Shown here: positions 1 to 64,000 of the stretch, in pieces | How the letters are laid out: each line of letters opens with the position of its first letter | Position numbering within the stretch: position 1 is the stretch's first letter | From: a virus | Taxonomy: Duplodnaviria; Caudoviricetes | DNA length: 64,000 nucleotides | IMG/VR virus record: IMGVR_UViG_3300021430_000310 | Span: 1,202 to 65,201 of that record | Reading direction: 5' to 3' (one strand) | Translations under genes and position numbers: made by a program | The notes under the pieces: model-generated | Seen by the model: the letters and a program-made list of their open reading frames with translations, nothing else | Database searches by the model: none | What the model was told of the DNA's origin: nothing

Positions 1-11
1 TGTTTGCGCAT
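1..11 (-). CDS. 5' start of a gene running off the left edge (partial)
   Basis: ATG at 11-9 on the minus strand with an AGGTGA SD-like sequence upstream; only about 3 codons visible. Confidence 0.3.
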
Positions 12-51
12 GATTCACCTTTTGTATGTGTGTTCAGATTAACAGATTATA

Positions 52-645
52 TCACAATGTCAACTGTTCAATTAACAGGTTGAGCTGCACCACAATGGTC
101 CAAGCCAAAGAAATGGAGTGAGACTTTTTGAAGGTGTAGCCATGTGCATCTGGCTGCCAAATTTCAGGCTGAATGGCAGCAAATCCCTGTTGTGCACAAC
201 GATGGACCAAATATCGTTTACCTGGCCTGATGAGTGCCAACACACATGCCAAATCTTGCACACATTGTGGTTTCAGTTTTTGAACAAGATCATAATGATT
301 GGCGATGTGAGCCAGTTGAGACACCACTTCTGCATGTTGCAGCAGATCCCACATGGGTGGAGTGTTCATGAGCTGTTGCAGATGGTTCTCATCCCTCACC
401 TGATCATAAATGCTGTTGTTGAGCACATCAATCTTATAACAACCCATGTTTTCTGCCTGTGTGTATGTGACAGAGCAGTGTGTGTTGAAGGGGTTCACAG
501 GCACCTGATGAAAGTAGACACCTGTGTTGTGTTTGATGATTTCACCCTGTCTGTTGATCACAGCACACACATGAGGCACATGTTGCAAGAGCGCATGACG
601 ATCACTAGTGTCTATGTCAATATCGCCCAAATTAATCTGCGGCAT
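52..645 (-). CDS. Minimal DnaE/Pol III alpha-like nucleotidyltransferase (palm core only)
   Basis: GDIDID (cf. PDIDID), KHNTGVY (cf. KHAAGVV), KIDVL (cf. KFDFL), ALIRPG (cf. ALYRPG), GYTFKKSH (cf. GYGFNKSH), all within 197 aa. Confidence 0.75.
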   Translation of the reverse strand: MPQINLGDIDIDTSDRHALLQHVPHVCAVINRQGEIIKHNTGVYFHQVPVNPFNTHCSVTYTQAENMGCYKIDVLNNSIYDQVRDENHLQQLMNTPPMWDLLQHAEVVSQLAHIANHYDLVQKLKPQCVQDLACVLALIRPGKRYLVHRCAQQGFAAIQPEIWQPDAHGYTFKKSHSISLAWTIVVQLNLLIEQLTL

Positions 646-649
646 GTGA

Positions 650-931
650 TCAACCCACCATCATGTTCTGAAGCTGTTGAATGGCTCTCTGCATTTGTTG
701 TATGTGATTCTGCATGGAGATCTGTTTGTCTTTCAACTGTTGTATTTCCACAGCCTGTTGAGCACATGTTTGTGCAAGCTGTCTCACATGTTCAGGATTG
801 GGCACACGCAGAATTTTGTTTTCCCATTTGAGTTCAATAACAGAAGGCAGCACTTGGGCTTGTAAACTCACAGCAGGGGATGCAGCCTGATTCAGAGGCA
901 TTGGTTCCATTTGAGCATATTGATCCAGCAT
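650..931 (-). CDS. Hypothetical protein with C-terminal coiled coil
   Basis: 93-aa ORF, co-oriented with short gaps; Q-rich heptads. Confidence 0.65.
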   Translation of the reverse strand: MLDQYAQMEPMPLNQAASPAVSLQAQVLPSVIELKWENKILRVPNPEHVRQLAQTCAQQAVEIQQLKDKQISMQNHIQQMQRAIQQLQNMMVG

Positions 932-943
932 GATTGTTGTTCC

Positions 944-1705
944 TTATAATCCAGCTTCTGCAAGTGTCATTTTAATACCATCCACATCTGCAGCCATGCG
1001 CAGGAATTTCACCTTCCAGTTGGTGATGGGAGCCAGTTGAGCAATCATCATGATCTGTTCAGGCGAGCATCTCACAAACAGTTGTTCTGCACTTGCACAA
1101 TTATATAGCAGCCAGGGACTGATTCTGCCCTGTTGTATCCAGCTCACACACTGATGTGGATTCACATGTGCAAAGAACTCTGTGAAAGGCTTCTGTGTGT
1201 TTATATGCCATTCATGCAGCAATTTCAAACTTCTGCACAAAGCTTGTTCAGCAGGTTCTGTGATCAGCAACCATTTGAGAAACTCTGCATACTTGATCGC
1301 ATCACACCAGGCATCCAGTTTCACTTGTGCTTTCAGCAGCCAGTTCACAAACTGTGAGATCTCCTGCACCAGTTGCTCTTCACACCAAGTGACAAATCGC
1401 ACCAGCTGAGGCCACATCATGCTGTGTGAAAATTCCTGATACGTGGGAATCTGATTTCTGCGAGTGGGATTCAGTTGACACCACACATTCACATATATTT
1501 CAAATGCCTGTTGCACTCTGGGTGTTTGTCTGAGAGAATGTCTACGCTTGGGCTCACATGCATGTTCCACAAGAGTGCGCTCATGCACAAATGACTTTTT
1601 ACAGAAGTCACATGTGTGTGGACGATTCAGATCAATCACTTTCTCGTTTTTGGAACTTTTGGATCTCATTACGGATATCCTTCTGACTGCGATCATCTGC
1701 ACCAC
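944..1705 (-). CDS. Hypothetical protein with N-terminal Zn-finger (CxxC..H.C); true start probably downstream at MRSKSS
   Basis: HTCDFCKKSFVHERTLVEHAC; lies within the replication gene run. Confidence 0.7.
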   Translation of the reverse strand: MVQMIAVRRISVMRSKSSKNEKVIDLNRPHTCDFCKKSFVHERTLVEHACEPKRRHSLRQTPRVQQAFEIYVNVWCQLNPTRRNQIPTYQEFSHSMMWPQLVRFVTWCEEQLVQEISQFVNWLLKAQVKLDAWCDAIKYAEFLKWLLITEPAEQALCRSLKLLHEWHINTQKPFTEFFAHVNPHQCVSWIQQGRISPWLLYNCASAEQLFVRCSPEQIMMIAQLAPITNWKVKFLRMAADVDGIKMTLAEAGL

Positions 1706-2153
1706 TATCCTGAATCAACTGTGTCCACTCCGCAAGTGGTTTGATGTGTTTGAGCATGTGCCTCTCATCTGGATTTGTGTGTGGCCAGTGAGTTGCAATA
1801 AATGCGTCCCATTTGGGCGTGGTGGTTTCCCGTTTGGCCATGGGAATCCAAGCATGATATTGTTTACGACCTGTGCCTGCCACACACAACAGTTTCCACA
1901 ACAGTTCAGGATGTTTGCCCAAACTCCACATGCCCAGATTGACCAGATCATTTGTGGCCAAGATCTGATAATACTTGAGATCACTCTTATCTGATAAGGC
2001 ACTCTGCCATCTCATGGTGATCAATGCTGTGAATGCCTTTTGTTCCTCTTCGGTCAAGTTGGAATAAAAGTCTTTCATGCCCCGGTCAGCAGCTTCCAGC
2101 ACAGACTGCATATCCAGCTTGTATGTGCGTTTGGCTTCTGTTTTTTTCGCCAT
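1632..2153 (-). CDS. gp62: Clamp-loader small subunit (T4 gp62-like)
   Basis: FYSNLTEEEQKAF..MRWQS and KHPELLWKLL resemble gp62-like subunits; start chosen at MAKKTE. Confidence 0.6.
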   Translation of the reverse strand: MAKKTEAKRTYKLDMQSVLEAADRGMKDFYSNLTEEEQKAFTALITMRWQSALSDKSDLKYYQILATNDLVNLGMWSLGKHPELLWKLLCVAGTGRKQYHAWIPMAKRETTTPKWDAFIATHWPHTNPDERHMLKHIKPLAEWTQLIQDSGADDRSQKDIRNEIQKFQKRESD

Positions 2154-2229
2154 GTTCGTCATCCTCAGATACTGACATATGTTACATGTGAGATTTAGTT
2201 GTTTCAAGCTGAGACATTCTGTCTCATCA

Positions 2230-2235
2230 TAAATA
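2230..2235 (+). promoter_or_regulatory. Putative late promoter (TAAATA)
   Basis: CATAAATA upstream of a virion-type gene; cf. T4 TATAAATA. Confidence 0.55.
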
Positions 2236-2319
2236 CCCTGAAACGACCACAACAGTTGTGGTTTTATGGGGTTTGACCCGCCCCGTAGCACCTAGAACGT
2301 GCCAAGGAGACCAATTCAA

Positions 2320-3264
2320 ATGGGAAGACCGTTAAACAAGAGATTCTTTGATCCAGTACCAGCCTCAAATGGAGAAGGTGTGGCCAGTGTGACTGTGAAC
2401 AATGCTGACAGAGGCAACTATGCTGCCCTCACCACTGTGACATTTAGTGCACCTGAACTACCAGGCGGCACAACAGCCACGGGCAGTGTGATCATGGAAT
2501 TGCGATCAGTAGCTATCAACAATGGTGGTGGCTCTTATACAGCAGGTGATGTGCTTGTGATTGGTGGCGGAGCAGTTGTGGGAGACACCACAGCAGGCAC
2601 ATACACTGCACAAGCTGAAATTGAAGTTGCTACAGTTAATGCTGGCACCGGAGAGATCCTAACATTTGAGGTACTGAGTGTCAGGGGAGCGTATTCTGCA
2701 CTACCCAGTAAGGTAGCCGGAGGCAGCAACACCACAAACTTGAGCCTGGATGGTGGCACAGGCAACAATGCCAGAGTGGACATCACCTGGAGAGTGAAAG
2801 AAGTCACTGTCTCAGACGCAGGCGCTGGTTACGTGGCTGCTCCCACTGTGACATTCTCAGCTGGCACAGGTGGTGATACTGCAAGCGCAAGTGCTGTGGC
2901 GCTCACAACCACAGGCACCAACGTGATCCTGGCTCATGCCTGGGTGGTGGGTGGCAGTGAGGCACTGGATGCAGACATCATCAAGCAGACCAGCACAAAT
3001 GAATATGTGATGGCCACAACTGAAGGTGAAAGCATTGTGACACTGGTTGCAGATGCCACACCCACAGAAGGTCAAGCTTACATCCAGGCCACAGATGCTA
3101 ACGGCAGCACATACTTTGTCACCAAGCTGACTGCACATTTGGCAGTGCTGGAGCAATGGAGTGTGAACGGCTCATTTGTGTATGCTTCCGGAGAGGATGC
3201 GCCCTGGAGCTTTGACATCAGCACAGACGCAGAAGGTCAGGTTGTGCAGATTGAAAGTGCATAA
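2320..3264 (+). CDS. Virion structural protein (G/T/A-rich beta-repeat)
   Basis: MGRPLNKRFF start with AAGGAGA SD; V...GxGY..APTVTFS repeats; late promoter upstream. Confidence 0.7.
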   Translation: MGRPLNKRFFDPVPASNGEGVASVTVNNADRGNYAALTTVTFSAPELPGGTTATGSVIMELRSVAINNGGGSYTAGDVLVIGGGAVVGDTTAGTYTAQAEIEVATVNAGTGEILTFEVLSVRGAYSALPSKVAGGSNTTNLSLDGGTGNNARVDITWRVKEVTVSDAGAGYVAAPTVTFSAGTGGDTASASAVALTTTGTNVILAHAWVVGGSEALDADIIKQTSTNEYVMATTEGESIVTLVADATPTEGQAYIQATDANGSTYFVTKLTAHLAVLEQWSVNGSFVYASGEDAPWSFDISTDAEGQVVQIESA

Positions 3265-3355
3265 TTAACAGATCAGCCAAGGGAAGTGGTAAAACCCTGG
3301 CAGACTCAGTGACGCCCTCAAGCAAGCCCGAGCGAACTTGAGGGTGTCGCCTTGA

Positions 3356-4243
3356 TTACCATTTCACATAAGCTGATCGAATACTTGCGCCACAGTTTGT
3401 GATATCCAAGGGCTGCATGAGTTCAGGCATATATGAGGAAGGTCCCTGTGTGAGTGTGACAGCATCCACATACATGCTGAACTTGCCCTCCTCACTTGTC
3501 ACCAGCACCTGCGGAATCTCCAGCTCTTTGAGCAAATCCCCAAACTGCTGCACAAAGGCAGTGTCCACACCCAGCATGCTGATCTTGGCACGCCAATGTG
3601 GCTTGCGATCACGCCTGAGCCCGAGTAGTGTGTCCAGGCCTGTCATGTCATGTGGTGCATGTGCTGCACCAAACCCCACTGGCTTGTAGCCCAACAGGAG
3701 CAGATCCACACCTGTATCCCAACAGGCATCCAGCAGCTGAGCAGTTTCTGAAATGTCCACACTACCCACCACATGCTGGGCTGTGATCTGCACCCGGCGA
3801 TCGCCCCAGCCACGCTGGCCATTCAGCACATGCTCAATCTTGGAGACCTTGTTGAGCTGATGTGCATCATGCACACTCACACCAATTGCACCCACTGTGT
3901 TCTGCACAGTGCGCACCAGGCCCACATTCTGCAACCAATCCACACCAAATGTGGTGAAGTTGGGCACAATACCTCGCTCATGAGCATACTGCAACACTTC
4001 TGCAAGATGTGGATAATGAGTGGGTTCACCGCCACCCAGAGCCACTTCAAACACCTGCATTTCAGCTAGTGCATCCAGAACATGCTTGATGTTATCCAGA
4101 TCACCATGTTTGCCCTTGGGCGTGCTACCCTGATAGCAGTTGTGCACCAGCATGCCATTGGCCCAGTAATTATGATTGGGAGGGGTGCCAAAGTTATACA
4201 CTTTGCCCTTATACTGGCTCTTCTTGATACTCTTGATCTTCAC
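3356..4243 (-). CDS. Split-intein C-fragment (35 aa) fused to radical SAM C-extein
   Basis: MKIKSIKK..VYNF....HNYWANGMLVHN then C+1 YQGS, followed by the radical SAM core (ALGGGEPT, PNFTT, VGAIGVSVH). Confidence 0.92.
   Translation of the reverse strand: MKIKSIKKSQYKGKVYNFGTPPNHNYWANGMLVHNCYQGSTPKGKHGDLDNIKHVLDALAEMQVFEVALGGGEPTHYPHLAEVLQYAHERGIVPNFTTFGVDWLQNVGLVRTVQNTVGAIGVSVHDAHQLNKVSKIEHVLNGQRGWGDRRVQITAQHVVGSVDISETAQLLDACWDTGVDLLLLGYKPVGFGAAHAPHDMTGLDTLLGLRRDRKPHWRAKISMLGVDTAFVQQFGDLLKELEIPQVLVTSEEGKFSMYVDAVTLTQGPSSYMPELMQPLDITNCGASIRSAYVKW
4139..4243 (-). other. IntC of a naturally split intein
   Basis: Block F VYNF and block G HN/C; Lys-rich N-terminus. Confidence 0.92.
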
Positions 4244-4245
4244 GG

Positions 4246-5196
4246 TTATCTCCTAGCCGGATCAATTATTCTATGGCATGGTACACAAACCACTCTACCA
4301 GTAATTTGTTCATGCTTCTTAATCACTAGTTGTGTTATAGCTTCCAGTTCAGCTTCAGTCAACAAGTTAATATCTACCCCATTTAGGCATTCTGCAAGGC
4401 ACTCCTTGAATGATTGAGATTCATGATGCACTTCAAGCTTTGTGTCTTTAGCACCACATTCTTCACACTTGAACTGTGCCTTCTCTAAATGAGGGAAGGT
4501 CCACACAGGATACAGCCTGGTCCGGATGGTTTGGGTTCTCACTCTGTTACCCTTCCAGTTACCATGTGCAGGACCTTTGGGTAAACTTCTGCCCTTCAAC
4601 TTTGATTGAACAACAGCCTTAACTTCAGGTCTCTTCATAGGATTATCATTAATCATGCGCTCTCTAGAGCGTTCACGCTGCTCTTCAGTCATAACTGGTC
4701 TATATGCAGTTCCTGCCCTGCGACCATTCTCTTGCATCTTCTGCCTATACTCAGGATCAGTCTCAAACCTCGTCTTGTTGGTTTGACTCACTCGTTCCGC
4801 TACTTCTGGGTCATGCATAGGATTGTGTTCGGTTAACCATTTACTCCTTAATAGAGAAGTCTCCTGCTTGCATTTGTCACAAACCTTATGTGGCTTTGTG
4901 GTGCCTGCTCGTGTAAGAGCTTTAATAAATGTGCCCATCACATCACCGCAGTTGGTGCAGACCAACTGCGCTTCAATAGTCTTGAAGTTTTTAGGCCTTT
5001 TAACAGTCTTGCATGTGCTACACAGGCTAGAGTTACGAGACCCCACATATGACTGCCCACAATGATTGCAAGCCTTTTCAGCTTGTCTTTTGGCGTAAGC
5101 TAGATTTCGAGCTTCAGTAGAGCATGCAGGGCTGCAATACCTACCGTTGGTCTTTTTGTCAAAGCTGTTTGAACAAATTCCGCAAGTGATTATCAT
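4246..5196 (-). mobile_element. Free-standing HNH homing endonuclease with N-terminal Cys-rich Zn-binding repeats, inserted inside the intein
   Basis: CEECG..LEVHH...VCVPCH; multiple CxxC; NPM repeats; more AT-rich than flanks; start reassigned to ATG 5196 (CAGGAG 9 nt upstream). Confidence 0.85.
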
Positions 5197-5231
5197 AAAT
5201 ATGTGCTCCTGTATTTGCACATATTTATGAT
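5192..5231 (-). promoter_or_regulatory. 15-bp hairpin holding a late promoter (TAAATA, 5222-5227) in its 5' arm and the HNH start codon in its 3' arm
   Basis: Perfect inverted repeat ATCATAAATATGTGC / GCACATATTTATGAT with a 10-nt loop carrying most of the SD. Confidence 0.85.
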
Positions 5232-5238
5232 TATGACA

Positions 5239-6180
5239 TCAACCAGCTTCTCTTATGTGCAGAATCTCATCATTTTCTTCACATAGGCTAGCTGGCACCC
5301 AACCCTTGGTCTTGACATAAATTTCATGTTCTGGTGTGATACAAACCTTCACACCATTTTCCATTTCAATCTCGTATAGGTCTCCTTCGTAATCTCTCTC
5401 ATAAGTCTCAGCCACAGTTGCAGACTCAACAATTGATAGATCTGTGTTATACGAAAGGACCTCTTGGCCTTGAGAGATTTGTTCAATAGGCATAACCCCT
5501 GTTGGTGTGCTGATCATAGTTCCAGGCACAAGGCAGAATGCACATTTGTACAGGCAGTAGTCAGATAGCTTGATGTCCACTAATTCTGGCACCGTGCTCT
5601 TCACATATTCAGGCGCATCAGGCAGAAAGCTCACACGCATCTTGGCACCTGAATGTGGATTGAACATGCTCCAATAGTCATGATCTCTGCGCACAACATT
5701 GTCATGGCCCCAATTGAAGGCATCAGTGCGATGATCTGTGTAGCTGTTGGCTGGGGGGTCCTGACCATCAGAGTTGTCGTTGCCACCCAGGATGATCACA
5801 TCATCACGCTTGACAAACTCATGCATGTGCTGCACCAGTTCAGGATGCTTGCGGAACATGGTGCCCAGGTTGCCCCACACACTCTGATGGTCCACACCGT
5901 AATCTGAAAAGTCATCAACTGAATATTCAGTTGATAGCAGACTGTTCACAGCATGCACAATCTCAGATTTCTCCATGTGTGCATCTTCCAGAGTCTGCAT
6001 GAGCTGGGTCACAAAGTAGGCACTCTTGCTGTCTGGATCAGCTAGTGTGAACTGTTCCCAATTGTAGCTGAAACGGTTGTATTCATCTGTGAATTCTCGT
6101 TGACCACGTGGGATCATCACAATGGAATGGCTGCTGCTGGAGTTGGTGGCGAAACCCACCCGCAGATTGTGAACTTTCAT
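5239..6180 (-). CDS. Radical SAM N-extein (with GFATNSSSSHS domain) fused to split-intein N-fragment
   Basis: ELVDIKLSDYCLYKCAF then CLVPGTMISTPTG..TPEH..GWV; stop after 98 intein residues. Confidence 0.92.
   Translation of the reverse strand: MKVHNLRVGFATNSSSSHSIVMIPRGQREFTDEYNRFSYNWEQFTLADPDSKSAYFVTQLMQTLEDAHMEKSEIVHAVNSLLSTEYSVDDFSDYGVDHQSVWGNLGTMFRKHPELVQHMHEFVKRDDVIILGGNDNSDGQDPPANSYTDHRTDAFNWGHDNVVRRDHDYWSMFNPHSGAKMRVSFLPDAPEYVKSTVPELVDIKLSDYCLYKCAFCLVPGTMISTPTGVMPIEQISQGQEVLSYNTDLSIVESATVAETYERDYEGDLYEIEMENGVKVCITPEHEIYVKTKGWVPASLCEENDEILHIREAG
5242..5535 (-). other. IntN of a naturally split intein (98 aa)
   Basis: C1 block A CLVPGT, block B TPEH, acidic C-terminus EENDE. Confidence 0.92.
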
Positions 6181-6230
6181 TAAGGATCATCCTGTTATGT
6201 GACCACATGATAACAGGTAGACGCATTATG

Positions 6231-6731
6231 TCAAACTAATTGTCTGATATCCAGTACATCCAGATTCTTTCCCACATCTTTTATGAAGTAAACACATGCA
6301 GGATTGGGCTTCTGTTCCACAGGCACAGCCAGAAAGTGCCCCACTTTGAGTTTGGGGAAACACCATTTGACATCTGCAAACACATTCACAATTTCCACAT
6401 CAAAAAAGTCAGGCATGAAGCCTCCAATGGGATTGAATGCAAATGCTTGAAACTGTTTGTCCATGATGTCCACCAAGCGACACACTTCTAAATCACCTGC
6501 ATGTTTGTCACCCACCACCACATGCCAATCCAAGGGCATCTGTATGTTGTGACGGCCCACTTTCAAATCTGCACATGGCGAATGAAATATGTCCAGGAAC
6601 ACCAGGGGTGGCCAATAATAGTCTATGTGATCTTTGTCTGAATAATCCAACACACAATAGCGCAAGTCATCCACTTTGTCAGGCATGGTGTTCAAATTGA
6701 AGGCCTGGTTGTCCACTGTTAATATTCGCAT
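6231..6731 (-). CDS. Conserved-looking hypothetical protein downstream of uvsW
   Basis: 166-aa ORF, co-oriented; TAAATA at 6737-6742. Confidence 0.75.
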   Translation of the reverse strand: MRILTVDNQAFNLNTMPDKVDDLRYCVLDYSDKDHIDYYWPPLVFLDIFHSPCADLKVGRHNIQMPLDWHVVVGDKHAGDLEVCRLVDIMDKQFQAFAFNPIGGFMPDFFDVEIVNVFADVKWCFPKLKVGHFLAVPVEQKPNPACVYFIKDVGKNLDVLDIRQLV

Positions 6732-6759
6732 CCAAATATTTAGAGTGGTCGTGCCAGAC

Positions 6760-8217
6760 TCACAAAATTATCTTACGAACCTCAAAGGGATATTCAGCAT
6801 TCTTGTAGAACTGTTTACGTTTGAGTAGATGGTTATTTGAGAACTTCATCTTACTACAAACATCTATCACCATGACTCTGTCTTTGTCATCCGCCATTCT
6901 CAAACCTCTACCAATACTCTGGATGGTTCGCACAAATGATTTCCCAGCTTCCACCAACACCAGATTGAAGATTCTGTTGATTGAAATGCCTGTGCTGGTG
7001 GTGCCATATGTGGCAATCATGATCCGGTTGTCAGCAAAGTTGATGTCTTTGTAGTGGGCACGACGATCTGCGCTCTTCATTTCACCACTAATGAACACAG
7101 CACCGGAAATCTGGTTATACAGCTTCTGACCAGTTTCAATGCGATCCACCAACACCAGTGTGTTACCGGATTCACCCAGCTTTTCAATCTCTTCTGCCAA
7201 CCACTTCAATCTCATGTCATTTGTGACAAGGTATTTGAGCTCATCCTGATAGTTGGCATATTGAGCTGATTCCTGAGTCTGCCACACATGCACATCACAC
7301 TTGGCCAACACCCCCTTGTCTTGCAGCTCTTTGGCAGTCAGCTTGCCAATCTCAGGACCTATAGCTGAGAACAGCCCCATCTGTTTGAAGTCTTCTTCAG
7401 GAATGGTGCCTGTGAGTCCCCACCTGATGGGTATGTGTTTGAACACAGTGGTCAACAGCTTGTGTAGTACATTAGTGTCCTTTACTGCGTGACACTCGTC
7501 CACTATGATGGCCACCAGACCTTTCATGAACTTCTCCATCTGATCAGCATCCAGGAAGTCTTTGTGCTTCTTGTCCAGCACACTCAGACTCTGCCAGGTG
7601 CAGATGGTGTGGGTGCATTCATATTCTTTGCGATCACCAAACAGCACACCCACATCCAGACCCAGGTTGCGATAATCTTCCTCAGTCTGTTGCACCAGGT
7701 TCTTGTTGGGCACAATCACAATGGTGCGTCCGTAAGGTTGCACCATCTTGCTGAGTGTGGCAGTCACCAAAGTCTTGCCCGCACTAGTTGGGAGCACCTG
7801 CACACCTTGCAGGTTTTGCAAACAACAGTTGATGGCATCTGCCTGATAGTCTCTCAGTTCAATTGGTTGACCTGCGAAACGATGCCCATGAGGCCAAGTC
7901 TGATCACTCAGATATGATTCATCCACAGTGTCAAATTCAAACTTGTGATACGCTCGCTGATCCTGAATGTCAATTTCATAGTTATGAGCCTGCAGGATGG
8001 GGATCAGACGGTCCAGACAGTTCAAATAGGTCTTACCAGCCATGGTCATGAAGCTTGTGCAACCATCCCATCGCCCCATCTTGAAAGCTCGAGAATATCT
8101 AGCTGATGGCAGAAAGAACTGAACTGCTTTAATCATGGCTCGCTTGACTGGCAGATCCACATCCTTGATGGTGATGTTAACTTCATCTTCAATAATAATC
8201 TTGGCTACATTGTCCAT
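6760..8217 (-). CDS. uvsW: UvsW-like SF2 DNA helicase
   Basis: PTSAGKT, DECH, GLTGT, QSIGRGLR motifs. Confidence 0.92.
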   Translation of the reverse strand: MDNVAKIIIEDEVNITIKDVDLPVKRAMIKAVQFFLPSARYSRAFKMGRWDGCTSFMTMAGKTYLNCLDRLIPILQAHNYEIDIQDQRAYHKFEFDTVDESYLSDQTWPHGHRFAGQPIELRDYQADAINCCLQNLQGVQVLPTSAGKTLVTATLSKMVQPYGRTIVIVPNKNLVQQTEEDYRNLGLDVGVLFGDRKEYECTHTICTWQSLSVLDKKHKDFLDADQMEKFMKGLVAIIVDECHAVKDTNVLHKLLTTVFKHIPIRWGLTGTIPEEDFKQMGLFSAIGPEIGKLTAKELQDKGVLAKCDVHVWQTQESAQYANYQDELKYLVTNDMRLKWLAEEIEKLGESGNTLVLVDRIETGQKLYNQISGAVFISGEMKSADRRAHYKDINFADNRIMIATYGTTSTGISINRIFNLVLVEAGKSFVRTIQSIGRGLRMADDKDRVMVIDVCSKMKFSNNHLLKRKQFYKNAEYPFEVRKIIL

Positions 8218-8452
8218 GTGATTCCAGCTCTTGTGATTGTGCGACTGTTCATGTTAGTAGTTATTGCACAACTTCTCAACACATGAACCAAATGAAAAAC
8301 CCAGCATTGCTGCTGGGTTTTTGTCACACCGTGTGGCCCGAGTATCCTGCGATGGTATGCCACCAATTAATTCCAGTCTTGCACCACCACAAATGCTGCT
8401 GGATTCAGCCCGTTGCCTTGGCTCAGTTGGTGTGATTAGACTGATCAGATCA

Positions 8453-8920
8453 TCACACTGTGATGATCTGATCAAAGCCTTCTGCCTCAGTGGGAGGCTC
8501 TAGCTGGCTCTTCATGCCCGCAATAACATTGGCAGGAATGGTCTTACCCACACGACTGGCCAAACGACGTGCATGTTCTGCGCGGTCAGGAGTGCGGAAC
8601 ATCACAGCCACCCGCTCATATGAATCAGGCACCATGGCAAGCTTTTTGGCACGTGCAGCAGCCACCACATTGGTCTGATCCCAGATGAGATCTGCACCCT
8701 GACTGACAGCATCTGCCAGCATCTGATACATCTCTGTAGTGGCGCTCTTGATCTCCTTGCGGAACACCTGATCATAAGTCTTGCCCTGTGCAGCAGCCCT
8801 GCGCTCAATAATGGCATCAGTGCTCAGGATCACAGTGCGGTTCCAGTCAAAGGGCTGTTGAGCCAGCCAAGTGCTCTTGCCTGCACCAGGTACTCCGATC
8901 AGCATGTATAGCTTGGGCAT
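8453..8920 (-). CDS. P-loop kinase (AAA_33 / polynucleotide kinase-like)
   Basis: LIGVPGAGKST, STD, IWDQTN..R, EPPTEAEGFD. Confidence 0.85.
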   Translation of the reverse strand: MPKLYMLIGVPGAGKSTWLAQQPFDWNRTVILSTDAIIERRAAAQGKTYDQVFRKEIKSATTEMYQMLADAVSQGADLIWDQTNVVAAARAKKLAMVPDSYERVAVMFRTPDRAEHARRLASRVGKTIPANVIAGMKSQLEPPTEAEGFDQIITV

Positions 8921-9099
8921 CACTTGACCTCCACACACATGGTGAGAATCCTACGGGCACCAAGATTCACCTGCACCTGTTGAATCTGAGTGGCCTGAGC
9001 CAGACAGTTATCACGTGAGCTAAAACCACTCACATGTTCCATGGAACTGTTACCAGCAGCATTAGCCAACAGCATGATCACCAAGGTCCATGTGCTCAT
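8920..9099 (-). CDS. Small exported two-Cys protein (59 aa; not in ORF track)
   Basis: MSTWTLVIMLLANAAG..VSGFSSRDNC..TMCVEVK; stop overlaps next start. Confidence 0.6.
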   Translation of the reverse strand: MSTWTLVIMLLANAAGNSSMEHVSGFSSRDNCLAQATQIQQVQVNLGARRILTMCVEVK

Positions 9100-9275
9100 G
9101 GGGTAAGCTCCAGGCAGCGAATGCGTGGGTTGGGCACCAGCACAGGTGTCTCAATCTGACTGAGTGCTTCAGGAATGGCTGCCCTACAGCTGGCCAAACT
9201 CTGGAATCCAGTCACAGTGGCAGGACCGCCATTGCCGCCACCCATCCAGATCAGCATCACAATGATCTTGGTCAC
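9096..9275 (-). CDS. Small exported two-Cys protein (59 aa; not in ORF track)
   Basis: GTG start; TKIIVMLIWMGG..VTGFQSLASC..IRCLELTP; paralog of the neighbour. Confidence 0.6.
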   Translation of the reverse strand: MTKIIVMLIWMGGGNGGPATVTGFQSLASCRAAIPEALSQIETPVLVPNPRIRCLELTP

Positions 9276-9454
9276 TGGGCAGCCTCACAGTTGAACACAT
9301 ACTGCACAGGCACCTGTGCACGCACATTCACGCGATTGATCTCTGCAATGGTGATAATCTCAGCCATGCAGTCAGGCCCAGTGGCTGCGAGACGCAGGGT
9401 GGTGGGCTGTAGCACACCAGCAATCACAACACTCACCACCAAAATCATATTCAT
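9272..9454 (-). CDS. Small exported two-Cys protein (60 aa)
   Basis: MNMILVVSVVIAG..DC..FNCE; GGAGA SD. Confidence 0.6.
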   Translation of the reverse strand: MNMILVVSVVIAGVLQPTTLRLAATGPDCMAEIITIAEINRVNVRAQVPVQYVFNCEAAQ

Positions 9455-9476
9455 GTGTGTTCTCCTTGTGTCACAT

Positions 9477-9505
9477 ACATTAACGTGGTTCACACCTTGC
9501 GTCAA
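9477..9505 (-). promoter_or_regulatory. Early sigma70-type promoter
   Basis: TTGACG-17-TAATGT. Confidence 0.45.
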
Positions 9506-9710
9506 GCTCTTCTGGAGTAAACTGCCCGCCCATGCGGTCCGGTTGGGTGCTCCAGCTGGCATCACGCAGCTTGCGTTCAGCCTCCATCAGTCGCCGTTCC
9601 AGCTTGCGCAGTGGTTCATACACATGACGTAGCAGTTGATCTTCCTGCTCACTGTGCTCAGGCGGTTCACCAAACCAATTGTTCAGGATGCGGTCAACTT
9701 CATAATCCAT
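9480..9710 (-). CDS. Hypothetical protein
   Basis: 76 aa, coupled to upstream ORF; DRMGGQF motif. Confidence 0.65.
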   Translation of the reverse strand: MDYEVDRILNNWFGEPPEHSEQEDQLLRHVYEPLRKLERRLMEAERKLRDASWSTQPDRMGGQFTPEELDARCEPR

Positions 9711-10009
9711 CAGTTCTTACCTTCTCGCAACAGCCTCAAACACAAGTTTCTGTTGTCCAGCCACTGTGCCAATTCCTGTGGTGACATGTGTGCCTCTTCC
9801 GCACGCTGAATCACATCAGCTGCCACCCTATCCAGACTGGTGCACCGCTGCAGGTATGGCTGTGCACTGGCCTCATGTAGCTCTGCCCTGCGCAGCAAGC
9901 GAGCCGCAATCTCAGCACTGGAACGGTTGCGAAGCAGATCATATGTGTGCTCTGCAGTCTGAGCAGGCTGCTTGTTGCTCTTGAACATGGCCTTGATCAG
10001 GGTGAGCAT
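9710..10009 (-). CDS. Hypothetical protein, paralog of 12120-12407
   Basis: AEIAARLLRRAELHE..RCTSLDR.AA. Confidence 0.7.
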   Translation of the reverse strand: MLTLIKAMFKSNKQPAQTAEHTYDLLRNRSSAEIAARLLRRAELHEASAQPYLQRCTSLDRVAADVIQRAEEAHMSPQELAQWLDNRNLCLRLLREGKN

Positions 10010-10011
10010 GC

Positions 10012-11058
10012 TCAGCGCCCCGCATTCTTGCACAGAGTGCGGCGGGCCACTGCCTGCCAGTTACGCGGCATGGCGCGGCGCAGGGCAGCAGCCTTGCGCA
10101 CAGTGCGCAGGTCCATGCCGTTCAGCTTGGGGATGTTCTCCAGCAGCCAGTTCATGATCTCTGCAACCTGACCCTTGCTGAGTTCATATTCCTCCAGCAT
10201 GGGGGTGTTTTCTACCACGTTGCGGATATGCAGGATCTTCTCACGCATGCTGTCGATTTTCACATCCACGTAGTGGACTCGCGATACGATAGCTTCAAAG
10301 TGAGGAGCCAGCTTGGCGCTGCGGGGACGATCCAGCTTCTCGTTGGTGAGGAAGATCACACCACCCTGGAATTCAAAGCTGGTGGGCACACCCTCCTTCT
10401 CCAGCACGTTGCTGGCAGTGCCCCAGTGGATGCGGCGAGTCTTCTTGGTGTCCAGGGCGGCCTTGAGAATGCCCAGAGCCTCCAGGTCCTCCAGCACATC
10501 GCAGTCATCCAGCACCAGCACGCTGCCCCGGTCAGCCATGCGGTAGAGCGCAGTGTAGAGCATGATGGGGCTGATGTGGCCGCTGATCACTTCATAGCTG
10601 GGTTCCAGGCCCTGCAGACGAGCAGGCACACCCAGCGTTTCATCCAGGGTGCTGTTTACAGTGTGGCTCTTACCAATGCCAGCCGGCCCGCTGATCACCA
10701 TGCCCTTGACCACACCGCTGATCACAGCCTCAGTCATCTCAGCGATGATCTCAAAAGTCTCCTTGAGCTCTGCAGCAATCTCTTCGTCCGACCGCTCAGG
10801 CTCAGCCTCTTCAGTGGGTGCCACAGCCTGCTTGCCCGTGGCAGCATCAATCAGCTCAAAATCCGTGGGACGAGCCAGGTAGATGCGGTTCTTGCCCTGG
10901 CGCAGGTCTGCATGACCGTCACCATCCACAGTGATGTAGGTGCCCAGGTTGGGCTCACGAGCCAGCTGACCCAGCAGACGGAACACACGGTTCTCGATCC
11001 GGACGCCACCCTTGGTGGTGCCTGCAATAACACGGGCGTAAGCGTTGTTGAGTTCCAT
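10012..11058 (-). CDS. AAA+/P-loop ATPase (early gene, GC-rich)
   Basis: GPAGIGKS, VLVLDDCD, LKAALD, FQGGVIFLTN, SR; promoter and GGAG SD upstream. Confidence 0.85.
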   Translation of the reverse strand: MELNNAYARVIAGTTKGGVRIENRVFRLLGQLAREPNLGTYITVDGDGHADLRQGKNRIYLARPTDFELIDAATGKQAVAPTEEAEPERSDEEIAAELKETFEIIAEMTEAVISGVVKGMVISGPAGIGKSHTVNSTLDETLGVPARLQGLEPSYEVISGHISPIMLYTALYRMADRGSVLVLDDCDVLEDLEALGILKAALDTKKTRRIHWGTASNVLEKEGVPTSFEFQGGVIFLTNEKLDRPRSAKLAPHFEAIVSRVHYVDVKIDSMREKILHIRNVVENTPMLEEYELSKGQVAEIMNWLLENIPKLNGMDLRTVRKAAALRRAMPRNWQAVARRTLCKNAGR

Positions 11059-11087
11059 GTGGTGTGCTCCGTTCTCTCTATGTGGCC

Positions 11088-11116
11088 AATATAACACAGG
11101 ATAGCTGGACTGTCAA
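11088..11116 (-). promoter_or_regulatory. Early promoter
   Basis: TTGACA-17-TATATT. Confidence 0.7.
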
Positions 11117-11128
11117 CACTATTCTTTG

Positions 11129-11308
11129 TTACGTGGCGATATTTTTGCGTGCCAGAGCAATCAGCTCAAGCACAGCCACAGGCGTGAGCATGGCGTTGAG
11201 TGTGCGGGCTCCATCAGCTCGCACGCTGGGATAGTCATCAATCATGCAGTCCTCAGCAGCCGTCTGCAACCGGTTGAGCCAGTTGGTATCCAGTTGGGTG
11301 GTCTGCAT
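11129..11308 (-). CDS. Small Ead/Ea22-like protein
   Basis: LTPVAVLELIA; leader identical to that of the ATPase gene. Confidence 0.55.
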   Translation of the reverse strand: MQTTQLDTNWLNRLQTAAEDCMIDDYPSVRADGARTLNAMLTPVAVLELIALARKNIAT

Positions 11309-11337
11309 GTGGTGTGCTCCGTTGTGTTTATGCATGC

Positions 11338-11366
11338 ACTATAACATGGGATCGCAGGGCTGTCTA
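11338..11366 (-). promoter_or_regulatory. Early promoter
   Basis: TAGACA-17-TATAGT. Confidence 0.55.
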
Positions 11367-11511
11367 CCCAAAAAGGTGTGTTCAAGCCATTGATATTGTT
11401 GGGATCATGTTGATAATTTGTAAATTATAGCATGTGTTTGTGCACTGTCAACTGTTATTTTTCAATTGAATATCAAGCACTTAAAAAACTTCATGATCAA
11501 CCTTTTTTTGG

Positions 11512-11539
11512 TTGACTGGCTGAGAGATCATGCTATACT
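11512..11539 (+). promoter_or_regulatory. Early promoter
   Basis: TTGACT-16-TATACT preceded by CATGC. Confidence 0.7.
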
Positions 11540-11620
11540 GGCCACACACAGCAGGTACACACTGGATCACCCAGCTCAACCTGGATAATGTGCCCATGGA
11601 CTCCCAGGACCAGATAGTTG

Positions 11621-11648
11621 TTGACTGCCTGACCAATCATGCTATAAT
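11621..11648 (+). promoter_or_regulatory. Early promoter
   Basis: TTGACT-16-TATAAT. Confidence 0.75.
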
Positions 11649-11673
11649 GCACACACAAACAAAGGAACACACG

Positions 11674-11898
11674 ATGATCAAGCTCAAGCTCATGCTGGAC
11701 TCCATGATGGAAGTCATGCGCAACCCTCACACAGCCACCTGGATCTGGTTTGCGCTCACTGTCACCAACGGATTCCTCACCATTCTCAACCTGATCTCAG
11801 GCAACAGTGTGTTTATTGTGCTGTTGGGCGCTCTGACCACTGCGGTGGGCTGGCGAGCAGCCCTGCGTGCTGGTGCTCAGCGCGACGCGCAGGCCTGA
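11674..11898 (+). CDS. Small two-TM membrane protein
   Basis: AAGGAA SD; two hydrophobic stretches. Confidence 0.65.
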   Translation: MIKLKLMLDSMMEVMRNPHTATWIWFALTVTNGFLTILNLISGNSVFIVLLGALTTAVGWRAALRAGAQRDAQA

Positions 11899-11940
11899 AC
11901 TCAAACACCTCTCTCAACTGCACACACAAGGAGATCAATC

Positions 11941-12075
11941 ATGAACACCACCACTGCTGTGGAACGTCTGCGCATGCTGCTGCTGATCCTGGACATGGGC
12001 GGCCGAGTGAATGATCAGCAACTGCTGGAGGCTGAAGCAGCCGCTCAGGCTGAGCAAGCGATTGCAGCCCAGTAG
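11941..12075 (+). CDS. Small hypothetical protein (44 aa; not in ORF track)
   Basis: AAGGAGA SD; MNTTTAVERLRMLLLILDMG... Confidence 0.55.
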   Translation: MNTTTAVERLRMLLLILDMGGRVNDQQLLEAEAAAQAEQAIAAQ

Positions 12076-12119
12076 TTGATCAACATAATTTGTTTTGACC
12101 CATAACAGGAGATCCATGC

Positions 12120-12407
12120 ATGTTTGACACAGTGCGGCGCTGGCTCAATCCACTGCCACAGGATGATGCCGCAACTGTGCAAGCCAAGCTGCACACTCGC
12201 TGCAATGCAGAGATTGTTGCACGCCTGCTGCGCAGGGCAGAGATCCATGAACAACAGGGAGGATACCCTGCGCGGTGTTCTCCGCTGGATCGTGAGGCTG
12301 CCCAGCGAATCATTCAGCTGGAGCGCAGCCTGGCTCTGGCTCAGGGAGCCAGTGCCAGCAATGTGCAGGATCAGGTTGACCGCATGCTCAACATTCTTCG
12401 CAGCTGA
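12120..12407 (+). CDS. Hypothetical protein, paralog of 9710-10009
   Basis: AEIVARLLRRAEIHE..RCSPLDR.AA; AGGAGA SD. Confidence 0.7.
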   Translation: MFDTVRRWLNPLPQDDAATVQAKLHTRCNAEIVARLLRRAEIHEQQGGYPARCSPLDREAAQRIIQLERSLALAQGASASNVQDQVDRMLNILRS

Positions 12408-12423
12408 AAACAAGGACCACAAT

Positions 12424-12948
12424 ATGTCCCCCTCCATTGATCGTGAACAACTGCGACAGCTGGCACTGGCTGCCACTCCTGGGCCCTGGGAGGCTGATCA
12501 AGCCCAACCCTGGACAAGTGGTATGGGCCCATTTGATGACTGGGGTGCCTCTGTGACTGTGAATGGCACAGTGGTCATCCAGGGTGGAGCACAGGATGAA
12601 CAGGGTGGTGCTGTGGGCGTGTTGCTAAATGAGGATGCCGAGTATATTGCGGCTGCAAATCCGCAGGTGATGCTCACACTGCTCACAGAACTGGATCAAT
12701 GTGATCAGGCTCTGGCAGTCGCTGAGCAGCTGAATAAAAACCAGCTGACAGAAATGGCTGAACTGATCAATCAGCTTGATCAAGCTGTGGCGGAAGCGTC
12801 GCGCCTGAGGCAGGCACTCAAGGATCTAGTCCACATCATCATGACAGGCACCATCATCAGTTTGGATGGCGTCGCAGTTTATACTATTCGTCATGACAGT
12901 GCCACACTCAAGATTGCACACAACATTGTGCTGGAGTCACAGTCATGA
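12424..12948 (+). CDS. Ead/Ea22-like protein
   Basis: LRQLALAATPGPW...DAEYIAAANPQVMLTLL. Confidence 0.75.
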   Translation: MSPSIDREQLRQLALAATPGPWEADQAQPWTSGMGPFDDWGASVTVNGTVVIQGGAQDEQGGAVGVLLNEDAEYIAAANPQVMLTLLTELDQCDQALAVAEQLNKNQLTEMAELINQLDQAVAEASRLRQALKDLVHIIMTGTIISLDGVAVYTIRHDSATLKIAHNIVLESQS

Positions 12949-13346
12949 ACAACTGGCCTGATCCCACACAGCCTGGTGTGCCCTTGAATGCTGATCAGAA
13001 TGGTGCACACATGATCACACATGTGGGAGATGCACCCATCATCCGGGGTCCCTGGACACTGTTGTGGTGTGCACCTGAACGGCTGTGGACAGACCTGTAT
13101 GGCAACCGTGATCCAGCTGATCGGCTGGCACAGTTTGTGTATGTGGGGCCCTGTGTGACACCTGATCTGCACACTGCACAACTGGCTGAGGCAGCTCACA
13201 CAGGCTACCAGGATGCTGTGGATCGGATCCTGGCTGAGGTTGAACTGGATCGTAGGGCCAATGGAAGGTTTGCAGATCACCAGGGTAATCAACGTCTGCT
13301 TGAGATGGCGCAAACACTGCGATCCCTACGCAAGCGCACTGACTGA
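12945..13346 (+). CDS. Hypothetical protein
   Basis: WPDPTQPGVPLN; ATGA overlap with upstream gene. Confidence 0.7.
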   Translation: MNNWPDPTQPGVPLNADQNGAHMITHVGDAPIIRGPWTLLWCAPERLWTDLYGNRDPADRLAQFVYVGPCVTPDLHTAQLAEAAHTGYQDAVDRILAEVELDRRANGRFADHQGNQRLLEMAQTLRSLRKRTD

Positions 13347-13355
13347 AATAAACAG

Positions 13356-13383
13356 TTGACACCCTGTGTGATCATGCTATAAT
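13356..13383 (+). promoter_or_regulatory. Early promoter
   Basis: TTGACA-16-TATAAT. Confidence 0.8.
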
Positions 13384-13409
13384 GCACATATAACACAAAG
13401 GGGACTCAC

Positions 13410-13649
13410 ATGAGCCCAGGTGAACAAGCTGTTCGGGCAGCCATGGCATATGCAGAGATCACAGATCCTGGCAGCGGCTTTTGGCTCCGTGTGCATCTGC
13501 AAGATGGCAAGATGTTGCAGGGCTCATGCCATATGCCTCTCAACGGCATCATGCGTATGGAGATCTACACTGAACAAGATGGTGTGAACTATGCAGAACC
13601 TGTGTGGATCAACCTGGAATGTGTCTCTCATGTGCAGATCAAATGGTGA
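13410..13649 (+). CDS. Hypothetical protein (small beta-barrel-like)
   Basis: Directly downstream of promoter and SD. Confidence 0.65.
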   Translation: MSPGEQAVRAAMAYAEITDPGSGFWLRVHLQDGKMLQGSCHMPLNGIMRMEIYTEQDGVNYAEPVWINLECVSHVQIKW

Positions 13650-13658
13650 AAAAACTGG

Positions 13659-13686
13659 TTGACACTGATCTCACTCATGCTATAAT
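13659..13686 (+). promoter_or_regulatory. Early promoter
   Basis: TTGACA-16-TATAAT. Confidence 0.8.
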
Positions 13687-13692
13687 ACACAC

Positions 13693-13846
13693 ATGAACAA
13701 ACAAACACTTGCAGATCTTGGCTTCCGAGCCCCCTTCCAAGCATCAGGGCTGTGGGTCACAGATGCCCGTGGCAGGAATGTGTGAAACCACACGTGAGCT
13801 GGCACCAGCCATTGCTGCCAGTCTCAATCAACTCAGTGCCAGTTGA
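13693..13846 (+). pseudogene. Small ORF apparently frameshifted in a TG tract
   Basis: MNKQ..VTDARGRNV* continues in the +1 frame as ETTRELAPAIAASLNQ*. Confidence 0.4.
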
Positions 13847-13870
13847 CACTGATTGTAATCATGCTATAGT
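13843..13870 (+). promoter_or_regulatory. Early promoter
   Basis: TTGACA-16-TATAGT. Confidence 0.75.
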
Positions 13871-13898
13871 CACCACATACCAGGAAACAACATCACAC

Positions 13899-14117
13899 AT
13901 GGCTGCTGACAAGATTGAGCCCATCCTGCACATCACATATTGCGTGATTGCATATGATTGCAGTGGTTATGGTGAGGATCGCAGCCAGGACTTCCAGTGT
14001 GGAGAACAGGCTGTGAACTATGCTCGCTCGCTGGAAGATAGATTTGGTGCCCAGGTGATCAAGAGGATCACCATGGAGCCCATCAGTCAAAAGATATACG
14101 ACTACAAAAACAAGTGA
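13899..14117 (+). CDS. Hypothetical protein
   Basis: AGGAAA SD after promoter. Confidence 0.6.
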   Translation: MAADKIEPILHITYCVIAYDCSGYGEDRSQDFQCGEQAVNYARSLEDRFGAQVIKRITMEPISQKIYDYKNK

Positions 14118-14146
14118 TGATCTCCACAAATCACAAGGAACATGAT

Positions 14147-14362
14147 ATGAACCAAACACAATGGATGGTGGGATCACCAGGCCTGATTCGCATCAAGGAC
14201 AGCACAGTATGTGTGCGGCACAATCCTGAAACAAACACCTTTGCTGTGGAGTGGATGGGTGCACCTGTGCAGGGCAAGACAAACTATTATACCCTGGATT
14301 ATGCCCAGCGAGAGGCTGTTCAGCACTTGCAGGACATGCGCACCCTGGGTTATGCGGGCTGA
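14147..14362 (+). CDS. Hypothetical protein
   Basis: AAGGAA SD. Confidence 0.6.
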   Translation: MNQTQWMVGSPGLIRIKDSTVCVRHNPETNTFAVEWMGAPVQGKTNYYTLDYAQREAVQHLQDMRTLGYAG

Positions 14363-14381
14363 TCACAACCATAATTTATGG

Positions 14382-14409
14382 TTGACACACTCTCACGTCA
14401 TGCTATAAT
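14382..14409 (+). promoter_or_regulatory. Early promoter
   Basis: TTGACA-16-TATAAT. Confidence 0.8.
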
Positions 14410-14433
14410 GCACACACAGAGCAAGGAGACTGC

Positions 14434-14742
14434 ATGATGGCTGTGAACCATGAACGCCAGAAGGTTTGGGCAGAAGTCACTACTGTGGATCTGGACTATG
14501 CTACCCTGGCTGAAGCTATCACCAAGTTGCAAGGCTATTGTGCTCAGTATGGTGACACAGCTCGAATTCAGATCCGAGACCGTGACTATGGTGATGGTGA
14601 ATACTGGGCAGTCATGCAGGAACGCGACGAGACTGATGGAGAGATGATTCAGCGTATCACTCAGGAGGCGCGGCGAGATGCCGAACAGGCTATTCGTGAT
14701 CGTGCGGAATTTGAACGGCTGAAGGCCAAGTTTGGAGGTTGA
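14434..14742 (+). CDS. Hypothetical protein
   Basis: AAGGAGA SD; ends in a common phage tail motif, FERLKAKFG. Confidence 0.75.
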   Translation: MMAVNHERQKVWAEVTTVDLDYATLAEAITKLQGYCAQYGDTARIQIRDRDYGDGEYWAVMQERDETDGEMIQRITQEARRDAEQAIRDRAEFERLKAKFGG

Positions 14743-14954
14743 TGATCATGCGATATATGGTATTTGGTGGAAACGATTACTACCCTGCGGGTGGTATGGA
14801 TGATTTTGTGGGCGCCTTTGATGATCTGGATGAGGCGGTCACTCGCATGCGACAGCTTCGTACGCCAGACGAGCGGAATTATACACCATGTGATTGGTGC
14901 CATGTGTATGATGTGCAGGAAGGCATCACTCGCACCCTGAGTGACTTTGACTGA
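14739..14954 (+). CDS. Hypothetical protein
   Basis: YMVFGGNDYYPAGGMDDFVGAFD, a recurrent small phage protein pattern. Confidence 0.7.
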   Translation: MMIMRYMVFGGNDYYPAGGMDDFVGAFDDLDEAVTRMRQLRTPDERNYTPCDWCHVYDVQEGITRTLSDFD

Positions 14955-14955
14955 T

Positions 14956-15123
14956 ATGGATCCTGAAATCCTCCAGCTCAGGCTGGCCTACCATGAGGCC
15001 ATGGCTGTGCGGCTGCAAGATGGCAGGCCTGAGCTGGCTCTGATCTGGCTGAGTGGGGCAGACCGCCTGCGCAAACAACTGCTCAGTATGGGGATCACAC
15101 AATCACATGATCCAGCATCCTGA
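14956..15123 (+). CDS. Hypothetical protein
   Basis: Tandem, co-oriented ORF. Confidence 0.5.
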   Translation: MDPEILQLRLAYHEAMAVRLQDGRPELALIWLSGADRLRKQLLSMGITQSHDPAS

Positions 15124-15409
15124 AGATCTGTCTGGTTATTCCCGGCCAGATCTGATCAAGTGGGTTTGTGCAACCTGTGTGACATTACCCAGTTATACTC
15201 CTGGCTCTCTGGAAACAATCAGTCAATGGTGTGAACAACACTGGGGTGAGCAGAGAGCAGGCAACATCCTGCAGGAAGCCCAGGAGGGTTGGATAGACTA
15301 CTTTGATGGTGATTGGCAGATTGCATTCAATCCCTGGTGTGCTCATGAAGAGCTCATCTTGTGGGTGAGTGATCACACCAAACTCACACAGTTCTGTTTG
15401 ACATGGTGA
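15107..15409 (+). CDS. Hypothetical protein, FxLTW-tail family
   Basis: QWCEQHWG...LTQFCLTW. Confidence 0.65.
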   Translation: MIQHPEDLSGYSRPDLIKWVCATCVTLPSYTPGSLETISQWCEQHWGEQRAGNILQEAQEGWIDYFDGDWQIAFNPWCAHEELILWVSDHTKLTQFCLTW

Positions 15410-15651
15410 TGATATTTGCGCCTGAAGATCAAGCACTCTTTCCTCATGAGGTGGTCACACGCATCAGCATCAACATGCGTGACAGACAGGAGGTTAATGC
15501 ATGGCTGCATGCACACATACCTGATGGTGGCAACCATGGTCTCAGAAACCATTGGTTGTGGATCAGCAATGGAGACCCTGACACCAATTGCATGGTGTTC
15601 AGATTCAAACATGATCACCATGCCATCAGGTTTGCGCTAACATGGACGTGA
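15403..15651 (+). CDS. Hypothetical protein, FxLTW-tail family
   Basis: VNAWL...VFRFKHDHHAIRFALTWT. Confidence 0.65.
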   Translation: MVMIFAPEDQALFPHEVVTRISINMRDRQEVNAWLHAHIPDGGNHGLRNHWLWISNGDPDTNCMVFRFKHDHHAIRFALTWT

Positions 15652-16019
15652 TGGCACAACCCATGAGGGTGGTCAAGGCCAATGGCACACAGGCATGGTA
15701 TCTGCATGGGTTGTTGCACCGTGTGGATGCACCAGCTGTTATCAAACTGGATGGATCTCAAGTGTGGTATGTGCATGGTGTGCCACACAGAACAGATGGG
15801 CCTGCTTGGATTCACCCAGATGGCACACAAGCTTGGTATGTGCATGGCAAGATGCACAGATCAGATGGGCCAGCAATGATTCACGCAACTGGCAGCCAGA
15901 GCTGGTATGTGCATGATGAGAACATCAGTCACAGGGTTGTGGACTGGATGCAACACATGCAAGTCAGCTGGCCCTGGGATGCACACACACAAGCACAGTT
16001 TGTGCTCACGTTTGCGTAA
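15642..16019 (+). CDS. HRxDGPA-repeat protein with FxLT tail
   Basis: Three to four 23-aa repeats G.QxWYVHG..HR.DGPA; ends AQFVLTFA. Confidence 0.75.
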   Translation: MDVMAQPMRVVKANGTQAWYLHGLLHRVDAPAVIKLDGSQVWYVHGVPHRTDGPAWIHPDGTQAWYVHGKMHRSDGPAMIHATGSQSWYVHDENISHRVVDWMQHMQVSWPWDAHTQAQFVLTFA

Positions 16020-16080
16020 TCATACGCATACACAACCTTGTGACTGCGTAACAATATGAGATCATAACGGAAAATAGTTG

Positions 16081-16108
16081 TTGACAATCTGAGCACATAT
16101 GCTATTAT
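16081..16108 (+). promoter_or_regulatory. Early promoter
   Basis: TTGACA-16-TATTAT. Confidence 0.75.
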
Positions 16109-16131
16109 GAAGTCATAGCAGCAAGGAACAC

Positions 16132-16941
16132 ATGATGAAGCTGGATCAAGCTCGTGAACAGGCCATGCGTGATCGCACCCAGCAGGTGCTGGATCTGGCT
16201 GAGCGGCTGTATGGCGTCAAGATCCAGCCCACCATCCGCTTTGACCTGCGTGGTAGGGTGGCTGGCTATGCGAGTTGCAAGTATTGCGCCATCACCCAGC
16301 AAAAGCAGTTCGGCCTGCGCTTCAACTGCGAGCTCATTCAGGGTGATCACTTTGAAGACATGATGAACAACACAATTCCGCATGAAATTGGCCATTTGAT
16401 CTGCTACGCCCGTCCTGAACTGGGCCGCAAGCATGATGCCGGTTGGCAGGCTGTGTGCCTCGCCCTGGGTGGTGATGGCAAGCGCACCCACAACTATGAT
16501 GTGGTGGTGAAGGGTCGCTGGGACTACCTCACGGACCTGGGCAACAAGGTGAGTGTCACCAAGCGTTATCATGCAGCCGTGCAGGCTGGGCTCACCCTGC
16601 GCTTCAAGCGGGGGCTGGGTGTGATCACCAAGGCCAGCCCCCATGCACCCAGTGGGCAACTGAAGGTCACCGCCAAGCCTGAGGGCACCATGGTGGTGCG
16701 CACCCAGCCTCCTGCGTCCAAGCCTGCTGCCAAGCCCACGATGGTCACAAAGGTGGGCAAGACTGTGGAAGTCAGCAAGACGGGTGAGCTCACGTGGGCT
16801 GAGAAGGTTCGGCAGCTGATCCGTGCTCACAAGCCGCAGGGTGTGAATGTGGACACTGTGATCCACTTGGCCATCCAGAATCTGGGCATGACTCGTGAAC
16901 GTGCTCGTAGCTGCGTTAAGGCACATTGGGAGAAGATTTAA
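16132..16941 (+). CDS. SprT-like zinc metalloprotease with basic linker and C-terminal helical module
   Basis: RGRVAG, IPHEIGHL, HDAGWQ; GC-rich. Confidence 0.85.
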   Translation: MMKLDQAREQAMRDRTQQVLDLAERLYGVKIQPTIRFDLRGRVAGYASCKYCAITQQKQFGLRFNCELIQGDHFEDMMNNTIPHEIGHLICYARPELGRKHDAGWQAVCLALGGDGKRTHNYDVVVKGRWDYLTDLGNKVSVTKRYHAAVQAGLTLRFKRGLGVITKASPHAPSGQLKVTAKPEGTMVVRTQPPASKPAAKPTMVTKVGKTVEVSKTGELTWAEKVRQLIRAHKPQGVNVDTVIHLAIQNLGMTRERARSCVKAHWEKI

Positions 16942-16942
16942 C

Positions 16943-17344
16943 ATGATAGATTGCATGATCCTGGGTGACAGTATTGCACAAGGTGTGGCCCGACTGCGGC
17001 CACAGTGTGCACAGATAACCCAACAGGGAGTAAACTCACTCACCTTCAACACCAGGCTGATTCAGAATGTGAATGCTCGTCATGTGCTGATCAGTCTGGG
17101 CAGCAATGATGTGCACACACCAGATCTACACAGACATCTCTCCACCATCAGGAGTCGCATCCAGACGGGTCAGGTCACCTGGTTGCTGAGTGCCAACAAC
17201 CCACAAGCTGCTGCATTTGCGCTACAGATTGCACATTATTATGGTGACCGTGTGATTCAGGTGAGTGTGGTGGTGGGATCTGATGGTGTGCATCCCAACG
17301 CCACAGGATATCATCGCTTGAATCAGATGTGGCGTCCACTATAA
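16943..17344 (+). CDS. SGNH/GDSL hydrolase
   Basis: ILGDSIAQG, SLGSND, DGVHP. Confidence 0.8.
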   Translation: MIDCMILGDSIAQGVARLRPQCAQITQQGVNSLTFNTRLIQNVNARHVLISLGSNDVHTPDLHRHLSTIRSRIQTGQVTWLLSANNPQAAAFALQIAHYYGDRVIQVSVVVGSDGVHPNATGYHRLNQMWRPL

Positions 17345-17363
17345 TCACATAACAGAAAGGCAC

Positions 17364-17657
17364 ATGACCATGGGACCTGAAGATAATACACCTCCTCGGA
17401 TTGAAATTTACTATGTGAACAATGAGGGCTGGGACAAGCTGGATCCTGAAGCAGCAGAGTGGGTGAAGATGTATCTGGAATCGTTTATGAATCAACTGGA
17501 TCACATGCACTTGGAGTTTGATACTGAACCGGCCAGTGTGCAATCACAACTGGCTGAACTGGCTCGTCTGGATGCTCAGGTTGCAGATGCTGCTGAGTGC
17601 CCAGAGGCGCTGGCCTGGATTTCACAGGCTGTGCAGCGAGTGCGCCGCGGAGACTGA
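17364..17657 (+). CDS. Hypothetical protein
   Basis: Tandem, co-oriented ORF. Confidence 0.6.
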   Translation: MTMGPEDNTPPRIEIYYVNNEGWDKLDPEAAEWVKMYLESFMNQLDHMHLEFDTEPASVQSQLAELARLDAQVADAAECPEALAWISQAVQRVRRGD

Positions 17658-17659
17658 TC

Positions 17660-17929
17660 ATGAGGGTGGAGCGCAATGGTTGGGTGGATGATCACAGCCT
17701 GATCAAGGCTAGCAACAGGCAGGATAAATGTCCCAACTGTGGCAGCTCAAACTATCGAGAAACTGTGAGCAGGGAAGAATGCTTCAGCTGTGGACTGGTG
17801 TGTGACTACTGGGGTAGCGGCACCAACTCAGTGTATGATGCATATCTGCGTGCACATTATGATCAGCTGGAGGCTGCACAACAGGCACAGCTGGCAGAGG
17901 ATCTCAGTCTGTATGACCCTGATGATTGA
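17660..17929 (+). CDS. Zn-ribbon protein
   Basis: CPNCGS...CFSCG. Confidence 0.65.
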   Translation: MRVERNGWVDDHSLIKASNRQDKCPNCGSSNYRETVSREECFSCGLVCDYWGSGTNSVYDAYLRAHYDQLEAAQQAQLAEDLSLYDPDD

Positions 17930-18119
17930 CAAAACAGTGCTGCCTAGTTTGTGGAGTGCGGTGTGGAGTGATTTGGGTAATCAGATGAGGAGTGCAGTTG
18001 CACATGGTACCAGAGTCCGGGTACAACAGCATGTGGGCACACCTTTGAGAATTGTGGAAACACAGGTGTGGTATCCCACAGAGGATGAACTGAGAGATAC
18101 TCATGATCCCCATAAATGA
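17922..18119 (+). CDS. Small hypothetical protein (tandem array member 1)
   Basis: About 65 aa, overlapping array. Confidence 0.55.
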   Translation: MIDKTVLPSLWSAVWSDLGNQMRSAVAHGTRVRVQQHVGTPLRIVETQVWYPTEDELRDTHDPHK

Positions 18120-18309
18120 TTCTCCCATGGATGAACTCACCCAACACATCTTGCGGGACACCCATCGAACCATAGTGGACCAGGTGCATGTGGTTGTGCG
18201 TGTTCGGGTGCATGGTGCCATGTTGGCACCCATCACACGCATTGTGGAAGATCAGATCTTTGACCACACTTATAATCAACTGGAGCACATGCATGACACA
18301 CCTCATTGA
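18103..18309 (+). CDS. Small hypothetical protein (array member 2)
   Basis: IVDQV..VEDQI periodicity. Confidence 0.55.
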   Translation: MIPINDSPMDELTQHILRDTHRTIVDQVHVVVRVRVHGAMLAPITRIVEDQIFDHTYNQLEHMHDTPH

Positions 18310-18487
18310 TGATCAGGTGAGAAACATGATCAGATCACCTCCCAGAGAGCAGCTGAGTGACCAAATCTGTCGCACTCTGAATAGTCATGTGCATGCTCAA
18401 CTGGCCTGGCAAGTGGCGATGGACCATCAAGTGGGCATGCGCTGGCACACACAGCAGCAGTTGAAGGAACAGGGTGCACATGATTGA
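18293..18487 (+). CDS. Small hypothetical protein (array member 3)
   Basis: LIDDQV..SDQI..QV. Confidence 0.55.
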   Translation: MTHLIDDQVRNMIRSPPREQLSDQICRTLNSHVHAQLAWQVAMDHQVGMRWHTQQQLKEQGAHD

Positions 18488-18659
18488 TGATCAAGTGATG
18501 CGGAGTATCAAGCAGGCTATGACATATGAGCCATATATGGCCACGCATGAACCTTTGAACACAGTGGATGATGTGATCAGCCATCAGATCTGGTTGCACA
18601 TTTATGGCAAATTCACAGAACGGCTGCCTCCCAATGCCCGCATCATCAATGTCAAATAA
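18480..18659 (+). CDS. Small hypothetical protein (array member 4)
   Basis: MIDDQV..HQI. Confidence 0.55.
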   Translation: MIDDQVMRSIKQAMTYEPYMATHEPLNTVDDVISHQIWLHIYGKFTERLPPNARIINVK

Positions 18660-18666
18660 TCACAGC

Positions 18667-18695
18667 TTGACTTGACTCACAGACTGCTGTATAAG
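18667..18695 (+). promoter_or_regulatory. Early promoter
   Basis: TTGACT-17-TATAAG. Confidence 0.6.
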
Positions 18696-18722
18696 ATACA
18701 CACGCAACAAGGAGATCCAACT

Positions 18723-19073
18723 ATGAAGACCTTTACTCGCATGGCTGCTCAGGGTGACTTTATCATCTTCCGCATCCCTGAACTGCCTGATAATCTGGAA
18801 CAGGTGGCACCTCTAAATGGTGTGCATGTGGTGGCCCACTCAGAAACTGGCCACAACCATGTGCTGGAAGCTGAGCATGTGACTGCCTACAAGCCAGCAG
18901 GTGTTAAGGATGTGGACCTCTACAAGATGTTCTTCAGTGTGGAGGCTCCTGCACAGATCACCCATCTGCGCAGCCATGACACTCATGAGGCACTGCTGGT
19001 TCCGCCAGGCACATATGAAGTGCGCCGTCAGCGTGAATACGTGGCGGATGGGTTCCGTCGAGCAGCAGACTGA
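18723..19073 (+). CDS. His-rich small protein of the QGD..TGHxH..RQREY family (typically a DUF6745 partner)
   Basis: AAQGD, HSETGHNH, HDTH, PPGTYEVRRQREY. Confidence 0.75.
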   Translation: MKTFTRMAAQGDFIIFRIPELPDNLEQVAPLNGVHVVAHSETGHNHVLEAEHVTAYKPAGVKDVDLYKMFFSVEAPAQITHLRSHDTHEALLVPPGTYEVRRQREYVADGFRRAAD

Positions 19074-19081
19074 TCAGCACC

Positions 19082-19107
19082 GGGCGGTGTTATCACCGCC
19101 CTTTTTT
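19082..19107 (+). terminator. Rho-independent terminator
   Basis: GGGCGGTG-TTAT-CACCGCCC-T6. Confidence 0.85.
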
Positions 19108-19108
19108 G

Positions 19109-19136
19109 TTGACAATAAGTCACAGTGTGTTATAAT
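19109..19136 (+). promoter_or_regulatory. Early promoter
   Basis: TTGACA-16-TATAAT. Confidence 0.8.
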
Positions 19137-19163
19137 GCACTCACCAACAAAGGAATGCATGAC

Positions 19164-19454
19164 ATGAGCAAGGTGAACACGTTCGAAGCACGCAGCTACA
19201 CCAATGAGTTTGGTCAGCTGATTGAGCCTGGTGACCCAGTCGTCTATGCTGGCACAGCCTATCAGAGCACCAGTCACACACAAGCCGTGTTTGAGGGGGT
19301 GTATGTGAACTCACGTGGCAGTGTGGAAGCTGTGCGAGTGGGCAATGTGCCCCATCAGCGTTGGATTTGGAATAAAGAGACTGGCAAGGGCTATCATGAA
19401 GATCGTGTGCGCAAGGCTGTGCTGCCGCTGCGACGAGTGTTCAAGCTGGCCTGA
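19164..19454 (+). CDS. Hypothetical protein
   Basis: NEFGQLIEPGD.VVY, an SH3-like phage pattern. Confidence 0.7.
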   Translation: MSKVNTFEARSYTNEFGQLIEPGDPVVYAGTAYQSTSHTQAVFEGVYVNSRGSVEAVRVGNVPHQRWIWNKETGKGYHEDRVRKAVLPLRRVFKLA

Positions 19455-19492
19455 CCCTACCCAACACACAGAACACCCAAGGAGAGAGTGTG

Positions 19493-20296
19493 ATGTTTTT
19501 GAAATATCCTCGCACTCCTCATCTGGAGGGCAGCAGACTACAGCCGGGCGACCATGATCATGATCAGGTGAGCCTGAGCAGCCTCACACAAGGAGAGTTT
19601 GTGTGGGAAGAGAAGGTGGATGGTGCCAACTCAGGCATCAGCTTTGATGAACAGGGTGTTCTGCAACTACAGAGCAGAGGGCATGTGCTCACAGGTGGGG
19701 CCCGAGAAGCACAGTTCAATCTGTTCAAACAGTGGGCCACAGGCATGGAGGAAGACCTCTATATTGTGCTGGGTGAGCGCTATATCATGTATGGTGAATG
19801 GTGCTATGCTCGCCACAGTGTGTTTTATGATCTGCTGCCTCACTACTTCCTGGAATTTGATGTTTATGACAAACATACCCACAAGTGGCTGAGCACAGAT
19901 GTCAGACATCAACTGTTGGAGCCCTTGCAGGTGTGCCATGTGCCTGTGGTTTATCGTGGCCATGTGAAAACTCGCAAACACATGCAGTCTCTGATTCAGC
20001 CCAGTGCATTCAAGAGTGAAAACTGGGCTGAATCTCTGCGTGCTCAGGCTGTGAAGGCAGGGGTGGATCCTGCTCAGGCCTGGGCAGAAACAGAAAAGAC
20101 GCGCCTCATGGAGGGTCTGTATGTCAAGCAAGAACTCAACGGAGAAGTGATTGGCAGATACAAGTATGTGAGGTATGACTTTGTTCAAACCATTGTGGAA
20201 AGTGGCAGTCACTGGGCAGATCGTCCCATGATTGTGAACATGCTGGCTCCTGGTGCACAACTGTTTGGTGCTCCAGTGATCACACCCAGCATTTGA
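19493..20296 (+). CDS. ATP-dependent RNA ligase (nucleotidyltransferase superfamily)
   Basis: KYPRTPHL, EEKVDGAN (motif I Lys), YGEW, FLEFDVYD, EGLYVK, YKYVR. Confidence 0.88.
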   Translation: MFLKYPRTPHLEGSRLQPGDHDHDQVSLSSLTQGEFVWEEKVDGANSGISFDEQGVLQLQSRGHVLTGGAREAQFNLFKQWATGMEEDLYIVLGERYIMYGEWCYARHSVFYDLLPHYFLEFDVYDKHTHKWLSTDVRHQLLEPLQVCHVPVVYRGHVKTRKHMQSLIQPSAFKSENWAESLRAQAVKAGVDPAQAWAETEKTRLMEGLYVKQELNGEVIGRYKYVRYDFVQTIVESGSHWADRPMIVNMLAPGAQLFGAPVITPSI

Positions 20297-21403
20297 GTGC
20301 TGATCATGACCCACTCTTCCATCGCTCACACATTGGCGGCTGCTCAGCAGGGCGATTGGCACCGAGCTGCTGAGTGCATGCCAGAATCTGTGGCCATGCA
20401 ATCCTGCATGCAGGACCCAGTGTTCCATGCAGAAGGTGATGTGTGGACTCACACCCAAATGGTGTACAACCATCTGCCTCACAATGCTGATGTGAGCTTG
20501 CAAGCATGTGCTGTGTATCATGATGTGGCCAAACCCCAAACCCGCACAGAGGTGGTGCTGCCTGATAGGATTCAGATCAGCCATCCTCGTCACAGCAGTC
20601 TGGGAGCGCAACATTTCTGGCAACAGGCTCATGAGCAAAACTGGGGCACCATCCATCAACGCTTGTGTGTTTACTGGTTGATCAGATATCATCAAAAGAT
20701 CTTTCATGTGTGGAACAGTGAGCACATGCTGCATGATCTGCTGCGCATGGCTGCTGATGTGGACCTCACACAGTTGTTGCAGTTTGCGCTGGCTGACACC
20801 CAGGGCAGGATTTGTGTGCACAACCCACAAACTGAACAGGACCTCATGCTGCTGCACACACTCTTGGATGAAACTCAGGCAAATGCACCCTGGTCCAGCT
20901 CTGCTGCCCGCAAGTTCTATTTTGAAAAGTCAGGCAGACAGCCCGAGTATGTGCCGCAGCCCCCTCAGGGCAGCAGAGTGTGGATCATGAGCGGACTACC
21001 TGGTAGTGGCAAGGATACCTGGATTGCTGCCAATCTGCCTCATGTGGCTGAGGTCAGCATGGACAGGATCAGATCTCAGTTGAAGGTTGAGCCCACGGAC
21101 AATCAGGGACAGGTGGTGCAGGCTGCACAAGAGGCAGCCCGAGTACTGTTGCGTGCTCGCAAAGATTTTGTGTGGAACAACACCTGTGTGACTGAACAAA
21201 CTCGCAGCCGAATCATTCAGCTGTGCAGAGACTATGATGCTCATGTCACAGTGGTCAACATGATCACCCCATTCTCAACCAGTCAATCTCGCAACAGAGC
21301 CAGAAAGCATCCAGTGCCTGACTCAGTTGTGCAACGCATGCTGCACAAATGGCAGCCCACCAGCATGACTGAAGCTCATGAAATCCACTGGGTGGAAATT
21401 TAA
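20297..21403 (+). CDS. HD phosphoesterase fused to P-loop 5' kinase (end-healing enzyme)
   Basis: HAEGDVWTHT, YHDVAK, LAD; C-terminal GLPGSGKDTW, WNNT. Confidence 0.85.
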   Translation: MLIMTHSSIAHTLAAAQQGDWHRAAECMPESVAMQSCMQDPVFHAEGDVWTHTQMVYNHLPHNADVSLQACAVYHDVAKPQTRTEVVLPDRIQISHPRHSSLGAQHFWQQAHEQNWGTIHQRLCVYWLIRYHQKIFHVWNSEHMLHDLLRMAADVDLTQLLQFALADTQGRICVHNPQTEQDLMLLHTLLDETQANAPWSSSAARKFYFEKSGRQPEYVPQPPQGSRVWIMSGLPGSGKDTWIAANLPHVAEVSMDRIRSQLKVEPTDNQGQVVQAAQEAARVLLRARKDFVWNNTCVTEQTRSRIIQLCRDYDAHVTVVNMITPFSTSQSRNRARKHPVPDSVVQRMLHKWQPTSMTEAHEIHWVEI

Positions 21404-21425
21404 ACCAGATCAGAAAGGAAGTTAT

Positions 21426-21854
21426 ATGACAAATACAATTCCCCGGATTGGAGTGGGTGTGATTGTTCACACTCCTCTGGGATACCCCATGCTGAGGCGA
21501 CAGGGCAGTCATGGTGCAGGCACCTGGTGCTGGCCAGGAGGTCACCTTGAACTGGGTGAGAGTGTGCTAGCCTGTGCTCTCCGAGAATGTGCAGAAGAGA
21601 CTGGTATAGCTCTTACCCGGGCTGAGATCCTGCCCTGGTTCACCGAAGACCGCTTTGAAGGTGGTCTTCACTACATCACTCTGTATGTGAGGGGAGAAAG
21701 TGGTGAATGTGCTCGCAATCTGGAACCCCACAAGTGTGATGCACTGCTGAATGTGGATCTGGATGTGGAATTCATTGATGAATACACAGGTGGTGAGCTG
21801 TTCAGCGGTGTGGCTCAAAGCTGGCGTTTGTTTAGACAACTCCAACAAAAATAA
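21426..21854 (+). CDS. Nudix hydrolase
   Basis: PGGHLELGES...ALRECAEETG. Confidence 0.9.
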   Translation: MTNTIPRIGVGVIVHTPLGYPMLRRQGSHGAGTWCWPGGHLELGESVLACALRECAEETGIALTRAEILPWFTEDRFEGGLHYITLYVRGESGECARNLEPHKCDALLNVDLDVEFIDEYTGGELFSGVAQSWRLFRQLQQK

Positions 21855-21857
21855 CTG

Positions 21858-21885
21858 TTGACATAATCAGATCACAGTGTATATT
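21858..21885 (+). promoter_or_regulatory. Early promoter
   Basis: TTGACA-16-TATATT. Confidence 0.75.
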
Positions 21886-21926
21886 ACACTTATTAACAAC
21901 GCATACCCAAAAGGACACAAGATACC

Positions 21927-22934
21927 ATGAAGCGATTCCTCCTAGCCTCTGTGTTTGCCCTTGCTGCTGTGACTCATGCTCAGGCGCAGACACAGCCTGG
22001 TGCCAAGGCCATCAACACTGGTGGTGCTGCTGGAGCATATCACGGCCAGTTCTGTCCGCCCATTCCTGGCGTGCTGGCCAATGCCTACTTCCAAGGATAC
22101 ACCTGCATGACCAGCGCAGGCACACTACAGAACATTGATCGCGTGCTGGCTCAGCCCACCAACCTGGGCTTTGTGCAGTTTGATGTGTTTGCACGAGAAG
22201 CGGCTCGGCGCCCTGCTGAATTTGAGCGGCTGAGCGTGATCCGATCTGACATTGCGTGTGAGACCTTGTTCATGATCACTCGCAACCCTGATCTGGACTT
22301 TGGCCGTGTGTTGGGTCTCAGCCGTCGCATCCAGTTTGTGATGCCGCCTGCTGCAAGCGGTAGTGCTGCCACCTTCAATTATCTGCGCAGCATTGATCCT
22401 GAGGGGCTGGGTCGTGTGCCTGACGCCAACATCACTCATGTGGCAGATGCCACTGCGGTGATCAACCGTGTGGCCAACAGCACACAGGGCGAGGTGGGCT
22501 TCTTTGTGCAGTTCGCAGATTATCGTAACGCCAACATTCGGCTGCTGGCTGAAACTGGGGTTCGAGTGATTCCTGTGATCAGCCGTGAAATCCTGCGTGC
22601 ACGAGTGGGTGATGCACCTGTGTATCAGGCAGAGACTGTGCAGCTTACACAGGGTGGCATGTTTGGTATTGGTGGTCGTGCACAGACTGTGACTAGTGCA
22701 TGCACCCAGGTGGCCCTGATCACAGGATCACCTGCTGCATTCGCAGATCGCAATGGGCAGGATGATGCTCGTGAACTGGTGGAGCGAGTGCGGGCTGTGC
22801 CGCGGGAAAACCTGCTGCCCCGAGACAATGCCATGGCAGCCATCCTGCGTGGTGCCACACGACTGAGCCAGGCTGCCATGGATCAGGCTGTGGCTGGTGT
22901 GGAAGCTGCTCGCCGGGCAGTTGAGAACCGATAA
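21927..22934 (+). CDS. Secreted TAXI-type (TRAP) solute-binding-like protein
   Basis: Signal peptide; TGGAAGAY, TSAGTLQNI, GFVQFD, SGSAATF. Confidence 0.7.
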   Translation: MKRFLLASVFALAAVTHAQAQTQPGAKAINTGGAAGAYHGQFCPPIPGVLANAYFQGYTCMTSAGTLQNIDRVLAQPTNLGFVQFDVFAREAARRPAEFERLSVIRSDIACETLFMITRNPDLDFGRVLGLSRRIQFVMPPAASGSAATFNYLRSIDPEGLGRVPDANITHVADATAVINRVANSTQGEVGFFVQFADYRNANIRLLAETGVRVIPVISREILRARVGDAPVYQAETVQLTQGGMFGIGGRAQTVTSACTQVALITGSPAAFADRNGQDDARELVERVRAVPRENLLPRDNAMAAILRGATRLSQAAMDQAVAGVEAARRAVENR

Positions 22935-22985
22935 TCCACTTGGGGCACATGAATGGTCATGTGCCCCAACATTGTATAGGAGAAC

Positions 22986-23408
22986 ATGATCATGCTTGCT
23001 CGTATTCCGTTCTGGGGTTGGTTTGTGATCATCCTCACTGCATGCTATCTGGTCTACAATCCCTGGGGCTTTAGTTTGACCCACATGTGGATGATGGATC
23101 CCATTCAGGATCTGTTGCCCTTTAAGATTCTGGCCACACTGGGCGTCATGAGTGTGCTGAGTCTGGTTACATACGGCGTAAGTCGCACAGTGAGCAAGTG
23201 GGGCATGCTGCTCATGCTGTGTATTATGGCCACACTCATGTGGTGTGCATGGGCATTGCTCACATTTGATGTGCTTAATGTTCAGTTGTGGTCCTGGATC
23301 ACTCAGCCCATCCTGGCTGTGATCCTCACACTGGGTTGGCAGTGGCCCAAGATTTGGCGGCGCAGCACCGGTGCAGTCACAGTGGATGATCCTGACACTG
23401 GTGGTTGA
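22986..23408 (+). CDS. Four-TM membrane protein
   Basis: Four hydrophobic segments; follows the TAXI-like gene. Confidence 0.75.
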   Translation: MIMLARIPFWGWFVIILTACYLVYNPWGFSLTHMWMMDPIQDLLPFKILATLGVMSVLSLVTYGVSRTVSKWGMLLMLCIMATLMWCAWALLTFDVLNVQLWSWITQPILAVILTLGWQWPKIWRRSTGAVTVDDPDTGG

Positions 23409-23422
23409 TCACACCTAACTTT

Positions 23423-23453
23423 GAGAACAGGGGGTCCCAGACCCCCTGTTCTC
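23423..23453. terminator. GC-rich hairpin, probable terminator
   Basis: 13-14 bp stem GAGAACAGGGGGT/ACCCCCTGTTCTC; no clear U tract. Confidence 0.5.
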
Positions 23454-23464
23454 ATGAGCACATA

Positions 23465-23493
23465 TTGACTGTTTTGGGTGTGCCAGGTAATAT
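23465..23493 (+). promoter_or_regulatory. Early promoter
   Basis: TTGACT-17-TAATAT. Confidence 0.5.
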
Positions 23494-23499
23494 TTTATT

Positions 23500-23844
23500 A
23501 TGACCCTTTTGAATCCTCTGCAAATTACCTCCATGCAAGCGCATGAATATGTACAACAGATCACCACTCGCAGCACAGCAGACCTTCATGATGATTACCA
23601 GATGATCTGGTTGCTGCAACCTGAGTCAGGTTATGGTGATCTGCATGATGTGATCCACCAATTGCGAGAAGCCATAATTCAAGAGCTACGTGACAGACCT
23701 GGCATTCCAGTCAGACCTAGGCTGGCCACCAGGTTGGGCATGGTGCAACCTGCCTTCCGTAGTAAGGTCATGTATTGGTTGCATGAACCAGATCATGATG
23801 TGGCCAGCAGCACATTTGTGAATACCAACCAAAATAATGGTTGA
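23500..23844 (+). CDS. Hypothetical protein
   Basis: 114-aa ORF following promoter. Confidence 0.55.
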   Translation: MTLLNPLQITSMQAHEYVQQITTRSTADLHDDYQMIWLLQPESGYGDLHDVIHQLREAIIQELRDRPGIPVRPRLATRLGMVQPAFRSKVMYWLHEPDHDVASSTFVNTNQNNG

Positions 23845-23868
23845 CACACCGTCTGTGTGTGCTATAAT
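23841..23868 (+). promoter_or_regulatory. Early promoter
   Basis: TTGACA-16-TATAAT. Confidence 0.8.
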
Positions 23869-23894
23869 GCCCACTTACAGAACAGGATGCACAC

Positions 23895-24110
23895 ATGTTG
23901 CGCAATATTGCAAGGTTGTTGGGATTCCGTGACTATCATATTGAAATCACCTATGTGTACACTGATCCCAACTTTGAAGCTGACCGCCTGCAGATCTCAT
24001 CCACTGTGTTTGCATGGTGCGGTACATGTGCTGCTCGCAGGCTGCAGAAGCAGTCTGCTCGTGACCTCAGCGGATGGCGTCAGCGCATGGTGGTTGTCAC
24101 TAGGATCTAA
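23895..24110 (+). CDS. Hypothetical protein
   Basis: CAGGA SD after promoter. Confidence 0.6.
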   Translation: MLRNIARLLGFRDYHIEITYVYTDPNFEADRLQISSTVFAWCGTCAARRLQKQSARDLSGWRQRMVVVTRI

Positions 24111-24126
24111 AATTGTCAAAAAACAC

Positions 24127-24154
24127 TTGACAGCCTGATCCGTCGTGTTATACT
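24127..24154 (+). promoter_or_regulatory. Early promoter
   Basis: TTGACA-16-TATACT. Confidence 0.75.
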
Positions 24155-24176
24155 GACCACACAACACAAGGAGCAT

Positions 24177-24386
24177 GTGATGAGGCGCATCAAGCAACTC
24201 AAGCCCAGCACTCAGGTGCATTTGATTGTGAACGGATTTGCTGTCATATGCCGTGTGCGAGACATCCGCACACAGGCTGGTCTGGATTGTGTGGCTGAGA
24301 TCAACCGTCTGCTTGCAAGTGGCACGCTCATGACTGGGTTTGCCAGCCGCTTTGGTATGCATGACATTCAGATCAATTGGGATTGA
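24177..24386 (+). CDS. Hypothetical protein
   Basis: AAGGAG SD. Confidence 0.65.
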   Translation: MMRRIKQLKPSTQVHLIVNGFAVICRVRDIRTQAGLDCVAEINRLLASGTLMTGFASRFGMHDIQINWD

Positions 24387-24595
24387 TGCACATGATGTAT
24401 TTCCTCATTAAGGCCCAAGTGACCCACACTGCTTATATGGCAGAGTCTAAGACCATTAATGATGTGCGTCTGGTGTTGGCACATGATCAAGCAGATGCTG
24501 AGCGCAAATACAGGCGCTATTGGGAAAACAAATGTGAGGATTATTCTGACAGCTATTATGTGCTCAGCATGCAAATTGTGGAGACCATCACTTAA
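24386..24595 (+). CDS. Hypothetical protein
   Basis: TGATG coupling; RLV.A.D..DAE.K. Confidence 0.65.
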   Translation: MHMMYFLIKAQVTHTAYMAESKTINDVRLVLAHDQADAERKYRRYWENKCEDYSDSYYVLSMQIVETIT

Positions 24596-25122
24596 TGGAC
24601 GTCAAGCTGAGGCAGATCCTGGAATTGGCTCTGCGCCCTGAAACAGGTGATGGAGAAAGTTCAGCTGCACTTGCCGCAGCTCGCCGCCTTGTGGCCAAGC
24701 ATGGTATGGAGTTGTTGAGTGCTGAGGGCCCTGAGCGTGTGGTGTATAGGGATCGTGTGGTTTATCGCAAGCCCAACCACAGTCACAGCCTGGAGCTCAA
24801 ACTCATGATACCTGCCACCTTCCATCATGCCATGATGGAGCGAATATTCCTGGATGCAGCAAGTCTGGGATGTGCAATAGAACTGATCAGTTGCGGTACT
24901 CAAACTGAAGCCATCCTGAGCGGCACTGTGATCAAGTTCAAGGTCATGGGCACCAAAGCTGCGGTGGATGCTTACAATCGCACCCTGGATGGCTATGTGG
25001 ATCAAATGAACCGCAAGCAAGGTCGCACACCCCACTCCCAGGACACCACCCATCGTGGTCGTGATACAGTGCATCCCAAGCCCAAGTCCAAGGGCTGGTT
25101 CAGCAAGCTGTTTGGAGGCTGA
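24595..25122 (+). CDS. DUF2786-like N-terminal domain protein
   Basis: KLRQILELAL....GESSAALAAARRLVAKHG. Confidence 0.65.
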   Translation: MDVKLRQILELALRPETGDGESSAALAAARRLVAKHGMELLSAEGPERVVYRDRVVYRKPNHSHSLELKLMIPATFHHAMMERIFLDAASLGCAIELISCGTQTEAILSGTVIKFKVMGTKAAVDAYNRTLDGYVDQMNRKQGRTPHSQDTTHRGRDTVHPKPKSKGWFSKLFGG

Positions 25123-25124
25123 TC

Positions 25125-25634
25125 ATGCCCAGGTTTAACCAGATTCTGCTTGTGTTCGTCTTGAGCATGCTGGTGGGGTTCTCTGTGCTACTCATGGTAT
25201 CTTTCACCTGGGCATTAGTGTGGATCATGGTTCACCTGATCATGTTTCTGTACCTGATGTTTTACACAGACACTCGTTCAGGCTTGACCTTACTCAGCTT
25301 GATTATCCCCCGCACCCACCTGGTGCACACCATGGACCATGATGGTGAAGTGCGGCATGTGCTGGCATATGGGGAACCTGGTCAGGTGCTGCATGCACAC
25401 AGATACTGGCTGAGTGAGATTGGTGAGATCCAATTGCATCCTAATGGATATGTTTCAGGACCCAGTTATGTGTATTTTTGGGAACCCACTGATCCCAATC
25501 AGCTTGTAGCCATGCATCTCACATATGACTGTATAGACTGGCATAAGTTAGGTCAGATGTCCTGGACACATAGGGATGATTATCGACAGCAGCTCAAGAG
25601 TCAGATCAAACTGAATCATGAGTCACACATTTGA
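25125..25634 (+). CDS. Membrane-anchored hypothetical protein
   Basis: Two N-terminal TM segments. Confidence 0.65.
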   Translation: MPRFNQILLVFVLSMLVGFSVLLMVSFTWALVWIMVHLIMFLYLMFYTDTRSGLTLLSLIIPRTHLVHTMDHDGEVRHVLAYGEPGQVLHAHRYWLSEIGEIQLHPNGYVSGPSYVYFWEPTDPNQLVAMHLTYDCIDWHKLGQMSWTHRDDYRQQLKSQIKLNHESHI

Positions 25635-25947
25635 TGATCCCCAACAATTCCTCTCTCATCTGGAGAGTAAACTGAATTCACTACCTGAGCAGGCAGATCT
25701 GATCAAGATCAATCTGCTACATGGTAGCGCACATGTGATCAGATATCTGATCGAAAGCCAATCAGTTTTGAGCACGAAGTTTTATGAATTGACAGACGTG
25801 CTCAACCAAGCTGATACATCTTGGGCACACAAGCTAACTTGCATCTATGAAATCATGGAAGCTGGTGTGGTCACCCCTGAACAAATGCAGCGCATACTTG
25901 AGACAGAGATATGTGGGAAACATCATGATAACCCAACTCAACCATAA
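25618..25947 (+). CDS. Hypothetical protein
   Basis: Overlapping tandem ORF. Confidence 0.6.
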   Translation: MSHTFDDPQQFLSHLESKLNSLPEQADLIKINLLHGSAHVIRYLIESQSVLSTKFYELTDVLNQADTSWAHKLTCIYEIMEAGVVTPEQMQRILETEICGKHHDNPTQP

Positions 25948-26269
25948 CACGTTCTGGTATGAACCAGGTCACATACTCCTGTGTTGGGATCAGTTCAGAT
26001 CCCCTCCTGCTGGTCCTGCTGGACGTTACTATTGGGAGAATGCAACACTTATACTCACCCGAGTGAACCCTTGGGCACCTAGTCATTATCAAAATTCAGA
26101 TCCTGCTATACTGTTTGTTAACAAGATGAGAGGAACCTGGCTAAATGAATATCAGCCAGATCTGGATCAAATATTTGATGAATATCAGATTGTGAACAAC
26201 GGATGGCGAGGTGTACTCAGAGTGAGTGAATGTGACCTCGCCTACTGGCTGTTACAATGTGGATCATAG
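25925..26269 (+). CDS. Hypothetical protein
   Basis: Last gene of the plus-strand early run; ends DLAYWLLQC. Confidence 0.6.
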   Translation: MITQLNHNTFWYEPGHILLCWDQFRSPPAGPAGRYYWENATLILTRVNPWAPSHYQNSDPAILFVNKMRGTWLNEYQPDLDQIFDEYQIVNNGWRGVLRVSECDLAYWLLQCGS

Positions 26270-26716
26270 CTCTGAATCGTTCATTCCCGCAATTCTCAAG
26301 CGCACGATGTTTCCCAAGCTGTAGCTTTTCACATCAAAGCCTTTCATGACGCCCAGGTAACGATTGCGCACCAGGGCCACTTCATTTATCACACTCAGCA
26401 TGTCCACAATGTCGGCCTCTCCATCTATATACTTCTCAATGGAGCGGTCAGATAGTTCTCTGTTGTAGCGTTCCAGATACCTGCGATAATGATCTGAACG
26501 CTGTTTGTCATACTTCACGTTCAGATATTTGAGCACACTCTCCAGATCCTGCAACTGATTGAATCTGTGGCTCACTTGCCCAGGCAGGTCTTGATTCTGT
26601 TTTTCCAGACTGCCCAAGATGCGAGTTTCTTTTTGAGCCTGCTCCAACTCACTATTATAGTAGTCAATCATGTCAGGCAGCACACTCATATCACTCCTAA
26701 CACGCACAAACCACAT
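26264..26716 (-). CDS. uvsY: Recombination mediator UvsY
   Basis: YLERYNRELSDRSIEKYIDGE, RNRYLGVMKG.D.KSY.LGNIVRLRIAGM. Confidence 0.88.
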   Translation of the reverse strand: MWFVRVRSDMSVLPDMIDYYNSELEQAQKETRILGSLEKQNQDLPGQVSHRFNQLQDLESVLKYLNVKYDKQRSDHYRRYLERYNRELSDRSIEKYIDGEADIVDMLSVINEVALVRNRYLGVMKGFDVKSYSLGNIVRLRIAGMNDSEL

Positions 26717-26728
26717 GCACTTAACTCC

Positions 26729-26947
26729 TTAATAATCTTCCTCATCGAATTCCTCTTCGAACAATTCCTCTAGAGCGGTGTCCAGATCATCATCCACACC
26801 ATGCAGCTCTGCAATATCTTCAATCTCAATATCGTTGTCCACAAACACACTCAAGAAAGAGTTTGCGCACTCTTCTCTCTTGTTTGCAGGCACAAAGTCT
26901 TTCACACTCTCCCAAAGATCCATGACAGTCTTGGCATCAATTTCCAT
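26729..26947 (-). CDS. Small acidic conserved-looking protein
   Basis: AGGAG SD; TAAATA at 26974-26979. Confidence 0.75.
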   Translation of the reverse strand: MEIDAKTVMDLWESVKDFVPANKREECANSFLSVFVDNDIEIEDIAELHGVDDDLDTALEELFEEEFDEEDY

Positions 26948-26972
26948 GATAAAAACTCCTAAAAAGGTTGGC

Positions 26973-27110
26973 CTATTTATTATAGGTTAATTTGATATAG
27001 GTTTCATACTGGGCGTGCAACTCTCTTGCACGGGAATCTGTGTCTCTGATTTGTTGTTCACGTTCCAGTTGTTGTCTATATTGTTGCACCCATCTGATAG
27101 TGTCAACCAT
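26973..27110 (-). CDS. Small hypothetical protein (45 aa; not in ORF track)
   Basis: MVDTIRWVQQYRQQLEREQQIRD...YETYIKLTYNK. Confidence 0.45.
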   Translation of the reverse strand: MVDTIRWVQQYRQQLEREQQIRDTDSRARELHAQYETYIKLTYNK

Positions 27111-27208
27111 CACAGGGTCTAGATGGAAGGACAAATGTTATCCACCCATTGAGTCACAAATGCCCACAGACAACAGATGTGGATGACTGATACTAACCGT
27201 TAAACCAC

Positions 27209-28048
27209 TCATTGTATGAATGTCCCACAACTTGCGGCCACATCTGTGCCCACTCTGCTAATGATCTTGCAGGGCATATATTCAGAGATAAACATGTGGA
27301 TCTCATCCAGACGGGTTGACTCTGTGCCCTGTTCAGATGAGTATGGATTGTATCGCACAATGTTGTATTCTGCTCTGAGTCCACGAGCCTGGATGGCTGC
27401 AATCTGAGCCCTAACATCGTCAAGGGAATCATTCTCACCTGCGATGAATGCACCATGAAACTTGATGATCTTCTTGCTCACATACTGATACTCATGCAAC
27501 AGATCCAGAGCCTGATCCACATTCATGGCAGCAGGCAGCCACTTGCGTCTGAAGTCAGGATTCACGCTGTACATGGAGTAGTAGATGGTGGGAGTGATCA
27601 CAGGGAATGCCTGCACCAGACTCTTCCTCATGGTCACAGGCATGATGGTGCTCATGTTAAACTTGGGAATCAGGCCATATTCCCTGCTCTTCTGTGCCAG
27701 GGCACCAAACAGCTCTGTGCTGGTTTCTGTCACAGTGGGATTTGCAAGCGGTTCTCCACGTGCCATCCAATTAATATGGACCAAAGGCGCAGGAGTATCC
27801 TGTGCATAGTGATGCAGGATGGTGTCATACTGCTGCACAAAATCTGTGAGGTCAGCATTCTGGAACTGTGTTTGGCGAGTCACAGTCAGATGACACATGC
27901 GACAGCCCCTGTTGCAGCCAGTCTGGCTGCTCAGGTAAGCCACAAAGTAGCGACTCTCTCTCCTCACATAGCGGCTCTCCAGGAAGCCCACCAATTGGGC
28001 TTCCACAAAGTTCACGCTAGCATCCATCTGGCTACGGAGCACTTGCAT
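27209..28048 (-). CDS. RlmN/Cfr-like radical SAM protein
   Basis: SSQTGCNRGCRMC, MARGEP, IVRYNP, DVAASCG; start reassigned to MQVLRS just after the uvsX stop. Confidence 0.85.
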   Translation of the reverse strand: MQVLRSQMDASVNFVEAQLVGFLESRYVRRESRYFVAYLSSQTGCNRGCRMCHLTVTRQTQFQNADLTDFVQQYDTILHHYAQDTPAPLVHINWMARGEPLANPTVTETSTELFGALAQKSREYGLIPKFNMSTIMPVTMRKSLVQAFPVITPTIYYSMYSVNPDFRRKWLPAAMNVDQALDLLHEYQYVSKKIIKFHGAFIAGENDSLDDVRAQIAAIQARGLRAEYNIVRYNPYSSEQGTESTRLDEIHMFISEYMPCKIISRVGTDVAASCGTFIQ

Positions 28049-28052
28049 CGCG

Positions 28053-29156
28053 TTATGCATGTTCATCAGATGCTGAGTCTGAGTTTGTCTCAGATCCAGT
28101 GTGTTTGAGATCATGCTTCATGATTTGAGTATGAAACTCAGACATGATCTTCTCCAAACAGTCATCTTCATTGCGATCCCAAGCTTTTTCAAACTTCTTA
28201 ATCTGTACACCATCCAGTGCTGTATATGACCATTTGTTACCTTCTTTGATCACCAATCCCTTTTGTTGGAACAAATCAAACAGGCCGCTGTAGGGGTCCA
28301 TGCCACGATCATAGGGGATTTTGACCTCCACCTGAGTGAATGGCTGGTTATAGCGAGTTTTCATCACCTTGCATTGAGCACGGATGCCTTTGACATCTGT
28401 GGTCTTGTTGCCCAATTCATCTTCTTTTAGCTTGAGTTTTCTCATGGCCAACACAATGGAGCTTGCGTAGATGGGGCCCTGTCCACCGCTTACGACGTCA
28501 TCAGGATTAAACATGTCCTGGCTTGCATAAGAGTGGTTGGTGCACACTAGTCCCACATCATATTCACCAAACATGTTCACACAGTTGCGCACAAGTGCAG
28601 CCAGTGCCTTGGGCTTGCGACCCATGTCACCCTTAAGGTCACCAGCTTCAAATTGATTGATGTCTGTGGGAGTCAACAGCATGCCCAAGCTGTCAATCAC
28701 AAACAACACACGTGGACGATCTGCTTCATCCATACCACCATAACGAGTCTTGTAGTCCTTCATGAAGTCAGAAATCAGTTTGGCCACATCATCAATCATG
28801 GCCATGTTCACCTTGAGCAGAGCTTCCTCACTTGTGTCCACATCCAGAGCCTTTAGCCACTTCTCATCCAGAGCATTCTCTGTGTCAATCAGCACCACAA
28901 ACACATCCTTCTTCTGTGCATTGGCTGTGATGTTACCTGATGCCAAAAAGGATTTTCCCGATCCGCTCTGTCCGGCCAGAATGGATACCTTGCCCAGAGG
29001 AATACCACCATCCTTGAAGCGGCCACTGATTGCGTAGTTGAGTGCGTAATTACCAGTGCTGATCCACACTTTGGGATCTCGGAAGCCCACACTAAGGCCT
29101 GGAATATTTTTAGTAATGTCTTTTCTGAATTTGGATAAGTCAAGACTCTTGGTCAT
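28053..29156 (-). CDS. uvsX: RecA-like recombinase UvsX
   Basis: AGQSGSGKS, IDTENALD, IDSLGML, VCTNH, SGGQG, KTRY. Confidence 0.93.
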   Translation of the reverse strand: MTKSLDLSKFRKDITKNIPGLSVGFRDPKVWISTGNYALNYAISGRFKDGGIPLGKVSILAGQSGSGKSFLASGNITANAQKKDVFVVLIDTENALDEKWLKALDVDTSEEALLKVNMAMIDDVAKLISDFMKDYKTRYGGMDEADRPRVLFVIDSLGMLLTPTDINQFEAGDLKGDMGRKPKALAALVRNCVNMFGEYDVGLVCTNHSYASQDMFNPDDVVSGGQGPIYASSIVLAMRKLKLKEDELGNKTTDVKGIRAQCKVMKTRYNQPFTQVEVKIPYDRGMDPYSGLFDLFQQKGLVIKEGNKWSYTALDGVQIKKFEKAWDRNEDDCLEKIMSEFHTQIMKHDLKHTGSETNSDSASDEHA

Positions 29157-29242
29157 GCAGATACCTCATGTGAATTTTGTGTTAATTGTATGATGGGGAA
29201 GCATGTGTGGGTCAAACACCCACACATGCTGATTATGGTGGC

Positions 29243-30283
29243 TTAAGCCTTGGCAGCTTGGCGCTTGCGGATGGCAGCCAGAATGTCTTCTGGGCTGGTG
29301 AGCTTCTTGGGAGCTTCATCCACCACAGGCGCAGCAGTCTCAGGCTTACGCACAGGAGTCACATCAAATGGTGGCTCATCTTGATCTGCCTTGGGGGCTT
29401 GGATGGTCATGTTCCGTGTGGGCATACGAACTGATGTTTTGGCAGCAGCGTTACCAGCTGCATCATCGCTGTCCATCTTGAGATTGTATGGCTTGTAGTA
29501 TTGCGCATACTTGTCAGCATCATATGGCTTGCCATCCACACTATCATGGAACATTTCCACGATGGCCTTCAAATGATCATCATCTGGCTTCTTGGGCAGG
29601 AAGTCACCCAGATTCCACAGACCAAACTTCTGAATGGCTGCATGCTCTTCCGCAGTTAGTGCACTCTCACGACGTGCCCATGCACTCTGACCATAGTCAG
29701 CATACTGACCCTTTGTACCCTTCACAAGGCGGAAGTCCAGACCGTTCTCATACTCCACAGGGCTGTTCTCAACTTCCTGATCCATGAACACTGCCTTGAT
29801 GCGATCAAACACTGAGGGATTGATCACAAAGCGGCGTAGAGGATTCTCAGGAGCGTTAGCAGCATCCTCTGCATTGGGATTCTGACGCACAAATCCCTGA
29901 AACAGGAAGCTCTTCTTTCTCCAATACTTGCGAGCCAGTTCTTCCATGTCCTTGCCAGCCTTCCACCAGGGACGGATTTCTGCATTGATGGGGCAGCTTC
30001 CAGGCTTCCACATGTCCATGCAGGGAACCTGCACTTCTGTGGGCTTGCTGTGGCTGTCGCCCTTGATGCCGGAGAATGGGATCTTGATGATCAGTCGCTC
30101 TCTCCACCAGTAATCATTGCTGGTGTCACCATCTGGTGTGAATCGGAGAATTGCTGTGGATCCTTCGGGATTTCCCCAAAAAGGATAAGTTGCGTTATCG
30201 CTGCGGCCACCACTGGTGCCACGTTCTTTGTTTGCTTGTTGTGCTAGGAGTTTTTCTCTAATTTGTGCTAATGTAAGTGCCAT
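29243..30283 (-). CDS. gp32: Single-stranded DNA binding protein (gp32-like)
   Basis: AILRF.PD, CPI, YWRKKSF, GLDFRLVK..KGQYADY..S.W; TAAATA at 30362-30367. Confidence 0.85.
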   Translation of the reverse strand: MALTLAQIREKLLAQQANKERGTSGGRSDNATYPFWGNPEGSTAILRFTPDGDTSNDYWWRERLIIKIPFSGIKGDSHSKPTEVQVPCMDMWKPGSCPINAEIRPWWKAGKDMEELARKYWRKKSFLFQGFVRQNPNAEDAANAPENPLRRFVINPSVFDRIKAVFMDQEVENSPVEYENGLDFRLVKGTKGQYADYGQSAWARRESALTAEEHAAIQKFGLWNLGDFLPKKPDDDHLKAIVEMFHDSVDGKPYDADKYAQYYKPYNLKMDSDDAAGNAAAKTSVRMPTRNMTIQAPKADQDEPPFDVTPVRKPETAAPVVDEAPKKLTSPEDILAAIRKRQAAKA

Positions 30284-30391
30284 TTTGTGTGCCTTTCTTT
30301 CAATATGTGCCTATATGTTTTACGACAGCACACATGTGATTTCAATGTGTGCTGACAATATTATTTATGCATCTTGGTGCAGATTGCTACC

Positions 30392-31543
30392 TCATGCACC
30401 AACTTTTTTGATCTTTTCTAGAGTGTTTGTGATCTGGTCCAGCACCTGTTTGGGATCCTGTTCGAACGTGGATTCCCATCCAGTAATTTCATCACTCAGA
30501 TGAGCCAACAGTTCTCTGGGTTGATCACTCTGAGTGGCATCCACAGCATTCTGAACATCTGCATCAGACAGCTCTGTCAATGTACCAAATTGGTTGAACC
30601 ATTCCATGAGTTCACGCTGTTCTGGCCACACATCTGGTTGTGCATGATCAGGTTCACCATGTGCAGCTTCTGCGCACACAGCCTGCCAAGCTTCACCCAT
30701 GTGTTCTCCGCAAGGAGCTTCTGATAGAGCAGCATGTTCTCTCCACACTTGCACCATGTGTGTAGCCTCTTGAACAGCCTGTGCATAATGGTTGGGATCA
30801 CTCACATGCTTGAGGCAGCCTTTGATCTTCATCTGCATTTGATCCAGTTCAGGCACCAGGCCTTGATCATTATGCTGCAACCAGTTTCTCAGCTTCCTGC
30901 ACTGTTGCTGCACACGCATCATGTGATGGATCACATCGCCTTGAGCATCCCAGGCTTGGCCACTCTGATTTATGTGTTGAGCCAAAGCTTTTGCTCCCAG
31001 TATGTGTTTCACAGGCATGCGATATCTGGCACCATCAGGTGCATGAATGAAGATGTCTCTCACCTTGCACCATCGTCTGGCTGAATCATGATCCATGAGA
31101 CGCTCGCTGTGACGGATAACCACCTCAGTCAAACCAGTTCTCCATCTGCTGGTGCGTGTGCTGCCTGTCCAAGCACTTTCTGTTACATCTGATCTGTTCA
31201 TGTGAGCAAACATCTTGGGCTCCAGTGTCTTGCCATAAGGCATGGTGTCAAAGGAATGGTCATACAAGTTGTGTTGTTTTAGTGTTTGTTTCACATCTTG
31301 CAGTACCTGAGGATCCGTGCTATCACTTGTGTGAAAGGTAACCAAAGGCTTACTGGGTTTACCTTTGGTATATCCTAATGTGACCATCATTTTGCCTGTG
31401 TTTGTGAACATGCGGTCAGCCTGGCTGGGATCATACACTCTTTGGCCCTGTGTGTTATACAGGTAGATCTCATGCCCCATGCCACTCAGTTTTTTAAATA
31501 TTTGTTCTGCCATCCAGGCATTGGGATCTTTAGCTGTGCTCAT
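30392..31543 (-). CDS. Hypothetical late protein, probably virion-associated
   Basis: 383 aa downstream of terminase; TAAATA at 31568-31573. Confidence 0.7.
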   Translation of the reverse strand: MSTAKDPNAWMAEQIFKKLSGMGHEIYLYNTQGQRVYDPSQADRMFTNTGKMMVTLGYTKGKPSKPLVTFHTSDSTDPQVLQDVKQTLKQHNLYDHSFDTMPYGKTLEPKMFAHMNRSDVTESAWTGSTRTSRWRTGLTEVVIRHSERLMDHDSARRWCKVRDIFIHAPDGARYRMPVKHILGAKALAQHINQSGQAWDAQGDVIHHMMRVQQQCRKLRNWLQHNDQGLVPELDQMQMKIKGCLKHVSDPNHYAQAVQEATHMVQVWREHAALSEAPCGEHMGEAWQAVCAEAAHGEPDHAQPDVWPEQRELMEWFNQFGTLTELSDADVQNAVDATQSDQPRELLAHLSDEITGWESTFEQDPKQVLDQITNTLEKIKKVGA

Positions 31544-31583
31544 GTGTTGTTCTCATACTGGGTATAATATTTAGGGGGTTGTG

Positions 31584-33191
31584 TCACCAACCCACACTAA
31601 TAGGCATGGGCTCTTGAAAGTCTTCCAGGTCCTGAAGTGATGCCTCTTGAAATTGTTCTGCTGTTTTGTCATCCCACTTGGCTATAACCTGACTCATTCT
31701 CACGATCAACAGCGTGGCAGTCACAAGGTCATCATGCTCTCCACTCTTGGCTGCAAAGCCATCACCCTTGCTCACAAAGTTCTTGATCTGGCTCACAAGT
31801 GCCTGGCTGCGGATCTTCAGTCGGGCACTTTCCACCAAGCTTTTGAACTTGACCATGGATTGTGATTTGGTCCTCACGTTGGAGTTGTATCCACGGTTCT
31901 TGAAATTGCCTGGGCCTGTTTCACTCATGAGCTGTGCAGGGATTCGGTCCATGCCCACTTCATTCAGTAACTCAATCACACTTTGTCCTAATCCGTTGTT
32001 CTCAAAGGTCCAGAACAGTTCAGGTTCTCCTATTTGTGTGGGTAATGCTCTGATCTGTTTGTCCAACCACACACATATTTGTATGAGCATTTTGAGCTGA
32101 ATGGCCACTGAGCTCTTGTTGTGCATCCATTCAGCCACTTGCACCATTTCAGGCAATCTCCACACCTGTATGGCAGCATAATCCTTGCCCACACCTGCGC
32201 TGGGATCCAGTGCCACCAAATAGATCTTGTTGGATTGGGGCATTTCAAACCAGCGTGCCTCCTGCAACTTGAACTTGGGCTCCTGGCTGGTCAAATTGGC
32301 CAACACCTTACTGTCAATCAGTGTGTCATCCGCACTAAGGAATTGTAAATCATATTCTCTTGCAAACTTTTCATAACCAATCTTGGCACGTTCCTTTTGG
32401 GCCCATGCCTCATCACGATCAGGATGCTGATGCCAAAGTGCTTTGAAGGCTTTGAAATCATTACTGCCTAACCCATCTGTTCTTTCATTGCCAAACTCGT
32501 CCAGTGTGTTGTTGGCTGCATACCATATGGTGGCAAAGGTGTCTTCATCGCCATTGGGTGTGCTGGTGATGATGCATTTACCACCGGTGGCTAATGTGGG
32601 ACTGATGGCCGTCCAGAACTCTTCTGCAATGCGAGTCTTCACAAACGCCATTTCATCCACATATAACAAGCTGATGCTCTTGCCTCTGCCCGCATCTGCT
32701 GTGGTGGTGGTGCTTTCAATCTTGCTGCCATTGTCAAACTGTATCTTTTGCACATTCCATGTGGTCACACCTGGCCTCAACCAATCAGGTAGCTCTTCAT
32801 ACATGAACCTGATTCTGTCCATGATCTCAGTAGCAGCTTTGAACTTGTTGGCAGCTATGAGCACATTCTGATTCTCCTGAAAGATGGTGAACCAAATAAT
32901 GAATGCACTGGAGGATTCTGTTTTACCCAACTGTCGACTGCACATGCTGATCACCTGCCTGTTTTCAGCAAATGTTCTCACCATTTCTTCCTGATAACCA
33001 TACAGGTCAAATGGTAGTGCGCCCTTGGTGGGGTGTTTGATTCTGATATAATTTCTAATAAAGTAAATGGGACTCAGAGCACATTTGATGAATTCTGCTT
33101 GCTCATGCGCAGTGAGGGACAACTTTTGGTAAGGTGCTTTGATGAGGTTGGGCTCATCTTGCATTTGTTTTACGGGTTTACGAGCTGCCAT
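31584..33191 (-). CDS. gp17: Terminase large subunit
   Basis: SRQLGKT, GRGKSISLLYVDEMAF, STPNG, DPSAGVGKDY, HDDLV. Confidence 0.95.
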   Translation of the reverse strand: MAARKPVKQMQDEPNLIKAPYQKLSLTAHEQAEFIKCALSPIYFIRNYIRIKHPTKGALPFDLYGYQEEMVRTFAENRQVISMCSRQLGKTESSSAFIIWFTIFQENQNVLIAANKFKAATEIMDRIRFMYEELPDWLRPGVTTWNVQKIQFDNGSKIESTTTTADAGRGKSISLLYVDEMAFVKTRIAEEFWTAISPTLATGGKCIITSTPNGDEDTFATIWYAANNTLDEFGNERTDGLGSNDFKAFKALWHQHPDRDEAWAQKERAKIGYEKFAREYDLQFLSADDTLIDSKVLANLTSQEPKFKLQEARWFEMPQSNKIYLVALDPSAGVGKDYAAIQVWRLPEMVQVAEWMHNKSSVAIQLKMLIQICVWLDKQIRALPTQIGEPELFWTFENNGLGQSVIELLNEVGMDRIPAQLMSETGPGNFKNRGYNSNVRTKSQSMVKFKSLVESARLKIRSQALVSQIKNFVSKGDGFAAKSGEHDDLVTATLLIVRMSQVIAKWDDKTAEQFQEASLQDLEDFQEPMPISVGW

Positions 33192-33194
33192 GAT

Positions 33195-33440
33195 TTAATT
33201 CAATTTCAGTATAGCATCCACACTTGTATAAGTCTGAAAGGGGCGGTCATTCACACCCAACATGATTTCTTTGATCACAGCGTGTATGTTATGCTTCCAG
33301 TGCCACAGGAATTTGTGAACTCTATACAGCTCAGGCACTTGATCTTCGGTGCTCCAAACAAATTCCTGCAGCAGGTGTGTGTAATCTGGTCTGTAATAAA
33401 TTACGTTCACTGTGACTATCTGTTTGTTCACAATCCACAT
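33195..33440 (-). CDS. usg: Usg-like protein
   Basis: IYYRPDYTHLLQEFVW..D..PE..RVHKFL.HW. Confidence 0.7.
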   Translation of the reverse strand: MWIVNKQIVTVNVIYYRPDYTHLLQEFVWSTEDQVPELYRVHKFLWHWKHNIHAVIKEIMLGVNDRPFQTYTSVDAILKLN

Positions 33441-33441
33441 G

Positions 33442-33981
33442 TTACTTGGGCAGATTCTGTAGTTTGATAGTGCTCATGGGGCTGTTAGTACCATCTGTGA
33501 CAGGATCTTTTTCGAAGGGGTCCTTGTTAAACTCATCTCTATGATTGGTAGTGAGTGGACTCATTAACCCAGCCTCATTACCACTTTCTAACAGGAAATC
33601 TTCATATGCTGAACGAATGGCATCGTAACTGATGTGTTCCTTCATTTCACTCTTGATGGGATTGCTGCCGTATCTGGCGCTAGTCAATCGCTCAGGTATA
33701 TCAGCTCTGCCCTTGAAGTTGTAATCCTTGATGTCAAACTCCACAGCATCCTGCTCATGGTCATGCCCATAGTCGTGATCTGCCTGTTGCTCCATCATGG
33801 CCGCTGGTTCCTGGGTGTCACATGCACAATCTGGCATGTGCATGACAGCAGGTTCTGGTGCAGGTCCAGCTTGTCCACTCAGTTGCAGCAATCGCAGAAT
33901 TTCATCTGGATATGCCGTTGTTAGTGTCAGTTGGCTGTTATTCACAGAGTTGTTAATAGTAAGTTCATAAGTGTTTGTCAT
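33442..33981 (-). CDS. Hypothetical late protein
   Basis: Coupled within the late operon; acidic. Confidence 0.7.
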   Translation of the reverse strand: MTNTYELTINNSVNNSQLTLTTAYPDEILRLLQLSGQAGPAPEPAVMHMPDCACDTQEPAAMMEQQADHDYGHDHEQDAVEFDIKDYNFKGRADIPERLTSARYGSNPIKSEMKEHISYDAIRSAYEDFLLESGNEAGLMSPLTTNHRDEFNKDPFEKDPVTDGTNSPMSTIKLQNLPK

Positions 33982-34790
33982 TGTTTACCCCTCACAGGTG
34001 CAGTAAGCTGATCATAAACCACCTGCTTGCCCGCATCTGATTTCTTAACTCTGAAGTATCTCTTTCTGTCATCATCCAGGCCACCAGTCTGATTTATCAA
34101 GCTGGGCTCCACAGGTTCAGGCAGGTCTTCAAACTTGTTCTTATACACAGGCTTGGGTGTGTCATATGCTTTGTTGAATTCATCATGCATCAAACTCATA
34201 TTCTGCTCATGCGCCTTCAGTTGCTCAGGTGTTATGAAATCTGAATGAGCCAGGTGAGTTTCAGGTGCTCTGGTGCTGGCCACTTTGCTTAACAAATTGA
34301 GGAATCTCTTGTTGTAGGTGTCGCCGAAGGCATCCTTGACAAGGGGCTGTTCTTGGTCCAGATAGTGTGTGTCTGTACTCAACAAACTGCCTGCCTGATC
34401 ATGGCCTGCTTCTGCAGCCACTTTGTCCAGGGTTTGCAACAGCTGAATTCTGGCTGAATCTACTTCCACAGCTTCATTGTCTGATCTCACAACCACAAAT
34501 TTCTCAGGCACATTCAACACGCTTCTCATTTCTTGCTGCAAGATGTATGCACTCACAGGCACACCAATCACAAAGTCCAGATAACTGATGTCTGCATTCT
34601 CCACATCAGAGAACTCCAGGGTGTCCAGATCACCATCCAGTTTGTGAATTGCACCCATCTTGATAAGATGATAACGTGTCAACAAGCGTTCCACATCTTC
34701 CATGCGCTCATCTGTTAGGTCCACTACCGTTTTCAATCTGTAGTGAAATTCTCTATGTGCTTCCATTAACCGTTGCTTGAAAGTCTTCAT
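33978..34790 (-). CDS. Hypothetical late/virion protein
   Basis: MKTFKQRLME (LxE-type virion N-terminus). Confidence 0.7.
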   Translation of the reverse strand: MKTFKQRLMEAHREFHYRLKTVVDLTDERMEDVERLLTRYHLIKMGAIHKLDGDLDTLEFSDVENADISYLDFVIGVPVSAYILQQEMRSVLNVPEKFVVVRSDNEAVEVDSARIQLLQTLDKVAAEAGHDQAGSLLSTDTHYLDQEQPLVKDAFGDTYNKRFLNLLSKVASTRAPETHLAHSDFITPEQLKAHEQNMSLMHDEFNKAYDTPKPVYKNKFEDLPEPVEPSLINQTGGLDDDRKRYFRVKKSDAGKQVVYDQLTAPVRGKQ

Positions 34791-34813
34791 GTGTGTTCCC
34801 ATGTGCTACTCTG

Positions 34814-35269
34814 CTATTTAGCAGAAGGTTGGGTGAGAGCCTTGATCTGGTTCAGCAGTTCATTTCTGTCCAACACTGTGACCTGATGGTTCTCTATCAG
34901 CTCAGGACGTTCTGGCGCTGTGCGTTCCAGTTTCACCCTGTCCAGTTCCAACTTCATGAGCTTGAGCTTTTTTTCCATTTTGGCATTGCGTGCGTCTGAC
35001 GCAATCTTGAGCATGTTACCGCTAGCATTAAATATTTCTCCTGCATGCTTGACTTCCACATTCATACCCAAGTCATGCAAGCTCTTTCCATACTCCAGTG
35101 CAAGGTGTGCAATCTCATCCATCTCCTCATCATGCAATTGATCAGGATCTGTGTTCTCATATGACTGGGTGAGTTCGGTTGCCTGATCCACAACTGTTTC
35201 AGGATCCGGCACCTGGCTGTTCAGCTCAGGTATGTCAAAGGTTTCTTCCAGTTTTCCAAATCTGCTCAT
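34814..35269 (-). CDS. Probable terminase small subunit
   Basis: Helical core and VLDRNELL C-terminal motif; near gp4 and gp17. Confidence 0.55.
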   Translation of the reverse strand: MSRFGKLEETFDIPELNSQVPDPETVVDQATELTQSYENTDPDQLHDEEMDEIAHLALEYGKSLHDLGMNVEVKHAGEIFNASGNMLKIASDARNAKMEKKLKLMKLELDRVKLERTAPERPELIENHQVTVLDRNELLNQIKALTQPSAK

Positions 35270-35272
35270 GTG

Positions 35273-35719
35273 TTATCTCTTGCGTGTTTTGGCTTTGGTG
35301 ACAAATATGTCATCTTCATTTAAGATTCGCATCTTAATCCCATGTCGTTCACAAAATTTTAGAGCGGCCTGCCACTTAGCTGTGTTCAGGATCACATATG
35401 CCTTGTCTCTCTTGCTCTTGGCAGCTTCCCAAAGGGTTTCCTTCTTGGGTTTGACTTCCACCAATTCCACTCGCTGTGTGCCTTTGGCATCTGCATATTT
35501 GATCAGGAAGTCAGGCACATAAATGGTGTGCTTACCTGTGAGTGGATTCACATATGGTATGTGCACACATTCACTTCCCCATTGTATCACATTGGGATGT
35601 TCATCCAGAAAGCTACAAACACGTAACTCCCAGGAAGACCTATAGTAAATTCGCTTGTTACCCAATAGTTTTTGGGGATTTTGGGGAGTAAAAACTCCTT
35701 GGGTGTATTTGCTGGTCAT
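35273..35719 (-). CDS. gp4: Head completion nuclease (gp4/TnsA-like)
   Basis: YRSSWE, WGSE.V.IPY, YVPDF, LVEVKP, N.AKWQAA; TAAATA at 35729-35734. Confidence 0.88.
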   Translation of the reverse strand: MTSKYTQGVFTPQNPQKLLGNKRIYYRSSWELRVCSFLDEHPNVIQWGSECVHIPYVNPLTGKHTIYVPDFLIKYADAKGTQRVELVEVKPKKETLWEAAKSKRDKAYVILNTAKWQAALKFCERHGIKMRILNEDDIFVTKAKTRKR

Positions 35720-35741
35720 ATCAACAAATATTTAGGTGGTG

Positions 35742-36209
35742 TTACCTGGTCTGGTTGTAAACTTTGGCAGCCAGCATGTAGTTGTTTGTGTAGGCAGGAG
35801 CAGTATCACCATCATTCACACCAATCTGGCTGTGACTGGTCCTGAAGAAGTTGATGTTTTCCAAGAGGGCATCTGACACTTGCCCTGATGAAAACAGTTT
35901 GTTGGCACTCACCCCAGTGTCCTTTGCAGTCACAGCAGTGATAGCACCAAACATTCTGCTCAGTGTTTCAGGCACTCCGGGGTGTTCCCACAAAGCCTTG
36001 CTCACATTAAAGCTTTGTGGATCTATCTGAAATGAGTTATCCAGAGGAGACTGACCCAGTTCAAATGCATCAGGCTGCAAGCTTCTGTTAACCACTTGAC
36101 CTGTTTGTGCATCCACAAATTGACGGGTGCCATTCTGACTGATCACCACACTCTCTGTACCAAAGTTACCAGATTGGTCTCTTAAATTGCGAGTGATTAA
36201 GTCTGTCAT
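35742..36209 (-). CDS. Hypothetical virion protein
   Basis: Coupled downstream of the tube-like gene. Confidence 0.65.
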   Translation of the reverse strand: MTDLITRNLRDQSGNFGTESVVISQNGTRQFVDAQTGQVVNRSLQPDAFELGQSPLDNSFQIDPQSFNVSKALWEHPGVPETLSRMFGAITAVTAKDTGVSANKLFSSGQVSDALLENINFFRTSHSQIGVNDGDTAPAYTNNYMLAAKVYNQTR

Positions 36210-37240
36210 CTAAAGGAGCCCCATCTGCTCAATGTGGTGCCACCCACAGCTCTGGCTGCTCTGGGCAGGAACCCAGTCACTCCTGATGCTCGTACCGCAT
36301 TTGATCCCAAACCAGCCAACACGCCACCCACAAAGGGTATTTGACTCACACCACCCAACAGTGAATCCAAGGTGTTCTCCAGTTGGTCATTTAGATCCAA
36401 CAGGAAGGAGTTTACACCCCCAAATGCATCTGCAGGCTCAAAGTAATCACCCATGTTCAAACCAAACAATTCTATTTCTCTGTTACCCACAGGAGCAGCC
36501 ACCTGGGTATAAGCAAATCCTTCATGTTTGATCGTCATGTCCACCACAGCCAATTCACTAGTGACACTTGCATCCATGGCATCAAAGGTGATACTTTCTA
36601 TTTTGGGATTATAGAAGGTGACCTGGGTGTACTTCTTACCATAAAATGTGTAAACATCCAGTGTGTCAAAAAAGCTGTTGTTGCCATTAGCTCCACCTTG
36701 TGGTGAAAAACCCCAACCATTAGTGATGGGGAAGTCCTCTCTACCTGTGATCACACTGCTCTTCCAGGCTGTTGAGTTCTTGGGTCTGCCGTCACCAAAA
36801 TACCATTTGTGATAGTCACGCCACACTCTGAGCACTCTGTCATCCACAGTGTCATGCAATGTGAGGCTGAGATCCCCATACTCTATGCCTGTGTGCACAT
36901 GCCTCTTGCGATTGTATTGATTAAGTGTTTGCATCTTGGGACTGGCTTTCACACGGTCCACTTTGTTAATTTGAAATGCGAATCCTGTTTGCCAGGATTG
37001 GAAGTTGGCTCCTTGTGCCCCAGATCCAGGTGTGAAACATGCATAAAACATGAACTTGTGCCTGGGTGTGGCTTGGATGACTCTGTTAGCTTTGCTGACT
37101 ACTGTGGCTCGCTTGTTGTTGCGCAGCATGAGGGGCAGTCCACGGTAATACGTGCGAGTCCCTCCGGCGGCGCCTGTGGAGGTTGCGCCGCCGGCCAGAG
37201 TGCTGGCCACATTACCTGTTATTGCACCTACAATGCTCAT
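36206..37240 (-). CDS. Tail tube-like baseplate protein (gp48/gp54-like)
   Basis: TLNQYNRKRHVHTGIEYGDLSLTLHDT; tube-fold pattern. Confidence 0.7.
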   Translation of the reverse strand: MSIVGAITGNVASTLAGGATSTGAAGGTRTYYRGLPLMLRNNKRATVVSKANRVIQATPRHKFMFYACFTPGSGAQGANFQSWQTGFAFQINKVDRVKASPKMQTLNQYNRKRHVHTGIEYGDLSLTLHDTVDDRVLRVWRDYHKWYFGDGRPKNSTAWKSSVITGREDFPITNGWGFSPQGGANGNNSFFDTLDVYTFYGKKYTQVTFYNPKIESITFDAMDASVTSELAVVDMTIKHEGFAYTQVAAPVGNREIELFGLNMGDYFEPADAFGGVNSFLLDLNDQLENTLDSLLGGVSQIPFVGGVLAGLGSNAVRASGVTGFLPRAARAVGGTTLSRWGSFR

Positions 37241-37249
37241 GGACTAACC

Positions 37250-37831
37250 TTAAGCGATGGTTACACCAGGTCTAAACTCTGGGTTGAGCTCCATGAGACC
37301 GTCAGCCAGGGTGGCGTTGTCGTATCTGATGGTCATCTGCACTGTGACAGCTTCTGAGCTGGAGTAATCCAGCTGCTGGTAATCCACCTGCTGCAAGAAG
37401 CATCCTTCCAGAGTCCACTGCTCAAAAACTGCTTCATTACCACCATCCATGATTTCAATAATCATGGTGAACTTGTAATTGATGCCTGCAGCAGCTGAAG
37501 TCTGCTCAAAAAAGTTCATCTGCTTCTGCAGCTGATGACCCACCAAACGTGCTACAGAGTTGGTGATGTCATCTCTGACTTCCAGGCTGATGGTCTGCCA
37601 GGATGCCTTACCAGCATAATACATGATGCTGTTGTAGGAATGTAGTGTGCCTTCTTCAAACTGCACATTGGGGCGGTTCACGTTGACCACCTGCTGTGTG
37701 AGTTCCAGTCCACCTGCAATGGGCCCAAAGTTGATCACACGCACACGGAAACGGTGACGGATCTTGGGCTGAAATTGGCCAGTTCTGGTTCCATTGATGG
37801 GAACACCAAACTTGCTGAGAGTCTCTACCAT
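37250..37831 (-). CDS. gp19: Tail tube protein
   Basis: YYAGKASWQTISLEVRDD, EQWTLEGCFLQ.VDY..LDYSSSE..MTIRYDNA; TAAATA at 37866-37871. Confidence 0.88.
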   Translation of the reverse strand: MVETLSKFGVPINGTRTGQFQPKIRHRFRVRVINFGPIAGGLELTQQVVNVNRPNVQFEEGTLHSYNSIMYYAGKASWQTISLEVRDDITNSVARLVGHQLQKQMNFFEQTSAAAGINYKFTMIIEIMDGGNEAVFEQWTLEGCFLQQVDYQQLDYSSSEAVTVQMTIRYDNATLADGLMELNPEFRPGVTIA

Positions 37832-37905
37832 AAATTATCTCCACACGAGAAAGTTGTTGTGCGGATATTTATGGCAGAGAATTTAAAATTCTGATAGGGT
37901 AGTAG

Positions 37906-38280
37906 TTAGGCGTGACCCACGTGCCCATATGCTAGTTTTGCGATCACTTCCTGTTGATTTGTGATACCTTCACGCACCACTTCCCAACTACTGGATAAAA
38001 CTTCCTCATGATGATCTTCATGAACCAAGCTGATCAAATTACCCAAACTTTCACTCAAACATTCAATAGTGAGGGCCAAACTTTCATTCTTGCCCAGTTT
38101 GTTGTTATAAAACTCTAAAATCTCCACAGCATAACGAGTGATTTCTGCACACACATAGTCTCTTGCATTGGCTCGTTCTTGAGCCAGTTCTGCAAGTTCA
38201 GTGTCTGCTAAGTCATCATTTTCGTCATCTGAGCACAGGTCCGAATCCAGTTTGAGGTCACTCATGATAATCTCCTTCAT
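37906..38280 (-). CDS. Hypothetical acidic protein
   Basis: AAGGAG SD; sits between sheath and tube. Confidence 0.6.
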   Translation of the reverse strand: MKEIIMSDLKLDSDLCSDDENDDLADTELAELAQERANARDYVCAEITRYAVEILEFYNNKLGKNESLALTIECLSESLGNLISLVHEDHHEEVLSSSWEVVREGITNQQEVIAKLAYGHVGHA

Positions 38281-38376
38281 GTTAGAATTTAAGTATTATG
38301 CAAGATAAGTCAAACCCTGGCACGTCTGCGCAGACCACCATTGTGAGTATTTAAATGAGATTGTGATCAGATGAGA

Positions 38377-38404
38377 AAGGCGGCACAATCACTCGTGCCG
38401 CCTT
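38377..38404 (-). terminator. Terminator after tail sheath gene
   Basis: 10-bp stem AAGGCGGCAC/GTGCCGCCTT. Confidence 0.65.
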
Positions 38405-38421
38405 GCAAGTTTTTCTGCCAA

Positions 38422-41400
38422 TTAGGTGGGCAGTGGATCACCTGTGTTCAATATACGCACTGGTATGTAGATGAACTCCACAGCCTTGGTGGGCTTGATG
38501 GCTATGTCAATCCACAACTCATTGCGGTCAATTCTGTCTGGTGTGTTATTACTTTCATCACACAGCACCGCAAAGTCATACACAGCTCTGAGTGCCACCA
38601 GGTCACCCATAAAGCTTTCAAAGGTTCTCTGCACAGCATCACGTGTGTATTGATCATTGGGCTCGAACAGGAAGGGCTTGGCCAGGTTGTCCAACTGGTA
38701 GTTGAGGTAGTTGACCAATCTGCTCACATTCACTCTGTTCAGTGCACTTTCCACTGGGCTCAGAGTCTTTTGGCCATATATGACCAATCCTCTGCCTGGA
38801 ATGAATCTGATGGGGTTCACATCATTCTCATACAGTACATCGCTCTGTCCCTGGCTCAGCTGCACAGGCACATATTCATTCTCACCATTCAGGTAACCCA
38901 CGCTAGTGAGCACGCTGATCAAACCTCTGTTCAATCCTGCTGGTGCAAACCATGGGTAGCTGACTTGGTCGTTGAATGCAAAGGTTCTCAGCACTGCCAC
39001 GCTGGGCGGCACAAACACTTCGGAACCATCCAGGTTGGTGGCCAAGCCCCAAGGATAGTAGACACCTGCATATCTGGAGCGAGTGATCAGCCCTTCTTCT
39101 CCATTTGTGGCTGCGTTGTTCTGGTTGAGTGCCCAAGTCTGTATGCTGGTGCCATCTGGCATCAGTCTGGCAGGAGGATCAATCAGCACAAATGCTACAT
39201 CCTTCTTATCGGTGTTAAGGGTCACCAGTTCGTCAATGAGTTCTGCATAACCAGGCGCTGCCATGAGGTTGAAGAAGTTGCCTTCTGCTCTGATGTCCTG
39301 ATTGCTCACTATAGCAGCCTGCATGGCTTGCACCACCATTCTGCGCTGAGCCTTGCGACCCATGTAGGGAGCACCTGTTGTGGACACTCCACTGGCAGTA
39401 ACCCATCTGTCTCTCCATGTGCCAGTGGTCAGGTAATTGGGTGTCCACATCTTCACATTGTTGGTGCTGTATCTCATGTTGAACACCAACATGCCAAATG
39501 GATAGCTGAGTGCACTGGGTGCGTCAGGATCCACATAGTCACTCACCAACATGGATGCAATTGCTTCACTGCCTGTGGATGCACCATTGTCATTGGGCCG
39601 GACATCTGCAAACACCACACCCTGGCTGGTGGTCTGATCAGTCACATCAATCAATGTCCATAGTGCGTTCAAGCTGTCATAGCGATACATCTTGGGGTAA
39701 TTCTCCAAGTCGCTGGTGTCTATCCACAAGTCTTGGTCCACTAAGGGGGTAAAACCATCACTTTGTGTGGAAGGCTCTGTGGCGCTGAGTATCACACCAT
39801 TAGGATCAGTGGCAGGGTACATGTTTCTGTAACCCATCCACTGTGTGCCGTCACTCACCATGATGTCCACTCTGAGATCCTGGTTGAACCACAGAGCACC
39901 AGCAGGTGGTTGAGCACGAGGTGGTGTTGCACTCTGTGCATAAGGCACAGGTTGATTGTTGACTGTATAACTGTGTGCAGCCACCCAAGCGGTTCCTGTC
40001 CATGCCTTCACAACCAGGGTGGCTGTGCGAGGAGTGGTCACGTTGCTGTTAAATTGCACATACAGGCTGCCTGGTGTTCTCTGGCTGCTATATGCAGTGT
40101 TGGCACTAGCATCATCTTCATACAAGGGCGCTGCTCTCAGCTGCCAAGTGTCGGTTCCTGCGTTATATCTCTTCATGCTCCATGAGGAGCCTCTGTTACC
40201 TGGAGTGGTGTTAATCCATATGTTGCCAGCAGTCAGTTGTGACACAGCCTTGGGTTGTGGCTGCTGTGCTGTATAACCCTGATACACCAACACGTTGCCC
40301 AACGTGGCTGCGCATGGTATGCCTGTGAGCATGGTGAATGGTGCAACTGCTGTAGCATTCACTCCATTGCGCAAAGTAAAGAATGTGCCCTGCTTGCTTC
40401 TGATTCGGAATAGGGTTTCTGCACCCACTGACACCAAGCTGGCCTCAATGTAGGGGTTGATGGTGGAGTTGTTGTTGATGGCATCCACAAACTCTGTGGG
40501 CGTATAACCTGAACCAGGAGTGTCAATTGTGGCTGACACACCTCCCACTGTGATGGTCAACTTGGTGTTTTCCACAAATGCAGGAGCTCCCAAAGTGGTC
40601 ACATCCACTGTGCCTGTGACATCGCCGTAAAATGTCTGTGTTTGGCTGATGCCCACACCGTCAAACAATCCGCCCACAGTGTCAATCAGTTGCACAGTGG
40701 TGCCTGCATAGTTGGTGATGCGCAGGTAGGCGTCAGGCCCTTGAGTGAATATGCTGGCCACTGCTGGCACATTGTTGTTTGCAAATTCTTCATTAAGCTG
40801 GTTAACCAAACCTGAGAGTGTGGTGGCGCCATTTGTAAATGTGAATGTGGTTGCGCCAATAGTGATTTCACTTTCATGACCTGCCACAATGGTGGGTGTT
40901 CTGTCTGTGCCTGTGACCACAGTGGGTGTGGCTTCTGACCAACCTGCACCAGGCGCTTCCACATCTGTGCTGCCAATCAGGAACCATCTCACTTGTGTGC
41001 TGTTGGCAGTTGTGATGAGGATCTTTTCAAACATTTGAACTTGTGTGACCAAGTCACCATTGGCATTTCTGCTCTTGTATGCATTTACTGCAACACTTCC
41101 CACAGATCCCAAGCTGAGCACAGGTGTGATCTGATTGATGGGTGTAGCAGATAGGCCCAGTGCAGTCAGCACACCTGCGGTGCTGCCTGTGAAGCTGAGA
41201 CCAGCTTCCAGATCTACATTAGCGCATACAAGACGCAAGTTGTAGACTGTAGCAGCTTGAGTGATGGGTGTCACACCTGTTTCATACGCAAACACTCTCT
41301 CTGCAACTTGAGCACTTAGCACTTTAACTGCGCTATTGGTGCTTGTGGCCACGGCAGAATTGATCTTCTGCACCACATCCAGCAGGCTGTCTGTGCCCAC

Positions 41401-42030
41401 AATGCCCACTTGCAAGTTGAAGGGCAAGATTACCAATGTGCCTGAGGCCAACAAATCTGCATTGGGGTCCAGGATGGGAGTAGCAGTTACTCCCTGCACA
41501 TGAAGTTCCAGTTGGGCTGCGTTGTCAATTACGATGGGCTGAATAGCGCCCCAGGCCAGGCTGGAGTTGATGTTGCCGTTTGATCTGAACACACCCCAGG
41601 AAGTGTTAGCAGTATCCAACCACAAGGAACCATTACGTGGCTCACCTGCAGGAGGCAGGCTGGAACTCTCCAGAGCAGCCAAATCCACATCTGCTCTCAT
41701 CACAAATGTTCTGTTGGCCAGACCCAGGTATTGGTAAGCTGCATACAAACCCCACTCATTGAGCTCACTACCATATTGAGGAGTGCCTGCCTGAGTGGTG
41801 AATCTGGGGTTACCAAATGTTTGAATTAGTTCTCTTTGGCTGGTGATGTTATACAGTTTGCCTGCATTTGCCTTCACTGTGCCAGGTGCTATGGAAGTGG
41901 TGTTGCCAGGTTGCCCTTTGTCTTGGGCAGTGGCCAGCATGATGAAGGGCACAGTGCCAGCACCGGCACCGGCATAAAAACTTTCATCAATTATTTGAAC
42001 TTGAACCCCAGGGCTCACAAGATTTGCCAT
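38422..42030 (-). CDS. gp18: Tail sheath protein (1202 aa)
   Basis: LVSPGVQVQIIDES, WFAPAG.NRG, YGQKT, RVNVSRL, RNELWIDIAIKP.KAVEFIYIP; TAAATA at 42064-42069. Confidence 0.95.
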   Translation of the reverse strand: MANLVSPGVQVQIIDESFYAGAGAGTVPFIMLATAQDKGQPGNTTSIAPGTVKANAGKLYNITSQRELIQTFGNPRFTTQAGTPQYGSELNEWGLYAAYQYLGLANRTFVMRADVDLAALESSSLPPAGEPRNGSLWLDTANTSWGVFRSNGNINSSLAWGAIQPIVIDNAAQLELHVQGVTATPILDPNADLLASGTLVILPFNLQVGIVGTDSLLDVVQKINSAVATSTNSAVKVLSAQVAERVFAYETGVTPITQAATVYNLRLVCANVDLEAGLSFTGSTAGVLTALGLSATPINQITPVLSLGSVGSVAVNAYKSRNANGDLVTQVQMFEKILITTANSTQVRWFLIGSTDVEAPGAGWSEATPTVVTGTDRTPTIVAGHESEITIGATTFTFTNGATTLSGLVNQLNEEFANNNVPAVASIFTQGPDAYLRITNYAGTTVQLIDTVGGLFDGVGISQTQTFYGDVTGTVDVTTLGAPAFVENTKLTITVGGVSATIDTPGSGYTPTEFVDAINNNSTINPYIEASLVSVGAETLFRIRSKQGTFFTLRNGVNATAVAPFTMLTGIPCAATLGNVLVYQGYTAQQPQPKAVSQLTAGNIWINTTPGNRGSSWSMKRYNAGTDTWQLRAAPLYEDDASANTAYSSQRTPGSLYVQFNSNVTTPRTATLVVKAWTGTAWVAAHSYTVNNQPVPYAQSATPPRAQPPAGALWFNQDLRVDIMVSDGTQWMGYRNMYPATDPNGVILSATEPSTQSDGFTPLVDQDLWIDTSDLENYPKMYRYDSLNALWTLIDVTDQTTSQGVVFADVRPNDNGASTGSEAIASMLVSDYVDPDAPSALSYPFGMLVFNMRYSTNNVKMWTPNYLTTGTWRDRWVTASGVSTTGAPYMGRKAQRRMVVQAMQAAIVSNQDIRAEGNFFNLMAAPGYAELIDELVTLNTDKKDVAFVLIDPPARLMPDGTSIQTWALNQNNAATNGEEGLITRSRYAGVYYPWGLATNLDGSEVFVPPSVAVLRTFAFNDQVSYPWFAPAGLNRGLISVLTSVGYLNGENEYVPVQLSQGQSDVLYENDVNPIRFIPGRGLVIYGQKTLSPVESALNRVNVSRLVNYLNYQLDNLAKPFLFEPNDQYTRDAVQRTFESFMGDLVALRAVYDFAVLCDESNNTPDRIDRNELWIDIAIKPTKAVEFIYIPVRILNTGDPLPT

Positions 42031-42104
42031 TTTTACCTCATGCAGAATATGCGCTTGTTGCGATATTTAGTATGAGGGTTAAAAATGGGGGGTTTCAGAA
42101 CCAG

Positions 42105-42749
42105 TTAAGTGAGCAGTTTACACCATTCCAACACCAGTTGTTCCAGATCTTCCAGTGTGCCTGTATTCTCAATCACATGATCAAAGTCCCAGCCCACCCA
42201 GTCTTGCTCACTTTCATGCACCTGTTTGAGCTCGCTCAGGAAAGGTTTGATCAATTTACGCTGCCACACAGGCCGCTTGTTCAACCAGGACACCTGGTCA
42301 TACCAGGTGGGCAGAGGATGTCTCTTGACCCAAATGGTCACACCGCCCTGATCTCTGATCATCTGCAATTCATTTCGGAATCTGGCATCTGTGATCACCA
42401 CAGGAGACACACGTGATTGCAGTTGTTTCTGCATGAGATCACACCATTGTGTGTCCAGAAACCTGCGGCGGATTAAATCTGTGCCAATTTCTGTCATGGC
42501 CTGTCTGGGAGTGAATGGTCTGCCCAGTTTATCACTCCAGTATGGATCTGGATGCTCTCTCCATGTGCGACTTCCTGGAGTCAGACCCCTCAGCATGGTG
42601 AGATCCCATCCAAACTGGATACTCAGTATCCTCTTGAGTGGGTCTGCAAAGCTGATGGGTGTATAGCCTGCATGATGGGCAAGTATTTGGCCCACGGTGT
42701 CCTTGCCGTGGCCCTTGAAGCCACTTATGCTGATGATGCGATGTGTCAT
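42105..42749 (-). CDS. gp1: Deoxynucleoside monophosphate kinase
   Basis: ISGFKGHGKDT, SFADPLK, TPR..M..IGTD, VVITDARF.NE, HESE. Confidence 0.9.
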   Translation of the reverse strand: MTHRIISISGFKGHGKDTVGQILAHHAGYTPISFADPLKRILSIQFGWDLTMLRGLTPGSRTWREHPDPYWSDKLGRPFTPRQAMTEIGTDLIRRRFLDTQWCDLMQKQLQSRVSPVVITDARFRNELQMIRDQGGVTIWVKRHPLPTWYDQVSWLNKRPVWQRKLIKPFLSELKQVHESEQDWVGWDFDHVIENTGTLEDLEQLVLEWCKLLT

Positions 42750-42787
42750 GCATGAGCATGACACATCCATACACAAACCGTCAACAG

Positions 42788-43549
42788 TTATCCCAGAATC
42801 ACCATGGATTGTGGTGTGCCACCATCCACATAGTTGAGGATCTCCTGGTCCAGCTGAGCCATCTCTTCCTTGGCTTCGGCTTTGAGAGCATCTCCATTAA
42901 GTGTGAAACCTCCCTGAGGCCCAATGCCCTGGCTGTATTTGGAGTAGGCTTGACCTCGCATCTCCTTACAGAGTGCCAGAGTGTAGGATCTCACCCAGGG
43001 CCTGGCATATGGGTCTTTCAGGATCATGTCATCTGGTTTGATCTTGAGAACCCACAGCAACACAGTCTCTTCACCCAGGATGCGACGTACAATTGTGAGC
43101 TTCTTGCTCACAGTGTTGTAGTGGTAGTTGATGTCTCTACCAAACATTCTGCCAGCTTGTTCCTGGTATTGGTAAAACAGCTCAAAGGTCAACAAACCAG
43201 CTGTGTATCCACCGCCTGCACCTGCTTGTAGCAGATACAGATTGGTGTATGCCAGACTGAAGGGATCAATATAAGTGCCGCCTGTGGTGCCACCCAGCCC
43301 ACGTCTGAGGATCTGTCTGACTTCTGCAATCTCTTCAGGCAGGTAATATTCTGTTTGTTCAGGTTGCAGGGCCAGGAAGGCATAAGCTTCTTCCACAGCA
43401 TTAGATGAGCGTTGGCGATAACGCTCCAGTGCCAGCTTGATGGCCATCTGGTAGTCTGCGGCTCCCAGATCAGTTTCAATCATGGAGCCGCCCATTAGGC
43501 GCTCCACATCATCAATTATCTCTTGTTTTGCACTTACGGTTGCACTCAT
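42788..43549 (-). CDS. gp13: Neck protein (gp13-like)
   Basis: Y.LPEEI, GP.GG.TLNG.AL..EA..E..LD.EI; TAAATA at 43579-43584. Confidence 0.8.
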   Translation of the reverse strand: MSATVSAKQEIIDDVERLMGGSMIETDLGAADYQMAIKLALERYRQRSSNAVEEAYAFLALQPEQTEYYLPEEIAEVRQILRRGLGGTTGGTYIDPFSLAYTNLYLLQAGAGGGYTAGLLTFELFYQYQEQAGRMFGRDINYHYNTVSKKLTIVRRILGEETVLLWVLKIKPDDMILKDPYARPWVRSYTLALCKEMRGQAYSKYSQGIGPQGGFTLNGDALKAEAKEEMAQLDQEILNYVDGGTPQSMVILG

Positions 43550-43588
43550 GCGATACACCCAACTTGATCTGTTTGGTGTATTTAAATG

Positions 43589-44053
43589 TCAGAATGCAAA
43601 CAAATCCTCAAATGTGTTGTCTGCTAGGCGATAGCCTGACTCAGTCTTCTCAAAGGAATAGTTGTATGTGAGACCATCTGCACACACAATGTTGCCATCA
43701 TTGCCTGTGGGAGTGAGACCCAGGTTTTGTCTGCATGTTCTCCAGTTGTCTGCCTGCAACTCCACACCGTAAATCTGCTTGTTGAGGATGTGTGCTTCAC
43801 GCTTGATGGGATCAGGTTCCCAGTCAGCCAGACCCTCCATGAGTCTGCGTTTGACTTCCATCAGGAAGGCCCCTGCACCACATGAGTTGTCCAGCCAGGT
43901 CTTGGTAGGATCAGACCAGATGTCCGCAGGCAGCTGATCCAGAATTTCATTCACCAGTTCAGGTGGAGTGAACACTTCACCAAACTGCTTCTTCTTCTCC
44001 TCTTTGGAGAGGGTCACATCTGTTTCGTCATCAACATCTACAATATCAGACAT
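43589..44053 (-). CDS. Truncated N6-adenine MTase-like protein (AdoMet-binding half only)
   Basis: GEVFTP (motif X), DNSCGAGAF (I), YGVEL (II), NIVCADGL (III); ends before any NPPY. Confidence 0.8.
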   Translation of the reverse strand: MSDIVDVDDETDVTLSKEEKKKQFGEVFTPPELVNEILDQLPADIWSDPTKTWLDNSCGAGAFLMEVKRRLMEGLADWEPDPIKREAHILNKQIYGVELQADNWRTCRQNLGLTPTGNDGNIVCADGLTYNYSFEKTESGYRLADNTFEDLFAF

Positions 44054-45194
44054 TATACCAGTCCTTTTTGAAATGTTCAAACATACCATAATCAGTATAA
44101 AATGTGTTCCATTTAGTTGCTGCTATGATACGCTTACCTTTTTCGCTATTCAAGAATTTAACAATCTTATCACCTTCTTGTTTGTTTTTAATACCAATAC
44201 CGAATGTGAGCTGACTCATACCGTATTCACCCTTGTAGTCATTATACGGATATTGATAACGTCCTTGACTTAAGATCACTTTAGGCTTACCAAAATGAAT
44301 ATTCTGATCCGGTGGACTATAATCAAAGTATCTGTACTCAATACCCTCTTTGTTCATGAGATGAATCACCGGATATTTGAATTTTTTAGTCTTATTCACA
44401 GTGTGAACTTTTTGTGTGTGGTAAAATGTGTTGTATAAAACTTCACATCCTTCCCCCAATAATTGAGATATATCATCAATTGCATAATTGGATAACCACT
44501 TCAGGGCAGATAAATCTAGGTGATGAGACACACCTTCTTGATCTTTTGTTATTGTTTTTTGAGTTGGAACACAATTTTGGATTATATAATAATCAATGGG
44601 AGTTCCTACACCAAACACACTTTGTGCCCATGAATCATCTTTCATAACAAGATAAGTCATTTGGTAATCTTTAGTTAAAGTATTCCATAGATTATATCTG
44701 TCAAAAGGTTTACGCCATCCTGGTGGATGCACCATACCCATATATCCATGTGGCTTAAGTAGCTCTAGTGATTTTTTAACAAACAAGGGCCACAGAGAAC
44801 TCTCACCTCTACCGCCCAGTCTAGCCTCAGCTTTTCCTGACTGATAAGGTGGATTACCCACAATCACATCAAACTTCATGTTGCCCCAATCATGTGTGAG
44901 GAAGTCCATCACATATAGGTGATTACTTAACACCTTGTGCCAATTCTTAACATACTTTACGCGAATCAGCCGCTCCTCGCAACCCCACACACGTGAAGCG
45001 ATGTTTTCTTTTGAATGACCAGCTGCCAACAGCCGCCGCTCAATGGCCCTGATGAACTGACCACCTGCCATGGCAGGATCCAGGAATGTGATGCGAGGAT
45101 CAGTCCACACATGATCAGGCAGTTGGTTGAGAATCTCCTCAACCAGATCCTGAATGGGCAGTTTTAGACGCATGAGTCCTTGTGTCATGATCAT
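44046..45194 (-). CDS. Eco57I/TaqI-like amino-methyltransferase with TRD
   Basis: FLDPAMAGGQF, FDVIVGNPPY, LW..FV..SL.LLK..GY..P.GW; ATGA overlap with upstream gene. Confidence 0.85.
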   Translation of the reverse strand: MIMTQGLMRLKLPIQDLVEEILNQLPDHVWTDPRITFLDPAMAGGQFIRAIERRLLAAGHSKENIASRVWGCEERLIRVKYVKNWHKVLSNHLYVMDFLTHDWGNMKFDVIVGNPPYQSGKAEARLGGRGESSLWPLFVKKSLELLKPHGYMGMVHPPGWRKPFDRYNLWNTLTKDYQMTYLVMKDDSWAQSVFGVGTPIDYYIIQNCVPTQKTITKDQEGVSHHLDLSALKWLSNYAIDDISQLLGEGCEVLYNTFYHTQKVHTVNKTKKFKYPVIHLMNKEGIEYRYFDYSPPDQNIHFGKPKVILSQGRYQYPYNDYKGEYGMSQLTFGIGIKNKQEGDKIVKFLNSEKGKRIIAATKWNTFYTDYGMFEHFKKDWYNV

Positions 45195-47497
45195 AAACTC
45201 TCCATCTTGAGGTTGAGCAGATCTGCATTGATCACACCATCCACATACAGCTTGCGCACCATGCACCACTCCAGACCAAATTCTTCCTGCACAGCCTGTT
45301 GAATGTCCGGATCTGCATCACACGCCTTAATAGCATCTGCAACCAGATCACATCCTGCGAAGCCCAACAGCACATCTGTGTTCTCACTCACTGCCACAAT
45401 GCGTTCACGAGCCAGCTGTTGCAGCTTGATCATCATGTCCTTCTTTGCAGCCACAGGTGTCTTCTTGACAACATTCTGCTTGGTCTTGCCCTTGGGCACA
45501 TTGCCCACAGTGTTGATTCGACTGTATGCAATGTGACCCTGTGCCAGTGCACGGATCTCATCCTTGTTCAGCTTGGCCAAGTCAGCCACATTACCAATCA
45601 CCTTGCTCACACTCTTGCGGGCGATGGCTTCACGCAGGAACTCGTCCTTGTTGATCTGCACACCTGAATGTGCACCACCCTTCCAGATGTCCAGGGTGCT
45701 GAGCACTTGAGCCATGAGCTCGCTGGCAGTCTTTTGTGGATAACGCACACGCAAGTTCTTGGTGGTCTCCAGCACCAGTGTGTCAAACTTGTCATCACGG
45801 TTGGGGTCAAAGCTGAGGCTGATGATCTTGCCCACCTTGTGGGGGTCAGAGCCAGGAGTGAGCACTCGGCTCATCTTCTGGATGGTGGCACCTGCCTGTC
45901 CAGCATCATAGGCCAGATACAGCTCTGTGATTTCTGGGATGCTGAATGAACGCTGTGCCATCTGGCTGGCTAGGATGAGCACACTCTGGTTCTGTTTGCG
46001 AGCCTGCTCCACCTGCTCACGCACAGTGGCTTCAGCGTTGAAGTTCTTGACTCGCTTGCTGCCCACCCTAATGTCACCACCACCCAGCACCACCACGCGC
46101 CATGCAGGCAGGACCTGTGCTGCAATTTCACCAGCAGCCTTGAGTGCACCTGAGTTCACACCAGTCTGGTGAGGCAGGAACATCATGGCCACCTTGCTCT
46201 TGTCGCGACCAAACCAGTTCAGGGTCTGCAAGTCCACATTGGCTGACTCCACCTGGTGCTTGCCCAGCAGCACAGTCTCCAGGATTCTCACAAAGAAGCC
46301 CTTGCTCTTCACAGGATGAGCTGCAAACTTGGACCAGCTGGGCAGCAGCTTCATGTCTGCATCCATCTCACCTTGAGCCGCACTTTGTGCCACAGGCACA
46401 CTCAGATCCAGCTGATACAGGCTCATGTGGGGCATCACACAGTCACGCTGAATGTCCACACTAAAGTGTTCCAGCATGTACACAGGTTGCATGCGTGGTG
46501 CACCTGCTGCCAGTGCATGTTCACTCAACCGCTTCTGCACCAGCAGCTCAGGGTATGTGACACTCACCATGTGGTCCACCTGCCAAAGCTTGATGGCTCG
46601 ATCTGAATTGGTGCCAGTCATAATGAGCACACGATGCGCTGGCTTCACACAGCTCTTGAGAGCCTGGGCTTGATTGGGGGTGTGACTGCCAAAGTCTGCT
46701 TCATCCAGGATGAGCAAAGTCTCTTTGGTCTGACTCATGAGCCAGGCAATACGAGCATCTCGCTTGCCACCTGGCGCCATGCTCACATATGCAATCACTC
46801 GCTTGTCAGCCTCAAATGCCTGCTGCACCTGTTGCTGCCAATTGGGCATCTGAGTGTCCACATGCTCATAATGGGCCCACTGTTCAAAGCTGGTGAGGTC
46901 CTTGGCAAAGCTGGCAAACACAGTCTTCACATAACTGGTGACAATCACCAGCTCTGCTTCCAGTTCACGAGCCACCACACCTGACCAGATGGTCTTACCA
47001 AACCTGGCACACAATTCTGCCAGGATCACCTGCTTGTTGCAGTCAAATGCATCAATCACCTGAACAGCCATTTCAGCTTGCAGAGTGCTCAATGCTGCCT
47101 GCGGCAGCGGCTGATTCTGTTGTGCAATCAGGCGATTCACCTTGAGGATGAGCTCTTGACTGCTCAGGGTGTGGATCTCACCTGTGGTGTTCTTGCGATA
47201 ACCCACAAAGGCACGCACATGGTCATCCATGCGTGCAGCCTGATAGCCACGACCCACCTTCTGGGCCCAATCTGACACATCCCAGTAATGATCAATTGTG
47301 ACTACGCCACTCTTGAGAAGGTCCTTTCGCACCCCCAAACTTTCTTTCACACGAGCCAACACACTGGCTTCTGCACTGGTTCCCCTGTGCACCCACCGCT
47401 CACCAAACTTGCACTCATCAGGCTTGTCTGATTCGCTCCACACATACAGCATCATGCGATCATGGGTGGTGATGTCAGGCTGAGCATATTGTGTCAT
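45191..47497 (-). CDS. SF2 helicase/translocase with N-terminal GIY-YIG/T5orf172-like domain (restriction-subunit-like)
   Basis: LYVW..KFG..R..DD..GE N-terminus; ARFGKT, LDEADFGSH, MTGT, QKMSRVLT. Confidence 0.75.
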   Translation of the reverse strand: MTQYAQPDITTHDRMMLYVWSESDKPDECKFGERWVHRGTSAEASVLARVKESLGVRKDLLKSGVVTIDHYWDVSDWAQKVGRGYQAARMDDHVRAFVGYRKNTTGEIHTLSSQELILKVNRLIAQQNQPLPQAALSTLQAEMAVQVIDAFDCNKQVILAELCARFGKTIWSGVVARELEAELVIVTSYVKTVFASFAKDLTSFEQWAHYEHVDTQMPNWQQQVQQAFEADKRVIAYVSMAPGGKRDARIAWLMSQTKETLLILDEADFGSHTPNQAQALKSCVKPAHRVLIMTGTNSDRAIKLWQVDHMVSVTYPELLVQKRLSEHALAAGAPRMQPVYMLEHFSVDIQRDCVMPHMSLYQLDLSVPVAQSAAQGEMDADMKLLPSWSKFAAHPVKSKGFFVRILETVLLGKHQVESANVDLQTLNWFGRDKSKVAMMFLPHQTGVNSGALKAAGEIAAQVLPAWRVVVLGGGDIRVGSKRVKNFNAEATVREQVEQARKQNQSVLILASQMAQRSFSIPEITELYLAYDAGQAGATIQKMSRVLTPGSDPHKVGKIISLSFDPNRDDKFDTLVLETTKNLRVRYPQKTASELMAQVLSTLDIWKGGAHSGVQINKDEFLREAIARKSVSKVIGNVADLAKLNKDEIRALAQGHIAYSRINTVGNVPKGKTKQNVVKKTPVAAKKDMMIKLQQLARERIVAVSENTDVLLGFAGCDLVADAIKACDADPDIQQAVQEEFGLEWCMVRKLYVDGVINADLLNLKMESL

Positions 47498-47521
47498 GTG
47501 GTTATCCTCTATCGCAGCGTC

Positions 47522-47549
47522 ATTATAGCATGGTTGACTTCATTGTCAA
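47522..47549 (-). promoter_or_regulatory. Early promoter driving the R-M-like cassette
   Basis: TTGACA-16-TATAAT; AGAGGA SD downstream. Confidence 0.8.
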
Positions 47550-47550
47550 G

Positions 47551-47853
47551 TCAAGATCCTGCCAGCAGACGCTTAATTTCCTTGTAATTATCGCACACTG
47601 CATGCCATCTGGTGCTCAAAAGGAACAAGCTCCTGGCTATAGCGTAGAGCATGATCCAGGTGCCCCACACACTCAGCATGTAGTAACAGATCACAACCAC
47701 CATGCACCATGTGTCTCTTAACATGAAACGCAGCATGCCTTCTGCACTATGTGTCACATAGATGGCTGTCACCACAGTCAGTCTGGCATGCACCCACGCA
47801 AAAGCAGTGATCATGGCCATTAACACAAATTCCATCATGGTGGTAGCAGCCAT
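47551..47853 (-). CDS. Small membrane protein
   Basis: Two to three hydrophobic segments. Confidence 0.55.
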   Translation of the reverse strand: MAATTMMEFVLMAMITAFAWVHARLTVVTAIYVTHSAEGMLRFMLRDTWCMVVVICYYMLSVWGTWIMLYAIARSLFLLSTRWHAVCDNYKEIKRLLAGS

Positions 47854-48251
47854 CCTAGCATGCGGTCCAGTTGCGACGCAAATTGATCAGGCATGTATTC
47901 TTTCGTGTGCAACACAGGAGAAGCCATCATGTGCACCAACAGTTGTGTTTCAGGTGCTACACACCAGACCTGCACACCCACACTCAAATGCGTTCTGCCG
48001 CGGCGACTACAGAACACATGCGGATGTGCAGATTCTGCAAGCCAGTTAACCATAACATCCACATCATGTGTCTGATCAAATGGATCACCGGCCCAATTGT
48101 TGATCACCATCCTGTGCCAGTTCTGGTCAGTGGGCGTGTGCACTAATTCTGTGTGCCATGCATGTGTTTGAGCTGTGCTCAGCCTACTATAGCTGGTGCA
48201 GAATCTGTCTGTCCACAATTTGTGGAAGGGCGTGGATGTGTGTCTAGCCAT
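47835..48251 (-). CDS. Hypothetical protein
   Basis: Tandem overlapping ORF. Confidence 0.55.
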   Translation of the reverse strand: MARHTSTPFHKLWTDRFCTSYSRLSTAQTHAWHTELVHTPTDQNWHRMVINNWAGDPFDQTHDVDVMVNWLAESAHPHVFCSRRGRTHLSVGVQVWCVAPETQLLVHMMASPVLHTKEYMPDQFASQLDRMLGWLLPP

Positions 48252-48549
48252 TAGTTTGGTTCACTTGTTCAATCTGCCATTCTGATTCCAGCACAGGCAG
48301 CACACATGAAGTGCCTGAATATCCGTTCAGCTGTCGCACACTCGTGATCAAATGGGTGTAATAGTTTCGGCCCACATATTTGAGAGAAGGCTTTTTGATG
48401 TAAGCCTTACCTGTCTTGCTCAGATTGCTCTTTACATAACAGCCTGCTTGCTGATACACATTACCATCTGGCAGCTTGACCCGGACCTCACGGCTGGGGC
48501 AGAAATACATGCCTGTGGGCACATGCAGGATGCGATAAAGAGTGGTCAT
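48244..48549 (-). CDS. Hypothetical protein
   Basis: YRILHVPTGMYF..SNLSKTGKAY, a recurrent phage pattern; GGAG SD. Confidence 0.75.
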   Translation of the reverse strand: MTTLYRILHVPTGMYFCPSREVRVKLPDGNVYQQAGCYVKSNLSKTGKAYIKKPSLKYVGRNYYTHLITSVRQLNGYSGTSCVLPVLESEWQIEQVNQTNG

Positions 48550-48568
48550 GTGGGCTCCATGTGGATGA

Positions 48569-48597
48569 ATAATACGCTATAAATGTGATACAGTCAA
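48569..48597 (-). promoter_or_regulatory. Early promoter
   Basis: TTGACT-17-TATTAT. Confidence 0.55.
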
Positions 48598-48750
48598 TGG
48601 GCTTCTGACCCTGCACATGGTTGTGAGAAACGCATGAGCATCAGACTGTGTGCGTCGTGGAATTTGGTCCTGATAGGTGTAGATGGCCGAGTGCTCTGGA
48701 TTGGCTTGATTCCCAGGATCACACCACATGGTTGAACAGTGAATCTGAAT

Positions 48751-48957
48751 TCATGGTGATGGTGTCACCTGTTCTGCTTGATTGAGCACTTGCAGCATCC
48801 ATGTGACCTGAGCAGGATCCAGCCAGTAGCACTCATACTCTTCTGCTTGCTTGGGCATCTTGGCCATCTGTAGGTGACCCCTGAACAGCCTCACAGCATG
48901 TTCATCTTCATCTGCGTGCCAAGGATCACCAGCGTATGTCTTGAATTCATCCATCAT
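48751..48957 (-). CDS. Hypothetical protein
   Basis: QMAKMPK..YW.DP....WML..LN. Confidence 0.6.
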   Translation of the reverse strand: MMDEFKTYAGDPWHADEDEHAVRLFRGHLQMAKMPKQAEEYECYWLDPAQVTWMLQVLNQAEQVTPSP

Positions 48958-49189
48958 GGCGGGCCTCTTCCCACACTTCACAAACCACAGGTTCGGTGAA
49001 CGTGCTCTGTTTGAGTCGCACCAGCTGTGGCTTGTGCAGAGTGTGCATGGGTCCCATGAACCAATATGCAGCAACCTGGGGCTTCCAGGTGCACATCACA
49101 TAATGGGCACTCACTGTGGTATCAGTTGTGGGAGTGAATGACTGTGCATGTGCACAAGTGCTGCAAGGTGTGGGCACAAATTCATCCAT
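48947..49189 (-). CDS. Small Cys-rich hypothetical protein
   Basis: AGGAGA SD; CxxC...C...C. Confidence 0.6.
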   Translation of the reverse strand: MDEFVPTPCSTCAHAQSFTPTTDTTVSAHYVMCTWKPQVAAYWFMGPMHTLHKPQLVRLKQSTFTEPVVCEVWEEARHDG

Positions 49190-49218
49190 GGTATTATCTC
49201 CTGTGTTTGTGGTCAAGT

Positions 49219-50211
49219 TCACGCCTCCACCTTGTTCCAGAAGGCTTTGACCACACTGCGACCACGCTCCTTGCTGAGGCCCAGCTTGCTGCACACCAGC
49301 TCAATCATGCCCTTCTCATCCATGCTCACCTTGTTCACACGGATCAGGTCACGCACCTGGCTGGCCACAGTGGGCGCACCCCGGGTGGCCTTGGGCTTGA
49401 TCTGGATCACCTTGGTCTCCTTGGAGGCCTTCACAGCCTTCACCTTGGTGACCTTCACAGGCTTCTCCGCCTTCACAGCCTTGGTCTTGGTCTTGGCTTC
49501 CACTGCCTTCACCTTGGCAGTCTCCTTCTTGGCCTTCTCCTTGACAGCCTGCACATCACCACCCAGGGTGGTCAGGATCTCCTGCAGGGGCTTGACCCAC
49601 ATCTTGAGCACCTTGTCTGCCAGTGCCTCGTTCAGGCCCTGTGTGTAGTGCTCCATGAGCCGCTTGCGCACCTGTGCCCGGGCGCCCTGGGCATCCAGGA
49701 TGTGTTCCACTTCACCCTTGATGTCCTTGAGCTCGATCTTGCCGTTCAGGAAGCGAGCCTTCACATTGTCCAAGCGGCTGTAGCAGGCCTTGTAGATCTC
49801 GTTCACGCGGCCAGCAGCAGTCTGTGCCTGCGCCGGCATGTCCGTGGAGGCCACCACAGTCACAGGCGTCTGTGCATCACGCACCTGCTCCAGGGCGGTG
49901 CGGATGCGCAGCAGGCTCTTGGGAGCCAGCTCAGCACCACGGTTCACACAGTAGGCGATCTTGCCCAGCGTGCTGAACGTGACACCATCCAGGTCTGCCA
50001 CGTAGGGCACCAGGGCCTCAGCCTTGCGATCCTGCAAGCACTTGATCAGCTCTTCCTTGAGTTCGCTCTCATCCACGTTATAGTGGACCCAGTTGAGGGC
50101 CTTCACATACTGGATGCTGAACTCCGTGTGCATGTGGTTGATGGCACTAAAGTTGGGCGCATCACCACGCAGTTCACGCACCTTGCGATCAGTTGCATTC
50201 ATCTTGGCCAT
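49219..50211 (-). CDS. Early protein with Lys/Ala-rich histone-like linker and C-terminal helical module shared with SprT
   Basis: AKVKAVEAKTKTKAVKAEK...; GC-rich; promoter and GAGGAG SD. Confidence 0.8.
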   Translation of the reverse strand: MAKMNATDRKVRELRGDAPNFSAINHMHTEFSIQYVKALNWVHYNVDESELKEELIKCLQDRKAEALVPYVADLDGVTFSTLGKIAYCVNRGAELAPKSLLRIRTALEQVRDAQTPVTVVASTDMPAQAQTAAGRVNEIYKACYSRLDNVKARFLNGKIELKDIKGEVEHILDAQGARAQVRKRLMEHYTQGLNEALADKVLKMWVKPLQEILTTLGGDVQAVKEKAKKETAKVKAVEAKTKTKAVKAEKPVKVTKVKAVKASKETKVIQIKPKATRGAPTVASQVRDLIRVNKVSMDEKGMIELVCSKLGLSKERGRSVVKAFWNKVEA

Positions 50212-50239
50212 GGTGTGTTGCTCCTCGTCTTGTGTGTGC

Positions 50240-50267
50240 ATTATAGCATGATCACAGGTTCAGTCAA
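50240..50267 (-). promoter_or_regulatory. Early promoter
   Basis: TTGACT-16-TATAAT. Confidence 0.8.
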
Positions 50268-50275
50268 GCATTATT

Positions 50276-50437
50276 TCACCGCTTTAGGTGATTGAATGCA
50301 TCCTGCAACGATTGCTCAATCCATGCTGCATCTGCATAACCAATGCGACGGCTGAGCTGAGCCAGCTTGAATTTCATGCGCTCCACACACAGGTCCACAG
50401 CCTGATTGTGCACTTGAGTCACATCTGCATCATCCAT
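50276..50437 (-). CDS. Small hypothetical protein
   Basis: AGGAG SD after promoter. Confidence 0.55.
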   Translation of the reverse strand: MDDADVTQVHNQAVDLCVERMKFKLAQLSRRIGYADAAWIEQSLQDAFNHLKR

Positions 50438-50461
50438 CGTATGTGCTCCTGTTGTGTGTGC

Positions 50462-50489
50462 ATTATAGCATGCAGATGACATGTGTCAA
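50462..50489 (-). promoter_or_regulatory. Early promoter
   Basis: TTGACA-16-TATAAT. Confidence 0.8.
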
Positions 50490-50505
50490 CTGTTTTTAAA
50501 GCTTG

Positions 50506-50694
50506 TCACTTTTTTGTGACACCGCGACTCCAAATCACACGATTGCCCCTGGTCACATGCACTGTGCGACCTCCACCTTCTCGCAAGTATCGCATACCCA
50601 GTCGCTTGGCTTCTGCCAAGCTGTCCAGGGCCCACACAAAGCGAAATTTGTGAGCTCGCCAGGCAGTCAGATTGTGTGCTATATTTCTCATCAT
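50506..50694 (-). CDS. Small basic protein, probably leaderless
   Basis: ATG 6 nt after the -10 box. Confidence 0.55.
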   Translation of the reverse strand: MMRNIAHNLTAWRAHKFRFVWALDSLAEAKRLGMRYLREGGGRTVHVTRGNRVIWSRGVTKK

Positions 50695-50700
50695 GACCTC

Positions 50701-50728
50701 ATTATAGCATGCATGTGATCCCTGTCAA
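50701..50728 (-). promoter_or_regulatory. Early promoter
   Basis: TTGACA-16-TATAAT. Confidence 0.8.
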
Positions 50729-50769
50729 CCAGAATCTCACACAAATCATGTAGCATTTCTGCCACACTG

Positions 50770-50949
50770 TTACTCACTTGCAACCAGGCCACGCCAACCA
50801 CTCACAGGATGGTGGCTGAGCAAGGGCTCATGGTCACAATATATCACACACTCAAAGCCCGCTTTGAGGGCTGAGGCTTTGGCTTGATCCAGATCTGGAC
50901 CCACATATGTAAAGTAACCAAAGTTGGTGAGATATGTGCGATAAATCAT
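50770..50949 (-). CDS. Small hypothetical protein (59 aa; not in ORF track)
   Basis: MIYRTYLTNFGYFTYVG.DL..AK..A.KAGFE; ATGA overlap with upstream gene. Confidence 0.6.
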   Translation of the reverse strand: MIYRTYLTNFGYFTYVGPDLDQAKASALKAGFECVIYCDHEPLLSHHPVSGWRGLVASE

Positions 50950-51287
50950 GGCATCTTCCTTCCAGTCTTGGCAGTGTTCAACTCAGGTGTAAGTGTGCGA
51001 ATCCAATGCACTTCTCGCTCATGAGCCTGAGCCTTACCCCGCACTCGCTCTAGCACTTCCAGTTGAAAGGCTGCGGCACCCCACTTGCGAATACTCACAC
51101 ACAGAGCCCAATCATGCGCCTCGCGCATAGCACGATTCACATGTTTCATGAAGCGTCGCTGCACACTCTGTGTGGGTGTGCCTGCCATCACCGTGATGCC
51201 CACATAGCGGGCATGATCAGGAGCCAGGATGCAATACACCACATGGTTGCGATCGCTACGCTTTTTACGGCGAACTTGCTGCTTCAT
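50946..51287 (-). CDS. Minimal GIY-YIG endonuclease-like protein
   Basis: VVYCI..RYVGIT..RRFMKH..E..WI..LN. Confidence 0.75.
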   Translation of the reverse strand: MKQQVRRKKRSDRNHVVYCILAPDHARYVGITVMAGTPTQSVQRRFMKHVNRAMREAHDWALCVSIRKWGAAAFQLEVLERVRGKAQAHEREVHWIRTLTPELNTAKTGRKMP

Positions 51288-51293
51288 GAGCCC

Positions 51294-51321
51294 ATTATAA
51301 CATGAACAGCATGTGCGTCAA
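51294..51321 (-). promoter_or_regulatory. Early promoter
   Basis: TTGACG-16-TATAAT. Confidence 0.8.
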
Positions 51322-51360
51322 CCAGTTTTTTCCTGAATCCATGTATTAATTTTGTGACAG

Positions 51361-51393
51361 AAAAAGGATTGATTGCATTCATGCAATCAATCC
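51361..51393 (-). terminator. Terminator after pstS
   Basis: 13-bp stem GGATTGATTGCAT/ATGCAATCAATCC plus T5. Confidence 0.8.
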
Positions 51394-51415
51394 TCTGTCA
51401 AGCATAATTTTCAGT

Positions 51416-52432
51416 TTAATTTGGGTTAATTCTGGTGCGCAGCTCTTGCAACAGTTGGTCTTTTACTGTGCGGGGCAAGGGCACATAATGCAATCTGGCT
51501 GCACTTGCATCACCATGTTCAAATGCCCATGTGATGAACTGTATGACCCGTTCACTACGTGTGGCATCCACAGGGTTGGTGGGCATCAACAAATAGGTGG
51601 CACCCACGATGGGCCAGGTTTGGTCGCCTGCTTGATTGAGCAGATTGGGCACAAAGCCATTAGCAGGGGTGAACTCTGCATTTAGTGCTGCTGCAATCAC
51701 ATTTTGGGCAGTGGGCTGCACAAAGTTGCCTGCTCTGTTTTGCAGTTGCGCCACAGGCAGTCGATTGATGACTGCAAAGCTGCTCTCCACATAGCCAATG
51801 CTGCCTGGGCTGCGGCTCACCATGCTGCTCACACCCTCATTACCTCTGGCACCCTGCCCGGTGGGCCATCGCACACTGGTGGCTGACCCCACTTGGTCTC
51901 TCCATGTGAGACTCACCTCACTCAAATATTTGGTATAGATCCACGTGGTGCCACTGCCATCAGCACGATAGAGTGGTGCAATGCTCATGCGCCTAAGTGG
52001 CACTCCTGGATTCACAGCCACCAGTCTGGCATCATTCCAGTGAGTGATCTTGCCCAGATAGATATCAGCCAGCAGTTCGGGTGTGAGTCTCAGACTGCCT
52101 GGTGTCACACCTGGCAGGTTGTAGGCAAGCACAATGCTGCCTGTGACCGTGGGAATCTGAATCAGATTGTGGGCAGCCAGTCTGGCTGGATCCAGTGGAG
52201 CATCACTTGCACCAAAATCCACAGTTCTGTTGGAGATCTGATTCACACCTGCGCCTGAGCCTATGCTCTGATAGTTCACATGAAATCCCAGTTGGGATTG
52301 AGCATCGGATGCCCAGCGTTGATAAATGGGGGCTGGAAAGCTGGCTCCAGCACCACTTATGTTTTGAGATTGAGCTTGCATGGTGACCATCATGCACATG
52401 CCCAACATGGTGAGTAATTTGGTTAAACGCAT
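51416..52432 (-). CDS. pstS: Phosphate-binding periplasmic protein PstS
   Basis: GAGASFPAP.Y, YQSIGSGAG, DFGASD, RADGSGTT, GNEGV, GSIGYVE, WPIVG.TY. Confidence 0.95.
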   Translation of the reverse strand: MRLTKLLTMLGMCMMVTMQAQSQNISGAGASFPAPIYQRWASDAQSQLGFHVNYQSIGSGAGVNQISNRTVDFGASDAPLDPARLAAHNLIQIPTVTGSIVLAYNLPGVTPGSLRLTPELLADIYLGKITHWNDARLVAVNPGVPLRRMSIAPLYRADGSGTTWIYTKYLSEVSLTWRDQVGSATSVRWPTGQGARGNEGVSSMVSRSPGSIGYVESSFAVINRLPVAQLQNRAGNFVQPTAQNVIAAALNAEFTPANGFVPNLLNQAGDQTWPIVGATYLLMPTNPVDATRSERVIQFITWAFEHGDASAARLHYVPLPRTVKDQLLQELRTRINPN

Positions 52433-52535
52433 ATGAAATCCTTGGTTATGGGTTGTATGTGTAGTGTGGATGTGGATTTAGCCAATATCAACTGTGTCAC
52501 ACACATTTAACAAATGTGCAACACATGAACAAACC

Positions 52536-52541
52536 TAAATA
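52536..52541 (+). promoter_or_regulatory. Putative late promoter
   Basis: CTAAATA upstream of the neck gene. Confidence 0.55.
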
Positions 52542-52561
52542 TCCCAAAGGAGTTGTGTGAC

Positions 52562-53650
52562 ATGCCACCATTAACATTCTGGAAAGGACCTGGTGCCAGA
52601 GGTAAGGATTATCAGTTCTTTGATAAGCGAGCCAGCGAGTATATCAGGATAGGTGGCACCGAAATTTATATCCACAAATATCTGGGACCTGCCAGCACGC
52701 TGAATGCCACACCTGATCCTGAAGAAAATATACTCAACATAAGTGATTTGGTCAACTTGGAAATCAGAGACAGAAAGTATGACCCTGATGTGTACAGTTT
52801 GAAGGGTCACTACATGGTGAGTGATTCAGAATTTGATCTCAAACAATTTGGTTTGTTTTTGAGTTCAGACACCACATTCATCACATTTCACATTAATGAC
52901 ATGGTGGAGATTCTGGGACGCAGACTCATGAGTGGTGATGTTCTGGAACTCTTGCATTGGAGAGACACCAACACCCTGGACAACAAGCCCATCAACAAGT
53001 TCATGGTGGTGCAGGAAGGCACCAAACCTGCAGAAGGATTCAGCCCCACTTGGTGGGCACATTTGTGGAGGGTCAAGTGTCAGCCACTCACAGACAGCCA
53101 GGAATATCAGGACATTCTGGATCAGGAATTGGGCGACAGAGGAGATGGCATTGATGGTGGATTCACTAAACCTGACGGATCAGCAGGCACACTGGGTGAT
53201 CTGTTGAGCACATACGACAAAGAAATTGAAATCAACGATGCAATTGTGGATGAAGCCAAGGCTGCTGTGCCGTTCAGAAACTACCAAACACAACACTTTT
53301 ATGTGTTGCAGAAGGATGAACTGAGCAGGCCAGATGTGTTCAGCACAGATGGCATACCACCCAATTCCAGTAAGCCAGTGCCCACAGGCACCACATTCCC
53401 CACTCTGTATCAGGAAGGGGATTGGTTCCTCCGAGTGGATTATGTGCCACCTGTGTTGTTTGTGAGAACTGCCACCAGCTGGAAGAAAGTGGAAACCAAC
53501 TATAGAGCTGAGTGGCTACCAGCAGGCAGAGTGTTGGCCAGCTTCATCAACAATACAGATCAGACCACATACACAGATGGCACACAAGCTCCTGTCAAAC
53601 AGAATTTGCGCAAGGCTGTGTCAGCCAAATTGGATCCCGACATCATTTAA
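52562..53650 (+). CDS. gp14: Neck protein (gp14-like)
   Basis: IGGTEIYIHKYLG, EIRDRKYD, FDLKQFGLFL..DT.FITFH, GDVLE.H. Confidence 0.8.
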   Translation: MPPLTFWKGPGARGKDYQFFDKRASEYIRIGGTEIYIHKYLGPASTLNATPDPEENILNISDLVNLEIRDRKYDPDVYSLKGHYMVSDSEFDLKQFGLFLSSDTTFITFHINDMVEILGRRLMSGDVLELLHWRDTNTLDNKPINKFMVVQEGTKPAEGFSPTWWAHLWRVKCQPLTDSQEYQDILDQELGDRGDGIDGGFTKPDGSAGTLGDLLSTYDKEIEINDAIVDEAKAAVPFRNYQTQHFYVLQKDELSRPDVFSTDGIPPNSSKPVPTGTTFPTLYQEGDWFLRVDYVPPVLFVRTATSWKKVETNYRAEWLPAGRVLASFINNTDQTTYTDGTQAPVKQNLRKAVSAKLDPDII

Positions 53651-53665
53651 GGTCACACATACAAC

Positions 53666-55300
53666 ATGGATTATTTCTTTTCAGGCCAGATAAGACAGTA
53701 TCGTCTGCAGATCATCAGAGCATTCAGCAACTTCTCAGTGAGTGTGGGACAGAACACAGATGGCAGTCCCAAGCTGAAAAGAGTGCCTTGCAGATATGGT
53801 GACACCAGCAGAATAGCTGAAACCATCATCACAGGCAACTCAGAAAACAAGATACCATCAGCACCCTTCATAAGTGTGTATGTGACTGGCATGTCACTTA
53901 GCCCTGAACGCCGTGCTGCTCCCAGTTTGGTGAGCACAGTTAATATAAATGAGCGAGCATATGATGGTGAGAAGTATCTGGATGTGCCTGGTAACAGATA
54001 CACTGTGCAGAGATATACACCTGTGCCCTTCATGATGACTGTGAATGTGGACTTCTGGTGCAGCAACCTGAATCAGAAGGAAGAGCTGTTTGAACAAACA
54101 CAGGTGCTGTTTAATGGCATGGTGGACATTCAGACCAGCAACAATCCACTAGACTGGACCCTGTTCAGCACCATTGAGCCCACCAACATCACTTGGAGCA
54201 GCAGAAGCATACCCATAGGCACAGACAACCCCATTGATGTGATGACTGTGGAGTATCGTGTGCCCATCTGGATCAATCCTCCTGCCAAGGTCACCTATCA
54301 GAAAGTGATTGAACAGATTGTTACCCGTATTCATTCCAGCACTCCAGATCCACAAGACAACTGGGAATGGAGACCACAAGATCTGCTCACCACCCGAATC
54401 ACCACACCTGACAATGCTAACATCATATGCAACCTTGTGGATGACTACACATATGAAATCCAATTGTGCAATAGTGCATTTAGCACACGTGATGACGATC
54501 TCCGCAGCACACAGATTGTGGGTACACACCCTGTGCAACTGGTGCCAGGTGAACAGTTTAGTGTGAATGGTGTACAAATAACTGTACCCAGTGATCAGAT
54601 CACAGATCTTATCCAGGTCATGAAACAATCATTGGTGAACACCCCCATCACAGTGCAGGTTAACAATCAGAATCAGCTCATTATCAGCAACCAAACAGGT
54701 GGCGACATACAGTTGCAAAACACTAATGGCTCACCTGTGCAGCATCTGGGCTTTTTACCCACCACATATCCAGGTGGCAACCTGGCTTGGTGGAGACTGT
54801 TAGAGCAATATGGGGCCATCAGAGATCATGTGTGTGCGGGTGGTATTAGTAAACTGTTGTTGCTCACCAGTGAAGATCTGGATGATCGTGATTCAGATGT
54901 TTCTGGCACAATTCAGTTGCATCCCACTGACCAAAATCTATTGATCTACACAGTGGATCCTGACTCATGGCCTGCAGCCAGCCTGTCACCCATTCAGGCC
55001 ATCATTAATCCCCAACAAACTTGGCCCAATAACAATCTGCCACCTGCACAACTGGGTCAACGCTATTTGCTGGTGGAAGATATTTCAGAATCCAGCGCAG
55101 CTTGGGGTCAAGTGCAAGCTGTAGCAAATGATGTGATTGAATTTGATGGCATGTCCTGGACACAAGTGTTTGATCATACCACTGTAGCTCAGGCATTTGT
55201 GAAAAACTCTTTCAGCGGTAAGTGGTATCAATATGACTCAGGTTATTGGCAGGCATGGCCCACTAAGGTGGTCAGAGGCATGTGGAGATTGCAACTGTGA
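53666..55300 (+). CDS. gp15: Tail terminator / sheath stabilizer (gp15-like) with C-terminal extension
   Basis: YFFSGQIRQY..Q.IR.FS, VP.RYGD, PVPF..FW..N..QK.ELFEQ..LF. Confidence 0.8.
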   Translation: MDYFFSGQIRQYRLQIIRAFSNFSVSVGQNTDGSPKLKRVPCRYGDTSRIAETIITGNSENKIPSAPFISVYVTGMSLSPERRAAPSLVSTVNINERAYDGEKYLDVPGNRYTVQRYTPVPFMMTVNVDFWCSNLNQKEELFEQTQVLFNGMVDIQTSNNPLDWTLFSTIEPTNITWSSRSIPIGTDNPIDVMTVEYRVPIWINPPAKVTYQKVIEQIVTRIHSSTPDPQDNWEWRPQDLLTTRITTPDNANIICNLVDDYTYEIQLCNSAFSTRDDDLRSTQIVGTHPVQLVPGEQFSVNGVQITVPSDQITDLIQVMKQSLVNTPITVQVNNQNQLIISNQTGGDIQLQNTNGSPVQHLGFLPTTYPGGNLAWWRLLEQYGAIRDHVCAGGISKLLLLTSEDLDDRDSDVSGTIQLHPTDQNLLIYTVDPDSWPAASLSPIQAIINPQQTWPNNNLPPAQLGQRYLLVEDISESSAAWGQVQAVANDVIEFDGMSWTQVFDHTTVAQAFVKNSFSGKWYQYDSGYWQAWPTKVVRGMWRLQL

Positions 55301-55308
55301 ACTTAAAT

Positions 55309-56082
55309 ATGAACACCATGCAAGAACCTGTACATAAATTTCCACAATCAGATGTGGACGCCATCCTGGATCCACACACTCGTAGTGTGATACGTCTACT
55401 ACAATCAGCTAAAATTCCTGTGAGAATTGTGGGTGGTGCAGTGAGAGACATGTTGCGCAATCAGGCACCCAGAGATGTGGATTTGGTGGTGGATGCCAGT
55501 CCCACCATGCTCATATATTTGTTTCAAGCTCATGATTGGGCAGTGGACACCAAGGGCATACAACATGGCACAGTCAAAGTGGTGTTTGGTTCAGGTGATT
55601 CTGAACAGAAAGTGGATGTGAGCAGCTTGGGCTATCGCATCAGCAGACATGGCCAGGATTATCGCATGCAGGAAACCCACTCTTGGGAAGTGGATAGTGG
55701 TTTGAGGGATCTCACCATCAATGCCATGAGCATGGACATGCAGGGTCGGGTGTATGATTATCAGAATGGCTATTCAGATCTCAGAAATCAGATTGTGAGA
55801 CTGGGCCCACATGCTGATGACAGTCTGCATTTGGACCCCACAGGTATCATGAGGTACTTCAGAGCTCTCAGCCAGTTTTCCAATCCCAAGATTGTGCACA
55901 AAGATCTGGCATATATACGTGACCATGTGCATTTGTTGGCAGATGTTGCAGACGATAAAAAGGTGCAAATGAACTGGATCAGCATACTTAAGTCTCCACA
56001 CAGATCAAATGCCATCAAGATCATGTGTGCGATGAACATCAACAAATACTTACCATATGTGCCTTGTGGAGATACTATGTAA
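55309..56082 (+). CDS. Class II tRNA nucleotidyltransferase / poly(A) polymerase-like protein (head-neck only)
   Basis: IVGGAVRD, DVD, GIQHGTV, RDLTINAM, DY.NG..DL. Confidence 0.85.
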   Translation: MNTMQEPVHKFPQSDVDAILDPHTRSVIRLLQSAKIPVRIVGGAVRDMLRNQAPRDVDLVVDASPTMLIYLFQAHDWAVDTKGIQHGTVKVVFGSGDSEQKVDVSSLGYRISRHGQDYRMQETHSWEVDSGLRDLTINAMSMDMQGRVYDYQNGYSDLRNQIVRLGPHADDSLHLDPTGIMRYFRALSQFSNPKIVHKDLAYIRDHVHLLADVADDKKVQMNWISILKSPHRSNAIKIMCAMNINKYLPYVPCGDTM

Positions 56083-58199
56083 TGAAGATTTCACAAGTCA
56101 TCCAGGAAGCCCTGCCCATAAGTGTGGCCAAAAAGTATGTGCAGGCTTGGGACCCCAGCATCCACAAACAAGTATTTGAGCGTGAACCCCGCAAGGATAA
56201 GAATGCATACCGTGTGTATATTCCGTTCCAGCAGGAAACAGATAGCAAGATCAACATACCAGAAAACCTTCTCAGCTACCTGCAAGGGGCCATCCCCAAC
56301 AAACCTTACTCAACAGATGCAGACAACTACATGCAAGGTTTGGCATTTGAAGTTGCCAATCCGACCCGCAAGCTGGGCATTGGTAAAATGTTGGCTCGCA
56401 GTGAAGGTAGTGAAAAAGATCCTGCACGCAAGAGCGAGCTACAGGCCCTAAAAAAGAGTTTTGATGCAGACCCTCAACGAGCAGCCACCAAGACCCCAGA
56501 CAAGCTGATTGTGATCAGTCGCCATCCATATGATGTGGCAGGCATGAGCACAGACAGAGGCTGGAAATCATGCATGAACCTAGTGGACGGCATCAACCGT
56601 CACTATGTGTTGAGAGATGTCAAAAAGGGCAGCATTGTGGCATATCTGATTAATGCAGATGATCTGAATGTGAACCGTCCGCTGGCACGCATACTCATCA
56701 AGCCCTATCAGGAAAAGGGCAATCCCACCAACTTGGCCATGATGGGAGACGCTGTTTATGGTACTGCTCCTGCAAGATTCAAGACTCAGGTGGATGCATG
56801 GGTGAATGCCAAATACAATGCAGACAAGTCAGGTTTGTTTTGTTTAGCTGCTGGATTGTACAAGGATGTTATTCCCAGACAGATGCGTCTCATGAATGAT
56901 GATGCCTTTGCGCAAGCTCCCAGAGCACAGATAGTGCAAATGGCCAGAAATGATGATGAAATGTGGCCACGTGTGGCGCGGCTGAGATCAGATGCCGATG
57001 AAATCTTTTGGCAGGTGGCTGAGAAGGGCGACCCCAGAGCAGCCCACATGATCCAAAATATCTCACTGGACAGATTCAAACAGGCATTCAAGAAGGGTGC
57101 CAGTGTGTTGGCTCACTTGCACACTCAGACTCCTGAAATTGTGATCCATGCACTTGAGAAACGACCAGACGCTGTGGTGTATGTGAGAAACAGAACTCCT
57201 GCACAGCAGGCATTGGTGAAAAAGATGCTTGCTAAAAACCCTGACCTCATACAGCGGGTGCATGCACCCACTCCGGATCAAGTTCAATATGCTGTGGGCA
57301 AAGATGACTGGTTGTTGAGTTGGGCCATGGAAGAACATCCAGATATGCTCACTGAAGATCAGGTGACAAAATGGATCATGAGGGCTGCTGAAAATCAAGC
57401 TCTGGACAATGAGCACATGATGTGGATTCGCAAGCATTATCCCCAACTGCTGACAGATCCAAAAATATTTGAATGGTTGGCTGAACATCAACCTGAACTG
57501 TTGTGGAACAATGGGAAATTGACTGACGCAGATGTGCAGCGCATGGTGCGTCGTGCTCACATAGACACAGGTTGGCATACCAGTTGGTGGGAAACACATG
57601 TGCCTGAAGTGATTGCACGATTGAAACAGATACCCACGGATCAGATGGATCCTGACCTCATACCTGTGCTGAGTCGCAAAATGCCTGATCTGTTGGGAGC
57701 ATTCCCTGATGCGGACATGGACATGCTGAAATCTTTGGTTAAAAAGCGACCCCACATGATCCAGCACTGGCAGAATCCTGCCCCCGAATTGGTGTATGTG
57801 GCTTTGCTCCATGACGATGATAATGATTTGGAGGATGGATTCCAGGATGCACGATATGAGTCTGTGTGGGCTGCACTCATCAAAAAACATGCTGACAACA
57901 TTGCGCGATTGCGCACACCATCACCCAGCTTGTTAAAGCTGGCTGCCCAGCATCCTGAACTCAGAAGGTGGGCAGCACGCTGGATCCTGGACAAGAATCC
58001 TGATGTGGCCACTCAGGTGAGAGTGCTCAAGAAATATCCTGATCTTATTTCAGATATCCGCAAGCCCAGTCTGGCTGCTCAAATGGCTGCTGTGAATGCC
58101 GATCCTGATGCCTATGAGGATATCCGACCCAGAGACAGACATCCTGCTGTGAAGGCTTATATTCAGGCCTATCGAAAAGAGATGCGCAAGCCTGAATAA
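56082..58199 (+). CDS. Large protein with LxE-type N-terminus, SRHPYD/SCM domain and C-terminal helical repeats
   Basis: MKISQVIQEAL; ISRHPYDVAGMST.RGW.SCM; P....Q.AAV repeats. Confidence 0.75.
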   Translation: MKISQVIQEALPISVAKKYVQAWDPSIHKQVFEREPRKDKNAYRVYIPFQQETDSKINIPENLLSYLQGAIPNKPYSTDADNYMQGLAFEVANPTRKLGIGKMLARSEGSEKDPARKSELQALKKSFDADPQRAATKTPDKLIVISRHPYDVAGMSTDRGWKSCMNLVDGINRHYVLRDVKKGSIVAYLINADDLNVNRPLARILIKPYQEKGNPTNLAMMGDAVYGTAPARFKTQVDAWVNAKYNADKSGLFCLAAGLYKDVIPRQMRLMNDDAFAQAPRAQIVQMARNDDEMWPRVARLRSDADEIFWQVAEKGDPRAAHMIQNISLDRFKQAFKKGASVLAHLHTQTPEIVIHALEKRPDAVVYVRNRTPAQQALVKKMLAKNPDLIQRVHAPTPDQVQYAVGKDDWLLSWAMEEHPDMLTEDQVTKWIMRAAENQALDNEHMMWIRKHYPQLLTDPKIFEWLAEHQPELLWNNGKLTDADVQRMVRRAHIDTGWHTSWWETHVPEVIARLKQIPTDQMDPDLIPVLSRKMPDLLGAFPDADMDMLKSLVKKRPHMIQHWQNPAPELVYVALLHDDDNDLEDGFQDARYESVWAALIKKHADNIARLRTPSPSLLKLAAQHPELRRWAARWILDKNPDVATQVRVLKKYPDLISDIRKPSLAAQMAAVNADPDAYEDIRPRDRHPAVKAYIQAYRKEMRKPE

Positions 58200-58247
58200 T
58201 CCGTTCACATGTTGAATTTGTTAATGTGCATCAGTTAATATGATCTT

Positions 58248-58535
58248 ATGCACAAACTTCAGCTACGTGAATCCCGATTCAAATGGATGAGAGATGGCCA
58301 CACATTCAAACTCACGGGTGAACATGCGGCTTGGTGCGCACAAGCGTTGGGGTATGTGCCCTTCCTGGGTATCATAAATGGTGTGCCTCAATATGCCATA
58401 TTTGAAACTCAAGCCGATCTCATAAGCTTCAGTCTCACCTGGTGTGCACATGAGCATGAGATCCACACATTTGAAGTTGGTGGATTTTACTGTCCATATG
58501 TGCCAGTCACCAGCTCTGGTGTGATCATAACCTGA
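58248..58535 (+). CDS. Small FxLTW-family protein ending in a major-capsid-derived peptide
   Basis: DLISFSLTW, then FYCPYVPVTSSGVII (13/15 identical to the MCP segment). Confidence 0.65.
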   Translation: MHKLQLRESRFKWMRDGHTFKLTGEHAAWCAQALGYVPFLGIINGVPQYAIFETQADLISFSLTWCAHEHEIHTFEVGGFYCPYVPVTSSGVIIT

Positions 58536-58677
58536 TGCGCACCGTCAAATCGTAACATTTATCACACACAGGCATTTAATAGGGACCGTCCTATTGTCCT
58601 TTTATCCCAGTGCAAATAGACGCAAGGTCTCCTGTTTAAATTTTATTGATAATCTTTATATTCAATAAGACAGGATC

Positions 58678-58683
58678 TAAATA
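58678..58683 (+). promoter_or_regulatory. Putative late promoter of the endonuclease gene
   Basis: CTAAATA; AAGGA SD downstream. Confidence 0.55.
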
Positions 58684-58716
58684 GAAGTGTAGCATCTATC
58701 ACACAAGGACCCTATT

Positions 58717-60336
58717 ATGAGTCAATTGGCACGCATCAAACATTTAATAGAGACTCACAAGATTGATGGTGTAGCCACCAGAGTCAAACATGATCCTATC
58801 ATGCTCACAGAGGTGAATGATTGGGTAGCATCTGCTCACTGCGGTCTGCTCAGCGAGAAGATCTATTGTTATGTGAATCAACTTGATCAACCCCCCACCT
58901 GTGCATGTGGTCAACCAGTGAGATTTGTGAGCATCACTAAGGGATACAGGGAGTTCTGTTCAAAGTCATGTGTGCATGCCAGACAAGTTGCAACAGAACG
59001 GCGAGTGGCAGTGCAGAGAGCGCGAGGTGGTGTGGGCTTAGCCAATCCTGCAGCCAAAGCTAAGGCGCAACAAACACTGCAAGATACTCATGGTGTATCA
59101 AATGCCTTTTGTTTACCCAAAGTGGATGCACATAGACGGTTTAACAATCCCATGAAGGATACCAAAGTGCTCGAGTCAATCAGACAGAACTGTCTACAAA
59201 CTCACAATGTGGATTGGCATAGTAAGCGACCAGAAGTTGTGGCTAAACGGGAACAAACAAACTTAATTAAATATGGCGTGGTGAATGCTAGTCAACAGCA
59301 TTATGATGAGACCACTATCTCCATGTTGACTGATGCAGCCCGGTTAAAAAACATGTTCACAACTCACAGCGTGCAAGGCATGGCTCTGAATTTAGGAGTG
59401 TGTGAGACCACAATTCTCAAATATCTCAACATACATGGTATCCGTACGCCCAATCAGATAGCTGCTGAGATTCAGATAGCTGAATGGTTATCAAGTGTGG
59501 GCTTTACTGACTTTGAGAAGACCCGCACAGTGTTAACGAACAAACAAGAGCTTGATCTATATAGTCCTAGTCAGAATCTAGCTATCGAATATTGCGGTTT
59601 ATACTGGCACAGTCAGGCTCACAAACATCGCAACTATCATGTGGACAAATATATCCAGTGCAAGGTTCAAAGTATCCGATTAATCACCATCTTTGAGGAT
59701 GAGTGGTTGAACAAGTCAGAAGTTGTTAAAAACAGACTACGCCAGGTCCTAGGTATTAATCATAAGGGTGCTGGGGCCAGACAACTTCAAGTGCGAGAGA
59801 TCAATCAGCATGCAGCTTCTCAGTTTCTGGACATGCATCACATTAGTGGCTACACCAAGGCTAGTGTGTGCGTGGGTGCATTTGATCAGGATCAGAATTT
59901 GGTGGCTGTGATGACATTCAGTCAGGGTCGCAAGTTCATGAAGCCCAAACTGGATTGGCAATGGGAGATGGTGCGGTTTAGCACAAATGGCACGCATTAT
60001 GCGGGTGTGGCATCTCGTCTGTTCAATCACTTTGTTAAAACATATGAACCCACAAGTGTGATCAGTTATGCCGATCTCAGATGGGGTCAGGGACTATATC
60101 TAAATCATTTAGGGTTCAGTCGGTTTGAAGATACACCTGCCAATTACTGGTATTTCAGTCTTAAAAACGCCGACTTCAAAAGATACCACAGGTTCACATT
60201 CAACAAACAGGCATTGATCCGGAAGTATCCAGAATTTAACGGACCTGACGCAACAGAATATACCATAGCTAAACAGGCAGGGCTAGAGCGCATATGGGAC
60301 TGTGGGAACGCCAAATGGCTCTGGTATTCCACCTAA
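58717..60336 (+). mobile_element. Free-standing homing endonuclease-like gene (Hef/Vsr-like nuclease plus C-terminal GNAT/Mom-like domain)
   Basis: Zn motif CACG..FCS..C; ELDLY..LAIEYCGLYWHS..IFEDEW; LVAVMTF..WE.VRF..GVASRLF..SYAD..IWDCG. Confidence 0.75.
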
Positions 60337-60351
60337 GTCATTATATCAAAT

Positions 60352-60376
60352 AAAAACCCCAGGATTGCTCCTGGGG
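60352..60376 (-). terminator. Terminator after major capsid gene
   Basis: CCCCAGGA-TTGC-TCCTGGGG with T5 on the minus strand. Confidence 0.75.
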
Positions 60377-60420
60377 TGTTATCAAATTTGTTGGGCATAA
60401 AGCCCAACAAATTCAATAGG

Positions 60421-61626
60421 TTAGAGAAATTTCAGGTTAGCAGTATTCACAGCCACGCCTGCCAGGTAGTCAGCAGCGTTACCCAGTGAGCTGGATGTGT
60501 TGCTGAGTTCCAGGTAGCCATATCTGGTCATGAAGCTCACAACTGGCTCGAAGGTGGCTGGATCAATGATCACGCCTGAGCTTGTGAGTGGCACATATGG
60601 GCAGTAATACGCAGCCGCATCAATTTCGCCTGGACCCTTGTAACCAACCAACACAGGTGTGTCGTCAGCTGCATATTGGTCCACGTAAACGCGAACTGAG
60701 TTGTTGAGCACGCCCACAAATTTGGTGTTTGTGGGAGCCTCAAATGTGCCTTCAGTTGTGCGAGCGAAAGCTGAAGTTGTTGCGCTCTGCAGAATGGTGA
60801 GGGCAGTTGGTGAAACCACAACCCAGTTACCAGCACCACGACGGGTTCTGGCAGCGATCAGGTTGGCACCACGGTTGATCAACACTGCCAGAGCAGCATG
60901 CTCGTCACCCACGAAAGTGGCTGTACCGCTAACGGCGCCCTGGTCGTATGTGAGTGTGACACCAGCCAGTGTTCTCAGGCTGTTCAGGATTTCCTGGTCG
61001 ATTTCAGCGGTGATCTCTTGTGCGAGAGCAGCCATGATTTCGGCCTCAATGTCGATACCCTGCTGAGCCTGTGCATCCTGTGCAGCCTCAAATGTCCAGC
61101 GAGCTGAGAGCTTGCGGCTCTTGGCTTCCACTGTTTCCTTGAGGATCTGGATGTTCAGTCTCTTACCTGCTGTGCCTTCCAGGGTGGTTGTGTCAGCGCC
61201 ACGTGGGTTGGCTGAGTTACCATTGCCTGAATAGAAGCGGGCGATATCAAATGGGCTGAGTGCCTCGCTACCAGCCACAACTGGTGCAGGTGCACCGAAT
61301 GTGTCTGCATAACGCACACGCAGAGTGTGGATCTGACCCACAGGGCCTGTCATGGGCTGCACGCCAATGATCTCGTTAGCGATCACAGTGGGCATAACAC
61401 GACGGATAACTGGCAGGATCACCTTGTTGAGGGTGGCCACGTTACCTGAGCTTGATGCACCAGGAGTTGCATTTTCCAACAGCATGCCGCCGTTGAATCT
61501 GTTATGCAGGTCTCTCTTGGTGTTCTCCAGAACCACATCCATGACCTTTTTGCGGTTGCCGGTGAGGCCGTCGCAAAGTGCTTGCTTGGTGAGGTTCCAA
61601 TTGGCTTCGAAAAGATTGCCTTTCAT
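60421..61626 (-). CDS. gp23: Major capsid protein
   Basis: VIRRVMPTVIANEIIGVQPMTGPVGQI, KSRKLSARWT.E.AQD, EITAEID.EI, YCPYVP, MTRYG. Confidence 0.97.
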   Translation of the reverse strand: MKGNLFEANWNLTKQALCDGLTGNRKKVMDVVLENTKRDLHNRFNGGMLLENATPGASSSGNVATLNKVILPVIRRVMPTVIANEIIGVQPMTGPVGQIHTLRVRYADTFGAPAPVVAGSEALSPFDIARFYSGNGNSANPRGADTTTLEGTAGKRLNIQILKETVEAKSRKLSARWTFEAAQDAQAQQGIDIEAEIMAALAQEITAEIDQEILNSLRTLAGVTLTYDQGAVSGTATFVGDEHAALAVLINRGANLIAARTRRGAGNWVVVSPTALTILQSATTSAFARTTEGTFEAPTNTKFVGVLNNSVRVYVDQYAADDTPVLVGYKGPGEIDAAAYYCPYVPLTSSGVIIDPATFEPVVSFMTRYGYLELSNTSSSLGNAADYLAGVAVNTANLKFL

Positions 61627-61642
61627 TGGTTTTTATCTCCTA

Positions 61643-62851
61643 TTATTGTGCTCTGGCAGCAACGCCTGCCAAATACAAGATGTTTTGAAGATCTGAGTCT
61701 TCGGGTTTGTTTTGGGCAGTCTCTGTGAGGCTGACCCGGTCTCCTGAGTGCGCCACTGATCTACTTGCAACTGGTGTGGTGACCTTCTTGGGGGCTGGCA
61801 CCTGGTTGTTCATGACAGTTGGCATGTAACGATGGAAGGCTTCCTTGAGTTGTGTGGTTTTCACATCACCCAACAAGTTTTCCATCACAGCACGCTTGTC
61901 GCCTCTCAGGGGACTGAGCAGTTCATTAAGAACTTGCACTCTCTGAGCACGTTCACGAGCTTGGTTGTGGGCACGACGTTCAGATTCCAAAAGCGCATGC
62001 TTTTGTGCACTTTCTGCCTGTGCCTCTTGCAGTTGTTGTTGAATAGTTGCCAACTGCTTCTGCAACTTCTTTGTTTCTGTGCCTTCTGCAAGGTAACTGC
62101 CCATGTATTCGGCAGCCACAGCTTCAAAGATTTTACGACCAAAGTTGTTCTCTCTGGCCACTCTGATGTCGTCTCTCCACTGGACAAGTTCCTTACGGAT
62201 GACTTCATTCAGTGTGCGGTCCACAACTTCAGTTGCTCTGTTAACAAAGCTACTTCTAGCTTCATTAAGTTTCTGTTTGGCTTCACTAGCCAATTTAACT
62301 CTTTGTTCCACTAGGCTCTGCTTGTCTGCAACAAATTCGCGAAGTTCTTCGCTCAGTTGACGCAGTACAAATTCTTCCAGCTTGCTGACCTTTTGGGCCA
62401 CAGCTTGTTCAGTCAGCACTTGATGCTCATTCAGTTGTTGAGCCATGACTTGCTTCTGCTCTTGTAGTGCCCGTCTGTCTGCTCTGAACTCAGTGAGTTC
62501 CCCAGCAATCTGCTTCATCATGAATTGCTCCATGACCTTCAGCTTGTGTGCAGTTTCTTTAGCAGACTTTTTGCTGGCTTCAGCTAGTGCTTGGGCCAGT
62601 TTGACTTTTTGGGCAGCTACAGAACGCTTATCAGATTGAAACTCGTTGAGCTCCTTCTTGATTACGTCTGTGAGCATGGTGTCCATGGTCTCCACAAGAA
62701 TGTGCTTCTCATGCTCGTAACGTGCAGCGTAGCTTTCTTGCAGCTTGCTCTCAGTTTCCTTGAGCTTTTGTGAGAAGGCTTCCTGAAGTGCAGCGCGAGT
62801 TTCATCGCCCAACACTGCGTTCTCAAGAAGTTCTTGTAAGTTTTTTTCCAT
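61643..62851 (-). CDS. gp22: Prohead core scaffold protein
   Basis: Long coiled coil between protease and MCP; FGRKIFEA...EY. Confidence 0.85.
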   Translation of the reverse strand: MEKNLQELLENAVLGDETRAALQEAFSQKLKETESKLQESYAARYEHEKHILVETMDTMLTDVIKKELNEFQSDKRSVAAQKVKLAQALAEASKKSAKETAHKLKVMEQFMMKQIAGELTEFRADRRALQEQKQVMAQQLNEHQVLTEQAVAQKVSKLEEFVLRQLSEELREFVADKQSLVEQRVKLASEAKQKLNEARSSFVNRATEVVDRTLNEVIRKELVQWRDDIRVARENNFGRKIFEAVAAEYMGSYLAEGTETKKLQKQLATIQQQLQEAQAESAQKHALLESERRAHNQARERAQRVQVLNELLSPLRGDKRAVMENLLGDVKTTQLKEAFHRYMPTVMNNQVPAPKKVTTPVASRSVAHSGDRVSLTETAQNKPEDSDLQNILYLAGVAARAQ

Positions 62852-62870
62852 AGGATTGGGATCTCCTTGT

Positions 62871-63503
62871 TTAGATCTTCAACTCATTTACCCAGCGCAA
62901 GAGTGTTTCGGTGAGATACTTTTGTGCTTTCGCATCGTGTCTCACACTCTCTGCCAAGTCCATGATGTTGCTACCAAGCTTTCCGTGTTGCAGTGCTTCG
63001 TACACAGGTACGGGATAAGCACTGGGGGCGGAAGGTTTGGCTACGATGTCCACAGTCAACATGTCAAAGTCTGACACATTGCCTATGTGGTCCACATTAC
63101 CGGATCCTCTGGAGCTGACCCCTAGTTTGACTCCACTCTCCAGTAATGTCTTTGCAATTTGGCCACTGGGTGTGGGCAACAGTTTTAACTTGCCCATACC
63201 ATTGGGGCCATCCATCCACATCTTTGTGATAGTGTGGCTCACTCTGTCCAGATGAATCTGTAGTTCTTGGGGATGATCCAATTCACCTGGTACACCTGCG
63301 TCTTTTTCAATGCATGCATTGATTTGGTCCACAGCTCTACGAATTTGATCCACAGGATACACTCTGCCGTTGTGGTTCTTCAAACCACCCTGGACAAATA
63401 TGCCTTCCATGTAGAGAGTCTTTGCGCCATCAGGTGCTCCTTCTGAGAGCAGCTTGATTCCGGCATCATCGAATCTAATATGTTCTTGTAGTATCAATGC
63501 CAT
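62871..63503 (-). CDS. gp21: Prohead protease
   Basis: EGIFVQG..KN.NGRVYP, GELDHP, LGVSSRGSG, VDIVA.PSAP.A; TAAATA at 63536-63541. Confidence 0.95.
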   Translation of the reverse strand: MALILQEHIRFDDAGIKLLSEGAPDGAKTLYMEGIFVQGGLKNHNGRVYPVDQIRRAVDQINACIEKDAGVPGELDHPQELQIHLDRVSHTITKMWMDGPNGMGKLKLLPTPSGQIAKTLLESGVKLGVSSRGSGNVDHIGNVSDFDMLTVDIVAKPSAPSAYPVPVYEALQHGKLGSNIMDLAESVRHDAKAQKYLTETLLRWVNELKI

Positions 63504-63593
63504 TTGAAGTCCTGTGTGCGCTTATTGCGACTGACTATTTAAATTCAAACACTTAAAACATGGGATTTATGGGTAAAATCACATGATTTGGTT

Positions 63594-63622
63594 AAAGCAG
63601 GGGTTGACAGTCAACCCCTGCT
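63594..63622 (-). terminator. Hairpin terminator
   Basis: AGCAGGGGTTGAC/GTCAACCCCTGCT stem. Confidence 0.65.
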
Positions 63623-63631
63623 GGGTTTGAA

Positions 63632-64000
63632 TCACTTGCGTCCGCTGATGGGACTCTTGGTGTTCACAGCGCCGTAACCTGCACTTGTGCCCTTGTTGAG
63701 CAGAGCTCCTGCGTCGCCTTCCTTGCTCACAGGGTGTTTGCCCTGGTCAGCATCCTTACGACGGTTGGTTAGACCCATGTGCTTGCTGTCTGGTGCTGAC
63801 TGTCTGTCATAACCAGATGCTTTTGGACCTTGGCCAGTCTTGACTGGACGTGCTCCCATGTGATCAGTCTGAGTTGTGGGCACAGGTGATCTTGTGTTGG
63901 TTTCTGAGGGTGCAAACTTGCCGGCACCCACTTCTCCGCCCTTGGCTGCATGCACAGTTTCCAGGTCCACATTTTCACTCAGATCATCATACTCTTCTTC
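63632..64000 (-). CDS. 3' part of a probable prohead core protein (runs off the right edge)
   Basis: Low-complexity G/K/S/D-rich C-terminus ending NTKSPI, immediately upstream of the protease. Confidence 0.6.
   Translation of the reverse strand, partial: EEEYDDLSENVDLETVHAAKGGEVGAGKFAPSETNTRSPVPTTQTDHMGARPVKTGQGPKASGYDRQSAPDSKHMGLTNRRKDADQGKHPVSKEGDAGALLNKGTSAGYGAVNTKSPISGRK

Follow-up and report, generated by a model that had tools for sequence, protein, structure and literature searches.

This locus raises the question of how an enzyme could be made from a radical SAM gene that lies in two pieces, with an endonuclease gene between them. The window, by which we mean the whole stretch of 64,000 nucleotides analyzed, comes from a large, uncultured freshwater phage, a jumbo-phage for which the contig represents a mere ~17% of a complete genome. 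No GenBank phage record matched the locus in a megablast comparison.

Three ORFs on the minus strand occupy positions 3356 to 6180, encoding an N-extein joined to an N-terminal intein half (IntN; 313 aa), an endonuclease (316 aa), and a C-terminal intein half (IntC) joined to a C-extein (295 aa). We consider it very likely that this is a fractured gene, in which a class 1 mini-intein within the radical SAM gene was broken by an HNH gene, and that the product matures by trans-splicing. The features are as follows, in the direction of transcription.

6207..6234, minus strand: sigma-70-like promoter candidate (TTGACA, 16-nt spacer, TATCAT, TG before the -10)
5536..6180, minus strand: N-extein, residues 1-215, in collinear alignment with the same residues of intact 475-aa homologs
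5242..5535, minus strand: IntN, 98 aa (residues 216-313), with block A Cys1, block B TPEH and an acidic tail
5192..5231, minus strand: RNA hairpin (perfect stem of 15 bp) in the spacer between IntN and the endonuclease gene
4246..5196, minus strand: free-standing endonuclease gene, 316 aa, ATG at 5196, with an in-frame GTG upstream at 5220
4139..4243, minus strand: IntC, 35 aa, ending ...MLVHN, with a GTG start behind AGGAG and a 6-nt spacer
3356..4138, minus strand: C-extein, 260 aa plus stop codon, beginning at Cys+1

The N-half ORF (6180..5239, 313 aa) ends ...DYCLYKCAF/CLVPGT...TPEH...EENDEILHIREAG, the slash marking the extein-intein boundary, and stops at 5239-5241. The middle ORF (5220/5196..4246) follows between the two radical SAM halves, and the C-half ORF (4243..3356, 295 aa, GTG start) opens with MKIKSIKK...MLVHN/CYQGS. 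Contigs of an independent wastewater metagenome span both cassette junctions, IntN to HNH gene and HNH gene to IntC.

The initial annotation had proposed a split intein here, and the ORFs and the lengths of both intein halves were as it gave them. IntN scores 34.4 bits against the NCBIfam model intein_Nterm (TIGR01445, cut-off 24.5) and IntC 24.2 bits against intein_Cterm (TIGR01443, cut-off 15.6); with both curated cut-offs exceeded, intein identity is far beyond chance. The signatures of a class 1 intein are present in the block A nucleophile, the T-x-x-H of block B and the His-Asn of block G followed by Cys+1. Cys1 (CLVPGT after ...CAF) shows no variation in 20 aligned N-halves or in 25/25 others scanned, and in the TPEH of block B, T282 and H285 are invariant, with T..H kept in the same 25/25. 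At the other end, H34, N35 and C36, like the whole of V-H-N/C-Y-Q, do not vary among 21 aligned C-halves, and 19/19 C-halves other than ours keep VHN/CYQ. Position 4 of block F is Asn rather than the common Asp (VYNFG; N17) and is fixed as such throughout this intein family. Asp at this position is common, not universal, among active inteins, and we do not take the substitution to exclude membership in class 1. Relatives of IntN in the PDB include 2lwy (E 2.3e-9) and NrdJ-1 (8ubs, E 2.9e-5).

The break in the intein falls between blocks B and F: the IntN frame stops after residue 98, and the 35-aa IntC has a ribosome-binding site and GTG of its own. More than 20 alleles share the identical break point, and all IntC ORFs of relatives start with MKIK; those of two sister loci in helicase and ligase genes, L004 and L010, which carry the same intein family, also start with MKIKSIKK. 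The halves were described as an acidic IntN and a basic IntC, and their net charges are indeed -14 and +6; N-halves are acidic in 25/25 other alleles and C-halves basic in 19/19. Of the two systems said to typify this polarity, Npu DnaE was aptly chosen and gp41-1 was not: gp41-1 and gp41-8 have the opposite arrangement, whereas cyanobacterial DnaE, NrdJ-1, IMPDH-1 and NrdA-2 share that seen here (PMC2677866).

Structure prediction supports, at the level of a model, pairing of IntN and IntC with each other. A complex of IntN (residues 206-313) with IntC (residues 1-48) scored 0.73, compared to 0.01 for the best of three controls; that score is reached by 58 of 80 complexes of solved structure and by 2 of 110 mismatched pairs, counts that apply here roughly, since alignments of our own were used. 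Contacts agreed by at least 87% among runs, with partner pLDDT of at least 70. The pass may mirror likeness to known complexes, because split-intein complexes have already been solved.

What the two halves would build is best seen by joining the exteins. Intact homologs had been suggested as a point of comparison, and 475-aa alleles, up to 87% identical, were found. Aligned with these, the joined exteins run without a gap through C-LYK-C-AF-C-YQGST, a canonical CX3CX2C. Because the intact homologs read C-x3-C-A-F-C-Y-Q, likewise without a gap, Cys+1 is the third [4Fe-4S] ligand, as the initial annotation had claimed. The N-extein consists of an uncharacterized N-terminal domain and the first two cluster cysteines, C209 and C213, ending ...CLYKCAF; its motifs ATNSSSxHS, DHQS, GGNDN and PELVD do not vary, and comparison of the domain with the ESM Atlas gave no hit that reached 0.9. 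The C-extein supplies the third cysteine, then the SAM-binding motif GGGEPT, without variation in aligned C-halves, and completes the radical SAM barrel. It matches the Fe-S oxidoreductase family phrog_16999 (E 4.7e-28) and is 79-87% identical to intact alleles. The C-half alone scores 28.3 against PF04055, whose cut-off is 29.5; for the intact homologs, PF04055 is a precomputed assignment, and a structure model of an intact homolog matches SuiB (E 5e-11). Thus, CX3CX2C upon extein joining, a GGE motif and a partial TIM barrel place the enzyme in the radical SAM superfamily.

The gap between the halves had been assigned to an HNH gene, and motif, PHROG match and fold support an HNH-type nuclease. 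The protein is built from three CxxC...CxxC zinc-ribbon-like units, NPMxxPE helical repeats and a C-terminal HNH/beta-beta-alpha-Me domain. It matches the HNH endonuclease family phrog_1271 (E 1.9e-4) and has both a CxxC...HH...CxxCH zinc/catalytic motif and a beta-beta-alpha fold, with C244, C247, H257, H258, H295, C304, C307, H308 and D312 invariant. The fold of residues 217-316 resembles T5 SciA (Z 7.9, rmsd 2.6, 90 aligned), GVE2 HNH (Z 6.1, rmsd 4.2, 81 aligned) and EcoKMcrA (Z 5.0); unrelated entries reach at most 4.3, and values below 8 are moderate support, in a range that common arrangements can attain. Pfam HNH models gave no match at E up to 0.1, Foldseek found nothing significant for the model (E 0.34), and PDB sequences returned noise only (E ~0.25). 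Homologs of 316-319 aa lie on contigs equal in size to those bearing split radical SAM halves, this equality of size being the sole basis on which co-occurrence was judged. The divergence of the HNH family tracks that of the split halves, and this zinc-finger family seemingly is dedicated to the radical SAM site. We also considered a DNA-binding module common to this protein and a fused Vsr-like nuclease (locus L080) and rejected it; the NPMK motif alone matches (E 0.30).

Dozens of diverged split alleles are present in metagenomes, and the same insertion site is found in many states: empty in the majority, or occupied by a contiguous mini-intein, by a LAGLIDADG intein, by an IntN fused to a nuclease, by a split intein with a free-standing nuclease, or by a split intein without one. 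Contiguous mini-inteins of the same family (P0197, P0198 and P0200) sit at this very site, with IntN regions 38-41% and IntC regions 60-66% identical to ours. Two further loci carry this split cassette with a nuclease of the same HNH family: L022, in which the exteins are 33% identical, and L071, in a different radical SAM subfamily; L069, L071 and L080 represent different subfamilies. Intein-bearing alleles are rare (27/248 in the tree set). On a C-extein tree built with FastTree, from a hit list biased by intein-containing queries, the intein state requires 22 changes, compared to a shuffled mean of 26, and supported branches force at least 15 of the 22. This scatter on the host-gene tree implies a mobile element. 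A scan of 185,579 cellular species genomes, including a search for the junction pattern LVHNCYQ[GSD], found 46 loci, all intein-less, which suggests at the sequence level that the intein may be restricted to phages. A co-conversion footprint was considered for L011, in which flanking proteins are ~90% identical and the radical SAM gene only 57-65%; we dropped it because DNA identity is 70-80% along the entire locus and the profile is too noisy.

Candidate signals for expression were also examined. The promoter candidate lies ~27 nt ahead of the start codon of the N-half and has 11 of 12 consensus matches with an extended -10; it is a consensus match only, and such sites are no more numerous in the region than expected from shuffled sequence. 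The hairpin in the spacer folds at -28.9 kcal/mol (z -3.88, with 0 of 200 shuffles folding equally well). Its 3′ arm contains the endonuclease AUG, and AGGAG lies at the edge of loop and stem. An analogous hairpin pairing the Shine-Dalgarno sequence is found in L022 (z -2.78) and is absent from L071. We also looked at a T4-type late promoter, since the junction reads CATAAATA, and rejected it because the 64-kb window contains no copy of TATAAATA.

The analysis shows the anatomy of the locus, the conservation of every catalytic residue, the collinearity with intact alleles, the sporadic distribution and the predicted pairing; splicing and its rate, the nuclease target and regulation are inferred, along the following lines. 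A class 1 mini-intein would have invaded a jumbo-phage radical SAM gene at the codon for the third cysteine of CX3CX2C, and a free-standing zinc-finger HNH homing endonuclease gene would then have broken the intein at its canonical insertion site. A promoter ahead of the N-half probably drives transcription of all three genes together, each with its own ribosome-binding site, while the hairpin burying the endonuclease start codon probably keeps nuclease translation low. The acidic IntN and basic IntC would associate electrostatically into a HINT domain, and Cys1, TPEH, the terminal His-Asn and Cys+1 would carry out protein trans-splicing to give a 475-aa enzyme with no seam, its third cluster ligand being Cys+1. 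We imagine that the enzyme would exist only after trans-splicing and that splicing may gate cluster loading, both as proposed in the initial annotation. The most likely role of the endonuclease is to cut alleles that lack the intein, close to the conserved motif, thereby spreading the cassette; the sporadic distribution of the intein lends such homing indirect support.

The intein fragments might instead bind each other without splicing, leaving the enzyme a non-covalent heterodimer. There is precedent for enzymes in pieces: a fragmented phage ribonucleotide reductase is reported to be assembled via interaction domains derived from a mobile element (PMC3045599), and Aeh1 NrdA works in pieces (PMC2677866). 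The N-half alone still reads C-x3-C-x2-C because Cys1 of the intein fills the third position, and the Asn in place of Asp at position 4 of block F also would fit such a view. Nevertheless, 25 N-halves and 19 C-halves, despite divergence to 31-40% identity, show no change in any splicing residue, which is not to be expected were binding alone at stake, and where the same intein is contiguous (P0197 and others), the cluster motif can be freed only by splicing. We therefore regard a non-splicing heterodimer as quite improbable.

A decaying, functionless pair of pseudogenes, a casualty of the endonuclease, would be in keeping with the prevalence of intact alleles in the family, of which only the 27/248 noted above carry the intein, and with a contig ~17% complete, which would leave room for a second intact copy elsewhere. 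Yet each half is open over its full length and has a Shine-Dalgarno sequence of its own, the exteins share 79-88% identity with relatives, intact or split, and retain all family-invariant residues, the split state endures down to ~33% extein identity (L022), and the 65-kb contig holds a single intein N-terminal match, the IntN of this locus. Decay thus seems highly improbable. Barely credible, in our judgment, is removal of the gap at the nucleic acid level, whether through a group I intron that harbors the HNH ORF or through translational bypass, followed by cis-splicing of a restored mini-intein. Phage group I introns often contain HNH ORFs, and a strong hairpin does sit at the 5′ junction, but a permissive Rfam scan of positions 3000-6600 gave no intron and no other relevant RNA family. 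The IntN stop codon and the separate ribosome-binding site and GTG of IntC are at positions conserved in relatives, the halves of L069 are separated by just ~150 nt without an ORF, and no joined, cassette-less form was seen in four DNA contig sets, in which stretches of the locus lacking coverage count neither way.

Within the fractured-gene reading, one can envision a bolder version, which we find doubtful: that splicing is conditional on redox state, metal or cluster, and that the cassette hops among non-orthologous radical SAM genes, making the motif a superfamily-wide hotspot. Oxidation, or a metal or cluster bound to the precursor, would delay the first splicing step, so that an oxygen-labile enzyme would mature when conditions are reducing; hopping would arise because the cassette targets DNA encoding a motif common to the superfamily. 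The sequence geometry includes a Cys at -3 of the N-extein (C213-A-F/C216), matching that of the MoaA redox trap described below, and in the N-half precursor Cys1 completes a C-x3-C-x2-C in place of the third ligand. If true, this would provide a natural series of all stages of split-intein evolution.

Returning to a fractured gene that matures by trans-splicing, several known systems bear comparison. In Aeh1, the nrdA-mobE arrangement (Friedrich et al. 2007, as covered in PMC2677866) has an HNH-type gene between co-transcribed enzyme halves and restricted nuclease translation; as recounted there, it differs from our locus in having no intein and in the non-covalent assembly of the halves. Among split inteins in experimental use, NrdJ-1 (8ubs) comes closest in sequence (E 2.9e-5 for IntN, 1.7e-9 for the contiguous allele P0197). 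It shares the acidic-N/basic-C polarity and the ...LVHN C terminus, but identity is ~30% over 74 aligned IntN residues, Ser rather than Cys stands at +1, and host and insertion site are unlike those of the radical SAM intein. A new natural split-intein pair this distant from NrdJ-1, with native Cys+1 junctions, is a candidate orthogonal tool for protein ligation.

It had been suggested that radical SAM genes might be a new host for split inteins. A search of the literature outside subscription journals returned no description of one, and the split form, as far as we found, is unpublished. An intein in a radical SAM enzyme does have a precedent, the contiguous intein of Pyrococcus abyssi MoaA, in which, according to Callahan et al. 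2011 as covered in PMC3922620 and PMC10663303, a disulfide between Cys-3 and Cys1 blocks splicing until conditions are reducing. The phage C213-A-F/C216 has the same C-x-x/C1 geometry, and, judging from that Cys-3/Cys1 description by itself, the two insertion sites would be identical; as described there, the MoaA intein is contiguous, archaeal and in another radical SAM family. With a cluster ligand at Cys+1 and a Cys at -3, the phage pair is suited to asking whether redox state or cluster loading gates splicing, with MoaA as the precedent.

The closest match in architecture, as first suggested for this locus, is to the fractured genes of Dassa et al. 2009 (PMC2677866), in which split inteins and free-standing homing endonucleases occur in gp41, NrdA, NrdJ, IMPDH, DnaE and others. 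As there, an enzyme gene on one strand is in two parts, each fused to an intein half; the break is at the canonical point of endonuclease insertion between blocks B and F; the endonuclease in the gap has its own control elements; and the origin is phage, with complementary intein charges. Our locus differs in its radical SAM host, its zinc-finger HNH nuclease and a +1 nucleophile that is a metal-cluster ligand; the split form, the phage host family and the type of nuclease appear undescribed. With one site found in every proposed evolutionary state, the 2009 gene-breaking model becomes testable by phylogenetics and biochemistry, and what is new to fractured genes is the radical SAM host, together with a zinc-finger HNH family tied to the locus.

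The break in the radical SAM gene is formed by three consecutive open reading frames (ORFs), all on the minus strand, and the ORF listing of the window puts each of them exactly where the initial annotation had it:

6180..5239, minus strand: N-half (N-extein plus IntN), 313 aa, reading ...DYCLYKCAF, then CLVPGT...TPEH...EENDEILHIREAG, then stop
5220..4246, minus strand: gap gene, start placed at ATG 5196 because its homologs measure 316-319 aa
4243..3356, minus strand: C-half (IntC plus C-extein), 295 aa, GTG start, reading MKIKSIKK...MLVHN, then CYQGST

The intein fragments have the claimed sizes (IntN, 98 aa; IntC, 35 aa), and both exceed the curated cut-offs of the NCBIfam intein models (N-terminal, 34.4 against 24.5; C-terminal, 24.2 against 15.6). 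Radical SAM signal from Pfam and PHROGs flanks the break on both sides. Intact alleles, which the initial annotation had suggested seeking, were recovered in homolog searches as a large family whose members run to about 475 aa and share up to 87% identity with the window exteins. These read ...DYCxYGCAFCYQGST... at the motif, and in the alignment the window exteins abut with zero gap, placing the intein after Phe, immediately before the third Cys of CX3CX2C. On this gapless join, the +1 splicing nucleophile is the third [4Fe-4S] ligand, as originally proposed.

The closest matches to the model of one intact homolog, P0010 (pLDDT, 82), were SuiB (E 5e-11), SkfB, and CteB, all peptide-modifying radical SAM maturases. 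The N-extein also contains a domain of about 200 residues (window 5536-6180) in which ATNSSSxHS, DHQS, and GGNDN are invariant in the family alignment (A5); it had no match in Pfam, NCBIfam, or Atlas.

Many independent split alleles were seen. Across 20 aligned N-halves (31-88% identity), the insertion point, Cys1, and T..H are all invariant, as is V-H-N/C-Y-Q (slash, splice junction) across 21 C-halves. In a wider motif scan, N-halves were uniformly acidic (25/25; net charge, -7 to -17) and C-halves uniformly basic (19/19; +1 to +7), with the window at -14 and +6. The acidic IntN and basic IntC noted at the outset therefore stand, but gp41-1 was the wrong example, because Dassa et al. (PMC2677866) give gp41-1 and gp41-8 the opposite polarity; the N-negative, C-positive arrangement is that of cyanobacterial DnaE, NrdJ-1, IMPDH-1, and NrdA-2 (PMC2677866). 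Complex prediction for residues 206-313 of the N-half with residues 1-48 of the C-half scored 0.73, compared to 0.01 for the best of three controls, with contact agreement between runs of at least 87% and partner pLDDT of at least 70. Of 80 solved complexes, 58 attained that mark, as did 2 of 110 mismatched pairs, a rough calibration in that our own alignments were supplied. Because split-intein complexes have already been solved, the predicted score is to be read as likeness to them, not as proof of IntN-IntC binding.

What occupies the same site in relatives? An exhaustive search of representatives, with the matches then dissected, found the intein-less alleles to be in the majority. Three homologous proteins of 611-624 aa (P0197, P0198, and P0200) have contiguous mini-inteins of the same family at the site, 38-41% (IntN) and 60-66% (IntC) identical to those of the window; two others (P0229 and P0235) have large contiguous LAGLIDADG inteins of a different lineage there. 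Extra insertion points within the same enzyme family were also seen: P0209 has a same-family intein three residues upstream, its +1 residue being the second cluster Cys, and in P0236 a LAGLIDADG intein lies downstream, 33 residues past the motif. Another protein from this search, P0214 (1435 aa), has IntN-like HINT modules in four places, with an IntC-like segment after two of them, and may contain either multiple inteins or repeated BIL domains.

The IMG/VR search returned 80 loci; most are intact alleles, lying on contigs as long as 607 kb. Among loci in other viral contigs, L022 belongs to the same radical SAM family, with exteins only 33% identical, and has the full cassette, including a homologous gap endonuclease (34% identical). 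Other radical SAM subfamilies are also hosts. L071 (...CPMTCAF/C...) has an endonuclease of the same family as that of the window. L069 (4977-6392; ...CKGNCPY/C...) is split at this cysteine by the same intein, and only about 150 nt, free of any ORF, separate the halves; the endonuclease gene of this split intein was either lost or never present. At L080 (4797-7249; ...CSMGCLY/C...), the IntN frame continues into NPMK repeats and a DUF559/Vsr-like nuclease (E 0.003), giving a 370-aa ORF, and a second ORF encoding IntC follows. Such an arrangement could be intermediate between nested and free-standing endonucleases.

In a FastTree phylogeny of 248 C-exteins (221 intact, 21 split, and 6 with contiguous inteins), built from searches with intein-bearing queries and weakly supported on many branches, intein state required 22 changes, compared to a shuffled mean of 26. 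Branches whose local support is 95% or higher force at least 15 of the 22, and the nearest neighbors of the window C-extein are intact alleles. Scatter this close to random is the pattern that homing would leave through repeated gain and loss. In 185,579 species-representative cellular genomes, searched with the junction pattern LVHNCYQ[GSD] included, 46 loci were found, none with an intein or nuclease.

Gap-gene homologs are few, with only eight detectable (289-319 aa, except for one 190-aa fragment). They and the split radical SAM halves occur on equal-sized contigs (32912, 3887, 12525, 340682, 8617, and 9015 bp), and the homologs diverge in parallel with the halves. Alignment with the L022 and L071 proteins reveals three CxxC...CxxC units at the N terminus, NPMxxPE repeats, and invariant C244, C247, H257, H258, H295, C304, C307, H308, and D312 toward the C terminus. 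The protein had no Pfam match but matched PHROG 1271 (HNH endonuclease; E 1.9e-4). Foldseek found no significant match to its AlphaFold model (mean pLDDT, 78.7). With an exhaustive structural aligner, the top three matches to residues 217-316 were HNH nucleases: phage T5 SciA (Z 7.9; rmsd 2.6; 90 aligned), GVE2 HNH (Z 6.1; rmsd 4.2; 81 aligned), and EcoKMcrA (Z 5.0), with unrelated rows at 4.3 or lower. The PHROG match, the invariant Cys/His set, and the ranking of HNH folds agree with the HNH gene initially placed between the halves, and we assign an HNH-type nuclease with moderate confidence.

By consensus match only, a sigma-70-like site with TG and 11/12 matches immediately precedes the N-half, and the minus strand of the locus has no terminator-like site. 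A T4-type late promoter is not supported, because TATAAATA is absent across the whole 64-kb window. AGGAG lies 9 nt upstream of the endonuclease ATG and 6 nt upstream of the IntC GTG. The 42-nt spacer after IntN and the first endonuclease codons form a 15-bp perfect hairpin (-28.9 kcal/mol; z -3.88; 0/200 shuffles) with the endonuclease AUG within its 3′ arm; an analogous hairpin at L022 pairs its own SD (z -2.78), and L071 lacks a corresponding one. Scanned permissively, Rfam gave no group I intron match.

The 65.2-kb viral contig (window, bases 1202-65201) is about 17% complete by CheckV, implying a very large phage. Near-identical DNA is present in freshwater metagenomes, and a variant at 92-97% identity is present in a wastewater metagenome. 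The gene order helicase/phrog_11279 protein/radical SAM is shared with relatives having the intact allele. The adjoining SF2 helicase gene, intact in the window (6760-8217), is interrupted in relatives: two helicase segments surround an IntN-like match (2206-2493) at L020:1483-4257, about 1 kb separates two segments at L011:1846-4413, and a 28%-identical helicase at L007 and L008 has a contiguous mini-intein of the same family. Two genes from the locus, a P-loop kinase-like ORF (8453-8938; PHROG polynucleotide kinase and ATPase families) is conserved beside the helicase in some relatives.

In architecture the locus matches the fractured genes of the 2009 description (PMC2677866). The same intein family also occurs at sister loci, within helicase and ligase genes, that carry Vsr-like or related nucleases. 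L004:5500-8445 (DEAH-type helicase) and L010:5731-8272 (ligase-like) are classic fractured genes whose gap contains a nuclease gene, Vsr-like by eye at L010, and the IntC of each starts nearly identically to that of the window (MKIKSIKK...). [quoted passage not shown] The solved structures nearest by sequence are 2lwy, a bacterial intein-like domain, and 8ubs, the NrdJ-1 split intein. In full-text literature searches, no account of a split intein within a radical SAM gene was found. For an intein in a radical SAM enzyme, the nearest biological precedent is that of Pyrococcus abyssi MoaA, which is contiguous and in which a native Cys-3/Cys1 disulfide prevents splicing until conditions are reducing (PMC3922620; PMC10663303); at the sequence level, the window shares its C-x-x/C1 geometry. 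The locus is a real, conserved, mobile split-intein cassette with a new host class and a new nuclease type. Mechanistically it is ordinary for split-intein fractured genes; its interest lies in the metal-ligand nucleophile, a possible redox gate, and a complete evolutionary series at one site.

Follow-up and report, generated by a model that had tools for sequence, protein, structure and literature searches.

An invariant tyrosine at the site of the RlmN resolving cysteine in an essentially virus-restricted family of RlmN/Cfr-like radical SAM enzymes

RlmN is the synthase of m2A2503 in 23S rRNA and m2A37 in tRNA, and Cfr is the 23S rRNA m8A2503 methyltransferase. Whether the second cysteine of the class A methylases serves as a disulfide partner or as a general base has long been argued. 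Class A methylases are defined by their use of two conserved cysteines, and RlmN C118, like Cfr C105, is indispensable for resolving the covalent enzyme–RNA adduct (PMC9692996). A general-base role, with C118 directed at C2, has also been described, and M176 helps to stabilise the Cys355 radical (PMC9692996). In E. coli RlmN, turnover stops when C118 is changed, and RlmN C118 and Cfr C105 variants stay cross-linked to RNA (PMC9692996). Here we describe a phage relative of these enzymes in which the position of C118 is occupied by tyrosine. A literature search turned up no publication about RlmN-like enzymes of phages or of the Tyr type, and a survey of jumbo phages mentions neither radical SAM enzymes nor RlmN (PMC7824862); the family appears to be undescribed in the literature that was searched.

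The gene lies in a window of 64,000 nucleotides, the whole stretch of DNA analysed here, taken from a 65-kb viral contig with a CheckV completeness of 17%. We infer that the source phage is a jumbo myovirus with an estimated genome of about 380 kb. The window encodes a tail tube and an unusually long tail sheath protein of 1202 aa (38422–42030, minus strand); the sheath profile covers residues 667–1197 only, and the N-terminal half is an extension outside it. A 539-aa homing/HNH endonuclease (58717–60336, plus strand; phrog_3339, E 1e-103) adjoins the major head protein gene (60421–61626). The gene and its motifs are as follows.

27209..28048, minus strand: Tyr-type RlmN/Cfr-like radical SAM enzyme, 279 aa (ORF, homologue alignment, PHROG 27142 and AF2 model)
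27209..28114, minus strand: full open ORF, 301 aa from the first in-frame ATG at 28114
27935..27937, minus strand: Tyr codon TAC (Y38 in 279 aa, Y60 in 301 aa), at the position of RlmN C118 and Cfr C105
27893..27916, minus strand: CxxxCxxC radical SAM [4Fe-4S] motif, C45/C49/C52, then H-L-T
27749..27766, minus strand: MARGEP from M95, counterpart of RlmN M176-GMGEP, with Met kept and Gly-Met changed to Ala-Arg
27227..27229, minus strand: Cys codon, C274 (C296 in 301 aa), in the DVAASCG loop, counterpart of the RlmN methyl-carrier C355

The second in-frame methionine (M23 of the 301-aa ORF, at 28048) coincides with the homologue start in a 20-sequence alignment of the window protein and 19 homologues (alignment A1), which upholds the gene boundaries proposed in an earlier sequence-only reading of this DNA. 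The longer start at ATG 28114 was rejected: its 22 extra residues have no homologue support and a pLDDT below 50 in the AF2 model. Read from the sequence in 279-aa numbering, the N-terminal motif is Y38-LSSQTG-C45-NRG-C49-RM-C52, and the protein has five cysteines in total, namely the three cluster ligands, the carrier cysteine and one other. PHROG 27142 gives a full-length match (E 1e-91; protein residues 26–300, profile positions 9–299 of 300), although its name, 'Fe-S-cluster redox domain-containing', has no tested function behind it. A scan for promoters and terminators around the gene returned sites no more numerous than in shuffled sequence, and the family's median pI of 7.0 gave no hint for or against the binding of nucleic acid.

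Cfr and RlmN are the nearest relatives of this protein by both sequence and predicted fold, clearly above other radical SAM enzymes, and the match is far beyond chance. The NCBIfam Cfr and RlmN profiles match the window protein at E values of about 1e-14 (2e-14) and about 50–54 bits. The best sequence match is Cfr 9P0P, with E 1e-12 for the single sequence (phmmer against solved structures) and 3e-17 for the family profile; in the phmmer alignment, the tyrosine is paired with the Cys of 'SFCISSQCGC', and C274 with that of 'AACG'. Alignment of the family profile to E. coli K-12 RlmN with hhalign (probability 96.7) pairs the tyrosine with C118, MARGEP with MGMGEP and C274 with C355, and the spacing is identical, as RlmN C118 and the window tyrosine each lie 7 positions ahead of the first cluster cysteine. 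An hmmsearch alignment to the chain of the RlmN C118A mutant is shifted by one residue and leaves a gap opposite the tyrosine, which we read as an artefact because the mutant chain carries Ala there. The residue mapping of the sequence-only reading, that is, a kept methyl-carrier cysteine, a tyrosine at the C118 position and a change of MGMGEP to MARGEP, thus held when aligned with RlmN and Cfr.

The predicted structure agrees with the sequence comparison and has the RlmN-type fold, a radical SAM core with a beta extension and a C-terminal loop. The AF2 model has a pLDDT of 84, and a Foldseek search with it returned RlmN as the closest structure (E 3e-12, TM 0.70). VIA scored RlmN at Z 24–25.5, Cfr at 18.4 and the best unrelated radical SAM enzyme at 16.6; the match to RlmN 4PL2 reached Z 25 over 257 residues at 2.6 A, and the RlmN entries 5HR6 and 5HR7 were among the top structural matches. 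What is missing is the N-terminal helical domain, which in RlmN and Cfr precedes the beta extension: the first residue of the protein corresponds to about RlmN residue 64, and the alignments cover RlmN 59–360 (hhalign) and profile positions 69–341 of TIGR00048. Scores also fall far below the curated cut-offs of the named families, with 50.5 bits against 290 for TIGR00048 (RlmN) and, for the two Cfr profiles, 53.2 against 550 for TIGR04432 and 53.7 against 530 for NF000424. Given these scores, the missing second cysteine and the missing N-terminal domain, RlmN, Cfr and 23S rRNA A2503 methyltransferase are all inappropriate annotations for the protein. The transferred names '23S rRNA (adenine2503-C2)-methyltransferase', 'RlmN' and 'Fe-S-cluster redox domain' are unsupported, and such annotations are no evidence for rRNA methylation or Cfr-like antibiotic resistance.

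To gauge how firmly the tyrosine is held, we counted residues in an alignment of 270 family members reaching down to about 38% identity. The C118 site is Tyr in 263/263 non-gap rows, which answers a question that the sequence-only reading had posed about phage homologues. The carrier-loop cysteine is likewise invariant (269/269), as are the three cluster cysteines, and the carrier motif D-[IV]-x-A-[AS]-C-G is held in common with RlmN and Cfr. Within MARGEP, M is kept in 268 of the 270 members, A in 253, R in 265, G in all 270 and E in 261. Across 88 loci the tyrosine is encoded by TAT (52) and TAC (36), and the carrier cysteine at the same loci by TGT (45) and TGC (42); because both residues are kept through synonymous codon change, both are held by selection. 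Alignment A1 contains seven invariant tyrosines in all (Y49, Y56, Y60, Y178, Y182, Y209 and Y255, in 301-aa numbering).

A different cysteine might have taken over from C118, and we looked for one. The only other cysteine of the window protein (C282 in 301-aa numbering) is Cys in just 97/270, and a Cys one residue ahead of the tyrosine is present in 43/270; both were rejected as substitutes. Among the 270 relatives no non-cluster cysteine besides the carrier is conserved, so the refutation that the sequence-only reading had proposed for itself, another cysteine in place of C118, leaves the exchange of cysteine for tyrosine standing.

Family members are numerous: 1782 proteins matched at E<=1e-3 in one search, and a representative library yielded 309 clusters (50% identity) at E<=1e-30, a size that rules out a decayed gene. 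The family is also essentially restricted to viruses, mostly jumbo phages. Named phage matches are all to large phages, among them Phabio (gp444), 201phi2-1 (gp434), Psa21, D6, RVTF4 and Viktualia of Pseudomonas, CcrColossus (gp283) and CcrPW of Caulobacter, and phages of Brevundimonas. Contigs of 230–465 kb carry many of 80 viral loci, and the nearest clusters in a protein atlas are 75–89% viral. Among prokaryotes, 185,579 species represented by one genome each gave 8 matches, all on metagenome-assembled and mostly short contigs, and these 8 included no informative cellular operon.

Two more distant viral RlmN-like genes differ from the family at the C118 site.

L095:3878-4804: RlmN-like, Klebsiella phage 05F01 gene_104, with Val at the C118 position and Cys at the third residue after it
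L096:3911-4906: RlmN-like, Tunturiibacter phage Tunturi_5 gp170, with Cys kept at the C118 position

With Cys in Tunturi_5 and Val in 05F01, tyrosine at this site is specific to the family of the window protein. The Cys-type gene of Tunturi_5 lies near SbcD and DnaB, and the Val-type gene of 05F01 lies between an ADP-ribosylation gene and an anaerobic ribonucleotide reductase gene. We also considered the His that follows the cluster motif as a partner linked to the tyrosine and rejected it, as it is present in both the Cys-type and the Val-type viral relatives. Domain fusions were sought as hints to a target: N-terminally extended relatives are without any Pfam domain, and a search for longer relatives returned only two proteins, one of them with HNH endonuclease domains, which was uninformative. 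That predicted protein (P0271, 491 aa, metagenome) combines a family member with the HNH domains PF01844 and PF14279, and may be an inserted or fused homing endonuclease or a gene-calling artefact.

We tentatively favour the view that the window protein is functional and belongs to a sister family of RlmN and Cfr, large and essentially limited to viruses, whose members would be class-A-like C-methylases: the tyrosine would act as the finishing residue, the enzyme would turn over and the substrate would be RNA, most likely tRNA. The methyl-Cys chemistry seems to be retained, because the exact carrier-loop motif of RlmN and Cfr and the counterpart of M176 are conserved, and we read the tyrosine as catalytic, because lost function would not fix one residue across hundreds of diverged lineages. 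By homology alone, we infer a route in which the enzyme would methylate its own loop cysteine from SAM, after which cleavage of a second SAM would give a Cys-CH2 radical, and this would add to a nucleobase at an sp2 carbon. The invariant tyrosine, standing in for Cys118 as a tyrosinate base or as a proton or hydrogen relay, would then release the enzyme–substrate adduct, so that the enzyme turns over and does not stay trapped. We know of no precedent for a tyrosine in the job of Cys118. Less firmly, the substrate may be an adenine-type RNA base, probably in phage or host tRNA; because the N-terminal domain is missing, it would be recognised otherwise than by RlmN.

The sequence-only reading had offered several outcomes, among them a covalent trap for host RNA, the use of another base and a different substrate. 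The last two fit the data better than the trap does, given a tyrosine that is invariant and encoded by both of its codons. In well over a thousand viral proteins, the exchange of cysteine for tyrosine amounts to a natural experiment on the role of the second cysteine; if Tyr-type enzymes turn over, the thiol is dispensable for product release. Widespread in jumbo phages, the family may make an unrecognised RNA or DNA modification that serves in phage–host conflict.

The genomic neighbourhood bears on the target. When the ORFs lying up to 8 kb from the gene were all clustered for 79 viral loci, no partner gene proved to be shared across clades. The principal neighbours, in the window and by clade, are listed below.

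28053..29156, minus strand: UvsX-like recombinase, directly upstream (phrog_97, E 8e-70)
26264..26716, minus strand: UvsY-like recombination mediator, two small ORFs downstream (phrog_231, E 2e-12)
Window, opposite strand, 6–7 kb off: RNA ligase, Pnk-like kinase and Nudix
Window's clade (18 loci of 79): uvsX upstream, uvsY downstream
L043-type (9 loci): SbcD-SbcC directly upstream
L028-type (9 loci): NAD-dependent DNA ligase upstream
Chimallivirus clade: tRNA array ending about 0.5–1.5 kb upstream (several members), RtcB 0.8–1.1 kb downstream
CcrColossus: CCA-adding enzyme 1.7 kb downstream
L026 and L036: gene inside arrays of 21–22 tRNA genes
Two clades: Pnk-like kinase within 6 kb

In the window, the ATG of the radical SAM gene follows the uvsX stop codon after a gap of 4 nt, and farther upstream of uvsX, on the same strand, lie genes for a gp32-type single-strand DNA-binding protein, a virion protein and the large terminase. 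The position behind uvsX had been taken as a hint of a DNA-related role. The adjacency is real, and uvsY is near, but it is confined to the window's clade; a DNA-related role gains from SbcCD and the NAD-dependent DNA ligase upstream in two more clades and loses from the other clades, in which the gene sits beside RtcB, the CCA-adding enzyme or tRNA arrays.

Other genes of the neighbourhood are recorded here in their own right. Between the radical SAM gene and uvsY lies a 72-aa ORF (26729–26947, minus strand) whose C-terminal tail (…EELFEEEFDEEDY) is very acidic; it is conserved at 14 loci within the window's clade and has no family match. A SprT-like metalloprotease with a HEIGH motif (PF10263) is encoded at 16132–16941 (plus strand) of the window, as well as at L010:11628-12383 and 11 other loci; the homologues lie 2–4 kb downstream on the opposite strand at 12 loci, in the uvsX clade only. 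SprT/Spartan-type proteases cut DNA–protein cross-links. The RNA ligase (PF09414, E 1.5e-35), the 368-aa P-loop polynucleotide-kinase-like protein and the Nudix hydrolase of the window form a cassette at 19490–21854 (plus strand) that looks like a heal-and-seal RNA repair module. Phages use such modules against anticodon nucleases.

To see whether the radical SAM gene lies nearer to tRNA genes than chance would place it, we ranked its distance to the nearest tRNA gene against all positions of each genome, using 15 whole records. tRNAs are encoded in 21/23 whole carrier records, with up to 65 genes, and are absent from G001 and G021. The distance was shorter than random, with a median rank of 0.18 over the 15 genomes and a Fisher combined p of 0.035 after related genomes were collapsed to 11 lineages, and in several genomes the radical SAM gene is far from any tRNA; the proximity is a weak signal that may merely reflect shared placement among non-structural genes. 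Overall, repair genes for DNA and for RNA turn up near the gene at about the same frequency; our modest preference for RNA comes from the characterised relatives, every one of which has an RNA substrate. In a 453-kb phage contig (L014 and L024), the radical SAM gene has two tandem tRNA genes (5886–5960 and 5966–6041) 2 kb upstream of it, with the anticodon CUA and called tRNA-Pyl by ARAGORN; they may be amber suppressors and a sign of stop-codon recoding.

A further-reaching version of these ideas, which we regard as speculative and somewhat unlikely, is that the tyrosine supports a new finishing chemistry that leaves an uncatalogued C-linked mark, or even a deliberate methylene cross-link, on a target that RlmN never touches. 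Candidate targets would be tRNA anticodon loops, where the mark could blunt host anticodon nucleases alongside the RNA-repair genes of the phage, or single-stranded DNA in recombination intermediates.

Among the rival explanations, the one that survives best, though we think it unlikely, is that the enzyme acts on DNA or on a deoxynucleotide. While phage DNA is recombined or repaired, it would C-methylate, or modify in some other way, a base in a single-stranded or damaged stretch; alternatively, it would modify a nucleotide precursor. Upstream genes on the same strand and nearly abutting the gene point this way in three clades (UvsX at 18 loci, SbcD-SbcC at 9 and the NAD-dependent DNA ligase at 9), as do the absence of the RNA-recognising N-terminal domain of RlmN and the proximity of the distant Cys-type relative in Tunturi_5 to SbcD and DnaB. 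However, RNA is the substrate of all characterised relatives, in other clades the gene lies with RtcB, the CCA-adding enzyme or tRNA arrays, and no partner gene is kept across clades. Radical SAM methylation consumes two SAM per methyl and turns over slowly, so marking the whole of a jumbo genome, about 380 kb by estimate, is improbable.

Spore photoproduct lyase, which repairs DNA by radical SAM chemistry with a hydrogen relay of Cys and Tyr, provides the model for a second alternative, which we hold to be distinctly doubtful. The RlmN scaffold would here have been re-used by an enzyme other than a methylase, with the loop cysteine and the tyrosine forming a hydrogen-atom or radical relay, for example for the direct reversal of a nucleic-acid lesion. 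Such a relay would suit the seven invariant tyrosines of alignment A1, the DNA- or RNA-repair neighbours of several clades and the loss of the second cysteine that defines class A. It is harder to reconcile with the conservation of the RlmN/Cfr carrier-Cys loop motif and of the M176 counterpart; moreover, no lesion-specific partner was identified, and spore photoproduct lyase is not among the structural matches listed, which is weak evidence against the idea.

Least probable, and very unlikely, is the suicide trap of the sequence-only reading, a single-turnover enzyme stuck covalently on host rRNA or tRNA to sabotage translation, which is unsupported as a natural RNA trap: the carrier cysteine is indeed kept while the resolving cysteine is absent, RlmN C118 and Cfr C105 variants do remain cross-linked to RNA (PMC9692996), and the SprT-like metalloprotease 2–4 kb from the gene in the window's clade (about 10 kb in the window) is a lead, though a lead only and limited to that one clade, but mere loss of C118 would not fix a single residue in every non-gap row and keep it through TAT/TAC changes, the phage would be damaging a translation apparatus that it needs itself and often supplies with tRNAs of its own, and a stoichiometric trap would require as many enzyme molecules as there are targets.

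Returning to the reading that we favour, of an enzyme that turns over and is finished by tyrosine, we compared the family with known systems. Its likeness to spore photoproduct lyase, an enzyme briefly mentioned in PMC9692996, would lie in radical SAM chemistry on nucleic acid with one Cys and Tyr residues near SAM; the Foldseek and VIA matches listed, from which the lyase is absent, give no sign of a specific sequence or fold similarity beyond the radical SAM core. Tunturi_5 gp170 and 05F01 gene_104 are, like the window protein, short and stand-alone (21–25% identity) and have in common with the Tyr family a C-H-[LT]-T after the third cluster cysteine and a C-terminal [AS]-C-G-M-F. Cfr (TIGR04432 and NF000424; PDB 9P0P) has the same two motifs, at the cluster and at the carrier cysteine; the phage protein differs from it in having Tyr for C105, and shows no sign here of action on A2503 or of an antibiotic effect. 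RlmN (E. coli YfgB; PDB 3RF9, 3RFA, 4PL1, 5HR6 and 5HR7) has the same fold as that predicted for the phage protein and shares with it the CxxxCxxC motif, the equivalent of M176, the GEP motif and the D-x-x-A-[AS]-C-G carrier loop. In contrast to RlmN, to which its identity is about 18%, the phage protein has Tyr in place of Cys118, lacks the N-terminal helical domain of about the first 60 residues and belongs to a family essentially confined to viruses.

Follow-up and report, generated by a model that had tools for sequence, protein, structure and literature searches.

A jumbo-phage cassette of an SF2 motor, an adenine methyltransferase and a half-methyltransferase as a candidate split, Type ISP-like restriction-modification system

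The adenine methyltransferases (MTases) M.TaqI and CamA are single chains that are active without a partner, and T4 EndoII is a GIY-YIG enzyme. Type ISP enzymes such as LlaGI and LlaBIII (PDB 4xqk) carry a nuclease-like domain, an SF2 motor, an MTase and its TRD on a single polypeptide. For C5 MTases, complementation between fragments is established (PMC3404938, PMC5944983), and jumbo phages have been proposed to turn nuclease-linked modification enzymes against the DNA of their host or against superinfecting DNA (PMC7824862). Here, these systems are compared with a three-gene cassette in the window, i.e. the whole stretch of 64,000 nucleotides of viral DNA that was analysed. The cassette resides in a jumbo phage as an early operon and encodes an ATPase, a long MTase and a short protein, hereafter Ns. 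Its best explanation, which we hold with moderate confidence, is a restriction-modification-like trio that combines a split MTase with a Type ISP-like motor.

Layout of the cassette

The three coupled genes lie on the minus strand downstream of one promoter (Table 1). The window contains nine perfect copies of TTGACA-16-TGcTATAAT, where chance would give 0.02, so that the cassette promoter belongs to a real promoter class, which by its sequence would be an early, host-type one. The ATPase stop overlaps the long-MTase start as ATGA, the long-MTase stop overlaps the Ns start as ATGTCTGA, and SD-like GGAG/AGGA sequences are found upstream of the long-MTase and Ns starts. Together with the full promoter match, these features agree with the original prediction of one early promoter driving three translationally coupled genes. 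The ORF lister prolongs the long-MTase frame to a GTG at 45269. The cassette had also been described as inserted next to a neck gene. A head-tail adaptor gene does adjoin it, but the two adjoin at the same position in all close relatives, and the cassette is therefore not a recent insertion.

Table 1 Features of the cassette and its immediate downstream neighbour (positions in the window)
Feature	Position	Strand	Remarks
Sigma-70 consensus promoter, extended -10	47522..47549	-	TTGACA-16-TGcTATAAT, 12/12 match
ATPase ORF	47497..45191	-	768 aa
ATPase N-domain, residues 1-130	47108..47497	-	Predicted T5orf172/GIY-YIG-like fold
SF2 motor core, RecA1 + RecA2	45803..47107	-	Motifs CARFGKT, DEADFG, MTGTN, AQRSFS
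ATPase C-terminal helical region, residues about 566-768 + stop codon	45191..45802	-	Secondary structure from the model
Long MTase ORF	ATG 45194 to 44046	-	382 aa
Long MTase N-half	44880..45194	-	Degenerate motif X, then I (DPAMAGGQF), II, III
Long MTase C-part, motifs IV-VIII + TRD	44046..44879	-	Begins at conserved Met of MKFDVIVGNPPY
Short ORF (Ns)	ATG 44053 to 43589	-	154 aa; motifs X, I, II, III; predicted stand-alone AdoMet-binding half-MTase
Head-tail adaptor gene	42788..43558	-	phrog_211, E 7.7e-30; directly downstream; context, outside the system

A long methyltransferase and a half-methyltransferase

Based on its motifs and profile matches, the long MTase is classified as a gamma-order, Eco57I/TaqI/CamA-like N6-adenine MTase in which NPPY is followed by the TRD. 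It scores 51.8 bits with Pfam Eco57I (cut-off 25.3), a profile search matches CamA and M.TaqI, and AdoMet motifs I-III and catalytic motif IV are found within the one chain and are conserved across the family. With these motifs of its own, the long MTase may be independent of Ns. The absence of the FTP motif X and the presence of an intact GNPPY were correctly noted in the original prediction. Motif I, however, is not clearly weakened as had been claimed, since DPAMAGGQF follows the family consensus DPAxGGGQF.

Several relatives encode C-only proteins that start with M(K/Q)FD..GNPPY (L017/L018, P-SSM2 036/037, S-CAM7 00075/76, L069, L001 and L064), and two of them (L069:8925-9749 and L001:4130-4963) align with the entire C-part of the long MTase at 35-36% identity. 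GC content is 0.49 in the N-half, like the surroundings, and 0.34 from about 44745 on. Most of the low-GC C-part was probably acquired by recombination, and the catalytic-loop/TRD part is an exchangeable module. The methionine at the C-only start point (M106 here) is kept in 39 of 39 long MTase genes, a pattern that suggests internal initiation; the SD-like sequence before it is only twofold enriched, and this enrichment is confounded by amino-acid conservation. At the three loci with a degenerate motif IV (L050, L054, L056), Ns is absent and so is the internal methionine.

Ns carries the motifs GEVFTP, DNSCGAGAF, YGVEL and CADGL, and its chain ends 27 residues after motif III without a motif IV (NPPY), as had been read from the translation, in which canonical motifs X, I, II and III were noted. 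Pfam N6_Mtase matches it with 42.5 bits (cut-off 20.4) over profile positions 19-119 of 311 only, and Ns matches phrog_4376 over its full length. Aligned with the N-terminus of CamA, it reaches the residues just before FD..GNPPY, which places its end at the start of strand 4 of the MTase fold. Residues E26, F28, T29, P30, G59, G61 and N103 are invariant. The proposed paralogy of the two MTase N-termini is seen in 46% identity over 41 aa (E = 3e-11).

In a tree, all 48 Ns sequences (48/48) form one clade that contains no long N-half (support 0.90). Their dN/dS is 0.05-0.2, with dN of about 0.2 at saturated dS and an omega of 0.19-0.22 in unsaturated pairs, and purifying selection also acts on Ns at loci with complete MTases. 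With a threshold of E<=1e-30, a family search yielded 271 clusters, almost all of them 100-260 aa long, and at E<=1e-10 the short clusters numbered at least 7,658; some members (P0144, P0178, P0196, P0207) bear unrelated N- or C-terminal extensions. Judged by these comparisons, Ns is an ancient family in its own right that is kept by purifying selection and has retained only the putative AdoMet-binding half. A sporadic, non-conserved remnant, the outcome that would have spoken against the original prediction, is clearly contradicted by this selection, the monophyly and the occurrence in most informative loci described below.

The motor protein and its company in related loci

With its 768 aa, the ATPase is an SF2 motor of the DEAD type. 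The motifs of its core, including GKT (Walker A) and DEAD, are invariant in alignments of 22 and 44 sequences, the AF2 model of the core has a pLDDT of 82.6, and Foldseek matches of the ATPase in the PDB comprise HsdR EcoR124I, ZorD, LlaBIII and SauUSI. The C-terminal helical region, possibly a coupler, contains a conserved SLSFDPNRDDKFD block. Fold and feature searches point to a T5orf172-like, nuclease-like N-domain of the GIY-YIG clan (AF2 model with pLDDT 89; conserved residues Y18, K30, G32, R49, D91, D92, R95, E107 and H109). For this domain, Foldseek places T5orf172 proteins first in BFVD (E 4.6e-4, TM about 0.5), ESM features lead to T5orf172 at 0.85, and a VIA search of the PDB ranks the GIY-YIG nucleases HIGLE and Slx1 on top with Z 4.3-4.9, which is below the level clear of chance. 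Foldseek against the PDB gave no match for the N-domain, and Pfam T5orf172 (PF10544) matched neither that of the window nor those of 32 relatives; the distant family member L093 reached 21.5 bits with this model (cut-off 20). Those searches that yielded matches gave T5orf172/GIY-YIG rather than PD-(D/E)xK, the missing PD-(D/E)xK match being no proof. The descriptions of the BFVD matches give T5orf172 as DNA-binding.

Among the 65 related viral loci whose downstream DNA was long enough for a survey of co-occurrence, 47 keep ATPase, MTase and Ns together, down to 23% ATPase identity. Gene order is retained across unrelated phage backbones (the S-CAM7 isolate MT586120, the 484-kb phage LR756508 and the Atu_ph07-like clade to which the window belongs), and the three-part module is confined almost only to viral sequence. 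Five independent proteins are fusions of ATPase and MTase (L064, L091, L093, L094, L001), and PADLOC model PDLC03626 is matched collinearly by the ATPase of the window and by the MTase part of L064. This synteny and these fusions uphold the predicted link of the MTases to an ATP-driven protein. In a sister ATPase clade (L073-L081), the ATPase is found with a 294-aa protein and a Mom adenine-modifying gene.

The number of MTases at the cassette site ranges from 0 to 4 while ATPase and Ns stay, and as many as four MTases that differ in their C-parts can stand in tandem. One locus (L012) has kept ATPase and Ns with the MTase gene missing between them, and another (L067) has an intact MTase and no Ns. 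The ATPase is intact at loci whose MTase motif IV is degenerate, so the role of the motor is not strictly dependent on methyl transfer. T4-like cyanophages have Ns without this ATPase family, yet the neighbours of Ns there are again a helicase (ResIII) and an Eco57I-type MTase.

The C-only genes of relatives directly precede Ns, some of these pairs overlap, and the Ns family includes fused C-half-Ns proteins (P0168, P0173, P0237) with the order IV-VIII, TRD, X, I-III. In the 64 kb of the window, no separate C-half is encoded, and the partner gene of Ns carries its own N-half. The domain-sharing MTase of the original prediction is thus supported by the arrangement in relatives. The long MTase of the window, however, has its own motifs I-IV, so that domain sharing can only be inferred at this locus.

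Proposed function and comparison with known systems

In the explanation favoured here, Ns would supply AdoMet binding in trans, as one subunit of a modular split MTase whose arrangement is beta-order-like. Its partner could be a C-half produced from the internal M106 of the long gene, or else the full-length enzyme with Ns as an accessory. Upon early expression from the host-type promoter, MTase and Ns would methylate phage DNA. The MTase/TRD would direct the motor and its nuclease-like domain to unmethylated DNA of the host or of competitors, on which they would act much as a Type ISP enzyme does. The trio would then restrict unmethylated DNA. A further-reaching version, which we offer as speculation and consider doubtful, is that Ns is shared across interchangeable catalytic/TRD modules including internally initiated C-halves, and that Ns occupancy sets whether DNA is methylated or destroyed by a phage-only, T5orf172-armed motor. 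This would constitute a new class of phage ATP-dependent restriction-modification that degrades host or rival DNA and has a Mom-based sister system.

Alternatively, the motor could assist modification without any restriction. The SF2 protein would then translocate on DNA to bring in or accelerate adenine modification, which is methylation here and momylation in the sister clade, and so give phage DNA full protection from host restriction, and the T5orf172 domain would merely bind DNA, as the BFVD match names have it. The association of the ATPase with two unrelated adenine-N6 modifying enzymes, the early promoter and the tandem MTases, whose different C-parts fit anti-restriction breadth, make this the alternative to be taken most seriously, albeit an unlikely one: the N-domain retains polar residues typical of active sites (Y18, K30, R49, E107, H109), the ATPase stays intact where the catalytic motif of the MTase is lost, and no characterised MTase is known to require an SF2 motor just for modification. 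The fluctuating MTase number beside a persistent ATPase and Ns, the loss of the adjacent MTase in L012 and the cyanophage Ns without this ATPase family would also fit genes that are neighbours only, namely orphan anti-restriction MTases in a plastic hot-spot by an unrelated core helicase, with Ns needed just by C-only partners and redundant here. Such an arrangement is improbable in view of a gene order held to 23% ATPase identity across unrelated backbones, five independent ATPase-MTase fusions, the recurrence of a helicase and an MTase beside cyanophage Ns, and purifying selection on Ns where MTases are complete.

Ns itself could be read differently, either as a sensor in a methylation-cleavage switch or as a cofactor sponge against AdoMet-dependent host defences, and not as a catalytic subunit. 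All its AdoMet-contact motifs are invariant and nothing catalytic is present, stand-alone Ns proteins are very numerous, and the unrelated extensions of some members would suit such roles. Nevertheless, C-half-Ns fusions and overlapping C-only/Ns pairs indicate a structural half of one enzyme, and in the CamA alignment the end of Ns coincides exactly with the start of strand 4 of the MTase fold, which leaves a regulator or sponge very improbable. Practically no weight is given to Ns as a decaying duplicate of the long MTase gene: its paralogy to the long N-terminus and its missing motif IV would be expected of one, but its family is ancient, monophyletic and under purifying selection, with ORFs intact in dozens of divergent loci.

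If the split-MTase and motor explanation is true, large phages commonly possess a system of their own, driven by ATP and differing in parts from Types I, III and ISP, that discriminates DNA by its modification. Thousands of entries now labelled 'hypothetical' or 'type I methylase subunit fragment' would then be real split adenine MTase subunits. Tandem full genes, full gene plus N-half, C-half plus N-half and fused permuted enzymes exist side by side as natural stages; they match those expected for MTase circular permutation by duplication, so this long-standing model becomes directly testable. Exchangeable TRD modules with one constant AdoMet subunit could serve as a compact toolkit for programmable methylation.

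Among known systems, Type ISP resembles the cassette in its order of nuclease-like domain, SF2 RecA1/RecA2 motor, gamma NPPY MTase and TRD, and motor and MTase are fused into single chains in two relatives (L064, L091). LlaBIII is among the fold matches of the ATPase, a match that does not separate ISP from other SF2 proteins, and the fused motor-MTase proteins gave no full-length match to Type ISP/IIG models. In contrast to the Mrr-type PD-(D/E)xK N-domain and the single polypeptide of Type ISP, the N-domain here is predicted to be T5orf172/GIY-YIG-like and the system is spread over three ORFs in the window, or four polypeptides where the motor is split, with a half-MTase as an extra subunit. 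The statement that the cassette fits poorly into Types I, III and ISP was therefore fair, an ISP-like architecture notwithstanding. A Type I system (HsdR/M/S) was rejected, there being no HsdS-like gene, a TRD within the MTase chain and an hsdM model score of 12.4 bits (cut-off 242).

The long MTase shares its profile match and the motif order I-II-III-IV-TRD with M.TaqI, CamA (PDB 2ibs, 7lni) and Pfam Eco57I, but its motif X is degenerate and a separate second copy of X/I-III is encoded beside it. Jumbo-phage Mom-nuclease fusions and the breakdown of host DNA by T4 EndoII offer a parallel in which base-modified phage DNA is safe and a linked nuclease hits unmodified DNA (PMC7824862), a function that we infer for the cassette; an SF2 motor and a split MTase are absent there. 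The C-half followed by Ns and the P0168-type fusions reproduce the beta-class order IV-VIII, TRD, X, I-III and have parallels in natural and engineered split or circularly permuted MTases (M.AquI alpha/beta, M.SssI fragments). Those are cytosine-5 enzymes or laboratory constructs, whereas the proteins here are N6-adenine, gamma-like in sequence and tied to a motor, and full, reduced-N, C-only and fused-permuted forms occur side by side in the Ns/MTase family.

Gene order, promoters and conservation of the cassette

The window comes from a 65-kb IMG/VR viral contig with an estimated completeness of 17% (CheckV), and its 1202-aa tail sheath is nearest to those of the jumbo phages Atu_ph07, Phosso and PA5oct (46-52% identity). 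No match to the cassette region was found in phage records by Megablast. The cassette consists of an SF2 ATPase (the motor), a long methyltransferase (MTase) and Ns, a stand-alone AdoMet-binding half-MTase with motifs X and I-III only, and is followed on the same strand by a head-tail adaptor, a dNMP kinase and the sheath. The motifs quoted in the original prediction are all present in the window, and the paralogy it saw between the two MTase N-termini is borne out by 46% identity over 41 aa (E = 3e-11).

Coordinates of the cassette, its promoters and features of related viral loci (window positions unless a locus number precedes them)
Feature	Position	Strand	Remark
Promoter TTGACA-16-TGcTATAAT	47549..47522	minus	perfect; precedes three coupled genes
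ATPase, 768 aa	47497..45191	minus	first gene of cassette
Long MTase, 382 aa	45194..44046	minus	start overlaps ATPase stop as ATGA
Ns, 154 aa	44053..43589	minus	start overlaps long-MTase stop as ATGTCTGA
Nine perfect promoters	11424-11451, 13356-13383, 13659-13686, 14382-14409, 19109-19136, 23841-23868, 47522-47549, 50462-50489, 50701-50728		
Spacer between Ns and adaptor gene, 30 nt	43559-43600		contains CATTTAAATA
phrog_7683 member, Bellamy gene 87	L100:2391-2954		unknown-function family
phrog_7683 member, ACG-2014f gp052	L098:3434-4036		unknown-function family
Sister ATPase clade, example	L073:4527-8424		
Split ATPase with one MTase gene	L068:4935-8933		
Split ATPase with three MTase genes	L072:118-8041		
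IS200/IS605-like pair	L016:2364-5958		at expected ATPase place

The window has nine perfect TTGACA-N16-TATAAT promoters, where chance alone would give 0.02, and nearly all of them have the extended -10 ATGCTATAAT in common. Their sequence assigns them to a host-sigma-70 class of early promoters in this phage. An early, host-type promoter in front of the cassette would be compatible either with an attack on host DNA or with early self-protection. Since the spacer sequence CATTTAAATA resembles a T4-type late promoter (TATAAATA), a late transcription unit may lie directly behind the early cassette.

While a locus search with the ATPase as a single protein returned nothing, an alignment-based scan of viral contigs yielded 77 loci, which were annotated by iterated profile search. 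In 65 loci, at least 2 kb of sequence follows the ATPase; the three genes proposed to form one cassette indeed co-occur in 47 of these, six have an MTase and no separate Ns, two have Ns and no MTase, and ten have neither. The trio is found down to 23% ATPase identity, and Synechococcus phage S-CAM7 isolate MT586120 and the 484-kb phage LR756508, whose backbones are unrelated, carry it as well. The number of long MTases at this spot, with differing C-parts, ranges from zero to four. In T4-like cyanophages, a ResIII helicase and an Eco57I-type MTase are again close to Ns. Between this MTase and Ns lies a conserved phrog_7683 protein of ~190 aa that contains GD.FEWF, has no match in Pfam and may be a nuclease-like partner.

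Ns and the methyltransferase halves

Of the N6_Mtase profile, only the first third is covered by Ns, and phrog_4376 matches Ns over its whole length; when aligned to CamA, Ns stops immediately before the position of strand 4 (FD..GNPPY). In close relatives (L006-L019), Ns shares 69-77% aa identity with the window Ns, similar to the adaptor protein (74-79%), with dN about 0.2, saturated dS, and omega of 0.19 and 0.22 in two unsaturated pairs. In a tree of 96 N-halves, the MTase parts carrying the AdoMet-binding motifs, 48/48 Ns fall into one clade without any long-MTase N-half (support 0.90), and residues E26, F28, T29, P30, G59, G61 and N103 of Ns are invariant. A profile search of 1.8 billion representatives gave 271 clusters at E<=1e-30, almost all of 100-260 aa, and at least 7,658 90% clusters at E<=1e-10, whose named members are labelled 'type I methylase subunit', 'N-6 DNA methylase' or hypothetical. 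Judged by sequence, Ns is a real gene family. In three proteins from the representative library (P0178, 942 aa; P0196, 551 aa; P0144, 261 aa), Ns is the C-terminal part of a long low-complexity or coiled-coil protein without an MTase C-half; these are other partners or uses of the same half-domain.

True C-only proteins adjoining Ns start at M(K/Q)FD..GNPPY, and only proteins starting at MKFD/GNPPY were counted as C-halves. In L017/L018 (179-aa C-half in L018), P-SSM2 036/037 and S-CAM7 00075/76, the C-half gene lies before Ns, whose start it overlaps; in L069 and L064 it comes after Ns, and in L001 it lies ~1 kb upstream. Three further library proteins (P0168, P0173 and P0237) start with the C-half and end with Ns, as in the beta-class motif order. 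As C-only proteins adjoin Ns and fused permuted proteins exist, the idea that Ns and a C-half would make one enzyme is supported in relatives. L093, L094, L096, L016 and the L001 fusion were rejected as C-only because a short Rossmann-like segment (e.g. EPGNG) remains before motif IV, and Bellamy gene 87 and ACG-2014f gp052 because both belong to phrog_7683.

The long MTase belongs to the Eco57I family with gamma motif order, and CamA and M.TaqI are the closest solved structures. In the window it is complete, its motif I, read as weakened in the original prediction, agrees with the family consensus, and the enzyme is plausibly active by itself. The C-part, from the Met of MKFDVIVGNPPY onwards, is homologous over its full length (35-36% identity) to C-only proteins from L069 and L001, and most of it has a GC content of 0.34 compared to 0.49 around it; this part was therefore probably imported as a module and attached to a native N-half. 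This internal Met (M106 in the window) is kept in 39/39 long MTases with an NPPY-type motif IV, and SD-like sequences before it are modestly to weakly enriched (44% vs 22% background). Motif IV has decayed in three loci (NPAH, NPNF, APPF), where Ns and the internal Met are both absent; the exception is L067, which lacks Ns and has an intact MTase. By inference, the partner of Ns may be a C-half whose translation starts at the internal Met; alternatively, Ns may assist the full enzyme as an accessory subunit. The idea that a frameshift fuses the long MTase to Ns was rejected: in the -1 frame TAA follows immediately, the stop is not preceded by any known +1 signal, and a spacer separates the genes in relatives such as L015.

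The motor and its possible role

The ATPase family comprises at least 301 clusters with invariant CARFGKT, DEADFG, MTGTN and AQRSFS motifs. Pfam gave no match for the window ATPase, and Pfam and NCBIfam together nothing useful. Its AF2 model (pLDDT 82.6) has a generic SF2 fold, with matches that include HsdR of EcoR124I, ZorD, the Type ISP enzyme LlaBIII and SauUSI. The N-domain (residues 1-130) is folded confidently (pLDDT 89). Its best matches were T5orf172 proteins in BFVD (E 4.6e-4) and the GIY-YIG nucleases HIGLE and Slx1 by VIA (low Z, 4.3-4.9), ESM features gave T5orf172 at 0.85, and L093, a distant family member, passed the Pfam T5orf172 cut-off. As all of these point in the same direction, the N-domain likely has a T5orf172 fold of the GIY-YIG clan and is a putative nuclease only. 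Pfam on 32 N-domains and Foldseek of the N-domain against PDB gave no match, and the window-type N-domain was not significantly similar to distant N-termini (hhalign, probability 0.2). A pattern-based prokaryote scan (two ATPase peptide patterns; one genome per species, 185,579 species), which distant cellular relatives could escape, found a single MAG fragment. Based on this near absence, the ATPase family looks viral.

In many loci, the motor is divided in two where RecA1 meets RecA2. It is one ORF in the window and in its 16 closest metagenome homologues; L007, L011, L012 and L015 (IMG/VR relatives, ~60% identity) have instead a pair of overlapping ORFs that lie in different frames, with the break near residue 335. 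MTase genes lie between the ATPase halves in L068, where the halves are in reversed order, and in L072; there, the halves therefore act as separate proteins. Motor-MTase fusions occur in L064 (1176 aa) and L091 (1144 aa), and also in L093, L094 and the 1255-aa L001 protein, where the N-segment of the MTase part is reduced. Behind the transposon-like pair in L016 (143-aa TnpA-like and 397-aa TnpB-like ORFs) come a different helicase C-terminal fragment, another MTase type and Ns.

A sister ATPase clade (L073-L081) has a different N-terminus and neither MTase nor Ns. In this clade the ATPase is followed first by a 294-aa protein that belongs to no known family and then by a Mom-family protein (adenine-N6 momylase; Pfam E 2e-36), often with a ResIII helicase upstream of the ATPase. 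Because this clade pairs the ATPase with Mom instead of an MTase, the motor is, by gene content, tied to adenine modification as such. The simplest reading of the cassette would be a Type ISP-like enzyme in pieces, in which the MTase with its TRD would locate sites, AdoMet-dependent methylation would label the phage's own DNA, and the motor with its GIY-YIG-like domain would handle unmarked DNA. The same logic was proposed for Mom-nuclease fusions in jumbo phages by a comparative study (PMC7824862). The main rival is that the motor merely assists modification, but the ATPase stays intact beside dead MTases, which argues that methyl transfer is not its sole purpose. The same observation would suggest that the motor and the MTase may be less tightly linked than the parts of a classical R-M system.

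Comparison with known systems

The Ns family is listed in PHROGs, and the cassette-neighbour proteins scanned (7/7) fall into unknown-function PHROGs families or have no match. PADLOC model PDLC03626 aligns collinearly with the window ATPase and with the MTase part of L064. The fused motor-MTase proteins matched PADLOC and NCBIfam models in their MTase part only, with no ISP or IIG model over the full length. Searches of the open-access literature found neither this cassette nor an N6-adenine MTase of such type that is split in nature; both are apparently undescribed, although this is not proof of absence. Among known systems Type ISP comes closest in architecture; the cassette differs from it in that the window encodes no single chain and, probably, in the type of its nuclease.
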